Of a stretch of 64,000 nt of DNA, positions 1-64,000 are shown one piece after another. A model generated the notes under the pieces. It worked only from the letters and a program-made list of their open reading frames with translations, was not told the DNA's origin and made no database searches. The first letter of the stretch is position 1; each line of letters starts with the position of its first letter. Origin of the DNA: Paragordius varius (taxonomy: Eukaryota > Animalia > Nematomorpha); NCBI GenBank assembly GCA_964247055.1, contig OZ176056.1, positions 7,564,001-7,628,000 on the forward strand, read 5' to 3'. The translations under genes and the position numbers were made by a program.

Positions 1-1213
1 GTTGATGAGAATTGTAAAATTATTAACAATACGTGGTCTGATCTACATGGGAAAATTGACCTTAATATCGATAATTTAAGGTTAACCCCCACACATAATA
101 AGTCACAGGGCAAAGGAAACAACAATAACTTAGCTAACTACAGCAGTGGAAACGTATATGGAACATCGAAAAATCCAAATACTTTTATTATTGGTGCTGG
201 TATAAATTTTTTTACATTTTGGATATAAAAAATTAATCTTTTCAGATCTTACATTTTGGTCCAAAGTATAATGAAATACTGATTAAATTTTTTGAAGTTT
301 AAAAAGGATAGCCTTTAATGAAGGGTAAAAATTAATTGATTAACTTATTGGTTATAGCTAATTTATTATAATTGCTTTAAAACGTTGTTGTTTGTAATCA
401 GTATATTTTGTACTTTAAGTTAACTAAAATGTTAGATTTTATCTTTTTATTAGTTTGATTTTACGTGAATTGTTATTAGTTAACTTTACTTTGTTATAAA
501 AAAACATTTAACAGTTTAAATTAGAAAATACGTTTCAACAACTTTAATTTTTTTAAAAATAAATTTTCCAAATATCTTTTTTTCAATATTTTTTAATATA
601 CCATTTTCACCATTTTTACAAGCAAACGCAACTAAAAAGCGTTTCGATGAAAAATGGTATATATTATGACAGCATAAAAGTGCATTTATAAGGAGTCAAA
701 GACTGCTTATTGTTTTATGATTTCATTTAAAATTCATGAAATCCCTAGATATATATTTATAGTAAAATTTAAAAGGCATAATTTTAAACGACAACCATAT
801 TTACACCTTAATACTTCTTTACTAATTTAAAGTGTTAATACCCTATATCTCCACTCAAAACGATAAGTATTTATATAGAAACAAAATAAATGTTTGGATA
901 ATTTTAGGGTTTTTCTTTAACAAAAAAAATTTTACGTTTTACCCTCTAATTTATATTTTCATTCAATGTTATATTTAAATTTTTCGTATTAGCTACTCCG
1001 AACAAAAGCGTTGTTACACCTGGATATATTAGTTCCAACAATTTTAACACCAGTTCTTTTAATCAAATGACTTCCAATTCATTAACCAATAATAATAATT
1101 ATACTAATAATTCTACTTCCTTCTCTAAAACAGATTTTAAATCGTCAAATTTCATACCAAACTCAACTGTTAAAAATGATAACACTTTAGATTTGTTTGA
1201 TCCTTTGGGCTAA
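1..1213 (+). CDS. 3' end of a probable epsin-related/clathrin interactor (CLINT1/epsinR-like) gene; exons <1-199 and 993-1213
   Basis: Frame 1 reads ...NNTWSDLHGKIDLNIDNLRL..., resembling the TWSD...N(I/L)DLDNL motif I recall from epsinR. The donor G|GTATAA at 199/200 and acceptor TATTAG|CT at 992/993 are both phase 1. The last exon is Asn/Ser-rich and ends DLFDPLG* (TAA 1211-1213), an adaptor-binding-like motif. The ENTH domain is not in the window. Confidence 0.55.
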
Positions 1214-2296
1214 AAAAATATATATTAATATTTTTATAATTTACTTTTCTAAACTTTATGAATTTAAAAAAATATTTTTAATAGATTGAAAAATCAAACA
1301 AAACTTTTTTTAATTCCGTTTTTTAAGGTGCAAATGCAATGTTGTAGTTCATTCCAGTTTTGTTTCTAAAACACAACCATATACAATATGCTTTTATTAA
1401 TCCCTGTAATTTATATTAAATTTAATATATAATATTTTAATGTTAAAATTTTTACTTATATAATGATGGAAGTCACACAAATTTTTAATCATATATGCAC
1501 ACAAAAATTTATTTTAAATAATTAACTAAAAATATATTCCCAATCGCCGCCATTGATTTAAACCGATTGTATTACAATGTTTTTTTTATCATATTTAATT
1601 ATTTTAAAAAATTATATAAAAATAATTTATGGGTTTTTTTCTTAGATTGTAAATGGTGTGTAATGATCATCATCAAAATATGATTTAAGAAGTTTTTAAC
1701 AACAAACACAATAATATAGTATAATTTTGAATTTTTATTAATAAATTTTTAACATATATCTCAATATTCAAGTCTAAAATTATAAGCTAAAAATCTGACA
1801 GTTGATATATTATGGGTTATTTTACGTCGTATATCAATAATAAGCAATAAAGCTATTAATTATATGCTCAATTAAGTTCTTTCAAAAGTTTTTTTATATA
1901 TTATGAAAAATTTAAACTTTAAAATCAAAAAAATAAATATCTAAAAATAATTTGCTCTTTGAAAAGGGTTGTATTATAGAGCTTTAATCCAAATTATAAA
2001 CTTGATAATATTTATTAACGATGATAATAAGATTGCACATGGCACATTGCAATTATATATATGTATAAAAATAAATACTAGATGAGAGTATTAAATTTTT
2101 TCATGGAAGACAGTTTTGATTTTGCGTTCAAAAAAAATTAAAATGGAAGAGTATATTACAATGTAATACAGTAAAAAATTAAATTATACAGTCAAAATGT
2201 AAAAAAAACCAAGACAAATATTTTTTTTAAAAAAATGCCTATCGTTTTTATTGTTTTTTCCATATTAACTATTTATTTACAATTTTGAAACATATA

Positions 2297-2467
2297 CAGT
2301 ATGCATTTCAATGGTTGCTTATTTACACTATAGTAGGGCAATTTGAAACACAACTATATGTGGAAAAAAACAAGGAAATATTTTGTTTATTCAACATTTT
2401 GTTGTTTTTCCATAAACTACTGTGTTAATAGATATTGTGAAATAAGCAACCATTAAAATGGAGACTG
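2297..2467. mobile_element. Tc1/mariner-type MITE nested in family A copy
   Basis: TA|CAGTATGCATTTCAATGGTTGCTTATTT ... AAATAAGCAACCATTAAAATGGAGACTG|TA: terminal inverted repeats with TA flanks. Confidence 0.7.
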
Positions 2468-2489
2468 TAATTGAGTTTAATCATTTATA

Positions 2490-2654
2490 CAGTAGCGTAT
2501 GCAGTAAAAGATTGTTAGTGCAAAATAATCTTAAACAGGGGGACAATTTTTATATATTAATTATCATTCAGTCCTATTTATAAACATATCCATAATATCC
2601 CCCTGTTTTTTAAGATTATTTTGCACTAACAATCTTTTACTGCATACGCTACTG
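2490..2654. mobile_element. Tc1/mariner-type MITE with near-perfect ~55-bp TIRs
   Basis: TA|CAGTAGCGTATGCAGTAAAAGATTGTTAGTGCAAAATAATCTTAAA mirrored by TTTAAGATTATTTTGCACTAACAATCTTTTACTGCATACGCTACTG|TA. Confidence 0.85.
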
Positions 2655-3918
2655 TAATATAAATTCCCTTGTACCTATGAGTTATATCTAAAAAACTCAA
2701 ATGTTTAAAAGTATTGTTGTCTTTTCTTCAAAAAAATATTTGTCTTTATGTTTTTACATTCTGTCAGTATAATTACAATTTTACTGTAATAAAAAAATGT
2801 CAAATTAAAAATTAAGATTGATTTGTGCCCATTGGAATAGTTTTGGGATATAGATGAGATTTTTTCATGACGGAAGCATAGGAGGGTGGGGGTTGATTTA
2901 TAACATAAATATCTATAGTGTGTAATTAAAAAAGATTAACCTTTATAAGATGCAATATAAAAATTACTTTTGTTGATAGACATACAAATATTTTGTCAAA
3001 ATTGTTTTTACCATTGTGTACATTCTTTTCAAACATAAACGCAAATTTTCATGACATTTACAACAAGGAGCCTATTAAAATTTAGAACCAAAAACTGGAA
3101 CCTTTTTTACAAAAAGAATTGAGTTTTTAAAAACCGTTCGTTTTATATTAAACCAGTTTTTTAACCAGTTTAAAGCGCCAGGAATGTAAACTAGTTTTAT
3201 TCAACAGTCAAAAGTAAATTTATCTACTGACATTCCTATATAATTATAGAAAATCTGTTAACAATCGAAAAACGCTCGCAAATTACGGGAAAATTGGCCA
3301 ATGTGCGAAAAAACGGTTTCTATTTCTACCGCCCATATGATAATCTCTATAAGATATAATAAATCAACGTTTGTAAACACTTTACTATATACCGCGTTTG
3401 CGACATATTTTAAAATTAGGTATACATCATAAACAAATTTTTACATAAGTTTACTCATATATATATGCCATTGGCTACAAAAAACTAACTTGTACACATT
3501 TATTAAAATATGCTCTGGTTTACAAGTGCTAAAAAGTCCCGTAAGGTTCTCACGTGCTGCTTTGGAGAATTTTTTATGTGAATGTGTTCAGATGAACACA
3601 GGCGAACTTTTGATCCTGATCCATTTATTAATATATAAGTATATATCTCTCACCAACTATGTTTTAATTATCAGGGCTTAAAGAAATGTTTTTTGGAGAA
3701 TAATGGCATAGTGTTTTTCTGTAAAATGATATATATATATATATATATATATAAAAGTAGCGAATGGCGATTTATTCGTAACTGGCAACTTTCATAGACG
3801 AATGTACGCATACTAAATGTAGTATATGTCCTCAAAATCGTTTCATAAATTACAATCTATGAACACAATTCCCTGCCAAAATGTTTTAAAATTGAAAAAA
3901 GCATATATATTTGGGATA

Positions 3919-3920
<2 letters not shown>

Positions 3921-3969
<49 letters not shown>
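3921..3969. repeat. (TA)n microsatellite; similar runs near 3728, 20633, 25336, 27049, 27752, 31149 and 38220
   Basis: Direct reading of the sequence. Confidence 0.95.
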
Positions 3970-3972
<3 letters not shown>

Positions 3973-4157
3973 CATGAGTAAGTATAAATTTCTAGAAAGT
4001 TATTAATTATTGCCAAATAGCATATGCAGCAAACTATCATTGGCTTATAATAGTAAAAAAATAAAAAAATAATTATAATCCAATACTGCCCTTTGTTGTA
4101 TATGCTATTTGGCAAAAATTAATAATTTTCTATCAATGTATACTTATACTCATACTA
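3970..4157. mobile_element. MITE family C copy inserted at the edge of a TA run
   Basis: Long imperfect TIRs (CAGCATGAGTAAGTATA ... TATACTTATACTCATACTA); homologous to 12507-12700. Confidence 0.7.
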
Positions 4158-4170
4158 TATATATAAGGGA

Positions 4171-7100
4171 TTATTTTAACAATTTGTTTGAAAATATAAT
4201 AAGTTTACTGGTTAATCCTTGACGCGGGCTTTGACGATTTTTTCGGGCTAGATTGAGCAAACATAAACTTTTAATGAAAGAGATGCAACATTGTTTACGA
4301 TTTGGGGCATGAATACATACCAACAAGATACCCATGCATAACAGTATAAAACCAAATGCTAAACGATGAAAAAAAATATTAGATTTAGAATTCCATTTTT
4401 AAAATTTTAGAATTATTTTAATGAATATCTTAATTTTATCCGTGTTAATAATTAATTTAAAAGTTTTAAATTAATTTTTTTTAGAATTTAGTTATTAAAA
4501 GCGGGTAAATTGTCGGTTCTTTTAGAGTTATATTCTCAAAATGTTATGTGAAAATAAAATTATCGAATTATCTTATGAATGAGCAGGTTTTAATCTAAAA
4601 TAAATCTAGTTTATTGTTAAAAACTCTATTTAATAAGATAAGTTAGGTTTTGGACGCAGATATATTTGGATGGAGTTTATTTACTTAGTTAATCACTTAA
4701 AATTTATAATGTAGCCTGTCCTAATTTTTTGTGGCGAAAATTAGCGATATCTTTTCAATTAATTACTTAAAATTGATAAGAAATATTTTTTCTTAATCAA
4801 TACTTTTTTTTCCAAAAATATAATGTGCAATCCTTGGGTTGAACTTTTTAATTTTTAAACATTTTAGATTCCAATATCTCTATTCAATTTTTAAATTAAT
4901 TATTTTTTCAAATGATCTTTTTATATAGTTTTGACAGCTTTTTCTTCATTAGTTAGCCTCTAAAGTCACACAAGATGTGATGTCTTAACTTATCTTTTAA
5001 TAAAATTATATGTATACATCCATATAAATTATTTATAAGATCTTTTTAGTAGTATATAGATAAAAAATGTCAACTATAATACAGTTATCTAATTTTTTTA
5101 CAAAACAAAGTTACATCCAATGACACATTACTTAGGTAATTAATTTGTTTCAAATACATGTATATAACATTTTGATTAATTAAATTATATGTACAAGGTT
5201 TGTGGTGTTTTTTGGTTATCAAAAGATTTTTTGTGGAGATTAAACTCTTGGTAAAACTAATTTTTATAATTAAAAAAAACACAAAAAGGATGTTTAAAAA
5301 ATTTATATATTTAAAAATTGGACTCCGGACAAAACGTAAAAATATAAATACAGATATTTTTTCAAGAGACAACATAATTTTTTAAACTTGAATTAATATA
5401 AAATATAATCCATCGTCTTAAACGTAAAATATTAATTAGAGATGTAAGTTGGTAAATTACATTATTTATAATATAAAATTGTAAAAATTCTTTATATAAA
5501 TAAGGTTTAAAAAGTATGGCGTTCTTTAGGGAAAAAAACATTTGTTTTTATGTATTTACGTTTTGTCCGTATAATTTCATTTTTTATTGTATGTATAAAA
5601 ATATTTAATTCAAATACATTTTATTCAAAATTACCTGCAAAACACATTGATATGATATGGAAAATATTTATATCGTGGACTGAAAAATGTTTAGATTGAA
5701 TCTTTTGTGGGACAACTTTGCTAGCAGAAAACTGTTGTTCAGGTCGGGTAGTTCCAGAATTTCTAAGTTCCCCCAACATGCCAAACGTAATAGATAGAAT
5801 GAGTTGAACGAAAGCAATTGAAAGCAAGATTATAGCATAATGGGTAGCAGCTACTCTTTTGTATGTTAAGTCTTTTGGGTAATGGCCCAAATCCTATACA
5901 GAGGGAGTAGCGAAAAAAAAATTAATTTGCAAAAAAATGAAACAGAGTTATTAAAAAATAGTTTTTAACAATGTCCATTAAACACTTAATGCCAAAGCTT
6001 AATGAATAACAAAAAAACGTATTTACAAGAACTTAATAAACCCTATTTTCAATAAACATAAAAAATTAATTTTGAAGATTAAACTTAACCATTAATAAAG
6101 CTCAAAAGCTATAAAAATAGGCTCATTGATTATAATGTATCACCCATTTTATTGCATAATGGTTTGAAATACAGAAAATATTTCATTTCAATTATAGGGT
6201 GAAACAGCGGAACGCAATTTGTCATCCCAAAGATTTAAATGGAAAAATTATTAGATTGAAAATTTCAAATGTCTTTATGAAACTACTGCTAAAATTATAC
6301 TTAAATTTCTGATCTAGCTATGATTTAAACCAGGGGTGCATACCATTTTTCAGTCGAAAGCAACATTTTCATATCTAAACCGAACTTAAAATGTTGCTTT
6401 AGATTGAAAAGTGGTATAAATACAAATTTCACAATTTTAATATGTTAAATTGATATTAACGAGTTTTCTAAATAATTTTTTCCAATTGACAACGAGTCGG
6501 AAAATATTAGTAGGATCAATAGTAATTTGTGTGTATTAAATATTTTGTCTCTCTGGGTTTTTTGAGTCAAAAATGCGGTCGGTCCGAGAAACTTTTTACG
6601 TTGGACACCTAAATTAAACAAAAACATAATCCGATTTTCAATTTTTAATGACGAGGCCCTTTTTTAGGGTAGGGAAAACTTACGATCTGATGCAAAAAGC
6701 GGTTGTTTCTCATCATTTTTGCAGATAAAAATTGGTAACTTGACTTTAATATAAATTTTAAGGCATGTTACGCTTTGAAACACTATACCAATTTTAGTGG
6801 TTACCCCTGGTTTCGATAATGGAATGAAGATTTTAAACATACTTTTACGGCAAAAATATTACATTATTGCTTAGAAATCAATTATAAGAGTGATTTATTT
6901 TTATTTGAAATATGGAAATATAAATAGGATTCCCCATATTTTTTGGAACAAATATTGTATTTTCTAAAACCACACTAAATTAATATTTCACATTAGTATT
7001 GGTACAGAGTTAAATTAAAGTTTAAAAAATTTGAAAAATAATATAAAAACCCAGATAATTAGATAAATAAAAGTATAGAAATTCTAAAAAATAAATAAAT

Positions 7101-7437
7101 CTACCTGTGAAACGGCACGTAAATAACTTTCATTGGGTCGTGTCCTTTGAATTTCTCCATCAGTAGTATACTGGTAAAAATTATTATAATTATTGTAATT
7201 CCAAAAAATATCATTAAAGTTATCTATATTGCTATTGTTCTGAGTTTGGCTTAGATTTAAATAATTTAACTGATCAATATTTAGATTTTCGTGGTTTTGA
7301 GGCTCCATTTCTGCATTAATATTTGGATTTGAGATGGAATTTCTAGAATTTTCATTATTGCTGACGTCTTGAAGTTGATTAAAATTTATTAAGTGAGTAT
7401 TATTATAAAAATTAGATGTAGAATCTGGAGGGCTCAT
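4171..7437 (-). CDS. Unrecognised protein with an Asn-rich N-terminus and two predicted TM segments (~259 aa); exons 7437-7105, 5893-5635, 4358-4171 (3' end uncertain)
   Basis: Junctions CAG|GTAGAT (phase 0) to TATAG|GAT and GCAG|GTAATT (phase 1) to TTTAG|CA keep one frame. Hydrophobic runs are YAIILLSIAFVQLILSITFGML and IFHIISMCFAGAFGFILLCMGILLVCI. A donor at 4209/4208 could instead splice to an exon near 3510-3690. Confidence 0.7.
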
Positions 7438-7745
7438 GACAAATTAACTGTAAAAAAGTAAGTATTTGATAGTTTTTTTTTAAATTTTTTAAGGAATAGT
7501 TAAATTAATCTTGTTAAAAATGTATCTGAATGGCCAAAATATAAAATATAAAACAAATATAAAAAAATATGTTGGAAAAAAATTTAATTAAAAAATTTAT
7601 CTCGATATATTTATATTAGGGCATTCTTCTAGCCTTTGTATCAAGGGAAAACACATTTGTTTTATCCATCTTTATGAAGCCAATGTGTTTTTCCATGTGA
7701 AATTATTTACAAAAAAATAGATATAAAAAATGTCATCTTTTATTA

Positions 7746-8096
7746 CAGAAGCGTATAGTAACAAACAACAAATGGTTGAAATTAAACATTGTGTCCCCCA
7801 ACTTTAATTATTTAATTATGTCAAAACTATTTACCATAAGCTACTGTATATCAAAAACACATATATAAAAATGCCATGTGGAAATATTTAAATATCTATT
7901 TATAAATATCTATCAATATGTAAGGTTATGCCATTTGTATAAAAAATTAAATTCCCTATAAAACCACTTGAAAAACATACATTTTATATATATATAAAAG
8001 AGTATGGCATAATGAAATGTCTATAATCAAATAATGTTAAAACATGAGGAAAAGTGTTTAATTCAACCATTTGTTGTTTATTACCATACCCTATTG
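7746..8096. mobile_element. TA-flanked MITE with ~45-bp TIRs
   Basis: TA|CAGAAGCGTATAGTAACAAACAACAAATGGTTGAAATTAAACA versus TGTTTAATTCAACCATTTGTTGTTTATTACCATACCCTATTG|TA. Confidence 0.7.
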
Positions 8097-9143
8097 TATA
8101 GTATTGCAATCGATTCATTTTGGATATATATATATAGAATAATTTCTAATATTTTTAAACATTCTTAAATTTTTATATATCATCTATTACAAAACAGTGT
8201 CTATTTATCATTACACAAAAATTACATCTAAAAATCAATACATACAGAAAAAAATATATAATAATATAAATAAAATTTTTCTATAATATAAAAAATGGTC
8301 ATCACTAATTTGAAAGCCTAATAAGGGAACATTTTTTATCTATATTTTCCATAAACTTCCTTGATTTAATCCCCCTTTTGATATTTATATAACATTTTAC
8401 AGATCCTGATAAGATATGCATGGCGTCTTTTTATTAGATATTTAAATATAAATAGCACACTAGACTTATGAATGTAATAAAGATGTCCATGTTTAATATA
8501 TATTAAAAGAATGTTGGATTTAAAATCCTCGTATGGCTTTTTAAATAATTTTATAGAGATAGAGTGAGTGAATTTTTCATTTTGGAATGATTGTTTTGGG
8601 AGCTAATTTTTGAAAAATTTTATTTAACTATTCAAAATTTCCAACTATATCCTTAAAAAACACATATAATATATTTTAATCGATGTACTTGGCTTGAAAA
8701 GCATACCCTAAGATTGATTGTAAACTAAAAATAAAAATGAAAATTAAGTATTCATTTACCGACTATATCGGGTCACTTTTTTTAAGTAGCCTTTTAAGAT
8801 ATGCCTGTGGAAAACGGATTCTTTTTATAAAATCCTTAAAAATCGTCTTAAATACAATTATCATGTTAAAAAAATATCAATCAAATTAAAACTATTTTTA
8901 TCTTTCGTCAAATGCCTTTCTGAAAAATTACATTATCTTAAAAGAACATTAACATTTTGGTAAATCTTTGCCCAATATAAAAAAATATAAAAAAATTAAT
9001 AATCATTTTAGGTATTTCAAGTATGAAGACAAAATTTGTAGTCAAGTACTTTTTTATATTCACTGTAGGACTCCCTAAGTTACTTCGCTACCACAAAATA
9101 ACGTGGCCTAGATCCTTTTTTCGGAAAGGCCTATAAAAGGTCA

Positions 9144-10844
9144 TCTATATATTTATAAAAATGGAAAATGCTGGCTTTGTGATCTGGTACAGGAAAACCG
9201 GTAGACCCAATCAAATCCAAATATCGAAAAAAAATAATCATTAATAAATGTCCCGACAATAGCTTCGCCCTTTTTTTGAAATAGGCCCCCTGTTCGGGCC
9301 CACCCCGTATGAAAAACATAAGTCCACAAAATCGTGTTTTTGAGACAATTTTCCGGAGAACGTGTTGGACCATTCAATTTCAAATATGATTTTTGTTTAC
9401 TTATTTTCGATTGCGCCGAACATAGTCGAGTCACTTTTTTGATTTAGGCCCTCTTTTTACCCGCTCCCCCCGTAAAATGCCATTTTTTTCAAAAAAAAAA
9501 GTCCACAAAAATATTTTTTTAAATCGATTTTTCGCCTTAGGTATGAGATCGTAAAAATTCAATAAAGATTCCACGTATTCCCTGTTAAAAGGCAAAAATT
9601 TTAGTCAAGCGTTTCTTGGATGATAGCTGTTGGGTAAGGAGCTACCCGCTAAAAACTGATTTCTCATGTAACTTTGTGACCTGTTTCCGGAAAACCGGTG
9701 AAGCCGTTCAAATCCAAACATCGAAAAAATATAATCATAAATAAATGTCCCGACAATAGCTTCGCCCGTTTTTGGAATTAGGTCCCCAGTTTGGGCCCAC
9801 CCCGTGTGAAAAATGGGTTAAGTCAATTTTTTGGAGAACGTGTTGGACCATTCAATTTCAAATATGATTTTAGTTTACTTATTTTCGATTGCGCCGAACA
9901 TAGTCGAGTCACTTTTTTGATTTAGGCCCTCTTTTTACCCGCTCCCCCCGTAAAATGCCATATTTTTCAAAAAAAACAAAGTCCACAAAAATATTTTTTT
10001 GATTGTTTTTTTTTGCCCATGGTATGAGACTGTAAAAATTCGATAAAGATTTTTCGTATTGCCTGTTAAAAGGCAAAAATTTCAGTCAAGCGTTTCTTTG
10101 ATGATAGATGCTGAGTAAGGAGTATCTATCATATGTATAGCATGTTAAAAGATATATGGATATTAATACATTATTTATGGTAATCTATATATTTATAAAA
10201 ATGGAAAATGCTGGCTTTGTGATCTGGTAAAGGAAAACCGGTAGACCCAATCAAATCCAAATATCGAAAAAAAATAATCATTAATAAATGTCCCGACAAT
10301 AGCTTCGCCCTTTTTTTGAAATAGGCCCCCTGTTCGGGCCCACCCCGTATGAAAAACGGGTTTTTTTAAAAAACAGAAGTCCACAAAATCGTGTTTTTGA
10401 GACAATTTTCCGGAGAACGTGTTGGACCATTCAATTTCAAATATGATTTTTGTTTACTTATTTTTGATCGCGCTGAACATAGTCGACTCACTTTTTTGAT
10501 TTAGGCCCTCTTTTTCCCCGCTATCCCCGTAAAATGCCATTTTTTTCAAAAAACAAAGTCCACAAAAATAATTTTTTAAATCTATTTTTCGCCCTAAGTA
10601 TGAGACAGTAAAAATTCAATAAAGATTCCACGTATTCCCTGTTAAAAGGCAAAAATTTTAGTCAGGCGTTTCTTTGATAATAGCTGCTGGGTAAGGAGCT
10701 ACCCGCTAAAAACTGATTTCTCATGTAACTTTGTGATCTGTTTCCGGAAAACCGGTAGACCCATTCAAATCCAAACTTCGAAACCCCCCCCCAGAAGTCC
10801 GAAGGACTTCCTCGGGCTGCGTAGCAGCACGAGATTTACGCTAG
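9144..10844 (+). mobile_element. Non-autonomous Helitron, compound copy 1 (three ~400-500-bp internal units, second internal 5' end at 10184)
   Basis: Begins A|TCTATATATTTATAAAAATGG and ends in hairpins GAAGTCC-GAA-GGACTTC and CTCGGGCTGC-GTA-GCAGCACGAG, then ATTTACGCTAG|T. The A/T insertion site, 5'-TC, 3'-CTAG and subterminal hairpin are canonical Helitron hallmarks. There is no TSD. Confidence 0.85.
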
Positions 10845-10944
10845 TATTCAATAATAATTTTGGGGATACCTATTTTATAGCAAAAAATAAAATTTTAATT
10901 TTTTACAGGGTTTGGTCCGGAGTCTATAAATATCAAATAAAATT

Positions 10945-11456
10945 CCTTGTGGCTTGGTTAAAATTTAATATTTCAAAAAATATGGAATAAATTGAAACCT
11001 TGGCAAAAGTTTGCACTTATATAACATTAATAAACCGGCATATAACAAAAATTTTATTCAATACTTGATATTACTGATTTAGAGGTAAAACCCAAAAGAA
11101 AATTTAGCCAGCATGAAATGTATGCCTTAGCTAACTACATTAATGCAAAATATATCACTTTTTCTCCTTATATCAATGTTAAATGTGATTTTAATAAAAA
11201 AGTAAACTTATTTTTAAGCCTAGAATCAATACGATATTTCGCAAAAATGTTGTAAGATAAAAAGGGCGTCCAAGTAGTTAGATACGGAACTTTTTTCCGA
11301 AGCTATTTATTTAGATATATTGGCTCTTTTATAAAATTTTTATTATGATATAAGCAAAAATTTAAATTGGGACCGTTTTTTTCAGTAGTTTTTTAAAAAT
11401 ATCAATTTAAATATTTTCTGGGGTATTTAGTAGATACCCCAATTTGAATCGAAGTG
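10945..11456. mobile_element. TTAA-flanked (piggyBac-like) MITE family D, one end missing
   Basis: Right end AGATACCCCAATTTGAATCGAAGTG|TTAA; the body matches copies at 49679, 50710 and 58063. Confidence 0.65.
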
Positions 11457-12506
11457 TTAATTTAGAGAAAAGATTGCTTAAAAAGGTATGGTTGGCCCTT
11501 ATAAAAAGCATTTGTTATTATGTTTTTTACGTTTTGTCTGTATAGTTTCAATATTTATTGAATTTAAAAAATATTGGAAAATATAATAATTTTTATATTT
11601 GTTTAAATATAATATCCGCATTTTCATTTATTAATTAAATATACATCGTCTATATGCAGTATATACATTAATCTTTTCAAGTGGTTATACGGCCTTTGTT
11701 TAAAATGAAATTGCAAATGGGAACAATAATATTATTGATTTATTAAATTCAATTGTCCACACTTTATATATGTTTTTATAGCTTAAAAAATGATATATTA
11801 TTTCCAAATACGCTTTCTCCGGATTCTGTTGGATAATGCGAAAAAGTTACAATTTGACCTATTCGACTTGTATGTTTAACAACGTGTCAAGTAGGGGTAA
11901 TATATTTTTAGGCAATCTTTTGTTAAGCATCATGAAATTTTTTATTTATCAGAATTTGATGGTCAAAAGTTACTGAGAAAATCTACCATGTTCAATTTTA
12001 TAATTGAATATAAATTATAAAAATATTTACAGTAATCAAATTGGGCCTAAAACTCAATAGTAAAGGTCACTCTCGGAAAATTTTTGCTTAATGTGAAATT
12101 ATATTTTTATATATGTGATCAGTATGGGTTTAGGGGATTTTTAACCATTATCTTGCCACCTTTTACGATAAATCCAATACTATAGTTGTTTATTCGGCTA
12201 ATAAAAAGGCAGTATCAAAATTTTAAATAAGGTTTGAGTTTTGTTGAGAAGTTTAAGTCTATTTTTATTACTCTAGTGAAAACGAATTTAGAGCAAGGCA
12301 CTTAACAAAAAAACATTTAAGGGCCGCAAAAAATATTTATCTTCACCAAATAATACGGATAATTTTTGGCTTATGAGACATTAACAAATATTTAAACTCA
12401 AAATAATTATATCTAAATATTTATTATATTCAGGGCGTCGGTTTCAGTACCACAATGATTTAAAGCATTGTTATTAAGCATGGAACTCAAATTTTAGTAA
12501 CTGTTA

Positions 12507-12700
12507 CAGTGTGAGTAAGTATACATTGCTGGAAACTCCTAAATAACTGCCAAATAGTAAATACAACAAAGGGCAGTATTATTGGCTTATAGTTATATTT
12601 TTTACTTTTTACTATCATAAGCCAATAATACTGCCCTTTGTTGTATTTACTATTTGGCAATAATTAATAACTTTCTAGCAATGTATACTTACTCATTCTG
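12507..12700. mobile_element. MITE family C (~85-bp TIRs)
   Basis: TA|CAGTGTGAGTAAGTATACATTGCT...GGGCAGTATTATTGGCTTAT is mirrored by ATAAGCCAATAATACTGCCC...AGCAATGTATACTTACTCATTCTG. Confidence 0.8.
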
Positions 12701-12907
12701 CACAAATGAATGAACCGTTAGAAAAATTATCACGTGTTTTTTCGGTTTTGGCGCAAAACTTCTGTTTATTAGTTTCACATTTATTAATTTACGCAATTCA
12801 CTATACAGTGTATTCATTTTTAGAAAACCCATATATTTTATATTTTTTAAATAATTTGTAAACTAAATCATTTATTTATATATTGTATATCAAACAGGCA
12901 AAAAAAT

Positions 12908-15336
12908 TCAACAATATTTGAGAACTTTTGTTAATACTACTTCACCGCCTTCAAAAGGCACATATTGGGGTGGAGCTGAATAGCCCAAAATAAAATGCGT
13001 CATTATAAGGTATTTGTGAAGTTTAGGCTTTCCACCATTTAGAGTCATTTTAACGCCACGCGATGTTTGTTGTAATTTCATCTAAAAAATGTTATATCAC
13101 TAAATTTGATTTTATTTTAATTATTAAATATAATATGAAAAAAATCTATTGAAAAAAAATTTCTAACAATTTATAGTTTATACTAATTTTGGATTTTTTC
13201 CAACAAAACAAAAATTTAATTTCATAACTTCAAAAAATATTATCAAATTATTAAAAATATAAATATTACATATGTATAATCACGCATTTGTAGTGAAGTG
13301 CCTTGACCGGTGTACACATGGTACATGGTCACGTTACCCAAATCAAAAGTGTTTGGCCGAAGTTCAATAATGTTCTATAATAATATTTCCAAAAATAAAA
13401 AAATGTTTAATTTCTTATATAATTAATTTAAAAATACAGTGCAAAAATTAATATATACAGAGACAAAACGTAAAAACCAAACGATAATATATTTAAAAAT
13501 GACAACCATATTTTCACCTTGATATATGTTTTTGTGTTACAAAATTATAAATAGAGATTTGTAAATTGGTGCACACTCATTTTATATTATATATAGTTTA
13601 TGTAAGTAAAATCAAGGTTTGAAAAGTATAGTTGTCTGCTTTGCAAACATTTGTCTTTTAGTTATATTGCGTTTTGTCCGTATACTGCAACTATAATTTT
13701 ATGAAAAAGCAAACCTCTTTGCGTGCATATATGAGAACTTTGGGGAGCTGTTGAAAAGCCCTAAAAAAATTTCTGATGTCCTCGGGTTTAAAAACGACAA
13801 TTTGATTTCTGAATGCATCATACATTGTTTTAGTGTAATCTCCTTTAAGTCTCATTTCAATCGTGTTATTATTGCGAAAAAGTAGGATATTTCTACATAT
13901 AAACAAAAAGGTGTTTTTTATTCACTAATATACAGTAAAAATTGAAATTATACAAACAAAGCGTAACAACATAAAGACAAATATTTTTTTCAAAAGACAA
14001 CCATGCTTTTTAAATATTTTTTTCTATTAAACTATGTTGATTCAAATACCAATTTGAATCTCTAATTAATACTTTTTGTATTTAAAAAACAAGCTTTAGA
14101 AGTTACAGCGATCATTTGAACGTAATTATTTGTCTTTATATTCTAACGTTTTGTCCGTATAATTTTATTTTTACTATACCATTTACAATTCAAAGTCACC
14201 ATTTAACAGTTCGGATTTACCCTTGAACAATCCAAACATCCTCGTACAATTTAAATTCACCCTCTAATGAATTATATATTTTTTAAGATTAAAATTTACC
14301 TACATTTTTAAAAAATAAAATTTGGTTTTAAAATGAAATAGTAAAAAATAATAAATTATTCCATGAAGATATATTTCATATTAGTTATATTAGTTCGAAA
14401 ACACATAATCTATTTTTAGGGTGAATTTGAATTGTTCGAGGGCAAATTGCAATTGTTCAAGGGTGAATTTAAATTCTAAATGATATAATATCAAGTATAT
14501 TTTCTTAACGTTAATTTTATTTATACTATAACGATATAAAATATACTTTACTATTGAACCAGTTTTGGAATCCTGTACATTGTAGAATCCTGGCCGAGTT
14601 ATATCACATAAATCCTTATATTCACGCACTAATGAACCGAAATGGAGTAAAAATAAAAAATATACATTGACAAAATATAAATAGTAAAAGATGAATATTT
14701 TGTATAAAAAGTATCATATCATGAAAAATTTCATATTATTATTAAAAACCCATCTTTTTGAGTGGCAAAATATAGAAATAAATTTCCCATTTATAAATTT
14801 CACTTTGAAATCTTTTAGAGCCATATACAAAATTAATCAAATATATTTTTATAAAATATGATCTTTGAATTTTAATTTTTTTTATTTTTATTTTTAATTT
14901 TTACTGTAAAAGCCAGTAATTTTATATTGAAATTTTTGGGCATCCCTTAAAATTTAAAGGTTTACCTTTCTTGGTTCTATTCCTTGGGTTGTAATTAGCC
15001 TTGAGCTTTTTCATCACAAACACTACATAAATATATAAATTGAATTGGTTTTTTAGCAAAAAACATTGAAAATTGAAATATAATTCAATATATGCGAATA
15101 CTTACGTTTATCGGGTAAATAGGGGCCTTCACATGTTAACGCTAAACGAGAATTACATTACAATTATAGTAGAAATATTTTAAATTTAAGATCGTAAAAA
15201 TTATTTCCGCGCATTTAAAAAAAACCGATAATAATGAAAAATCTATCTTACTTTCGGGTTGATCGGGTTCATTTTTTTGAGCCCAACATACAAGGATTAA
15301 AGCAGTGGCAACGATATAAAAATATAAAAATTTCAT
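12908..15336 (-). CDS. Predicted secreted protein, 238 aa, family not recognised; exons 15336-15252, 15141-15106, 15022-14966, 14628-14547, 13892-13715, 13374-13270, 13081-12908
   Basis: All six introns are GT-AG with matching phases (1,1,1,2,0,0), giving 717 nt with a single terminal TGA. The N-terminus MKFLYFYIVATALILVCWAQ is a typical signal peptide. Three of the exons overlap entries in the ORF track. Confidence 0.8.
13933..14176. mobile_element. MITE family A copy (intronic)
   Basis: TA|CAGTAAAAATTGAAATTATAC ... GTCCGTATAATTTTATTTTTACTA|TA. Confidence 0.75.
14179..14483. mobile_element. MITE family B copy, abutting the family A copy
   Basis: TA|CCATTTACAATTCAAA ... GGGTGAATTTAAATTCTAAATGA|TA; it shares the TA at 14177-14178 with the upstream element. 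Confidence 0.75.
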
Positions 15337-16499
15337 CTTTAATAATTATATTTTTTTCAAAATTATAAAAAACGATATTAATCAAGAAAAAATTGATTAA
15401 ATAATTAAATTCACATAAAGATGTTTCGTGTGCAAATATTTGAATATATTTATAAGACAGGACAATCCTTCGTGCTTAATAGTAAGACTGACTACTCTCT
15501 ATGTAATTTTACAGTAGCAGGGTGTGAGGGTGTATAATTAAATTTTCATCACTATTTTTGTCTTCTCCTTATCTTGTCTTAAATAATCAAAATTGAGTAA
15601 ACTATGTTAAATTTTTTCAATGTTATAACAAGCAAAAAAACCTTGATTATCGATAGCTAAGGTAGGGGGCGACCTTTAACATTATATTAAGTTATCCTTG
15701 ATGTGAAAACTAAAAATAGGGTAGTATTATAATGTTAAAACACGCCGTCCTTGGCATCATTACAATAAATTTCAAGACATTGCTTTTTAGCAATAATAAA
15801 TAATTTAAAATTACATAATATTGGAATGAAAATTTTCTTACCCATCGGGTTTGTTTAATCAAATATTAGCTTATCCTTGATATAAATATTAGGTAGGAGA
15901 GAAGCATTAACACTAATATAAAAACCTTGTAGAACAAATAACGGTTATTTTATTTGACATCAAGGGCAAACATAAAAATTTGATCGGGTGTTGGACATTA
16001 ATATATTTATCACATAATACCGTTGACACTCAAGGAAATTCATAGCTGCTTTTTCAAAATTCATAGTACAGGGTTAGGGTTTAACCGCTAAAGAGAAGAA
16101 TAACATTAACGGATTCAGATGTCAAATTTATGGAAACCATAAAGATTAATGTTTGCCGTTTAAATTAGAATTTATCATTCTAACTAAATATTAAAAATAA
16201 GGTTTGATGTAATTTCCAAGAAAACTTTCTAAACTTTTACAAATTCAAAAGCCGAGCACAACACATCTATATTTTCAAATTAGCTTTTCATCTACCCACA
16301 TATCTTTAGAAATTAGCTGTTTTTAAAATATAATCAACTCCCAAAAAATCGTTTTTTAAGAGAATGTCCAAAAAATAGATAGCCCCTTTAACTTGAATAA
16401 TAATATTATTTGTTAATGAGCCAAAGTCTCACTTAGATTGGACCCTTTCCCCACATTTTCTCAAGTTACTACAAAAATAATTTATAAATTAATCTAAAC

Positions 16500-18938
16500 C
16501 AGTGATACTCAAACCGCGGCCCGCGGGCCGCATGCGGCCCTAAGAGTGGTTTAAAATTGCCCTCTGACCATATTGATACTTAATTTATTTATTTTATTGT
16601 TAAATTTTTAAAATATACATAAATGGATTTTCGCTTATTTTAATATTAATTAATTACTTCAGATTTAATTTTGGTAATTATTATTTTTTACCCAATTCGA
16701 AATGTAGAAAATTTCCTACATTAAAATGATTTCAAAATTTTGGCACACGTTGTTTCTGTTTCTACATTCTATTTTCTTTTCTATTTTGAAATTATTGCAT
16801 TACTTTTTTGCATTTAAGCAAGCCTTTCACCCAAACTTGCATATATATTCTTTTCATTGCTATAATGCATCTTTTTTTATAGCTCATCCCTATAAAATAT
16901 TTTTCAAATCAACATCATTAATTTTCGACTATTTTATGGCATAATTCAAATTATATTCCTTTTTTTAAAAAAATTTACATAATATTTAAACATAATTTTA
17001 AAGGATGACTTGTAATGTTAAAAAACGTAATCCAATAAAAATCGCTCCTTTGAGAATGTAAGAAAAATTCTTTGTCGTTTTAAATAAAAATGTTGTTACC
17101 TGCCTAATATGAAAGGACAACATAATTAAAATACAATTTTTAAAAACATTTTACACTCCATCATTTTGACTAATTACTAGAACATGAGCAAAGAAACGAA
17201 AAAAAGGATCAAGGAATTAAACCAGAAAGAAAACTCCATTACCATAACTTTTTCCAGAAAAAAGCTGTAGCATTAGCTTCGAATGAAATTTGCTATATTT
17301 TAGGAAAAATATGAAACCGTTTACTGATTCCCAACTAATCAAAGAATGTCTAATAAATGGTTGTACTTTTTTCGTTTGATAAATTCCATAATAAAGATTA
17401 AATCATGAAACAAATTAAAAAACTTCAACTTTTTAATTCAACTGCTCCACGCATTAAAGATATGTCTAAATATATTTACAATACATTATTGCCCTTGAAA
17501 AACTGCAAATATTTTGGAAATGCTATTTATTCTAGCACTGATATTAGTTCAGCTCCTCAATGTGCGCTCTTTGTGAGAATTTGCAACGACAACATAATCA
17601 AAGAGGAATATTTAAAATTTTTACCAATGAATAATACCACGAAAGGCAATGATTTTCTCGAAAAAATTAGCACTTTTTTTTCTATATGGTATATCTATGG
17701 AAAAAGTAACGATCTGCACAAATGGCTGTCCCTCTATGATTATAAACAAAGGATTTATTCTTCTTTTGAAAAGCAAATATAATTTGCAAAATATTTTATC
17801 CTTTCAATGCTTAATTCATCAGGAAAACTTGGTTTACTGTGTAAAAGATGAATCACTCAATTCAGTAATTAAAGTTGTGGATATAGTTAATCACATCCGT
17901 GGCAGAGAATTCAACCGCCTTATATTCAAAAACCTTATGAAAGATATTCAGAGTGAGTTTGACAATATTTTTTTATACACCGCTGTGAGAGATGGTTAAG
18001 CCTTTAAGTATTAAATATATTTTGTTTTAAGACATAAAATTCTATTATTTATAAAAGATAACAGAAAGTTTGACGAGGAAATTAATAGTACGAATAATAT
18101 ATTTTATTATCCTACCTTTGCCACATTACTTATAAACTAATATTTTTAATAAAAGTCTTCAAGGGAGCAATATATCAACCCAATTAGCTAATCAAATATT
18201 TGCCTTTAAAGAAAAATTAATAATATATAAACAAGATTTTATAATAAAACACTCTATATTTTCCAATTAAAACGAGTCAGAAGAAATATGGAATTTACAG
18301 CGGAAATTAATTAAATAATAGACAATCATTTAACATTTTATGTAATGAGATTTAATTATTCAGATTTCAAGAAGGCATATGGATTATCCATTAAGCAATT
18401 TGAGCATTTCGGTTTTGATCCGGCGCATATCATTGAAGAATTCGTTTAAAAATGATTCTAATATGGAGGCTATATTCAAGGAGAATCGTAGAGAAGAAAG
18501 TAGAGAGTTTTGGCAAGATGTGCCAAATAAATATGAAAATATAAAAAAAATGTGCCCAAGTTATCCTAACTGTTTTTCAATCAACTTACACGTGTGAGAC
18601 GGCATATCCAAAAATGAAATATGGCAAGAAATATAGAAATCGCTTAACCGATTAGACGACATATTAGATTATCCTGTCTTGAGGAGAAACCAAATTTGTC
18701 AAAAATTATTGGTTAATATCAAAATAAATGTTGTTAATATATTAATTTTTTAAACTAAATGATGCAAAACGAGTTTTTGCTGGATGCGATCCGCGAAAAT
18801 TTTTTTGTGCTGATTTAGAGCATTAATATGTGCATATGTGTCAAATAGCTATGAAATATTTTCCATTATAAGGTTATGGCCCTTGAAATAAAAATATATT
18901 ATATTTGGCCCGTAAATTTTTTTTGGTGATTATCACTG
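16500..18938 (+). mobile_element. hAT DNA transposon (Buster/Charlie/SPIN-type, GTF2IRD2-like transposase), frameshifted and stop-riddled
   Basis: Perfect 8-bp TSD ATCTAAAC (16492-16499 and 18939-18946) with a central TA. TIRs are CAGTGATA(C/A)TCA and a GCGGCCCGCGGGCCGCATGCGGCCC subterminal motif is present. Broken ORFs retain STDISSAPQCALFVR, ICTNGCPSM, CLIHQE and LYTAVR motifs. Confidence 0.92.
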
Positions 18939-19269
18939 ATCTAAACTATGACATCATCTGAGGTATTAACGTGTAGGCCTATAAAAAAATCAAAAAAAAT
19001 ATTTTTTATTTATAGAAACTTTTTTCCATTCCAGATAAAAGTTGTGAAATGATATAAAATCTATCACTAAATTTATCTCGGCGCATTGATAATAATTTAT
19101 TATTATACATATAGTTAGGCTTTTTAATCTAATGGCACACCAAATTAAACGCATGAATGGAAAACTCATTTTTCTGTAAGAAATATGTCAAAGTTTCAAC
19201 CAGATTGATATCAAATAAAACAATAAGGATGTCATATGTAGAATATAATAATGTATAATATCGATTTTA

Positions 19270-19493
19270 CAGTCATGTATCCTTTATTTTATCAAAAATT
19301 ATTTTCTTTGCTTAAATGGGTATAAATATTTGTTTAAGAATGGAAAAAACAAGAACTCTTTGGTAATAACAATATCATATTCATTAAAAAAGTATAAGAA
19401 TTACCATAGAGCTCTTTTGCATTCTTTACCAAATATTTATACCCATTTAATGAAAGAAAATAAATTTTTGATAAAATAAAGGATACATGACTG
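19270..19493. mobile_element. Tc1/mariner-type MITE (~80-bp TIRs)
   Basis: TA|CAGTCATGTATCCTTTATTTTATCAAAAATT ... AATTTTTGATAAAATAAAGGATACATGACTG|TA. Confidence 0.85.
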
Positions 19494-20628
19494 TAATAAA
19501 TTAAAATAATTTGAAAGAATCGATTTGTAGGATACATACGCTTAAAATTACCAAAGAATAGACATCTTTTTTATGGATGTGCGTTTGTGAAACCTAAAAG
19601 TTAAATACAATATAAAAGATATATACATTATTTTATCTTATATGATAAGGGCCGTGGTCTATTTAGGTTTTGTTAAATAAATATATATGATAATATATGG
19701 CTAACTCTTTAATATGTTTTCTAGTTTATTAGTTGAGGCCTTTTTTAAAAAATATATGGAAAAAATGGTCTACAGACTCGTTCTCAACTCTTACTTTGTT
19801 CACTCCACACCAAATCCAAAAAATTTTGCCTGCTCCCATCCTCTAAAAAAACAAAGATTAAAATGCAAAATTATATTATAATATCATTTAAATCATAATA
19901 ATCAATATAAGATCCTAATTGTTAAAATATTTATTCCAATCGGGGACAAATTTTGATAAATGACAGCTGAGATTTTTATTAACAGGCTGTGAATAAGTAT
20001 CACACAAAATACGTCGATGCAAAAGATATCAGTATACGTAAAGCAAATTGAGTTAATAATGGATACCGATGCGCGCTTTAATATTTTTCAATTTATTAAG
20101 ATTAACAAAGTGATTTTTAATATTTAAATCATATTTAAAACTTTATGCCCTTTGCCATACTTCCAAAAAAGTTGAATAAACCAATTATCAATTAATAGTA
20201 AACATTATGCTCGTTTCTTCAAATTTTTCATATCTCACCCTAGATTTTTCTAGGCTCTCGTTATGGATCGTTTTCCCCTTTTTGGGATTTACAGAGAACT
20301 AATAAATTCATAAAAGTTGACATAAAAAAATATCTAAGATCTAATACCCAATGCGGATTTCCAACTATTTCGTTGAACAAACTTTAATACGTCTGCTTAG
20401 GATGAAAATGATTTATAATAAACACAAAAAAATTTGAGTATTATAAATATTTCAGTAAGTCATCGAATCATATATATTAACTTGGCATAATGTACGATGC
20501 GGATCTCTGTGCGAGTGGAAGTTTTATAAAGAAGTTAATGAAAATATAATAAAATTTATTGAATTTTTTTTATCACAAATAATTTTAAAAAAACTTGCTG
20601 GTCACAGTCTGATATTTATGAATGGACG

Positions 20629-20660
<32 letters not shown>

Positions 20661-20820
20661 CTATATTTGCGGACCTTACACTAAATTTTAGATCTAACAT
20701 AATAAAAATAATTTTAATTAAAATATATTTTATTTCTAATTTAAATATTTAATAAAATACCAGGAATTCATATTTAATGGAAATTAAAGATTTGTACAAA
20801 TTTATTATATTATTTATAGG

Positions 20821-21373
20821 TTATAGCCAATTTTCTGTTTCATTTTGTATATTTTTTATCGTTACTGTTGTTTGATTTCCAGATTTTAATGCTTTATCTA
20901 ACATCTATATAATATAAATTAAATGGGTAAACCATTAATTTTAATAAAGGAGGTATCTCGATTGTATCCTTATAATTGGGAACAAAAGGAGAAGCGTCTT
21001 TTGAAGGTACATACAATTTTTCCAAATGTTTTGGAATTAAAAACCAATCCGGTATGAATGCCTTTGAGATTTTTTGATTAGATTCAATTTTATCTAAAAC
21101 GGAAAAATAAAAAAACTTTTTACTTCGATAGCACACATCCGCAATAACTTTACCGTATTTCAAATCCTAGATGATTATTAAACTTATTACCTTATCAAGT
21201 AGATTTGGGGCAGCATATTTAATAAAAATAAATGATTTTTCCGGGTATTTTTGCCAAGAAAAACGTCCAAACATTCGATCAACTCCAAAATTTTTTAAAT
21301 TAACCAAAATTTCAAACAAAGATTTCCCCTTATATTTGTATAGCGGTTCTCCAATCTTTTTTATTCGAGGCAT
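20821..21373 (-). CDS. MRPS34: Mitochondrial ribosomal protein S34 (mS34), 156 aa; exons 21373-21191, 21166-21124, 21093-20933, 20904-20821
   Basis: KGKSLFEILVNLKNFGV, KYPEKSF, DWFLIPKH and IPPLLKLM match recalled mS34 motifs. A complete ORF ending ...ETENWL* needs three GT-AG introns of 24, 30 and 28 nt. Confidence 0.85.
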
Positions 21374-21423
21374 GGAATTTTTTTACATGTGCTTTTTAAA
21401 ACATATGCGGCATATTTTAGGGT

Positions 21424-24400
21424 ATGATGAATCTCAATACTCGCAACAAAGAGGATAATATTTTAAACAAAATCGCTACCCTAGGTCGCAGACGTAAGCT
21501 TAAAGAAGGTATTTTTATTCAAAATTATCCTTTTAATTTAGCCCAGGAAGTTGAAAATTTATTGCAACAAGGTTATGTTGCAATTGACCAGCCTAAAACA
21601 CAGTTTGACGCCCTTAATCCTTCCGAGTTTATATTAGGTACAATTCTTATTTGAGTTTTTTTTTAATTTTTTGTTTTGGAAAACTTTTTTTTTATTAAAA
21701 TTAGAAAATAATGAAGAACGATGGATGATAGATCCTAAATCTAGAATGGAACCGAATGTGCAATATCTACTAAAAGTATTATGGATTTTATATAATTTTT
21801 TTAAGATTATGTTCTCATGGTATTTTGTTGAAATATATTCTAAAAGTTATCACATTTAATAAATTTATATATATATTAATCAAAACTTTAAATTTATAGC
21901 TTTATAATTTTTTTTAGAAACTATTTCAAAAATTCATAATAAAAATTTCTTATGCATTAAAAATAATTATTATTATTTCTCCCCGATAATATAATTATGC
22001 AATCTAGTATTTCCCATTATAAAAAAATAGATTGTAAACTTAAAGAAAGGTATTTTTACAATTTTTTATATTTCAAAAATGAATATCACAGAACTTTTTT
22101 AGTAATGTAAATAATTACCTAAAACATATAATTTTAATTTTAAATCAAAAAATATTTTTTAAAAGACAACGTGTCCATACTTTTTCAAACCTCAATTTTT
22201 ATATGAATAACCAATAGTTTTGGGTTTCAAAATTAGGAATATAAATGTGAATTGGTTTAATTTAAACAAAATATACTACTTGTCATATAGTTATATTAAA
22301 TTATTAAACATTCACATTTCTTTATGATAATGATATAGTATTTAAATGTTTTATTTTTAATATTTTTAGGTCCTTATCGATTGGATAAATGATACATTGT
22401 ATAAAACGGAAAGAATTTTAGTCAAGGATTTAGAGGAGGATTTATACGATGGCCAAATACTAGGAAAATTATATGGTATGATGGTAAAATAATATAGAAT
22501 GCGTATTTCTAACAATTACAGTAAAATATTGAATCATACAGATACGAATTGTAAAAAACAAATCAAAACGAGACAAATATTCTATTTGAAAAGACAACCG
22601 TACTTTTTTATTCTACATAAATTATTCAATTTCTATATATATATTTGATTGAATTACCAAGACACATTTCAATTTCTTTTATCTGCAATCTAAAATGATA
22701 AAAGTTATATTAAAAATAAGTGTAAGATATAGATATTCTTTCTAAAAATATATTTGTGGTTATATTTTAACCGGTTAATTTTAATATTATAGTAATTACA
22801 TATACAATCAATTTTGCAATTTCAAATGCCGTTTAAGAATTCTCTCTTATTTGGTTTTAATGTGTTTTCTTTTAAAATTCATGCAATTTTTTTTCAAAAT
22901 TATTTCTATATTCCATCAAAAGCGATGTCTTTTTTTTAAAAATTAGTTTTTTGTCAACTTTCCATGTTTTAATATGAATCAATTAAAGACAAGTATTTTT
23001 TTTATAAAAAGACAACCATGCTTTTTCAAACCTTAAATTTTTCCATACAAATTATTTAATTACAATTGTAAAATATATAATAATTGTATTACCAATTTTC
23101 ATCTACATTTTATACTTACCAGTTTAAAACAATCAGAGTTAATGAAAAAATCAAAAATTAAAAATTATGGTTGGCTTTTTAAAAATATGTTTGTCTATAT
23201 ATATTTCTACGTTCTGTCCGTATAATTTCAATTTTTATTGGATAAATCTTTGGGTATTTTTACGTTTTGTTTTAATATAATTTTAAGTTAGTCCGTATAA
23301 TTTCAATTTTTACTGGATTGGTGGTTACTTTTAGAATTTTTACATTTATCTGTTTACAATTTTAATTAATTTTTTTATTCTTATAAATAATAACCCAGAA
23401 AACTTAACTCAAACTAAACTTGAAACGATTGAACTTACCCAATCAGAAGAAAGGCAAAGGCAAAAACTACAAATTGTAACGGAAAAAATTGATCAGCTCC
23501 TTTCCATGCCCTATGAACATAACGAATGGACACCTGATGGTACTTTTTGCTTTTTCAATTAATTTTGTTTCATTAAACTTTTTTTGAACTTATTTGTGGT
23601 TTTAAGGTATTTTTTGCATTTTAAAATAAAGTTTTGTTAGTTTTAACATTTTCTACGATTTTTTAATATCATTATCAGAAATTTTATAAAAATAATAATT
23701 GTTCAAACCTTAAAAAACATTAAAAGTTTATACTAGACTAGTAATTTATTGCATTCCATTTATTTACAAATATAATTTTTGTGCTTATATTTTTATTATA
23801 TTAAAGGGCATTATAATCATTTTACATTTAAATTTCAGTATTTTTTTAGTATTTAAAAAGATATACAAATTATTAAAATTTTTTTTATTTTAAATTATGC
23901 TTAAATAGAAAAACAACAAATTTTTGTAATTTTTATACTTTAACTAGCGTAAATCTCGTGCTGCTACGCAGTCGAAGTCCTTCGGACTTCTGGGGGGGGG
24001 GGTATTTGAAAAAAAGGGACAAAAAAATGATCTACATATGTGGATTATTTCGAAACATTATTTACTAACTATGATCTCATAGGAATTTTAAAACGGTGCA
24101 CTCATACTAATATATTGTTTACTTGGGCGAAAGATTCAAAAAATTATTTTTGTGGACTTTGTTTTTTGAAAAAATGGCATTTCACGGGGGGAGCGGGTAA
24201 AAAGAGGGCCTAAATTAAAAAAGCGAGCCGACTATGTTCGGCGCAATCGAAAATAAGTAAACAAAAATCATATTTGATATTGAATGGTCCAACACGTTCT
24301 CCAGGAAATTGTATCAAAGACACCATTTTTGTGGACTTATGTTTTTTAAAAAAAACCGTTTTTTACACGGGGTGGGCCCGAACTGGGGGCCTATTTCACA

Positions 24401-25327
24401 AAAAGGGCGAAGCTATTGTCGGGGCATTCATTAATGATTATATTTTTTCGATAATTGGATTTGAATGGATCTACCGGTTTTCCGGAAACAGATCACAAAG
24501 CCACCTTTTTCCAATAGATAAATGATATAAACAATTATATTTTTTAGCAATCTTGAGTAAAGATCTCATCTCAATATGCCGTATCTGTTCTGCGCTTGCC
24601 TTATTTTTTTCTGGACAATCAAATGATAATATTTTACAAAAACTCTTGGCAAACCCACACGCTAAAAAACTGGAAAATGCTGACAATTATAATACTAATC
24701 AAAATTTTGATGTGTATGAAAATGTTTTAGGAGCCAATAAAGTATGTATTTATTGTAGTTTTTAATTTAAAGTAAAAAATGTAATTATACGGACAAAATG
24801 TAACTAATTTAAAAGAAAAACCATACTTTTAAAACCTTATTGTAAAATATAGGATTGATTGTGTTAGTAATATAAATAATTATATATATCTATCTTTTTT
24901 TTAACATTGCTATAAACAATGAGATTTTTAAAATAATCAACATATAAAAAGTATGGTTGTCTTTTAGAAAATAATATGTGTCTTTAAATTTTTAGGTTTT
25001 CTCCGTATAATTGCAATTTTAACTGTAAATTAATAGATAATATAAATATAAAAGAATTCATTAATCATAAAAAATACAACTTAATAAATTTACACTAAAA
25101 TTTTTTTTCTTATATATATATATATATATAATGGAAAATTCACCCTAATTATGTGTTTTTGGGATAACATAATTCCTCATCAATATAAATATAACTTTAT
25201 GGTATAATTTATTATTTTTTCATTATTATATTTATTTTAAACTTAAAAAAATAAAAAAATATAAGTAATATTTAATCTTAAAGAAACACATAATTCAGTT
25301 TAGGGTGAATTTGAAGTGTAAATGGTA

Positions 25328-25375
<48 letters not shown>

Positions 25376-27042
25376 AAAAAATTAAGTAATATTTAATCTT
25401 AAAGAAACACATAATTTAGTTTGGAGTGAATTTGAATTGACCTTATTGCCATTTTATTTAATCGCTCATTTTTTTCAAGTTTCAAGATGGAAAAAACAGT
25501 TCCAGCATTATTCAATCACAACAGGCTGCTGTTGCATTATTGAACAATTCCTATCTCATTACGACATTGCATGTTAGGGCGCGTGGGGATGGCACCTTAG
25601 CTATAAAACGGAGTCAAACTAATCTTATATCCGTTCCACCCGCCCTCTCTACAACGTTTGAGTTGGATAATTTGCATTTACTCGGTCTGAATTCAAGGTC
25701 ATTCCCTTGTAAATTTGCTAGGGATCAACACAGTGAATACGGTTATAACTGTAATACTGCTTCTACTTATACTTCTACTAAAGATGCATTTGATACCTTG
25801 TTTGCTCATGCTCCTGAAAAATTGGATATCGTGAGAAAGGTAGTGGTTGGTTGGTTTTTTTACTCTAGTAAAATTGAAAAATTTTTGAGCAGAAATAAAA
25901 GATTATTTTTATTGTTTCTACTTTATTTTGGCATATTTTAGACACATTTTCTACATTATAATATTTTGTTGTATTCTTACAAATGTTGGTCGTTAATTAC
26001 AAAAATTAGGTGTTTAAATATAATGATTTTCTAAGGGTTTTTTGGTTATTTTAAATACTCAACCTAACTCAATGCATATCCCAACTTGATATTATTTAAA
26101 ATTTAAAAAAATCATCATAGAATAAAGGTTATATTTTATGATTAATTTGCTAATGTTAGAACTTTTAAGATATCTATATGTATATTTTCAATTTTTAGTC
26201 ATTGTTGACTTTTGCCAGAAAGCATTTATCTGCATTCAATATTGATGTTTATGATTTAGAAGAACAGGTAATATTTTTGGATATACTATCGAAATTATTG
26301 AATTATTTTTATAAATAAGTTAAAATTATTGATATTTTATAATTTATACAATAAATATAACGGTTAAACATCAAATTAATTAGCTTTCAAAAGGCAGTAA
26401 TTAAAAAATGTGTCAAATTATAAAAAGAATAAAAATTTTCAATTTATTAACTGTTTTATAACATATGGTAATTTGGGTTATGGCATTAACATTATTGTTG
26501 ACTTTGTATAGCAAGTATTTTAGTTTTTATGTTAGAATTTTTGCTTTTTTTAACCTTGCTTATTTTGGATTAGATTTGATCATTTGCTCTATCTATTTCC
26601 GATTTGAAAAATAAAACGATGGATGTTAATTCTAATTTAAATATATAATAAAATTGTTAAACATTTTTCTGTATATATATATGTTTAGTTTAATGATGGA
26701 TGTCTATTTATCCTATTGTTGAGTCAATTGGAAAATGTATTTATCCCCCTGTATTTATATCATCAAGAAGTCCAAACTCACGACGATAAGGTTTTATAAT
26801 AAAATAAAAAAATTTGCAGCAAAATTTTACAGTAAAATGTTAAAATCATAGTATAACCTTTAATTTGTTCATAAAAGATTGTCAATTATTCAATTATATA
26901 TCTTATCTTTTTATTTTCCATTATAAATATAAAGTTATGTTTGGAAAAATACTTTTTATTCTAAATATCCCCAAGTTCATTATTTAACTATTTTTTCTAT
27001 ATTTATATATTATTTAAAGCTTATTTTTTTCATAATTTGGAG

Positions 27043-27095
<53 letters not shown>

Positions 27096-27743
27096 AGGTC
27101 CATAATGTTAATTTTGTGTTGGAATTGATGGCAAAATTAGATTATGACAAAACTATGGTAACTACAGCTGGTAAACTTTTACTTTTTAACTTAAAATTTT
27201 TTCAAAATATTTCCGAACATTACGATATTAATGCCAAAGAAAACACTTTAGTCAGTTAATTTATAATAAAGAAATCTCTTATTTTTTTTATATAACCCTA
27301 TGTAATTCAATAATGAGATTAAAAAGTATTTGCCTATTTTTTTTGTGGTTAAAGTATTATGTTTTGTAAAAATTATAATTCTATAAATTATAAAAATTTT
27401 TATTTTTATATTTATATAAAATGGGCTTTATATAGAAATTATATACATCTTAAATATTTAAGTTAATGTCGCGCATTTTAATCGATAAAATAAATACTAT
27501 TTTTTGGATAAAAAATTAATTGTCACATTTATATAAAACGAATTTTTTATTGCGTTAGTTGGCAACTTTTATCAATCAAATTTAAATTTATTCCTTTTTT
27601 CATTTATATCTTTACTGAATATCTATTCTAATTCACTTACATTTCTATTTATATCATATATAGATGTGGTCAACAAAGATTTGAAAGCTATATTGCGATT
27701 ACTATACGCCTTTTTTTCCAAAAGCAAACTACAATCGCACTAA
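21424..27743 (+). CDS. parvin: Parvin (PAT-6/affixin family, tandem CH domains), ~458 aa; exons 21424-21508, 21542-21637, 21705-21775, 22370-22475, 23399-23539, 24548-24741, 25480-25839, 26199-26267, 26689-26790, 27098-27170, 27664-27743
   Basis: Diagnostic motifs are EERWMIDP, VLIDWIND...VKDLEEDLYDGQIL, ELTQSEERQRQKL, KDAFDTLFAHAPEKL, FNDG..FILLL and DVVNKDLKAILRLLY. All splice phases are consistent (1377 nt including the stop). Confidence 0.93.
23944..24530 (-). mobile_element. Non-autonomous Helitron copy 2 (short subfamily), in a parvin intron
   Basis: The 3' terminus (CTAG with both hairpins) is on the minus strand at 23944. It has one internal unit and an eroded 5' end near 24530, and its subterminal block is shared with the copy at 52530. 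Confidence 0.8.
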
Positions 27744-27746
27744 TTT

Positions 27747-27788
<42 letters not shown>

Positions 27789-28399
27789 TAGACATGCATT
27801 TAGTTTACCTTTTAAAATCACTTTTTTAAGACCAAAATCATGATGAATGAGAGCTTCCATTATTTTTATAATAATTATATAAAAATAATTTATTTTGATA
27901 CCCTCGCTAGACCATATTTTATTGTGTATTATATGTGCGTTTAATTATGAAATTTTATTTTAAAGTTGAAAAAATTGATGCATAAATATCAATATTTTTT
28001 TTCAAATATATTCTGATTAAATTTACTGCGTAATATGTTATTTTCCATCTCTCTTTTATTACTTTAATGAAAATAAGAAATTTTATCATTCGGAAAATCT
28101 TGGTACCTTTCACACAATTTACTTTATCTATATGATATAAACACATATCATATTTCATCGCTTCACATCCCCGCAGATGATAAATACACAGGAATTTCCA
28201 TCCTCATACCGAACACACAATTCTAAATTTCAGGCACATATCGTCCTTTTTATTATTCTTCCGAACGAATCAATAATTTTTAAAAAACATGTAAAAAATC
28301 AGTGAGCCTATCTTACTCATCTTTTTACTATATTGCAGTACACCACCACTATGCCAAATTCCCATAAAAATGAATAACTTTGGAAAAATAAATTACCAT

Positions 28400-29150
28400 A
28401 ACCTTACGCTAAAAATGGTGACATGGAATATATGCGGCAGTTTATTAACAAATTCGATATAAGAATTTGTGAAAGGAAACGGTTAAACATTAAGGTGTTT
28501 TAGCTATAGGAAAGTCATATGCAACATAACTCACACATATTTGACAATCATTCGTTTTATAACTCACCAAACATACTGATATAGACTGTCGGATTGAATC
28601 CCTATGAAACCCTAAGCTATAACATATACACAGTGTATACATAAAAGCTATGATGATATTTATATATATTCTGATAGGAAAATGTATCAGGATTTTCTTG
28701 GTGCTTTTGGTTTCGGCCCTTACGATTAATTTAAGAAAGTTATTTAAATTCTTGTGGTAAATTTTCCATGGCAGAAAAATTGGCGTAAATCTAGTTAAAA
28801 AATTTTTTTGGGGAAGGCTAAATGCTTAATCTAAAAATTATCATTAAAAATATCGTAAACTACATAAATAAATTTATTTATATGATTTAAATTATAATGT
28901 AGGATCGGAATATCTCATATATTTGTACCTATCCAAAATGGGCAAGTTCTCTTAAAATAAAGGCTAAATGCCGAGATTGAGCGATAAAAATTTATATGAT
29001 GATCTTCGCATCTTAAAAGTTTTTTTCCGCAAAAATGGATATTTTCCATATTTATTTTATAGCAAAATTTGTGAAGCAAATTTTATGGTATTTGGAAGCA
29101 TGGTGGAAACGGTATTAAAACACTGTAACATATTATATAAGCATTTCTAT
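28400..29150 (+). mobile_element. Possible highly degraded Penelope-like retroelement RT fragment
   Basis: RLSDKNLYDDLRILKVFFRKNGY resembles the RICS...EL..L...F..NGYP block that follows PLE reverse transcriptases. Upstream SYDDIY and KYRKL fragments occur in the expected order, but across many frameshifts. Confidence 0.35.
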
Positions 29151-29417
29151 ATGATTTAATGATACTGAACATTTTACCTCAAAATTATGTAAATTTGTTC
29201 CTCTTAAAATTTATGTAAAATGCAAAACTCACCTAATTCTAAAATCGAGCTAATTTTGAGATGTTAGTAATGTTCAGTATCATTATATTGTATTGAAACA
29301 GTGTTTTTATAACATATTTAGGCGTTTTTATACCGTTCCAACATGCTTAAAATAATATGGAGTACACGGCACGAAAAAATTTAGGACTTACACTAAAATT
29401 TAAATTTTATTAAAATA

Positions 29418-31124
29418 CTAGCGTAAATCTCGTGGACGCAGCCCGAGGAAGTCCTTCAGACTTCTGGGGAGGGGGGGGTTTGAAGTTTGGATTTGAATGG
29501 GTCTACCGGTTTTCCGGAAACAGATCACAAAGTTACATGAGAAATCAGTTTTTAGCGGGTAGCTCCTTACCCAGCAGCTATTATCAAAGAAACGCCTGAC
29601 TAAAATTTTTGCCTTTTAACAGAGAATACGTGGAATCCATATTGAATTTTTACGGTCTCATACCTAGGGCGAAAAATAGATTTAAAAAATTATTTTTGTG
29701 GACTTTGTTTTTTGAAAAAAATGGCATTTTACGGGGGTAGCGGGTAAAAAGAGGGCCTAAATCAAAAAAGTGACTCGACTATGTTCGGCGCATTCGAAAA
29801 TAAGTAAACAAAAATTATATTTGAAATTGAATGATCCAACACGTTCTCCAGAAAATTGTCTCAAAGACACGATTTTGGACTTCTGTTTTCAAAAAAAAAC
29901 CGTTTTTCATACGGGGTGGGCCCGAACTGGGGGCCTATTTCAAAAAAAAGGCGAAGCTATTGTCGGGGCATTCATTAATGATTATATTTTTTCGAAGTTT
30001 GGATTTGAATGGGTTTACCGGTTTTCCTGTACCAGATCACAAAGCCAGCATTTTCCATTTTTATAAATATATAGATTACCATAAATAATGTATTAATATC
30101 CATATATCTTTTAACATCCTATACATATGATAGATACTCCTTACTCAGCAGCTATCATCAAAGACACGATTGACTAAAATTTTTGCCTTTTAACAGGCAA
30201 TATAAAAAATCCTTCTCGTATTTTTACAGTCTCATACCTTGGAAAAATTACAATAAAAAAATTATTTTTTTGGACTTTGTTTTTTTTGAAAAAAATGGCA
30301 TTTTACGGGAGTAGCGGGTAAAAAGAGGGCCTAAATCAAAAAAGTGACTCGACTATGTTCGGCGCAATCGAAAATAAGTAAACAAAAATTATATTTGAAA
30401 TTGAATGGTCCAACACGTTCTCCAAAAAATTGACTTAACCCATTTTTTACCCGGGGTAGGACCGAACTGGGGACCTAATTCCAAAAAAGGGCGAAGCCAT
30501 TGTCGGGGCATTCATTAATGATTAAATTTTTTCGATGTTTGGATTTAAATGGGTTCACCGGTTTTCCGGAAACAGATCACAAAGTTACATGAGAAATCAG
30601 TTTTTAGCGGGTAGCTCCTTACCCAGCAGCTATTATCAAAGAAACGCATGACTAAAATTTTTGCCTTTTAACAGGGAATACGTGGAATCCATATTGAATT
30701 TTTACGGTGTCATACCTAGGGCGAAAAATAGATTTAAAAAATTATTTTTGTGGACTTTGTTTTTTGAAAAAAATGGCATTTTTCGGGGGTAGCGGGTAAA
30801 AAGAGGGCCTAAATCAAAAAAGTGACTCGACTATGTTCGGCGCAATCGAAAATAAGTAAACAAAAATTTTCGAAATTGAATGATCCAACACGTTCTCCAG
30901 AAAATTGTCTCAAAGACACGATTTTGGACTTCTGTTTTCAAAAAAAAAACCGTTTTTCATACGGGGTGGGCCCGAACTGGGGGCCTATTTCAAAAAAAGA
31001 GCGAAGCTATTGTCGGGGCATCATTAATGATTATATTTTTTTGAAGTTTGGATTTGAATGGGTCTACCGGTTTTCCTGTACCAGATCACAAAGCCAGCAT
31101 TTTCCATTTTTATAAATATATAGA
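29418..31124 (-). mobile_element. Non-autonomous Helitron, compound copy 3 (same architecture as 9144-10844; internal 5' end at 30075)
   Basis: The minus strand starts A|TCTATATATTTATAAAAATGG at 31124 and ends ...ATTTACGCTAG|T at 29418. It has three internal units and the same ~60-bp spacer before the internal 5' end. Confidence 0.85.
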
Positions 31125-32335
31125 TTGTATTGCTTTTTTGTATTTATGATATATATATATATATATATATATATTTAGTAAATATTTTGGAATAATTTAT
31201 TTAGCATTCTTCAAAAAAATTATTTAACAAAATACTCTCAAATGTTGTCATTATCAAATATGGTTCAGTTGGCACAAAAGTGTAAATAACTTTCTTAATT
31301 AACTCGTAAGGGCCCAAAATCAAAAGCAACATGATAATATTCTGATATATTTTCTTAACAGAGAATATATATATATATATATATTAACATCTTTTTTGTG
31401 GACGCTGTTATATTATATATGGTATTATCATATAATTGAATAAATAGGAATGAAGACGTAAATATTAACATATAGCACTACGAAATCACCTTAAATTTTG
31501 TACGCCAAATTTTTTGAATTATCAAATATCGTTATAAAATAGCATTAAAAAATAAATATGAAAATATAATTTCGACAAAAACAATCCCTTTAGTATATAA
31601 CTTTCTGTTATATTCGATTTTATGTAATATATATGTTAACTAAAATAAAGCTGAAATATGCTATTTGGAAGAAGAGATAAATATTGTCCAAAAAATTAAT
31701 GATTTTGAGTAAAATGCTAGGGAGCCTCATATATTCTTCTAACAATTGCTTAGGAGAGACTAAATTTTGAATTATAAAAAATTAAATAATCTCTAAAAAC
31801 ATGAGCTCCTAGGGTTGTATATCCAGAACAATTTGTAATTCAAAAATCAATATAAATTTCAGGTATTAGGCCTAAATTAATATGATTGGGGTTTTATGCG
31901 CTTAATTTAAATAAATTTCTTTGAATAAAATCCTAATCCCAAACTCTTAGCCGCCATTTTTTTCTAATTTTTTTGAATCGCTTATGCAACATGCAAATAA
32001 ATGTATATTATGGTTAGAAAATTTAAATAATTAATTTTGGTAAGTTTTCAGGTTGCATTTTACAAGCAAAAACTTGATATTTAGTGATCAAAATCAGCTT
32101 TTTTAGGAGCTGTTCCTATTTTGGACTCTAGAAAAATTTCAAAAAATATAAGCTTTCTTACCAAACACAGGATAACAAAATTTTTTTATTTTAACTAAAA
32201 TAGCTTTGAAAATGGTAGTTAAGCTATGAAATTTAAAACTACACCAATATCTCACCGCGGACAAAAAAGTCAGAAGTGTTGAAAATATGAATTTTTAATA
32301 TTCATACAATGTACAATAAAGATATCGTCACTTGA

Positions 32336-32879
32336 CACTTGGATAACCACATTCATTCACTCTTCCAATTCAAATAAAGGCTTTAAGGATCCCAGGCAAA
32401 ATCAAATATTTCTAAAAATATGAAACAAATTAAAACCATTGCAAAAGTTTGTCATTTAACATGATGCACCGAATTTAAAAAACGCTTTATTAACAAAACT
32501 TTTTATTACTTATTTTATGGATGAACATTAAGGTAAAAATATAGTCAACATGACTGTGTGTGCATTACTAAATATAATAATAATGCATAAACTACTTTTT
32601 ATGTTTGATTTATTATATGTGATTTAATTAAAAAATTAGCTTCAATTTTAGCGCAAGTCAAAAAATGATATTTGCAAAAATGTGCCAAAATAAAAATGGG
32701 GTCGAATTAGTAGTTAGATATGGATTTTTCAAAATTAAATAATTTATATTTTGGCAACCTTATATAATGTTTATAAATATAGACAAAAAATTTAAATTAA
32801 ACCGCTTCTCTCAGTAGTTTATCAATATAAACTAAATATAGTTTAAGTTCTTTAGATGCTCCCACTTTGAATCAAAGTG
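32336..32879. mobile_element. piggyBac-like MITE family D, diverged copy
   Basis: TTGA|CACTTGGATAACCACATTCA ... CCCACTTTGAATCAAAGTG|TTAA. Confidence 0.6.
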
Positions 32880-35309
32880 TTAAGTGCATGTCAAATAATT
32901 TTATGGCATGTTCCAAATTTTGCATTACATTGTCCAGAATAACTCCACTTTTAAATACTTGATAATTAAGGTATTTATGATGTTGGAATTCATACTATTG
33001 CATTAAACAGACCAACTGTAAAAAATGCCTTAAACTCAATGATGCCCGATTTAGTATTAATATTTATACCTATTTAATTATGCTGCGCAAGCTGTTCCCG
33101 GCATTTTTTGCTCAGTTTTTTTTTTCGTATTTCAATAACTATATTATAAAAATTAAAAAATAACGTTACTAAACTCAAAATAAATATTTTGTATTTAACG
33201 TTAAAAACTGAAACCATAATTTTATAATTTTACCCTATAACCTATTACAGTGTACGGCAAAAATTGGGGTTAAAAAATAAGGTTATGCTGCAATATACCG
33301 ATTGATAGCAAATTTTGTCCAGATTAAGAACATGAAAACATCTATGTGGTAATTTATAAGACAGCCCTTTAATTTGTGTTTAAACTAGGCCTATAATACT
33401 CTATAATGACTGATTTATAATAGGTTATAGGCGATTTTATGAAATAAAATATTTTATTAGTTTATATAATTATGAAGACCTCTATATTAGGTGGATATCT
33501 TATAAAAGGTGGATTTATATATAAATCTCTAATATTAAGCATAATTTTGTTACTATAATTAATATTTTTAAATTTTGGCAGTTTCTTTGTGATGAATTTT
33601 TTGAAATTTTACATTTATAAATAATATTTGTAAACAAAATTTACAGTTATTTAAACTATACAGACAAAATGTAAAAATTAAAAAACATTTTGAAAAACAA
33701 CCATTCTTTTAATTTAACTCGTCGCTATGAATTTCAAAACGTAAAAATATAAATTGGTTACGATTATATAAATTCAATCAACTCTAGGTAAAATTAAATT
33801 TATAAAAGGTATGGTTGTTTATGTTTAAAAATATTTGTTTTTTAGTTTATACGTTTTGTCTGCATATCATATAGATTTTTTATCGTTAGTTATCAAATTT
33901 TTTATAGCATGAGCATCTATAATTAGAGCAACAATCTTTTTATTAACTTTAATGTTTTCAATTAAATTTTTAATGTTTTAATACCGCAATACAAAGATAC
34001 AGCTCTGATACTCGGCCAACAAACAAACTATAGGCTATTTTTAAAAATTAATATGGGTGTTTTTGATGATAGGTGGATTTTAAACAGGTTTAGTGACGTT
34101 ACATTAAAACTAATTAGCCAATTCTTACATGAAACGTCCATCAAAATCTAATTCATATTCAGAAAACCACCATTTCATCTATCTTGTTACTAAAATAGGG
34201 CGTTTGGGTGATGTAATCTATAAAGACTGCTACATCAAAATCAATTAGCCAAGTCTTACAATAAACCCTCCACCATATCTACAAAAGAACTTGGCCATTA
34301 TAAATAATATTTTGATATTCATTATAAAAAATAATGTTTTAATAAATTATCCGTATTTAACCATAAAAATGAATGGGGTCATAATATCTTACAAAATAAA
34401 TATTTTAAATCTATAAGAGATATAATATGGTTATTTTTTACAATATATTTTCATGTTTTGTTATAAATCAATTAATGCAGACAGCCATTTTGTATAGCCC
34501 CAATTTTTTCACAAGAATTTTAAGATGATCAAAAGTCATTGGGACGATCTAATTTAAAAATTAAAAATGAAACTAGATTGCCAAACTACCTCTCTTGTTT
34601 ATTTTTCAACTTATACACTAAACGTTTAAACTAAAAGATGAATATTTTTTTTAAAAGATAACCCCATACTTTTAAAACCCTAATTTTTTAAATATTATTT
34701 TTCTATATTTAAATGATTGTTTTAAATTGCAAAGTATGAAATTGACGTTTGGTGAGACAACATTTATGTTTTTAATTGTAATTAAATGATGTATATAGAA
34801 AAAATTAAAGTATGAAAAAGTATCGTTGTCCTTAGAAAAAATATTTGTTTCTATAATTTAGAGTTTTGTCTGTATAATTCCAATTTTTGTTGAAAGTAAT
34901 AGATCTGCAAATAATTAACACTATCATATTAATAATATCGTTTATTACATCTTTAGAATTAGAATTAATATTAAATTAAATCATAAATATATTTTAAAAG
35001 TAAAAGATTTACATTAAAATTTTGATTTAAACTCTAAAAGTCAAAAATTTAGAAATCCCCCTTCCCCTCTTAGAAAGGTATATTTATGCGCACAAATGCT
35101 GAGATCGCGCGTTAGTTTTGATTTTTTTTTCACAAATGCATGCTTTTGCTTCAAAGTTTAAATTGTAGCAAAATTTTGTTAAAGCGTACTTCATGGTATT
35201 GTATGTCAAATACAAAGGTGATACAATAGTTTTTTTTGAATACTAATTTTGTCTATAATCTAAGATCACTTATATAAATAATGTATTCAAATCATTTAAC
35301 ATATTCCCT

Positions 35310-36300
35310 TGTCCGAATCCAAGCCGGTGCTTTTCTTTCCTTGTTTTCGCCGTTGTCTCCCCGTTTTCGACCTGAGTTCTTTATCATTCTCCTTTCCGTT
35401 GCTTTGTCCCTCCACCACTTCCAGATAATTAATGGTTAAACTACTAAACTCATCAGTTTGGTTCACCGTTTAACCTCCCTCATACCCATCTCCACCCTTT
35501 ACAGTGCACGAGAGTACCCAATTCGTTCCAAGATTAAACCTTTTCTCCATCCCCCAATTCCTAACTTTAGAGAAACTCTCCCGATTAAATTTGGTTGTGT
35601 ATGGTGTCGCCATATACAATTGTTACGGGGGTATTTTTATAACCCAGGAGAAAGGGGTATTAATATTTCTTTTGAACAATAAGCTATAGGGACACTCTTT
35701 TGTGGCGCTATGGCGGAGCAATAACTCCACTTAATTTATTTTTTTCTAAAGTTGGAATCCACTAGTGATAAGTGTGCTTTTAAGGTCTATAAACCACGTC
35801 CCATATGTTCGTGAATCAAGGAGGGCACTTGGTGTTAAATGTTTGCTCGTTGCAAGGTATCTTCAAATTATTTAATGCAAAATATGAAGCATTATCAATA
35901 GCAATCATCGAAGAAACCCGTACATTACACATCAAACCAAAGCAAACGGAGTTAACATTTCTTAAGAATTCAACCACAGCTCATATCTACTATCGATAGC
36001 CACCAACCAAAACCCATTAAGACCGGCAAAATCCAGATTTATCATTCTATTCGATTTTTGAGTTAAACTGCTTTAAGATAACTTCGGTTTAGCTGACACA
36101 CTCCACCAAATCTCACATGACTTTCAATGTCTTGGTTTATACCTCGCCAAAAAACCCTAGCCCTTGCACACTATCTCATTAAATTTGCGCAAAATGTCCA
36201 ACATGCAAAAAGTTTAACGTCTTATTAAGCAAGCCCTGGGAATAATATGATGATTGCCCAATACAGCAATCCCTACGATGCTTGTATTTCATATACAACA
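35310..36300 (-). mobile_element. Degenerate Ty3/Gypsy integrase fragment
   Basis: Frameshifted minus-strand reads IIPR..LNFLHVGHF..RVFWRGINQDIESHV...CQ (HHCC zinc domain), INLDFAG, IAIDNASYF and ATKECPYSLLFKRNINT, in integrase order. No LTRs found. Confidence 0.75.
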
Positions 36301-37010
36301 AAAAATTTAAAGCCATTATCATACTTTATTGAAAAATGAATAAATAGAGAATGGAATAGTTGATTAAATCTTAATAATTTCCTCAAATTATGATCTCACC
36401 TCAATAATTAATCATTCAATAAAATATGCATTTATTCCTTAAAACATATATATTAATATTCTACATATATATCATCACATAACTATTTTCGTTTCGTTTC
36501 ACAATAAAAAATGTGGGATAGAATTATTATATACAAAATTTGGTGGTTTTTTGACGTTCTGACAACACATAACTCTTTATTTATAGGGGAAAAATGATTC
36601 AAAATTTTTTCAATCATATTTGCATGATTTTAAAATATTTTTTTGAGAAAAAAAGGGTAAATTAATTTTGAGATGCATTAGTTGTGATTGGGAGAAAGAC
36701 TGGCGGTGGATTGGCCCTTGAATCTAAAAGATAATAATAAATTAAATAAAATTTATCTATATTACGCAGATAAATGCGTAATAAAATATAAAAACGTTTT
36801 AGGATAAAATTTTATTTAAATTTTGCGGCGGTAATAATTGTATATAGAAAAACACATCTTTACTTTTTAAAGCTATATAAAACACAGAGTTTAAACCTAA
36901 AAAGTATGAATCTAGGCATATTTAATTAATTTTAGCTCACACACGATATATGCTAAAAATAATTGTTAAAATCATTTCATTATTTAAAGGTTTTAAATAC
37001 TTAAATAATA

Positions 37011-38216
37011 TCAATCAATACCCAATGTAATTGGAGTGGTGTGCCTTTGAATACTATTGATACTGCTTTGTATTGATAAATTTTGATTGTTATGATTGTT
37101 TAGGAGATTTAAGTTATTAGAGTTTATATTGGATACGATATTATTAGTTAATGTATTTTGTTGAGAGTTAACATTTTCGCCCATATTGTTTTCGATTGCA
37201 ATATGTTGTTCATTATTGATGTTTATATCAGCTTCTGCAGGGTTTTCTAAACCTAAAAGACACAAAAAAAACAAAATAAACCAAATTTCAAGATTTTTAA
37301 ATAAACCAAGGATTACCAGAGCTTTTAAAAAACTTTTTTGTAATTAAACCACCGTGTTTAATAATCTTAAAATTATCAGAGTCATAAATGTGGGAAGAAA
37401 CCGTGAAGCATAGCTAAAAAATATTAAGAAAAAATACATCCTTTTTTAATGTTAATATATAAAACACGTCCAATATATATATATATATATCAATTGATCA
37501 AAACTGTTTTTATCGAAATTGGACTTTTTCATTTATTATAAAAAGTTATAAAAATTGTTTAAAGACCATAAAAAAGATGTTTAATACCTCCTAGCGGTTC
37601 ACTTTGATGTTCATAGTTTAAGAAATCCCAAATTAGTATTGTATCATCATGCGATGAGGAAACAATTTGAAATTCATCGAATTGTAAGCGAAAAACGCGT
37701 CCGGTATGTTCCTAAAATTAAAAAGATTTTTATTAATGCAAAAAAAATTTGGGAAAAAAAAACATTTTATAGTATATATTGGCATAAAATGAAAATACAG
37801 TAAAAATTAAAATTATACGGACAACTAGTAAAAATATAAAGACAAATATTTTTTTCTAAAAAACCAACCATACTTTTATAAAGCTTCATTTTTCTCATAT
37901 AAATTATATTAATTACAATTGTAGGATATATGATTGATTGTGTAACCAATATACATATCAATTTTATACTTTGCAATTCAAAACAATTAGTTATCTTTTC
38001 AAAAAATAAAGATAAAAACGTATGCTTGTCTTTAAAAAAACATTTGTCTTTATATTTTTAAGTTTTGTCCGTATAATTTAAATATTTCTGTAGTCATGTA
38101 CTGTACTGTTTTATATAACTCATTTAAATTCAAATTAACACTGTAAACAATATTACAGAATCAAAAATATGATAATTGGGGGAATGTAAGCTTAATACGG
38201 AAAAATAAGGGTTTAA

Positions 38217-38262
<46 letters not shown>

Positions 38263-41200
38263 AGACTTAAATTTTGTCATTCTATAAACTAAACAATAAA
38301 TAGGAAACTATATTATACCACAAGCGTTTTAACACAAACGGATGATGAAGGGATTCGAGGATCAAGAGCTGAAACTAAATCCCATACTTTGATTTTTCTA
38401 AAAAATGTAAGAAAAAACGTACAAAATATACATTTACATGGTAAAAAAAAGACAGTAAATTGCAAAAAAAGACAGTAAATTGCAAAAAAAGGTTTATAAA
38501 CTCTTATAAATTCTATTTATTACAGTGTTAAAAAAACATAATATCTCTGTACAAAAATTATTACAGTAAAAATTGAAATTATACGAAACAAAATATGAAA
38601 ATATAAAGAAAAATATTTTTTTAGAAAGACAATCACACACTTTTTCAATCTTGATTTTTTTTAAATATAACCACCCATTGTTTTAAACAATAAAGTAGTA
38701 TAAAATAGAGATGTATATTGGTAACACAATCAAATATATATATATATATATATATATTATATAAATATTTATATGAGAAAAATTTAAATATGTAAAAAAG
38801 TATGCCTGTTTTTTTTTCAAAAAAAATATTGACTTTATATTTTTACATTTCAGTCCGTATAATCTCTCTTCCTACAAAAATTATTATTTTGTCAGCATAA
38901 TTCATATTTGCAAATGCATTTATAATAAATAATTGGGTATAATTTGCAAATCGTAAAAATATATAATTTTTTACCCATCGTAAGCCCCGCTGACAATGCG
39001 TTTATTATCAAATCGAATGCAACGGACTAATTCCTCGTGACCTTCAAGGATTCGAAGACAGGAACCACATTCAACGTCCCATAATCTAAGAATTATTTCA
39101 GACAACAAAAACAATTAAACACACACCAAAAACAGTATGGAATTACGAAAAATAAAAAAGGTTTATATATAATAAAACCAAAAACTTAAATATATATATA
39201 AATATACAATAAAAATTTGAATTATACGGACGCAATGTAAAAATATAAAGGCGAATATTTTTATCTAAAAGATAACAATACTTTTTAAAACCTTAATTAT
39301 TCCTACATAAGCTATTTCTAATTACAATTGTAAGGGACATAGAATTGATGGTGTTCTAGTAATATATATATCTCTATTCCACACTTTGCCATTTTAAACA
39401 ATGAGTTATATTTAAAAAAAATAAAGATAAGTATTGATGTCTTTTAGAAAAAAAATGTTTGCCTTTAAATTTTAACGTTTTGTCCGTATAATTTCAGTTT
39501 TTACTGTAAAAAACATAAAAAGAATATATGCTGTGCTGTGTCTAAAACCAAAAGGATAAAAAAAGTAGCAAATTTTTCATAAAGTGAATTAAATTATTAA
39601 AATATAAAGCTAGATCCCCTTGTATGAATATATATAAATTATTAAATTATAATTGAAATATATAATACCAAAAAGGTATCAAATATAGAGACAAATTAAG
39701 AGATGATACCACTTATATTCAAATTCCCTCTCGAACACAATTCAAATTTACCCTAAAATAGATTATGTGTTTTTTAAATTACAAAATACCTAAATTTTTT
39801 TATATTTAAAAAATGAAATTTTGTTTATTAAAATAACACTGAATAAAAAACTAAGCCATAAAGATATATTTTATATTAATAATGGGTTATTTAAGCCCAA
39901 AAACATATAATTAATCTATATTTAGGTGAGATGTTTGAATTATTCAACGGTGAAATTGAATTGTATATGGTATAATTTTATAATTTAATATAGTTTTCAA
40001 CAGTAATATCTAAAATACGTGAGAATCATAAACGTAACGACAGATAAAAAAACTTTAAAATCTTTAATATTTAACGTTCTTTTCTGTAAAAATAATTATT
40101 TTCTTTTACGTCTTAAGCATAAATTTCATGAGAATAACATCAAAATAGTGAAATGAATCAATACTCCCATAATTTATTTAAATATTTAAAACTGAAAAAT
40201 ATGTTTAAACCAAATGACCCATAAAGATAGTGCTATTTTGGCTAAAAAATCTCTAAAAAAAGGCAAAAAAATTTAATTTATACTATCACAACTTTATAAA
40301 ACCAAAAAAAAATGAGTTAAAAAATTCAATATAAAATTAAAATATTTATATTTACTTTTTTTTCAAGTTCTTTATCTACAAATTTTATTAATAATTTTCA
40401 ATTATTTTTTTTTAAAAACCATCTTTTTTTAAAGTAAAAAATTGGAAAAAACCCTTCACTACCTTATAGTATAATCGGATGAACCACTAACTATAAGCCT
40501 ATCCCTATATTGTAAACAAGCTATTCCCCTCTTGTGACCATTTAACGTTCGAACAAATTCACACGTGGCCGTATCCCAAACCTAATTATTTTACATGTAA
40601 AATCATTGCAATTAATATAAAAAATAGACTAAAGTTATGAAATTTATTTAAGACTTTTATTGTAAAATCTTTTTCAAAAAAAATGAAATTAATTATAACG
40701 TTTTTAGTTTTATCTATACGCATTTTAGCTTAATTTTAAATATATTGCTTAATATATCATGTGTCTCTCAATTTTGCTATACTAAAATTATATATAATGT
40801 ATTTATATTAGAATTCTAGGTCTTATTTTTTAAAAAAGTAACATTTTTTCCGAAATAAAAAAAACGATTTTAATTAGAAAAATAAACGTTTTTTATTTAT
40901 TCAGAGGGATATCATATTTACGGTAAATTTTAGATTTAGAATAAAATAAAGACATATATTTTATTTATATCCTAATTTAATGAAATTCGTTTTCTTATGT
41001 TATAATTTATAATATATATATATATATATATTTTAAAAAAGCAAGTAATATTATAGGTTTCGCCATAAAATACTAGTCTTTTACGTTTAAAATTTTTTTA
41101 TTATTTTTACTGTATTAGTATTCCAATTAATAAAAATATTATTTTTTTATTTTTAATTCACAATTATAAAAGTGTTTTTTTTCGAAATAGAAATATATAT

Positions 41201-44200
41201 AAAAAAATCTACTTATAATATTAATAATAATTTGTAGATAAAAAAGCAAAATTAACTTTTAAATATACTATTTACTTATTATTACAAAATCCTTGGTTTA
41301 GTTTTATTTAATTATATGAATAAAACATAAAAATTATTCTTAATTAACAACCCAAAAATACCGTAGTATTTGAATATTAATCAAACATAAAAAAAACCAA
41401 TTTTCTTTCCACCTCATTATCATAATTTTACCTTGATAGTTCGATCACCACTGGCAGAAACAATGTATTTCGCATCAAAATCTACAACATTCACAGCAGC
41501 CCGATGTCCAACAAGGACGCGTCTAAGGGAAATATCTTTGGATGATCGCATATCCCAAACAGCTATAGAACGGTCCTATGAAAATTATGAATTATAAAAA
41601 AAATGATTTAAAGTTTGACAAAAACCTTAAAAAGTTACTATTTTCGAAAAAAAATTGTAATGTCATAAAAAGTACGGTAAAAATAAAATTTATATGGATT
41701 CATATGAAAAATTAGGGACAATTTTTTATAAAAAAAATATAATCCTATAATTATTACAGTGATAATTAAAATAAGAGTAAAAAATGTAATTATAACAACA
41801 ACAGCAAGATTAATAGTTTTGAATTTTTTAAAAAGATTTTATATTTGTGACAATATTATAAGTTGTAAATTGTAATCTATTTCTTAATCATATATATATA
41901 AGGCTCAAAAACTCGGTTATTTTCCAAAAAATATTTCTATTTAATATTTACGCTTTGTCTTTTAATAATTTATTATGTAATTGAAACCAAAATCGAAAAT
42001 AGAACTTGTCTAATCTATAAAAATGTTTTATAAAATTAAAATAATTAAATTAAATTTGAGTTTTCGTAAAATTTATCTAAGAGAATATTAAATAAATGAG
42101 AACACAATGACTAAAAAATAAAATAAAAAAAACTGAATAAAAATTTTTCATTTAAGATACAATCTCAAATTTTTTATCTATTGTTAAAGTAAGTTAATAT
42201 GTACAAAAACAGATTTTGTTTTTTTACCGCAAAATACTTTAAAAAATGTTAATAAAGAAAAGTAAAAATCACTCAATTTTTGATAACAAAAAAGGATGTT
42301 TTAAAAAATAAAATTTACCTTTGAACAGGTAACCATAACACCCTCATCAAAACGTAAATGAAGTACGGCTTCACAATGATGTATTAGCGTATTTAACATT
42401 TCACCATTGTTCACATCCCATATTCTATTATCAAGGGGGAAAAAAATTAAATTTACAATAAAAATTTTATAAATATAATAAATTTTTGGATTTACAGTTC
42501 TTAGGTTTTTTAAAAAAAAGGTAGTATAATGAACACACCCGTAAAGATAAATGGGTTAAAGTATGCTATTTTTTTTTATAAGAGAGTGCAATTTAAAAGT
42601 ATATCGATATGTTGAAACTAAAAAAGCTCATTTTTAATATAAGCGAAAATAAAAGGTTAATAATTATCATTTAATATTTAAAATACAATTCTTGGGCACA
42701 GTTATTTCAATGCTAAAATATTTAATTTTTCTCTTTATAGCATCTATGAGATTAGGTTTAATTCAAGAGAGGGGGGGGATTATGAAAAAAAATCTTTTTA
42801 CATTATTAAAATATATATATATATAAATACTTAAATTGCGGTAATTGATTAACATATAATCAAATATGCGAATTATAAAAATATTTTAAGCCCTAGAAGA
42901 AAATATAAATTATAAATTTTTACATATTGATGAGTAAAACCAATATTAAATCATATTATACCTGACAGTCGCATCACTACTCCCTGTAACAATTATATTT
43001 TCATCATATTGCAAACAAAGGACAGAACCGGTATGTCCAGTTAAAACCTTTAAACATTCCAGTGTTTTATAATCCCAAATCTATCAATATGGGATAAAAA
43101 ATTGTATAAAATAAAATCTTTAATAGCCATAATATTAATTATACTCTTAATTAACAAAATAAAGCTAATTTTAAAATTAAAAAGCTAATTTACATGTAAT
43201 AAATATCACAATTTTACGCTTCGCCATAATCACAATCATAGATAGGCGTTAAATTAAGGATGATTCTGAAAAAATGAACAGCAAAGCTTAATGCCTTGTC
43301 TTTATCATACGATATTAAAAATTCTACTGTAAAATAAATGTCATATATGAAAAACTAAAAAAAACTACATTCCAATGTTTTTTAATAAAATCAGATGATT
43401 CAAAACTTGAAATAAATCCAAAATCCGCAATATTTAACCTTGATAGTATTATCCCGGAGACCACTGACAATTTTGGTGTCATCATACTGGAGACAATAGA
43501 CTCCTTTGCTATTTTCACTTCGACACTTTATACGTCGTAGGGCGTGTTGGCCCGCCTTCCAATGCGTTTGGAGGGTCGAAATATCATGCAGAACTGACCC
43601 GTACAATCGCTTATAAAACCAGGTAAGGAGTCTTACATTATTGGCTCTTGTTTCATTATTATTATTACTACAAAGATCTGTTTCAGAATCAAAGTTATTA
43701 ACGTTAAAATTATGTGGGGACGACGATATTGTTTCAAAACAATTGCCATGTTTAACGTTACTACTACTACTACTACTTCCAAGTTGTATAAAAGTTTTTA
43801 CATCATCTAAGATAAGAGCGGACACCGAGGGGGAATTAATCTTGGATACGGTTGATGATTCACCTAAAGATAATATACATAAAACAGATGGGTATTATCT
43901 GTAAAAAATAGATTTAATTTTATATAAATTAATATGAATATTCGAACAAAAAAAATATTAGATAACACATAAGAATTATATATATACCATTTACAGTTCA
44001 AATTCACCCTTGAACAATTCAAATTCACCCTTGAACAATTCAAATTCATTTTGAACAATTCAAATTCACCCTAAAAATAAATTATGCCTTTTCGAACTAA
44101 TATAACTCATTATTGATATGAAATATATGTTTATGGTATAGTTTATTATTTTTTCAGTATTATTTTAATTTAAAACAAAATTTTTATTTTTTAAAAAATA

Positions 44201-47200
44201 TATAAAATATAGGTATTTCTTTATCTTAAAAAACATATAATTTATTTAAGGGTGAATTTGAATTAAGGGTGAATTCGAATTGTTCAAGGGTGAATTTGAA
44301 TTGTTTAAGGGTAAAATGAATTGTAAATGGTATATGATAAATTTATAATCATAAAAATAATATATTTTATTCAAAACATTTAAATTTTGTTCATTATATA
44401 CAAACGTTTTTCATAAATCATTATAACACTTGTTAATTTTAGTTATAGGTAACAGTAAAGAGAGTAAATAAAAAAATTCATTCATATTATTTATAATAAA
44501 AACCGTCATTTACACCCATTTTATGAAATTTATTATTTATGTTAAAAATCTAAAAATCAGATGTGAATCTATTAAAATATATCATTATTAACACTTTCTT
44601 GAATTATAAGTTAACTTTATAAAATTAAACATTTATACATATTTATATTCATTTATAATTAATTTTTACTGCTTAAATATTACTTTTTTTCTCCAAAAAA
44701 ACTTTAAATTAAATTTTATAAAGCTTAAAATTAAATTAAATTGAAAACCATTTTGTCCATTATCTCCACTGCAATCTGGTAAGGGTTTAGATATAAAATT
44801 ATTATTGTTGTGTTTAGTTTCTGTGGTTTGGGGTTTTTGTTGATTATTAGGCGTAAATAATAAAATCTCCATCAGTTTGATAAAGTTGGCATCTAAGATC
44901 AATGCATCACCTAAGCCAAAAAGAAATAAGTAAGATAATCAATAAATTTATTAAAAATTAGTAATTTTTATCATTTTAACTTGAAAATTGTACGAAAAAT
45001 TCGCTAAAATCGAGAAAGTGTCCATAATAAGTAAGCATTTATTAATAATTAAAAAATTTTTTTTTTGGTGAAGTAGAGTTAATATGAATAAAAATTGAAG
45101 AGTTTTAAACTAAATAAAAGTCATGTCAGAGTTTTGAGATAATAAAAATGATATATTATTTATATTTTGTTTTACATTATAAGTTGCCATTAATATTTAA
45201 AATTTAAGTTCTATTTTACTAATCATGCATCATTATGAAACAAACGGACAAAGTTTTTCTTACTTAAAGTCAAAAAAAGTAACTTTTCATTAAACAGCTA
45301 CCCAAAAGTATAAACTCATAAAACGCATGAAAAAACAAACATATTTACAATAAAAAGTGCATAAAAAAACTTTTATCAATCATTTAAATTCTCGTCATTC
45401 ATTTATCACCTGATTATCCATTTCATAAAAAATAAAAACATTTTCAAAATCCACACTCTACTGAAATAATTAAAACATGAATAATACCATTTTTAACAAT
45501 AGAAGCGGGAGTTTTTGAATTTAAGGATGGTAAATTTTGTTGGTTATTAGTCCAAAATTTTATAACGGAAGTTTCGCATTGGTGTTCGGTTTTATTCTGT
45601 TGTTCTTCGGTATTCATGAAATTATTCGTATTTTGAGAATTAGTTTGTTGTAATAAAAAACTCATCATTAACGTGTGAAAAGAAGCATTATTGTTATTTT
45701 GAATCATTGTTGTTGATAAGGCTAAGGGTGATTGAAGAATAGATTCACCACGTCCACTCATTACATAAAATTTAAGTAGCAAGGTTTGAAAACAAGCCAA
45801 ACTTTGGGATAAATTGTGTGCTTTATACAGGTATTGTTTCCTAAAACAAGGTAAAAATTCATATAAAATTAAAAATTGTAAGGTTCATAATATTTTTTAT
45901 TCTAGTGGTATCATTATATGAATAAAATGTAAGGGGTAATATGTCTAGAATTCCCATAAACCTATATTTTGCGACTCAACATTGTTACATTAAGTTTAAA
46001 ATCCATTAATAATTAAAACGATTAAGTAAAAAAATATTTATCAGTAGATAAATGTCCACATTTTACATTTCTCTACAAATATTTAGAAAATTTAAATGTT
46101 TAAAGTGCTTTAAATTTTCACAAAACAAAAGTTTTGTTTTTATTGTGCAAAAAAACATTTAGACCACGTTTAACATTCAAAGATATCCATTATAAAATCA
46201 CTTGGAGTATAAACTAAAAGAGAAAAATAGACAAAATAATGCTTCTTAAACAGAAACCATGCTTGCTCTGCGTTTTGCAAGTTTAATCTTTTGTTGAAGC
46301 AGTTTTTAAACTAAATAAAAAGCCACCAACTTTATTGCCTCTTAAAGCAGTGGTTCCCAAAAAAAGGGGGGGGGGGCGAAAAATTCGGAGAATTTAATTA
46401 AAAATAAAACTCTAAAACAAACTAAAAGATTTCAAATGCGAATTATCAAAATTTGTCACACCGATATGGAAAAGATATTTCAAAAAAGGGCAAATATAAG
46501 AATCTCATTGATTGGAATTTTTATATCATTACACTGGACAACAAATTTTTCTGCCATTCGAGTTTTTTGCATTTTCTGATATTTAGTATCATTTTAACAG
46601 TAAATCTGAAATAAAAATTATAACTCGATGGAAGAATTTTGTATAATTTGATTTTTTATGCGCCCTCTTTATCAAAATTTTACTAAAAAATGTTTTTCTT
46701 TAAAAATATACAAGTAATGCCCATTTGTAATATATCATTCGAAAGAGTAATAAAAACTCTATAAAATGCATTCTAATATGTATTACATCGACAGTTAATA
46801 TTGGACACAAAGAGCGACAAACGCGCGAAGCGAGAGCATTTTTTTTAATTATTATATTTTTAAAACTAATGGATGAAAATAGCTCAAACTTTGTTTAGAT
46901 GGTGAATGTCCAAAAAAGATAACACAAGAAAATTTTTTTGATTAAAACATTTTTTATTGCTTTTATGTCACTCAAAACAGCCATTTTTAAGTTTTTTGTT
47001 TTTTAAAAATTACCATCTCATCAATATTAATTTATTTTCTTTACAAGGCTGATAATCTCGAAATTTTAAAGATAAAAACAAAGTTTAAGGTATTTTTGAT
47101 CATTTATAGCCATCATGTAATAAATTTACAGTTGTAACTATGCATTTTAGTATGGTAAAATATGATAATAATAATTTTTATTAAAAAAGAAAACCAAAAG

Positions 47201-49399
47201 CTTTTTCAAGCATTTTTTTAAATTAAATACTAATATAACCCTAATAATTATATTGAAATAATTTATATAATTTTTAAATTAGTTTGTCTGTGAAGATTCT
47301 TAACTTATTTAAGGATAGAATTCGACCATTTTACTCCAAAAAACTTTTACATTCGATTGATTTAAATAACATATTACCATTTAAAAAATGCAGTTTTTTG
47401 CGCTCTTTCGAATGATATAAAATACATGGCTTCATATCTAAAACTTTAAATTTTCGAAATTTCGAATTTAATGTTAAATCGGGGCCAAAAATTATCGATA
47501 AACTCTAATATAAAAAGATTCATGCATGCTAGACCAATTTTCTTTTCAGATATACTAATTATGTACTTTAATAAAATAAATTTTAAATTTACAAGAATGG
47601 CAGTTAAAAAAAGTTAAAATTTGTTGTTTCTAGTGTTATAATATATTTTACATATTTATCTTGGATTTTTTTACAGGAGGGTGGAGCGGAAGAATTAATA
47701 TTTTGAGGCGTGAACAAAAAAAGGTTGGGAACCACTGCCTTAAAAGGTTAAAAAAAGTCAAAAAAAAAGCGTAAAAATATAAATGTGAAACCATGCTCGG
47801 CGTTTCGCAAGCCCAGCCCAAAGCGAATCTTTTTCAACTTTCCGTTCAATGAGTTTTTTCCAAAGGGCGCCTTGCGCTATAACCCTATTCCATTCCTTAC
47901 AAACGGCTTCACAGTGGGCTAAGGATTGGGCATCTAGGTAGGCCAAAACTTTTTCCGCTAAATGATCCAGGTAAAACTCTAAAAGTGCGTGCATAAAAGA
48001 AATATATATTATATATATATCAAGGGTGAAAAAATATTGGTTTTACTAATAGTTTATATATATATACCATTGACATTTCAAATTTACCCTTAAACAATGC
48101 ATATTTACTTTTGAACAATCCCAATCACCCTAAAATATATTATGCGTTTTTTAAGGTTAAAAATTACGAACATGTTATAGGAAAAATGAAATTTTCATAA
48201 AATTAATATAATATTGAAAAAATAATAAATTATGCCATAAGAATATATTCCATATCAATGATGAGTTATATTAGCCCGACAAAAACACATAATTTATTTC
48301 AAGGGGGGGGGGGGGTCCACTATATATCCATAGTGTTAAAAAACTATGCATAATATAATAATATCCAAGGTCATTTATTCTATACATACTGTATATGCAT
48401 GCTGACACAACGAACGAAAAAAAGATGACAAATTAATTTGCTTGTTATTTTATATTTAACAATAAAACAAGCGCATTGTAAAGTAAGACATGGAGATTCT
48501 CAAGGTTGCACAATATATATATAGATATTTTATTTTTCAGGAAATCTTAAAAGCCTTATAACTGGCTTTGAATTTTAAACTCCTTGAAAAATGGTTAAAT
48601 ATAAATTTTTTTGGCAATAAGCCTACAAATTAAGGTTTAACATCAGCCCCGAAAATGTGGTATAAGGCAATCTTCAAATTTTAGTAAAATAGCTCAGGTA
48701 TAAATAACATTTGTTAGTCAAGTTATCAAAAAACCTATTATAGATAAAAGAATCATCACTGAAATTACAAATTAAACATGTGTGATAACTTAAACAAGCT
48801 ATAAATATTCCATCTAAAAAACTAAACTTTTAAATTATCTTAAAAGCAAAAAAATTACTAGGTAGCAAGGATAAAAAATCTCTTTGAAGCATAGGTTTAA
48901 GGAAGGAATCGATAAGACCGTGTTGGAAATGGCACATTTTATGTAATAAATGTTGCACGAAATCAACTTGATCAGCTTCGGACCAAGTGTCAAAAAGATT
49001 AAGACATGCAGATCGTTCTGATGCATAGGCTGCATTATTCCCAAACGAATTAGAGTTTTGTGACATAATTTGATTGTTTTGGGAATTGGGTGAATACTGT
49101 AAATTAATATGATTATTGGGATAAGATTTGAAAGCGATTGATGATGTGGGTACGTGATCAGCAGATAAATCTAAATTTGGTAAATATAAACGAGCTTTTT
49201 TGTCGCTATTTGAATTAAGCTGATTAATATTATTATCATTGTTTGATGTTATAGTTTGGTTTGTTGAAGAATTTTGCGAGGTTTCTTCTAAATGCATCAT
49301 ATTATCTGGGATAGAAACTGTATCAGTCATAGTATCATCCATATTGTAAATGTTTTCTTTGGTTGGCGTATTTAAATCGTTTTCGTTTTTAAGATCCAT
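37011..49399 (-). CDS. slmb/BTRC: beta-TrCP/Slimb F-box/WD40 protein, ~903 aa; exons 49399-48859, 47978-47792, 45840-45488, 44910-44749, 43863-43439, 43080-42962, 42424-42319, 41575-41432, 40581-40463, 39085-38975, 38397-38319, 37711-37588, 37252-37011
   Basis: It has the D-domain ([26 protein letters not shown]), the F-box ([22 protein letters not shown]) and seven WD40 repeats closely matching recalled beta-TrCP ([64 protein letters not shown]). Splice phases are consistent. The last exon and the three insertion-bearing exons are less certain. Confidence 0.93.
37798..38090. mobile_element. MITE family A, intact reference copy (further copies near 13437, 22519-23315, 24770, 33660, 34645, 38566, 54520)
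   Basis: TA|CAGTAAAAATTAAAATTATACGGACAA ... TTGTCCGTATAATTTAAATATTTCTG|TA. Confidence 0.85.
39207..39506. mobile_element. MITE family A copy
   Basis: TA|CAATAAAAATTTGAATTATACGGAC ... GTCCGTATAATTTCAGTTTTTACTG|TA. Confidence 0.8.
43987..44330. mobile_element. MITE family B, best copy; TIRs built from 21-bp sub-repeats (further copies near 14179, 25136-25440, 39720, 48064, 61011)
   Basis: TA|CCATTTACAGTTCAAATTCACCC, then repeats of TGAACAATTCAAATTCACCCT, mirrored at the right end by ...GAATTGTAAATGG|TA. Confidence 0.85.
46348..47737. mobile_element. Non-autonomous hAT (Charlie/Buster-type) element in a beta-TrCP intron
   Basis: Perfect 13-bp TIRs CAGTGGTTCCCAA / TTGGGAACCACTG. Flanks TCTTAAAG and CCTTAAAA form a 6/8 TSD with a central TA. 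No transposase ORF. Confidence 0.8.
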
Positions 49400-49678
49400 T
49401 TCTAAAAAATATAAATCAAAATCTACCTGTGTGGACAGTTGTTTTTTAATTATGGCAAATATTCACTAGGAAAGTTTGTCTGCAAAATATTGGATCAACT
49501 TATTGAAAAATATGAATATTCATACAATCAATATAAAAGATATGACTATTTAATTTTTGGGTAAGTGTCCCAGAGATATATTTAAATTTTTTAAAACGTA
49601 AGGTCAACTTATTGGAAAATATGATATTCATAAAATCAATATAAAAGATATGTCTATATTATTTTTGAATTAGCTTAA

Positions 49679-50258
49679 CACTTCGATTCAAATTGGGGTA
49701 TCTAAATACCCCAGACTAAATTTAAATTAAAATTTTTAAAAAACTACTGAAGGAAAAGGTCCCAATTTAAATTTATGCTTCTATCCTGATAAATATTATA
49801 TAAATATGCCAAAATATCTTGATAAAATTTTGTTTTAAAAAAAAGTTCCATCTCAAACTACTTCGGCGCCATTTTTATTTTGCAAAAATTTTGCAAAATA
49901 TCGTCTTCATCTAATTTTAAGGGTAAAACTAAAGCTTATTTATATATAAATTACATCTAATATTGATAGAAATAGAAAAAGCGGTTTATTTTGTATTATT
50001 TTTTAATTTTAAAATTTGACATATGTCACGTTGACGAAATTTTTACCTTTCAGTTTTAGCACAAAATAAGTAATATCAAGTATTTTTGAATAAAATTTTT
50101 TTTATATTTCGGTTTATTAATGTTATATAAGTGCATAATTTTGCCATGGTTTCGATTGCTTCCATACTTTTTAAAGTATTTGATTTTATACAGACCTGGG
50201 GTATCCAACTACCCCAATTTGAATCGAAGGACTAAAATGAGTGTGTTGTATCCAAGTG
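49679..50258. mobile_element. piggyBac-like MITE family D
   Basis: TTAA|CACTTCGATTCAAATTGGGGTATCT ... GTATCCAAGTG|TTAA. Confidence 0.75.
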
Positions 50259-50709
50259 TTAATGTTCCAGAGATATATTTAAATTTTTTAAAACGTAAGG
50301 TATTAAGCCAAAAAAATATAATTTCCTAGGCTATCATTATCTTTTAAGTTTCTATAGAGAACATAAAAATTTCCCATGATAAAATATATATTTTGATTAA
50401 TAATTTTATCACTTAATGGGGTTTTAGATTAGATAACGATTGATTTAAGAAATTAATTGAACTTTTATGGCAATTACTGCTTGCTAACAAGCAAAATTAA
50501 GAATAACTTTTTTGGCTAAATGCATCTAAAATATTCACATCTATCACATCAGACCCTTTGGGATTTATGCTAAGGCCATTTAAAATTAAAATATATCTAA
50601 AAGTATTTTTATCATTGCATCCAATTAAATGCATCTTTTTTTCAGCCTTTTAAAGGCGCTAAAAAAATTTTTCTAAAATCATCACCTCAATCTTTTTCGC
50701 CCCTTTTAA

Positions 50710-51233
50710 CACTTAGATACAACACATTCATCTTATCAATTCAAATTAGGGTAGTTGGATATCGAGGCTTGTTTAAAATTAAATATTTATAAAATATATA
50801 GAATAAATTAAAACCATGGCAAAAGTTTGCACTTATATAACATTGAGGAACCGAAATATAATAAAAAAAATTCAATATTTGATATTACTTGTTCAGAGGT
50901 AAAACCCAAAGATAAATCTTTAGCTAACATCATATGTGCATAATCTAAAAATAAAAAAAAGCAAAATATACCACTTTTTTAAAAAGAGCAAACCAAATTT
51001 TAGTCTAAAAATCAGGTATACACGTTATTTTACAAAAATGTTGTCATATAAAAATGGCATACAAATAGTTTTGATACGGAACGTTTTATCAAATTTATTA
51101 GATATTTTGGTTTATTTATTTAATAATGATAGTAGCATGAATTCAAGTTGGATCCGTTTCTTTCAGTAGTTTTTAAAAATATCAACTTATATATCATATG
51201 AGGTATTTAGATACCCCTATTTGAATCTAAGTG
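50710..51233. mobile_element. piggyBac-like MITE family D, opposite orientation
   Basis: TTAA|CACTTAGATACAACACATTCA ... AGATACCCCTATTTGAATCTAAGTG|TTAA. Confidence 0.75.
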
Positions 51234-52413
51234 TTAAATCGTGAATATAACAGGCACATTAATGTATATTATGGTTAAAAATTTAAATAATTTAACTTTA
51301 TAAAACTTTAAATTACAATTTACTAGGAAAGTATTAAATTTTTATTTTAATATTAGCTGTTTGTTATCGTTGTTTTGAGTATGGGACCCTAGAAGTTGAC
51401 AATTCATAATCTGGGATAGTTTATATCCCAGAGTATTGATTCACCTTTAAATTTATGTTAGATATAAATTGTTTTTTTTGACAAAATAAAACTCTGAAGT
51501 AATAGAAATGTTCAGCATCATCGAATATAGAAAAAGTTATTTATGATATATTTACTGTTTCCATCATACCTCAAAATAGCAGAACTAAGCTTCAACATAT
51601 TTTGCAGAAAATCAAATTTTCTCAAAATGCTTCAATTGATATCAAATTTATCATATATTTAATGTTTTTATTGCGCGACCCGGCATTTCTGCAATTTTTT
51701 AAGAAAATAGCCAATATAAGGAGAGCATAAAATATTGAGACTTTCGGAGCCCACTAAATTAAATTTAAATATTATTTTGCTTTTATATTTAGTGATATAT
51801 TTTAGTAATAATTTTAGGAATGAAATATTTGGCTTTCACCAAAAAACTTATTAAAAAATGCGCGCTTCAATTCCGTCGGGCTTGAACAAAAAAGGGTTGG
51901 GGCGCAAGAACGGCATTGCCTTTATTTAAAAAATGCCCATTATAGGGGAAAATTTGTTACACTCGTAGCCTGTGTAAAAATATAAACCTAATATAATTAT
52001 AATATTGCTTAACAGTGTTTTACATTTTTATTTTTCTGTGCGCGAAATGATTTGATGTAGTTTCTACCCAGACCTTAAAGTAGTAAACAAACTACTGTTT
52101 TGAAAGTTCCTTTGGTTAAAATTTAATTATTAAACCCTCTTCCCCTGTATCAGATAAAAAACTTAGACTTTTTAACCCAATGCCCTAATTGCGTTCCAAA
52201 CCTTTTTTGTTCACCCTTACCAAATCGAAAGAAGAAATCTTACCTCCTCCCCTTTTTAATAAAACAAGATGAAATACAAAAATTATTACTTTATAAATAT
52301 CATAATCAATGAGAATCATATCTTGATTATAAGCACCTAAGAGTTCCAACCTTCTTGTACTTACAGTGTAATTTTTTAGAATCAAGGCTCTGTGCATGTA
52401 TTATGAATATATA

Positions 52414-52497
52414 TAGGGTGACCAGACGTCCCGCTTTTGGCGGTACAGTCACACTTTCTCTTCCCGCTGCGTTTTAATATTGTCCCGCTTTTTCACG
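52414..52497 (+). mobile_element. Isolated terminus of a hAT (Tip100-like) element
   Basis: TAGGGTGACCAGACGTCCCGCTTTTGGCGG followed by repeated GTCCCGCTTTT resembles recalled Tip100-type ends. No partner end was found. Confidence 0.5.
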
Positions 52498-52529
52498 ATT
52501 ATATAAAAAAAAATTTAAACACATTTAAA

Positions 52530-53122
52530 TCTATATATTTATAAAAATGGAAAATGCTGGCTTTGTGATCTGGTACCGGAAAACCGCTAGACCCAATCAA
52601 ATAAAAATATCGAAAAAATATAATCATTAATGAATGCTCCGACAATAGCTTCGCCCTTTTTTGAAATAGGCCCCCAGTTCGGGCCCACTCCGTGTGAAAA
52701 GTGGGTTTTATTTGAAAACACAATTCCCCAAAAATCGTGTCTTTGAGACAATCTGGAGAACATGTTGGTCCATTCAATTTCAAATATGATTTTTGTTTAC
52801 CTATTTCGAATTCGCCGAACATAGTCGTCTCGCTTTTTTTATTTAGGCCCTCTTTTTACCCGCTCCCCCCGTAAAATGCCATTTATTTCAAAAAACAAAG
52901 TCCACAAAAATGATTTTTTGAATCTATTTTTCCCCCAATTAAACAATATATTAGTATGAATGCTCCGTTGTAAAATTCCTATAAATTCATATCTATTAAA
53001 TAATGTTTCGAAATAATCCACATATGTGGATCATTTTATTGTCCCCTATTTCAAATAGCCCCCCCCCCCCAGAAGTCCGAAGGACTTCCTCGGGCTGCGT
53101 AGCAGCACGAGATTTACGCTAG
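52530..53122 (+). mobile_element. Non-autonomous Helitron copy 4 (short subfamily, 593 bp, both ends intact)
   Basis: A|TCTATATATTTATAAAAATGG ... double hairpin ... ATTTACGCTAG|T. Confidence 0.88.
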
Positions 53123-53477
53123 TTTTTTATAAAAAATTAATTTTTTTATCCGTTTAAATTTTTTATCATTAGTTATCTTTAAATCTATATCAGTTTTAAA
53201 TCAAAAATATTTATTTTTTTCGAATTTATATTATATGATTGTACACTTTGCTTCCTACTCCTGCTGCCAACATTATCAAGGACAAATTAATACCACAAAT
53301 CGGTAGCGTATACGTTTATTCCAGAAAATTAAGGTAATATAATATTTTTATACAAATATTAATTTAAAAATATGAGTACAAAAAAGCTGTTGTACCTTCA
53401 CATTTAATTTATTATTACTAAATAGTCATTTTTATAACATCACAGACAATTTAAAACGAGACTAATAGAAATTTATA

Positions 53478-54510
53478 CCAGTGTAGTCATAAGTTATTAG
53501 CATTTTAACTAAGAGAAGACGTCAACGAAAAGTACGCAACGCTTAATGTAATACATACCCAATCTGACATTAACCGACAAACAAAGTGTAATTAGCATTT
53601 TGATTTTTTTTTCTGAAAATGATATTTGCGGCACGCATTTCTGAAAAGGTAGTTAAAATTATTGTTTGCTAGTATGCACTATAGATTAATAAATGCGAAA
53701 CATATTCTCTAAATAAATGTGATTTTATGTGAAAGAGTATGGGCTTTTTGGTAATTACACAAAACTGCGACGCTAAAGTTGAAAGTCATTGAAGAATGAC
53801 CCAATTTAAAGTTGATAACAATTAGTAGTAGCATTTATCACAAAATCAAAAGATGTCTATGAGCATTAAGAAAAACGAACATGAGTAAATGTGTGCCAAA
53901 CAATTTGAATAGGTCTATAACCGAAAATCGCAAGGTGACTAGTCAAATCCTGCTTCAATGTCACGAAAAGAGAATATTTATGCATCGATGGGGGTCACGA
54001 GAAAGGGTTATATTTAATAAATCTAGTGCCAAATGGTGGTTTTTACTGTGGCAAGCAACCAAGGCGCTTTTGCAAGAATAAAGTGCCCTGTGTTTGGTAA
54101 AACCAGAGAGGCATTTCATATTGTGAACTGTTTAAACCCGAAAATCTTCAATACATGCGCCAAATGATTTTAATTTCATAGATCGAAAAAATACCGTAAT
54201 ATACCAGGAGAAATTAACAATTTAATTTGCTATATAACATTGCTCCGTCTCACATAGCAAAACCAATGAAAGAAACCGTGAAATCGCTTCGATTTTTGCA
54301 TCCACTGAACTCTCCTGTTATGCCGCTATCTGACTATTTGTGGGGCACATGCTCAAAAAGCAGCACTTGATTAATTTCAAAACGTTGGAAATTTTAAACG
54401 GTTTCAGCAAAAGACAATCGGTTTTTCTGGCACGGCATTCATGTATTAACTAAGAGATTGTAATGACGGTGTGTTATGCCCAAAGCGATGTTAACAGGCT
54501 TTTTAAATGA
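53478..54510 (+). mobile_element. Degenerate mariner transposase remnant
   Basis: Broken frames read NIAPSHIAKPMKETVKSL..LHPLNSP..PLSDYL (compare HDNA.PH...HPPYSPDLAPSDY) and AKDNRFFWHGIHVLTKR (compare FFWRGIHKLPERW). A left TIR-like sequence TA|CCAGTGTAGTCATAAG is present. Confidence 0.75.
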
Positions 54511-54862
54511 AAAACGGTATCAATCTAAAAAGACAAAACATAAAAACAAAAGAACAGTAAATTTTTAAATAAAACCATATTTTAACCCTGTCTTGTTTTT
54601 TCACATAATTTACATGATAGCAAATAATAACGTTTTGATACAAAAACAGTAGTTTTTCACTTTTAATGTTTTGTTTCTATAATTAATTTTTTAACGAAAA
54701 TAGAGGCATCATATTAGTCTTTTACCAAAAATTACTGTTAAACAATTAGATATGACCAAATAAAAAGCATTAATACAGGCAAGGAACTAATGGTGCTCAT
54801 TTATATTAGAAATGGTCCGAGTGCTACAAGCATTTTCTTCCTTGCGATGAATGCCATGAAGA

Positions 54863-57105
54863 CAATGGCGTACCGAGCATTTGCGGCTCCCAGGGAATAA
54901 AACTCTCTGGCGTCCCCTCCTCTTTTTGAAAGCCAATAAAACAATTTAGTAAAAAAATAAAAACGTCAAATGCTTCATAAATATTAATTTTAGAATCTTG
55001 CAATCTATGTTTAACCCTGTCGATTCTTCTAAGTATTTGATGCCAGAAAAAAATTAATATTAAAAACTTGGAATTTAAAAAACCCTGAGGTAAAACGGAT
55101 GCTCTACTTCTTGGTTCGCTAGTATTTGAAGTATTTTTACTTAAATTTTCTAATAACTCTAACAAATCATCTATTCCCTCAACAATGGCATTAACTGCTT
55201 GATTTCTAAAACTCCCTCGGGTTTCAGACTCACGCCGAACAGTGATTTAAGTTTATATTTTAATAGGTCTCATCTAATAGTTGAACGTGAAAGATATTTT
55301 CAATTATTCTGAAACAGGTCAATACAATAACATCTAGCTTTACTACCGTGACTCCCACTAAATTCAAAAAATGATTGTCACAGTTGACAAATTTACTCTT
55401 TTATTATTTTCCAGAATTGTTAAACGTCTGAAATGTGAGTTACATTATCACAGCTTTGAGATAACTGATAATTATCCATATTAAGATTTTTATTGCATTT
55501 TCAATTGACATTGCATCTTTGTTGAATAACTGAAAAAAAACCAAAAAGGATTCTTTTATGACGACTTTCTGTTTCTCATAATCATAAAACGCATAACCGA
55601 TAATTTAAAAATTTATTTTCGGTGGGCTAAATCTGGCTTTGAATCAAATATAAGTCCATAATATTTACTTTTTTATGTCATCGATCATTAGCTTTAACTC
55701 TTGAAACTAAAAGATGTATGAACTCGTTTTAAATTTTGGGTGAAACACAGGATTAAGTGTTAGGAGATTCAATGTTTTTTTTCATGTGTTCTCCCATTAT
55801 TGGGTCAAACTGAGCTACAAGTAAAGATATTCAAGATTTGGTGCTGAGTCATCTAGATACATTAAACTTTCACGATGTCCTTAAGGGAGACTTTGGATGA
55901 TTAAAAATTTCATGCAGGCCAATATTCGATGTAAAATATTTAGCCATCGATCCTTTTCCGATTGTATGTGAGCCTCTAGAGAACCAATTGGTGTTTTATT
56001 TTCAATCTTCTTTCTGCTCTTTCCAAGTAGTAAATGCTTTCCGATGATTGAGGCTATTTTCATGATGGGTTATATCTTTTTTCCTGCATATATTAAAACC
56101 ATGTGCAGTTATAAAAGATGATGGTAAAGAGTTAGATTGATCAAAAAGTAGGCAACAATAACAATACGAAGATCTGTTCTTTGGTGAATATAAAAGCCAA
56201 GACCTCTCAACTTCGAATCCCTTTTTTACTGACACGTCAAAAAAACCAAGATTGGGGCATTGAACAATGAATTTTTGTTTTAAAGAGATTGCATTTATTT
56301 TAAAATCCTTGCGATCCACGAATAATCATTTCTGTCCGAAATTGATTAGATATTACGGGAACATTATAAGTAAATTCTAAAAAGGCGACATCATTAAACT
56401 CTCCAGGTATAGCGCTTGGAAATACTAATATTTGTAATGTTCATTTCTATTTGGATCCATAACTAGGGTTTCAGTACACTTTTTTCAATGTTATGGTCAG
56501 ATATTTTCGTTTAAGATTTCATACTCATTCTTATTTTATTTGTTTTATTCTCTTCCTGGATTTTTCGTTTCCTATTTGCGTAACCACTGAGTTTAGGCAT
56601 TGATATCTGATTAAAATGAAAGTAATTATAAAAATTACAAGGCTATATTAATAATAAAAACCTACCTTGTTAGAGATAGAATGATCTTGGGGATTTAAAT
56701 AAATAAAATTGGGTTCTAAAATTGAATATGATTAAATTAAAAATGCTATAAATATAAGAGGTAGTTTTTATACAGAGGGACAAGGACGTTAAAATAATTT
56801 AATTAAAGGCAATAAAAGAATTAACAATATGTGCGTATAAAGAAACGTTTTTAAGCAAAAAAAATTTGCACATATTGAGGGGAATACCTACATGATGTTG
56901 TTTTTTGCATAATGTTTGCTCTTGTACTTATATAATTTTCATATTATATAAGGGATTATTAAGTAATTTGTTGAAAAATTTAACTTGAAAGTTATTATTA
57001 TATTTGCATTTAGATATGATTTAAAAAATATCCTTTAGGAGCCCCTAAATAACGGCGCCTGGGGCATGATGCACCCCCTTGACAACACCCCTCAGTACGT
57101 TATTG
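54863..57105 (-). mobile_element. hAT transposon with TTF-zinc-finger/DUF4371 (ZMYM1-like) transposase, internally deleted
   Basis: TIRs CAATGGCGTACCGAG and CAATAACGTACTGAG match 12/15; TSD CATGAAGA and CATCAGGA match 6/8. ORF pieces read RSWLLYSP..YCYCCLLF..GF..HENS..H..AF..WK, EKDRWLNILHRI and FWHQILRRIDRV..RLQ. Confidence 0.85.
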
Positions 57106-58062
57106 CATCAGGAGTTTTATTGTTCAAATCAATGCAGAAAAAACTGTTGGAACTCTTTCCATTCCTTCGTTTGTACCAAAAACCCTAACCATAAAGGACG
57201 ATCGGATCTGGAAAATGCCAAAACGAAACTCAAAAAATTATCAGCTATTGTTGAAGGATACTCACCAACCATGGCCATCAAATACTAATCCCCAAATTAA
57301 AATAATTTGCCAAGGTACCAAAGAGATAAATCGTAATAGCTATTGAATAACTTTGATCACAAAATCCAAGGCTGGAAAGAAGGATAGTAAAAACCATTCA
57401 TCCTTTAGCAATGAGATGTCTATTTTAGGGTTTACATTATATGTAAAATTTAGGAATCCTTCACATCCTCCATAAGTGCGTTACAAATAAGCGTTTGTAT
57501 GCAAACTATGCATCATAGCAAAAATATATTGAACAGCCTAACCAATCCAAATGGTGAAGCTTTCAAGCTTTCCGATAGAGAATTTGCTCTTTTATGCCTA
57601 ATTATATTGAAGAATGAACAAGCATTCGTCATTGTAAATGATATAAAATCTTTGTATAGCCAATTATGTACACATTGCCCTCAAAATGCCCTGACTTTTT
57701 TTTAACGGGAATCCAATTAATGTCCGATGAAAATTTGATAAAAGATCCCGAGTTTTCTGGGGTTTTTATCTTTCAATCCTGCATTAACCATAGCTGTGAC
57801 CGTAATTTCATAATTTCAAACTCAGCATCAGAAGACATCTCAAATAAATTTGGAATTATCAAGTGTGATAAATTTATTTTTTGTGGGTGCATAAATAAAA
57901 TATAAAATTAATTTTAATTAATATCAAGTATACATCATTGATTATGATAAACAACTAAATAAATGAAACAAGCTTAAAACATTAACAAAATCTTATTTAA
58001 AATTTAATTTTGATACCGTTATATTATTTTAATTATCTCTGATAAAATATGGTAATTTTTAA

Positions 58063-58596
58063 CACTTGCACACAACACATTCATTTTAGTCCTATAATTC
58101 AAATTGGGGTAGTTGGAAGATACCACAGGCGTGTTTAAAATTGAATAATTTAAAAAATATGGAATAAATTGAAACCACGGCAAAAATTTACGCTCATTTA
58201 ACATTAATAATAAATATATAATAAAGATTATTAAAAAAACTTGATAAGGTAAAACCTCAAGGTAAAAATTTAGTCATGACGTGTGTGCCTTAGCTAAATT
58301 AAAATAATACAAAATAAACCACTTTTTCTGTTTATATTAATATGTCAATTAAATAAAAAATTGGCTTTAATTTTAGCTTTAAAATAAGATAGCGATATTT
58401 TGCGAAAATGTTGTAAAATAAAAAGGCATCAATGTAGTTTGATATGTAACTTTTTTTCAAAACTATATTTTATTTAGATATATCGGCTTATTTATATAAT
58501 TTTTATTAGGATGAAAGCATTTCAAGTTGGGACCGTTTCTTTCGGTAGTTTTTTGAAATCATACACTTAAATATAGTTTGGGGTATTTAGATACCC
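58063..58596. mobile_element. piggyBac-like MITE family D, right end truncated
   Basis: TTAA|CACTTGCACACAACACATTCA...; the body is homologous to 50710-51233. Confidence 0.65.
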
Positions 58597-59924
58597 AAAA
58601 CAATAGCGGCCATTTATTTTAATCTATTGTATTTTTTAATTTTTCTGTCTAAGCTCCAAGAAAAATAATTCAATTGGTTTACAATGTTTATCAAAACGGT
58701 TTGGCCAAGAGATTACCACGAGTTATGTTGGCTTCATTGAAATCGAAATTTAAAAAGCAGAAGGCTGAAATTATGGTATTCACATAAATTTAAGTGTATG
58801 TGCACTTTGAGCAATGAGTATGCCATATTTTTATGTTGCAATAAAAATAAAAATTATAAAGAAAGAATGTTAAAATCAGCCAATATTTCTCTTTGACCTT
58901 TTAAATTTATTTAGTTTATGCTTATAAATATATTATTTGCAGGGATGAGGGATTGAAATGTAAAAATGGTGATTTTGAACCCAGGTTGTTGAAAAGAAAA
59001 GTATTCCGGACACAAATAATAATAATAATAATAATAAAAACATCAATAACAACATGGAAATCAAAAAGCTTATGTTGTGTGGTAAAGGTCGTGCAGTTTG
59101 GTATTGTAGCAAAGATTGTCAGGTTAAACATTGGAAACCTTTTTTCAACATAACTTCTCCAAAGATCGAATCAAATTCGCGAAAATCGAATGTTAAATTC
59201 ATCCAACGTAAGCTGCCATTATTCCATAAAATCTCTTAACTAAATATCTCTATAGTTTTAATTTTTAAATTTTTAGCAACACACGAAATAAATCACACAT
59301 GCAGGACCTATAATATTGAAGCACTAATAACGGAAAAAAAATTAACCATCTTTTGTAATACAGTGATTTTTTCCTAGGAAATAATTAAATTTTATTGATA
59401 CAAACTCCGATAGGTAAGTTTTCATAAAATAATATTAGATAGTGAATATAGTTCATGTACCTAAAACATTTTATGGGCATTCGGTCTAAGATTAAAATTT
59501 AGCATTTTGGATTAGTTTTTTATTTTATATGATTGATATGATTATTGAATAAAACACTTTTTGAAACTTAATATTGTGAACGTAACATGGCTTTTTTTTA
59601 AAAAGGCTAATTATTAATCGGAAACCACAACATTTTGGCCCAAAACTTCAATCATTTTAATCAAATGTTATAAAAAATATTATAAAATTTATGCACAATT
59701 TGCATCTTCAAATTATCAAAACTCATTTTATATACAACGTAATTTTACTGAGAAAAAGTTAACGTTTATTAATTCCACAACGAGTTATTGGGAAATGCCG
59801 CACAGCGACGTTATCTTCCTGCTAAATTATTAGACCATATGAAGCTTGTTAAAATTGTGCAAATTAATAAATTTTAGAAGGATTATTTATAGGTTGAAAA
59901 ATTATTTTATAGCTGAATATCTTG

Positions 59925-60543
59925 TTTGTAGAACGGCAGCCAGATCGAAACAGTTAGCAGTTACACGTACTTAGGTAGCATTATTCAGTGAGAACAACTC
60001 TACGCCAGAAATAAAGCGAAGAATTGCTATTGCTAAAGCAGTCACTTTTAAATATAACAAGATTTGGATGTCGGACATTAAACTACAAATCAAACGATTA
60101 ATTAATGCTACAGTTTTTCCCACATTCATGTATGGAGGGGGGAAAGCTGGACACTGAAATATGACGAACGTCAAATAAATTCTTTCGAATTATGGGTTTG
60201 GAGGAAACTTCTCCAAATAAAATGGACAGACAAAATTTCAAACACCACTATTCTAAATAAAATTAACCCAGAAATGTCACTTCTAGGCAGCTTAATACGG
60301 CAAAAACTCTCCTTTTTCGGGCACATTATGAGGGCCAACTCACTTGAAAAATCACTGATGCTGGGGAAAGTGAGTGGTGCCCGAAAAAGAGGGAGAAGAC
60401 CAACTCGTTGGATGGATAACATCCTCAAAGAAACAAACCAATCATTATCAGAACTAAACACCAGATCCGGAAATCGCAGTGAATGGAGAAGCTATATTTT
60501 CAATGTTGCAGTTAGTCGGAATCGACCTTAGCAACAACAACAA
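59925..60543 (+). mobile_element. 5'-truncated RTE-clade LINE with a (CAA)4 tail
   Basis: IETVSSYTYLGS, EIKRRIAIAK, VFPTFMYG, QKLSFFGHIMR..SLEKSLMLGKV.GARKRGR..TRWMD..W are typical of the RTE ORF C-terminus. The stop at 60531 is followed by CAACAACAACAA. Confidence 0.88.
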
Positions 60544-61010
60544 GAATGAGTTTTGTTGAAGTATATGTCCTGCGGCCTATCTAATTTCGTACTTTTTGCA
60601 TGATATCAATAATATATAGATGTATTTTCTATTATAAAAAAGCATTTAATGCACTTACAGTACGATTAAAATGACATATCTACCTAAATACACCATAGAC
60701 AGGATAAAGAAATGAAGGTAATAATAAACAAAAATAACATTAGTTGAAATAAATTGGTTATGAAAGTATGCAAATCTGGCCCATTATTGTTAACCAATTG
60801 ATAATAAGGTAGCGTGTGGTTATAAAATAAATTTTGATATTAATAAATAATAAATTAACGTTCTATGATAGGAAAAATCTGTTCATCAGTCTCGTTTTTT
60901 ACCCATACACTAATAATGTTGCATCTAATAATAAGAATGAGCCAGTATAAATGTGCATACTGTAATTATAAATAGACGAATACATCAATCGTAAATAATT
61001 ATATATTATA

Positions 61011-61210
61011 CCATTTACAATTCAAATTCATCCTAAAAATAAATTATGTTTTTCAGGCATGAAACTCATCATTAATATGAAATATATTTTTTTGACTTAG
61101 TTTATTAATTGCAAACAAAATCTTATTTTTTAAAAATATATAAAAATATAAAGAATATTTAAACCAAAAAAACACATAATTATTTTAGGGTGAATTTGAA
61201 GTGTAAATAA
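61011..61210. mobile_element. MITE family B copy
   Basis: TA|CCATTTACAATTCAAATTCATCC ... GGGTGAATTTGAAGTGTAAATAA|TA. Confidence 0.7.
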
Positions 61211-62944
61211 TATATACGACCATATAATAAAAATGTATGCCTATATTTTCGACTTATTTAAAAATCGGAATATCAAAATCATTCATACTATAAAAAATAG
61301 AGAGATGCGGACCAAAGACTAATTAATGAAACTCTATACCCAAGTGATAATAGTGGAAATAGTTGCATTGACAGGGTTTAGACAGGCATTTAATATAGCC
61401 GCCTCTATAGTATGGCTGTTCCATCATGTAACTTAACATATAATTTTCACTAAAAAAATTTTATTTCACATTCTTATTATAAGGGTCATGTTAAAATCAA
61501 GTTTTTATCCTCTTAGCGATAGATATAAATACCAACATATTTTACCTTGTAATGTAAAATAAAACAATACAAAATTGTTAATCAAATATTTATTCAATTT
61601 TCGAGGCGAAATCGGGTAAATCGTATTAAGAAGAAGGCTGAAAAACTAAAATTATGTGCTTAAGCTATTGGAGATAAAATTTAAAAATAAATTTTAACCT
61701 TGGAATGTTATTTACAAAATTGAGTTTTAGAGGGCACTTAAACATTTACGGTATGTATAACTGATAGAGTTTGACAACAAATATATAGACATATATATAC
61801 CTACTTAATCTAATTTTTACGTGTAATTCCTTATTTTTAAATTTTATTTTAAAATGTATTCATTTCGAAGTCTTGTGATGTTATCAATAATCATATTTAT
61901 AATTATGATGAAAGTTACCAGGTAAGATTTAATTTATCATTATTAAGTAACGCTTTTGTAGTTTTTAACAAGTCTACATTCGTAAAAAAATCTCTCATGA
62001 TGAGTATTTATAATTAAAGAGCGCCTCTATAATTTACCTCATACTGATTATCATGCACTCATTAGATAATCGTTGATTGAGACCTACCTAAAAAACTAAC
62101 TAGTTTTGTGAGTTTTAAAACTTATCATATTAAATCAAAAATTTATATGTCTAACAAATAATATAATACTAAAAATAAAAGGGTCCTGATACGGATAATA
62201 TCTTATATCAGATCCACCGTATTTCATGATTTATCAACTTAAGGTATTCTTTTATATAGAATTTCAATAAAAATCACAAAAAATTTATATCATACAATTT
62301 TTTTTCAAATTAGGGTGACCGCATCACTTTAATAAATTACTTAAAGCGTTTAAGTTCCAATCAGATTGCTTTATTGTATTGAATTATCTTTAAATTTATT
62401 TAATCAAAACGGTTCTACTTTATGTTATCACCTATTTAATATTAAAAATCATTTTTGACGTTAACCAATACCTTATGATATTATATAAGAAATGATTATT
62501 TTACAAATGATACAACATTTGATTTTTTTTTCAAACTTAATTAAATAAATTTAACATAAAAAATGTCGGAGATTAAACAAAAAATGTTTTGAGTTTGTGT
62601 TGAGTTAAAAATAAAATATAATGTTTATTATTCTGCCTCAATGCAATGCATAAATAGACTTTCTTGCAAGTGTGATGGTGCACAACCCTGAATATTAGTC
62701 TAATAAAAATAAATTCTCGAGCTTGGTTAATAAGTATTGAGTTGGAATAAACTTATGTTTTTATTTTTCAACACAATCCATAAATAGACTTTCTTGCAAA
62801 TAAGATGCTTAATGTAATGCCCTGAATAGTGGTCTCATAAAAAATAAATATTGGAAATCAAAATTTTGAATGTCATTGAAAAATGTTGAGTTTGATTGAA
62901 AAAGTGTTGAGTATAATGTAAATTATATACTTTTATTCGCCTCT

Positions 62945-63067
62945 ATGCAAAGCATCAATGGACTTTCTTGCAAGTGTGATGGTGAATGTACACCATTGAA
63001 TGTTACGACAGATTGCAAAGGCGATGCCGGGAGAGATGCTTGCGATTGCTGTGATGTTTGTAACAAG
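62945..63067 (+). CDS. Exon encoding an IGFBP N-terminal-type cysteine-rich domain (CRIM1/IGFBP-rP-like protein); rest of the gene not seen
   Basis: GLSCKCDGECTP...DCKGDAGRDACDCCDVCNK matches the IGFBP C..DxCxCC.VC pattern, followed by the donor AAG|GTTAAG. The start codon is uncertain because the upstream frame is closed at 62897. Confidence 0.65.
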
Positions 63068-63309
63068 GTTAAGGATACATTATATTTTAAGAATTATTTT
63101 GTTTTTTTAGAATATAAATATAAAAAAGTTTGATTTCAATAGTTTGGGATACGGAAATTACCAGCTTTTAATATAAGTAATAAATTGACGTATATAATTA
63201 GAATATCTCAAACGGGTTGTATTTTAACTAATTACTTTCAAAATTATATAAATGGATAAAATTTCGCAAATCAATAGATTACGATTTTTCAGTTAAAAGT
63301 AATATGTTA

Positions 63310-63520
63310 GCAACGCAACATTTTTTTCATCAAACAGCATTTTTTCAACCGAACGCAACATATTTGAAGCAAAGACAACTTATCAAGTGTTGCGTTTGAA
63401 TGAAAAATGTTGCGTTTGAATGAAAAAATGTTGCGTTTGCATTAAAAAAATGCGTTTGGATGAAAAAATGTTGCCTTTGCATAAAAAATGTTAAGTTTGC
63501 TTGAAAAAATGTTTTAACTG
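63310..63520. repeat. Fold-back minisatellite of ~20-bp units (AAAAAATGTTGCGTTTGAATG), with inverted copies on the left
   Basis: About six direct units at 63388-63510 and reverse-complement units (CAACGCAACATTTTTTTC) at 63310-63370. Confidence 0.75.
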
Positions 63521-64000
63521 AAAAAAGATTATCATATTTCATAGTGTCCTCCTAATTTAAAATTTAATTCTTTGAAAGAAGATCATTTAATTTTCGTAGA
63601 AATATCTAGATTCAAAAATATTTTATTTTCAAATTAGTTTATAATACACTTTTTATATATTAAAAATTGTAAATTCGTTCGATATTTAAATAGGTTCTTT
63701 CTAAATTCATTTCAAAACTTAATTAAAAATTTAACTCATTTTATATCTAAATATAAGGGCTTGGAACTTTTAATAAGAACCAGTTCCAATTGTTCAGAAA
63801 CCACCCGGTTCCGGTTTCACCTTTTTTGAACCGGTTTCAAACCCTGCTAAATATCTTTATATTTTGTTTATCCTCAGAAAGTTAAATTTTTAATTCCTGA
63901 TATCCAACTGCTTAATGACATGTTTTATCCAAAAAGTTAATAAACTATGAACTAATTCTAGATCAAAAAGACCTTTAGTTAAATATATTCTGCAATAATA

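What the first reader, a model, noticed from the sequence alone, without database searches (positions are those of the whole stretch)
20821..21373. MRPS34 needs three ultra-short introns of 24, 30 and 28 nt in a genome that otherwise has kb-scale introns
Seen: minus-strand GT-AG segments 21190-21167 (GTAATAAGTTTAATAATCATCTAG, 24 nt), 21123-21094 (GTAAAAAGTTTTTTTATTTTTCCGTTTTAG, 30 nt) and 20932-20905 (GTTTACCCATTTAATTTATATTATATAG, 28 nt). The 24-nt segment ends in an in-frame TAG. Retaining the 28-nt segment changes frame and truncates the protein. Removing all three gives a gap-free 156-aa mS34 (AAPNLLDK-DLKYGK versus recalled human VRPDYTAQNLDHGK; YRNKIESNQKI versus FKGKTESEAREI; PPLLKLMMLDK versus PPLLRAMIIAE). 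Known: most animal introns exceed roughly 40-60 nt; introns of this size are known mainly from ciliates, nucleomorphs and very compact animal genomes such as dicyemids. The other annotated introns in this window run from 67 to ~1950 nt. Inference: this lineage may splice a distinct micro-intron class alongside long introns, implying an unusual spliceosome.
Basis: partly seen in the sequence, partly recalled or inferred. Interest (0 to 1): 0.88.

Follow-up and report, generated by a model that had tools for sequence, protein, structure and literature searches.

The report
Three tiny introns in hairworm-like mS34
A small mitochondrial-ribosome gene (mS34) in this AT-rich, horsehair-worm-like animal genome is almost certainly split by three real introns of only 24, 30 and 28 bases. 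That size is published for just two other animal groups, but I could not get RNA data to show the cutting directly.

Summary
Removing them gives a 156-aa mS34.

Four independent lines say they are introns:
- **Orthologous positions.** The NCBI-annotated Gordionus (Nematomorpha) ortholog has introns in the same codons and phases, of 40, 40/52 and 1466 nt. Its exons 1-3 have identical lengths (183/43/161 nt).
- **Best model.** Of 7,625 possible GT-AG models, this one scores highest against an mS34 profile built without the window's protein.
- **Purifying selection.** Allelic variants in DNA runs are 9 synonymous to 4 non-synonymous in the spliced frame (pN/pS about 0.11).
- **Indel.** One allele has a 1-nt insertion inside the 30-nt segment, which would shift the frame if that segment were coding.

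Long introns (67 nt to about 1.9 kb) sit in the neighbouring parvin and beta-TrCP genes.

Not shown: splicing in RNA. Every run that held the locus was DNA. The "unusual spliceosome" inference is untested.

The scan has already noted 20-33-nt introns many times on other DNA of this same genome, so this is one more well-anchored case. Published work (MBE 2026) reports animal introns under 30 bp only in myxobolid myxozoans and Dicyema.

The parts
21191..21373 (-). mS34 exon 1 (ATG at 21373; codons 1-61; 183 nt)
   Evidence: Pfam PF16053 E 6.5e-9. Same 183-nt length as Gordionus exon 1, L001 4001-4183.
21167..21190 (-). Intron 1: 24 nt, GTAA...CTAG, phase 0, ends in an in-frame TAG
   Evidence: Same codon and phase as the Gordionus 40-nt intron (L001 4184-4223) and as the single 372-nt intron of P0014's gene (L005). 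Present in independent DNA contigs.
21124..21166 (-). mS34 exon 2: a 43-nt micro-exon between two micro-introns
   Evidence: The Gordionus exon 2 is also 43 nt (L001 4224-4266).
21094..21123 (-). Intron 2: 30 nt, GTAA...TTAG, phase 1, in frame and stop-free. It is 31 nt in one allele.
   Evidence: Orthologous to the Gordionus 40/52-nt intron (L001 4267-4306 or 4267-4318). Retention lowers the family-HMM score from 138.5 to 129.7 bits and lengthens a 26-28-aa span to 36 aa. Run X3 carries a 1-nt insertion after 21108.
20933..21093 (-). mS34 exon 3 (161 nt)
   Evidence: Pfam PF16053 E 1.7e-6. Same 161-nt length as Gordionus isoform X1 exon 3 (L001 4307-4467). Its three SNPs are all synonymous.
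20905..20932 (-). Intron 3: 28 nt, GTTT...ATAG, phase 0. Retention shifts the frame.
   Evidence: Orthologous to the Gordionus 1466-nt intron (L001 4468-5933). The span across the junction is 13 aa, as in 52 of 60 family members.
20821..20904 (-). mS34 exon 4 with the TAA stop (20823-20821)
   Evidence: An AATAAA motif lies about 20 nt downstream (read).
21424..25860 (+). Context: the divergently transcribed parvin gene. Its ATG is 50 nt from the mS34 ATG. It has a 33-nt segment (21509-21541), a 67-nt intron (21638-21704) and gaps of about 590-1900 nt between exons.
   Evidence: ORFs. Pfam CH domain on 22370-22489. Alpha-parvin PDB match on 25780-25854. Sequence.

Best explanation
The locus is a functional, single-copy-looking nuclear gene for mitoribosomal protein mS34 in a nematomorph-like animal. 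Three ordinary-type (GT-AG, presumably U2-dependent) spliceosomal introns interrupt it, and they have shrunk to 24, 30 and 28 nt. They are the orthologs of introns that measure 40, 40/52 and 1466 nt in the hairworm Gordionus. Each is presumably recognised by intron definition across its whole length and removed from the pre-mRNA, which joins exons of 183, 43, 161 and 84 nt into a 156-aa reading frame.

Shown here: the sequence, the homology-anchored junctions, positional orthology with annotated introns, coding constraint in the spliced frame, presence of the segments in independent DNA data, and long introns in the neighbouring genes.

Inferred: actual removal from RNA, use of the major spliceosome, and branch-point use. 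Candidate branch adenosines lie 11-14 nt upstream of the 3' AG. In intron 2, apart from the A run of the 5' splice site (positions 3-7) and the terminal AG, the only A is at position 16.
For: 1. Coordinates, frames and the 156-aa product were reproduced, with Pfam MRP-S34 on exons 1 and 3.
2. The closest protein in 5.8 billion is Gordionus sp. m RMFG-2023 mS34-like, at 48% identity over 143 aa against 39% or less for the other full-length hits (those covering over 100 aa). Its gene (L001) has introns after codon 61 (phase 0), in codon 76 (phase 1) and after the PPLLKL[L/M] motif (phase 0). These are exactly the three window positions. Exons 1-3 are 183, 43 and 161 nt in both species.
3. A third animal gene (P0014, L005) has its only intron (372 nt) in the same alignment column as intron 1.
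4. I built an HMM from 61 mS34 proteins without the window's sequence.
5. Span lengths across junctions 2 and 3 equal the family mode. Retaining intron 2 gives 36 aa where 57 of 60 relatives have 26-28 and the maximum is 29.
6. Allelic contigs in DNA runs X3 and X4 differ at 13 CDS positions: 9 synonymous and 4 non-synonymous, against 94 synonymous and 374 non-synonymous sites (pN/pS about 0.11, binomial P = 1.8e-4). The three SNPs downstream of the in-frame TAG are all synonymous.
7. X3 has a 1-nt insertion inside the 30-nt segment, which is harmless in an intron and a frameshift if coding.
8. Contigs from three runs of the same species label, representing two samples (X1, X3, X4), contain the segments. 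A contig of X5, a run labelled as another organism, spans intron 3. So the segments are not assembly errors.
Against: No RNA evidence was obtained. The runs holding the locus (X1, X3, X4, X5) have even depth over intergenic DNA and contigs colinear with the genome, so they are DNA. The runs labelled RNA? held next to none of the sampled words. No transcript-derived protein of this species turned up in the two protein searches, which used Gordionus mS34 and a 90-aa piece of the window gene as queries. Intron 2 is in frame and stop-free in the reference allele, so partial retention cannot be excluded. The indel rests on one contig in a T7/T8 homopolymer. Branch points and splice-site consensus come from only three or four examples. 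The SNP test uses assembler contigs, which drop rare variants.
Confidence: 0.88

Rival explanations
1. Only segments 1 and 3 are obligatory introns. The 30-nt segment (in frame, stop-free) is retained in some or all mRNAs and encodes a 10-aa loop insertion.
For: Retention keeps an open 166-aa frame that still scores 129.7 bits against the family HMM. Nonsense-mediated decay could not detect its retention.
Against: Gordionus has an annotated intron in exactly this codon and phase. Retention costs 8.8 bits and gives a 36-aa span where the family maximum is 29. One allele carries a 1-nt insertion there, which would destroy the frame.
Confidence: 0.08
2. The locus is a decaying or unexpressed pseudogene. 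The three segments are small insertions that happen to have GT-AG ends.
For: No expression data were obtained. No protein from this locus appeared in the searches of the public protein collections.
Against: pN/pS is about 0.11 in the spliced frame, including downstream of the TAG. All three segments coincide exactly with annotated introns of the ortholog. There is no other frame disruption. Both alleles keep all the splice dinucleotides.
Confidence: 0.03
3. The segments are assembly or sequencing artefacts, or are removed at the DNA level (ciliate-IES-like programmed elimination) rather than from RNA.
For: The sizes (24-30 nt) resemble short ciliate IESs, and some ecdysozoans eliminate DNA (my own knowledge).
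Against: Contigs of X1 (20822-21765), X4 (20942-21399), X3 (20779-21084 and 21132-21476) and X5 (20857-21084) contain the segments. No DNA joint skips them (tables 5 and 8). The boundaries are GT/AG at orthologous intron sites, not TA/TA.
Confidence: 0.01

Closest known systems
Ultra-short introns of myxobolid myxozoans (Henneguya salminicola, median 27 bp; Thelohanellus and Myxobolus, 22 bp): Hadjez et al., Mol Biol Evol 2026, PMC13644364
   Same: Animal GT-AG introns of 30 nt or less at conserved intron positions between conserved exons. The organisms are parasitic and AT-rich. The introns were validated there partly by the same positional-conservation argument.
   Different: In myxobolids the median intron is that short and the genomes are compact (75 Mb). 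Here the micro-introns sit next to introns of 67 nt to about 1.9 kb. This is an ecdysozoan, not a cnidarian. The paper surveyed 51 genomes and its main text does not mention Nematomorpha. Splicing there was supported by long RNA reads; here it was not.
Dicyema japonicum introns (the only non-myxozoan animal with similarly short introns, according to PMC13644364)
   Same: Spliceosomal introns under 30 nt in a bilaterian parasite, with reduced splice-site motifs (GTa...AG) reported.
   Different: That is a compact genome in which short introns dominate, and a different phylum. The three introns here begin GTAA, GTAA and GTTT and all end in TAG, which is too few to define a motif.
Orthologous introns of the Gordionus sp. 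m RMFG-2023 mS34 gene (XP_065312729/30; GCA_954871325.2)
   Same: Identical positions and phases, identical lengths of exons 1-3, and similar base composition (24.7% versus 26.2% GC).
   Different: The lengths are 40, 40/52 (alternative 3' site, isoforms X1 and X2) and 1466 nt, against 24, 30 and 28 nt. The window's species has pushed short introns below the roughly 40-nt size seen in Gordionus and lacks the long third intron.
Ciliate micro-introns (Paramecium about 20-33 nt; Stentor 15-16 nt). Stentor is cited in PMC13644364; the Paramecium figures are from my own knowledge.
   Same: Similar length range, GTA...TAG-like ends and an AT-rich genome. The 24-nt segment (a multiple of 3) carries an in-frame stop, as expected if translation-coupled surveillance polices retention.
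   Different: Ciliates have only short introns, a gene-dense genome and reassigned stop codons. This window is gene-sparse under either code, uses TAA as the stop here, and has kb-scale introns.

Membership tests
mS34 / MRP-S34 (Pfam PF16053) | Match to the family profile above the curated cut-off | tested here: met
   Exon 1 scores 36.3 bits and exon 3 scores 28.4 bits against a cut-off of 24.5. The spliced protein scores 138.5 bits against an HMM of 61 family members.
mS34 / MRP-S34 (Pfam PF16053) | End-to-end colinearity with recognised mS34 proteins | tested here: met
   It aligns over residues 1-148 to profile positions 1-150 with single-residue gaps only. The best hit is named mS34-like by NCBI.
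mS34 / MRP-S34 (Pfam PF16053) | Physical component of the mitochondrial small ribosomal subunit | not testable with these tools
   Only weak single-sequence matches to mammalian mS34 chains of solved mitoribosomes (E 0.06-0.3).
Spliceosomal GT-AG intron | GT at the 5' end and AG at the 3' end; removal restores one open frame | tested here: met
Spliceosomal GT-AG intron | Same position and phase as an annotated intron in an ortholog | tested here: met
   All three match Gordionus L001. Intron 1 also matches L005.
Spliceosomal GT-AG intron | Segment is non-coding (tolerates frame-breaking change; exons are under codon-level constraint) | tested here: met
   A 1-nt insertion allele in intron 2, and 9 synonymous to 4 non-synonymous exon SNPs. 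The indel rests on one contig.
Spliceosomal GT-AG intron | Absent from mature mRNA | tested here: inconclusive
   All four runs laid were DNA. No RNA-labelled holder was listed. Spliced-junction strings were absent from metagenome contigs.
Spliceosomal GT-AG intron | Usable branch-point adenosine | tested here: inconclusive
   Read from the sequence only. TTTAAT lies at positions 9-14 of intron 1 and 10-15 of intron 3. Intron 2 has a single mid-intron A at position 16. No lariat data.
Animal ultra-short intron class (Myxobolidae / Dicyema type, PMC13644364) | Length of about 30 nt or less | tested here: met
   24 and 28 nt. Intron 2 is 30 or 31 nt, which is borderline.
Animal ultra-short intron class (Myxobolidae / Dicyema type, PMC13644364) | Short introns are the genome's typical intron (median 30 nt or less; compact genome) | tested here: not met
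   In this window parvin and beta-TrCP have introns of 67 nt to about 1.9 kb, and few long ORFs exist. The genome-wide median was not measurable here.
Animal ultra-short intron class (Myxobolidae / Dicyema type, PMC13644364) | Reduced splice-site motifs (GTa ... AG only) | tested here: inconclusive
   With n = 3 (plus the parvin 33-nt segment): the 5' ends are GTAA, GTAA, GTTT and GTAT, and all four 3' ends are TAG.
Pseudogene | Relaxed constraint or frame disruptions not explained by introns | tested here: not met
   pN/pS is about 0.11, and there is no disruption outside the three orthologous intron sites.

The most novel reading that the evidence does not exclude
Horsehair worms, or at least this lineage of them, carry a discrete population of 20-33-nt spliceosomal introns made by shrinking ancestral introns. 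In this gene the changes relative to a relative are 40 to 24, 40/52 to 30, and a site holding 1466 nt to 28. The surrounding genome still keeps kilobase introns and many repeats. That would be a third independent origin of introns under 30 nt in animals and the first outside a compact genome. It would imply that extreme intron shortening does not need genome-wide compaction, and that standard annotation (minimum intron of about 30-40 nt) systematically breaks genes in these genomes.
Probability: 0.7. Interest if true: 0.75.

Novelty: new member of a known kind. Interest (0 to 1): 0.6.

Why it matters
A September 2026 survey of 51 animal genomes found introns under 30 bp only in myxobolid myxozoans and Dicyema. 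It treated them as a feature of extreme parasitic genome reduction (PMC13644364).

A nematomorph-like genome with 24-30-nt introns beside kilobase introns would separate "how short can an animal intron be" from "how compact is the genome". It would also give a bilaterian with close relatives (Gordionus, about 40-nt short introns) in which the shrinking can be traced site by site.

In practice, gene finders with a minimum intron length above about 30 nt will truncate or miss genes such as this mS34. No protein from this locus turned up in the protein searches, which used Gordionus mS34 and a 90-aa piece of the window gene as queries. That could inflate the apparent gene loss reported for hairworms.

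This locus adds something to the scan's earlier cases from the same genome: allele-based evidence (selection in the spliced frame, and an indel in an intron), and a gene in which every intron is micro, including one whose ortholog is 1.5 kb.

Tried and rejected
1. **RNA evidence.** The look-up of sequencing runs (kind rna) listed X1-X5 as holders and X6-X10 (RNA?) with 0.00 of the sampled words. A repeat with the library word 'RNA' listed none. The single read-laying run on X1, X3, X4 and X5 showed DNA-like flat depth and colinear contigs, and no joint at any of the three segments.
2. **Spliced-junction strings.** Exact strings for junctions 1 and 3 found nothing in metagenome contigs, as expected.
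3. **Protein searches.**
   - The 90-aa stop-free piece found only Gordionus.
   - Gordionus as query found two more Logan proteins.
   - The exhaustive representative search gave 127 relatives, none from this species.
4. **Locus look-up.** The look-up of encoding contigs failed for isoform X2 but worked for X1.
5. **PDB.** A single-sequence search gave only weak mS34 matches, so I did not use it for junction mapping.
6. **Ciliate origin.** I considered a ciliate genome with a reassigned code. I rejected it because the window is gene-sparse under both codes and the relatives are animal.
7. **Exon-2 skipping.** Treating the 97-nt stretch as one intron fails, because 97 is not a multiple of 3 and the model does not rank.
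8. **Constraint on intron sequence.** I considered using the lack of substitutions in the 82 intronic nt as evidence of constraint. I did not rely on it, because Logan contigs represent alleles unevenly.
9. **Rfam.** A scan of the window found no snRNA or any other RNA family.
10. **Not attempted.** I did not type the 156-aa spliced protein into exact-match look-ups, because no reference exists for a spliced product.

Full report
**What is in the sequence**

On the minus strand, an ATG at 21373 opens a frame that runs 61 codons to ...NLLDK. It then meets a 24-nt GT...AG segment (21190-21167) whose last three bases are an in-frame TAG. A 43-nt stretch follows. Next comes a 30-nt GT...AG segment (21123-21094) that is in frame and stop-free, then 161 nt, then a 28-nt GT...AG segment (20932-20905) whose retention shifts the frame and stops 12 codons later. 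The last 84 nt end in TAA. Removing them yields 471 nt, or 156 aa. Pfam MRP-S34 (PF16053) matches exon 1 (profile 1-37) and exon 3 (profile 67-115), both above the curated cut-off. The window is 26.2% G+C and has few long ORFs under either the standard or a ciliate code. It is gene-sparse animal-type DNA, not a ciliate genome.

**Whose gene it resembles**

The only database protein in the admissible length range that matched the 90-aa stop-free piece was "small ribosomal subunit protein mS34-like" of Gordionus sp. m RMFG-2023. This is a horsehair worm: Nematomorpha, Gordioida.
- Its cluster holds isoform X2 (157 aa) and isoform X1 (161 aa).
- The spliced window protein is 48% identical to it over 143 residues. 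It is at most 39% identical to the other full-length relatives, meaning those that align over more than 100 aa, among the 127 found by an exhaustive HMMER search. Short fragments reach higher percentages over 35-60 aa.
- Together with the shared gene structure described below and the similar base composition (24.7% G+C in the Gordionus locus), this makes a nematomorph or close relative the likely source. That agrees with earlier notes of this scan on the same genome.

**Positional orthology of the introns**

I fetched the Gordionus locus (L001, GCA_954871325.2) and mapped isoform X1 onto it. The two genes compare as follows.

| Feature | Gordionus (L001) | Length in Gordionus | Length in window |
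|---|---|---|---|
| Exon 1 | 4001-4183 | 183 nt | 183 nt |
| Intron 1 | 4184-4223 | 40 nt | 24 nt |
| Exon 2 | 4224-4266 | 43 nt | 43 nt |
| Intron 2 | 4267-4306 (X1), or to 4318 (X2, alternative 3' site) | 40 or 52 nt | 30 nt |
| Exon 3 | 4307-4467 | 161 nt | 161 nt |
| Intron 3 | 4468-5933 | 1466 nt | 28 nt |
| Exon 4 | 5934-6032 | 99 nt | 84 nt |

The three junctions fall in the same alignment columns and the same phases (0, 1, 0). A third animal gene (P0014, GCA_964204645.2, locus L005) has a single 372-nt phase-0 intron in the same column as intron 1. So the three segments are the shrunken counterparts of ordinary introns.

**Is this the best gene model?**

I built a profile from 61 mS34 proteins (Gordionus plus 60 full-length relatives) without the window's sequence. 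I then scored every distinct product obtainable from the ATG by removing 0-4 non-overlapping GT...AG segments of 15-120 nt. That gave 7,625 models.
The model that retains the 30-nt segment scored 129.7 bits.
- The spliced protein aligns to the profile over positions 1-150 with single-residue gaps only.
- The span from the conserved GKV motif to PDW is 26 residues. It is 26-28 in 57 of 60 relatives, with a maximum of 29. Retention would make it 36.
- The span across junction 3 is 13 residues, as in 52 of 60 relatives.
- The span across junction 1 is 14 residues, against a family mode of 13-14.

That test is not met at junctions 2 and 3. It is moot at junction 1, because that segment carries a stop codon.

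**Allelic evidence**

Depth is flat across intergenic sequence and the contigs are colinear with the genome. They include contigs that span all three segments, which excludes assembly artefacts and DNA-level excision.

Contigs of X3 and X4 carry an alternative haplotype with 13 differences inside the CDS. In the spliced frame, 9 are synonymous and 4 are non-synonymous (two of those in one codon). The gene has 94 synonymous and 374 non-synonymous sites. That gives pN/pS of about 0.11, and the excess of synonymous changes has a binomial P of 1.8e-4. The three SNPs in exon 3 lie downstream of the in-frame TAG and are all third-position synonymous changes. So that part is read as protein in this frame.

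None of the listed substitutions falls in the three segments. X3 carries a 1-nt insertion after 21108 (a T7 run becomes T8 on the gene strand) inside the 30-nt segment. The insertion would shift the frame if the segment were translated, but it is harmless in an intron.

Caveats: these are assembler contigs, and the indel rests on one contig in a homopolymer.

**Long introns next door**

The mS34 ATG (21373, minus strand) and the ATG of a parvin gene (21424, plus strand) are 50 nt apart.
- Parvin has a 33-nt in-frame GT...AG segment (21509-21541) and a 67-nt intron (21638-21704).
- Beyond those, gaps of about 590, 900 and 1900 nt separate its exons. The exons are anchored by a Pfam CH-domain hit (22370-22489) and an alpha-parvin PDB match (about 25780-25854).
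- A beta-TrCP gene on the minus strand (about 41400-49400) has recognisable F-box and WD40 exons separated by about 320-1950 nt.

**Mechanism**

The simplest reading is conventional splicing by intron definition.
- The 5' ends are AAG|GTAATAAG, GAA|GTAAAAAG and ATG|GTTTACCC. All three 3' ends are TAG, as is the parvin 33-mer's.
- Candidate branch adenosines lie 11-14 nt upstream of the AG. TTTAAT occurs at positions 9-14 of intron 1 and 10-15 of intron 3.
- In intron 2, apart from the A run of the 5' splice site (positions 3-7) and the terminal AG, the only A is at position 16. If an A is used for branching, the 5'ss-to-branch distance is 16 nt and the branch-to-3'ss distance is 14 nt.

All of this is inference from three sequences.

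Nothing here indicates an unusual spliceosome. The window holds no snRNA gene. The published analysis of myxozoan introns of 22-27 bp found conserved U2 snRNA and U2AF and concluded that splicing is conventional and U2-dependent (PMC13644364).

**What is known**

Hadjez et al. (Mol Biol Evol, September 2026) state that introns under about 30 bp were considered absent from animals. Among 51 genomes they report them only in myxobolid myxozoans and Dicyema japonicum. Nematomorpha is not mentioned in the main text. My searches for hairworm or Nematomorpha intron papers found nothing on this.

The scan itself has noted 20-33-nt introns in this same genome many times on other DNA, generally without RNA proof. 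This finding is therefore a further, well-anchored instance rather than a first sighting.

What it adds:
- Exact three-for-three orthology with an NCBI-annotated hairworm gene.
- Identical exon lengths in the two species.
- Allele-based selection and indel evidence.
- A case in which a micro-intron corresponds to a 1.5-kb intron in a relative.

**What is missing**

No RNA data show the junctions. Holders of the locus were all DNA, RNA-labelled runs of the species held next to none of it, and junction strings were absent from metagenome contigs. A genome-wide length distribution and a spliceosome inventory are outside what one window allows.

**Verdict**

My confidence that all three segments are spliced introns is about 0.88. 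It is higher for the 24- and 28-nt segments and somewhat lower for obligatory removal of the 30-nt one.

Noticed in passing
window 21373-21424: mS34 (minus strand) and parvin (plus strand) are head to head, with only 50 nt between their start codons. A TTTTAG acceptor-like motif sits 3 nt before the parvin ATG. This could mean a very short shared promoter, very short 5' UTRs, or a 5'-UTR or trans-splice acceptor.
   Followed up: no
window 21509-21541 (+): Parvin has a 33-nt GT...TAG segment that is in frame and stop-free (phase 1). Removing it gives ...RRRKLKEAQEVENLL..., which fits my recollection of the human alpha-parvin N-terminus better than retaining it. A 67-nt intron follows at 21638-21704.
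   Followed up: partly
window 20942-21476: DNA runs X3 and X4 carry a second haplotype about 2.4% different from the window across the mS34 gene. X4 is from the same sample as X1, which matches the window exactly. So the sequenced sample appears heterozygous or pooled.
   Followed up: partly
window 20000-22000 (run X5): A run labelled as a different organism (organism B) holds low-depth contigs that are identical or nearly identical to the window (for example 21447-21741 with 0 differences). It may be the host, a contaminant, or a differently labelled sample of the same worm.
   Followed up: no
L001 4267-4318: Gordionus mS34 isoforms X1 and X2 differ by alternative 3' splice sites 12 nt apart (intron of 40 or 52 nt), at the intron orthologous to the window's 30-nt intron.
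   Followed up: yes
window 20617-20671 and 21655-21693: A (TA)n microsatellite downstream of mS34 and a T-rich low-complexity run inside the parvin 67-nt intron. Contigs of the public runs break at both places.
   Followed up: no
window 41400-49400 (-): A beta-TrCP-like gene with D-domain, F-box and WD40 exons separated by about 320-1950 nt. Long low-complexity ORFs (45884-45447 and 43894-43403) lie between the F-box and the first WD40 exon.
   Followed up: partly
window 56005-56319 (-): This ORF has a sub-threshold match to zf-C17orf113 (24.3 bits against a cut-off of 29.5). It may be a transposon-derived zinc-finger remnant.
   Followed up: no
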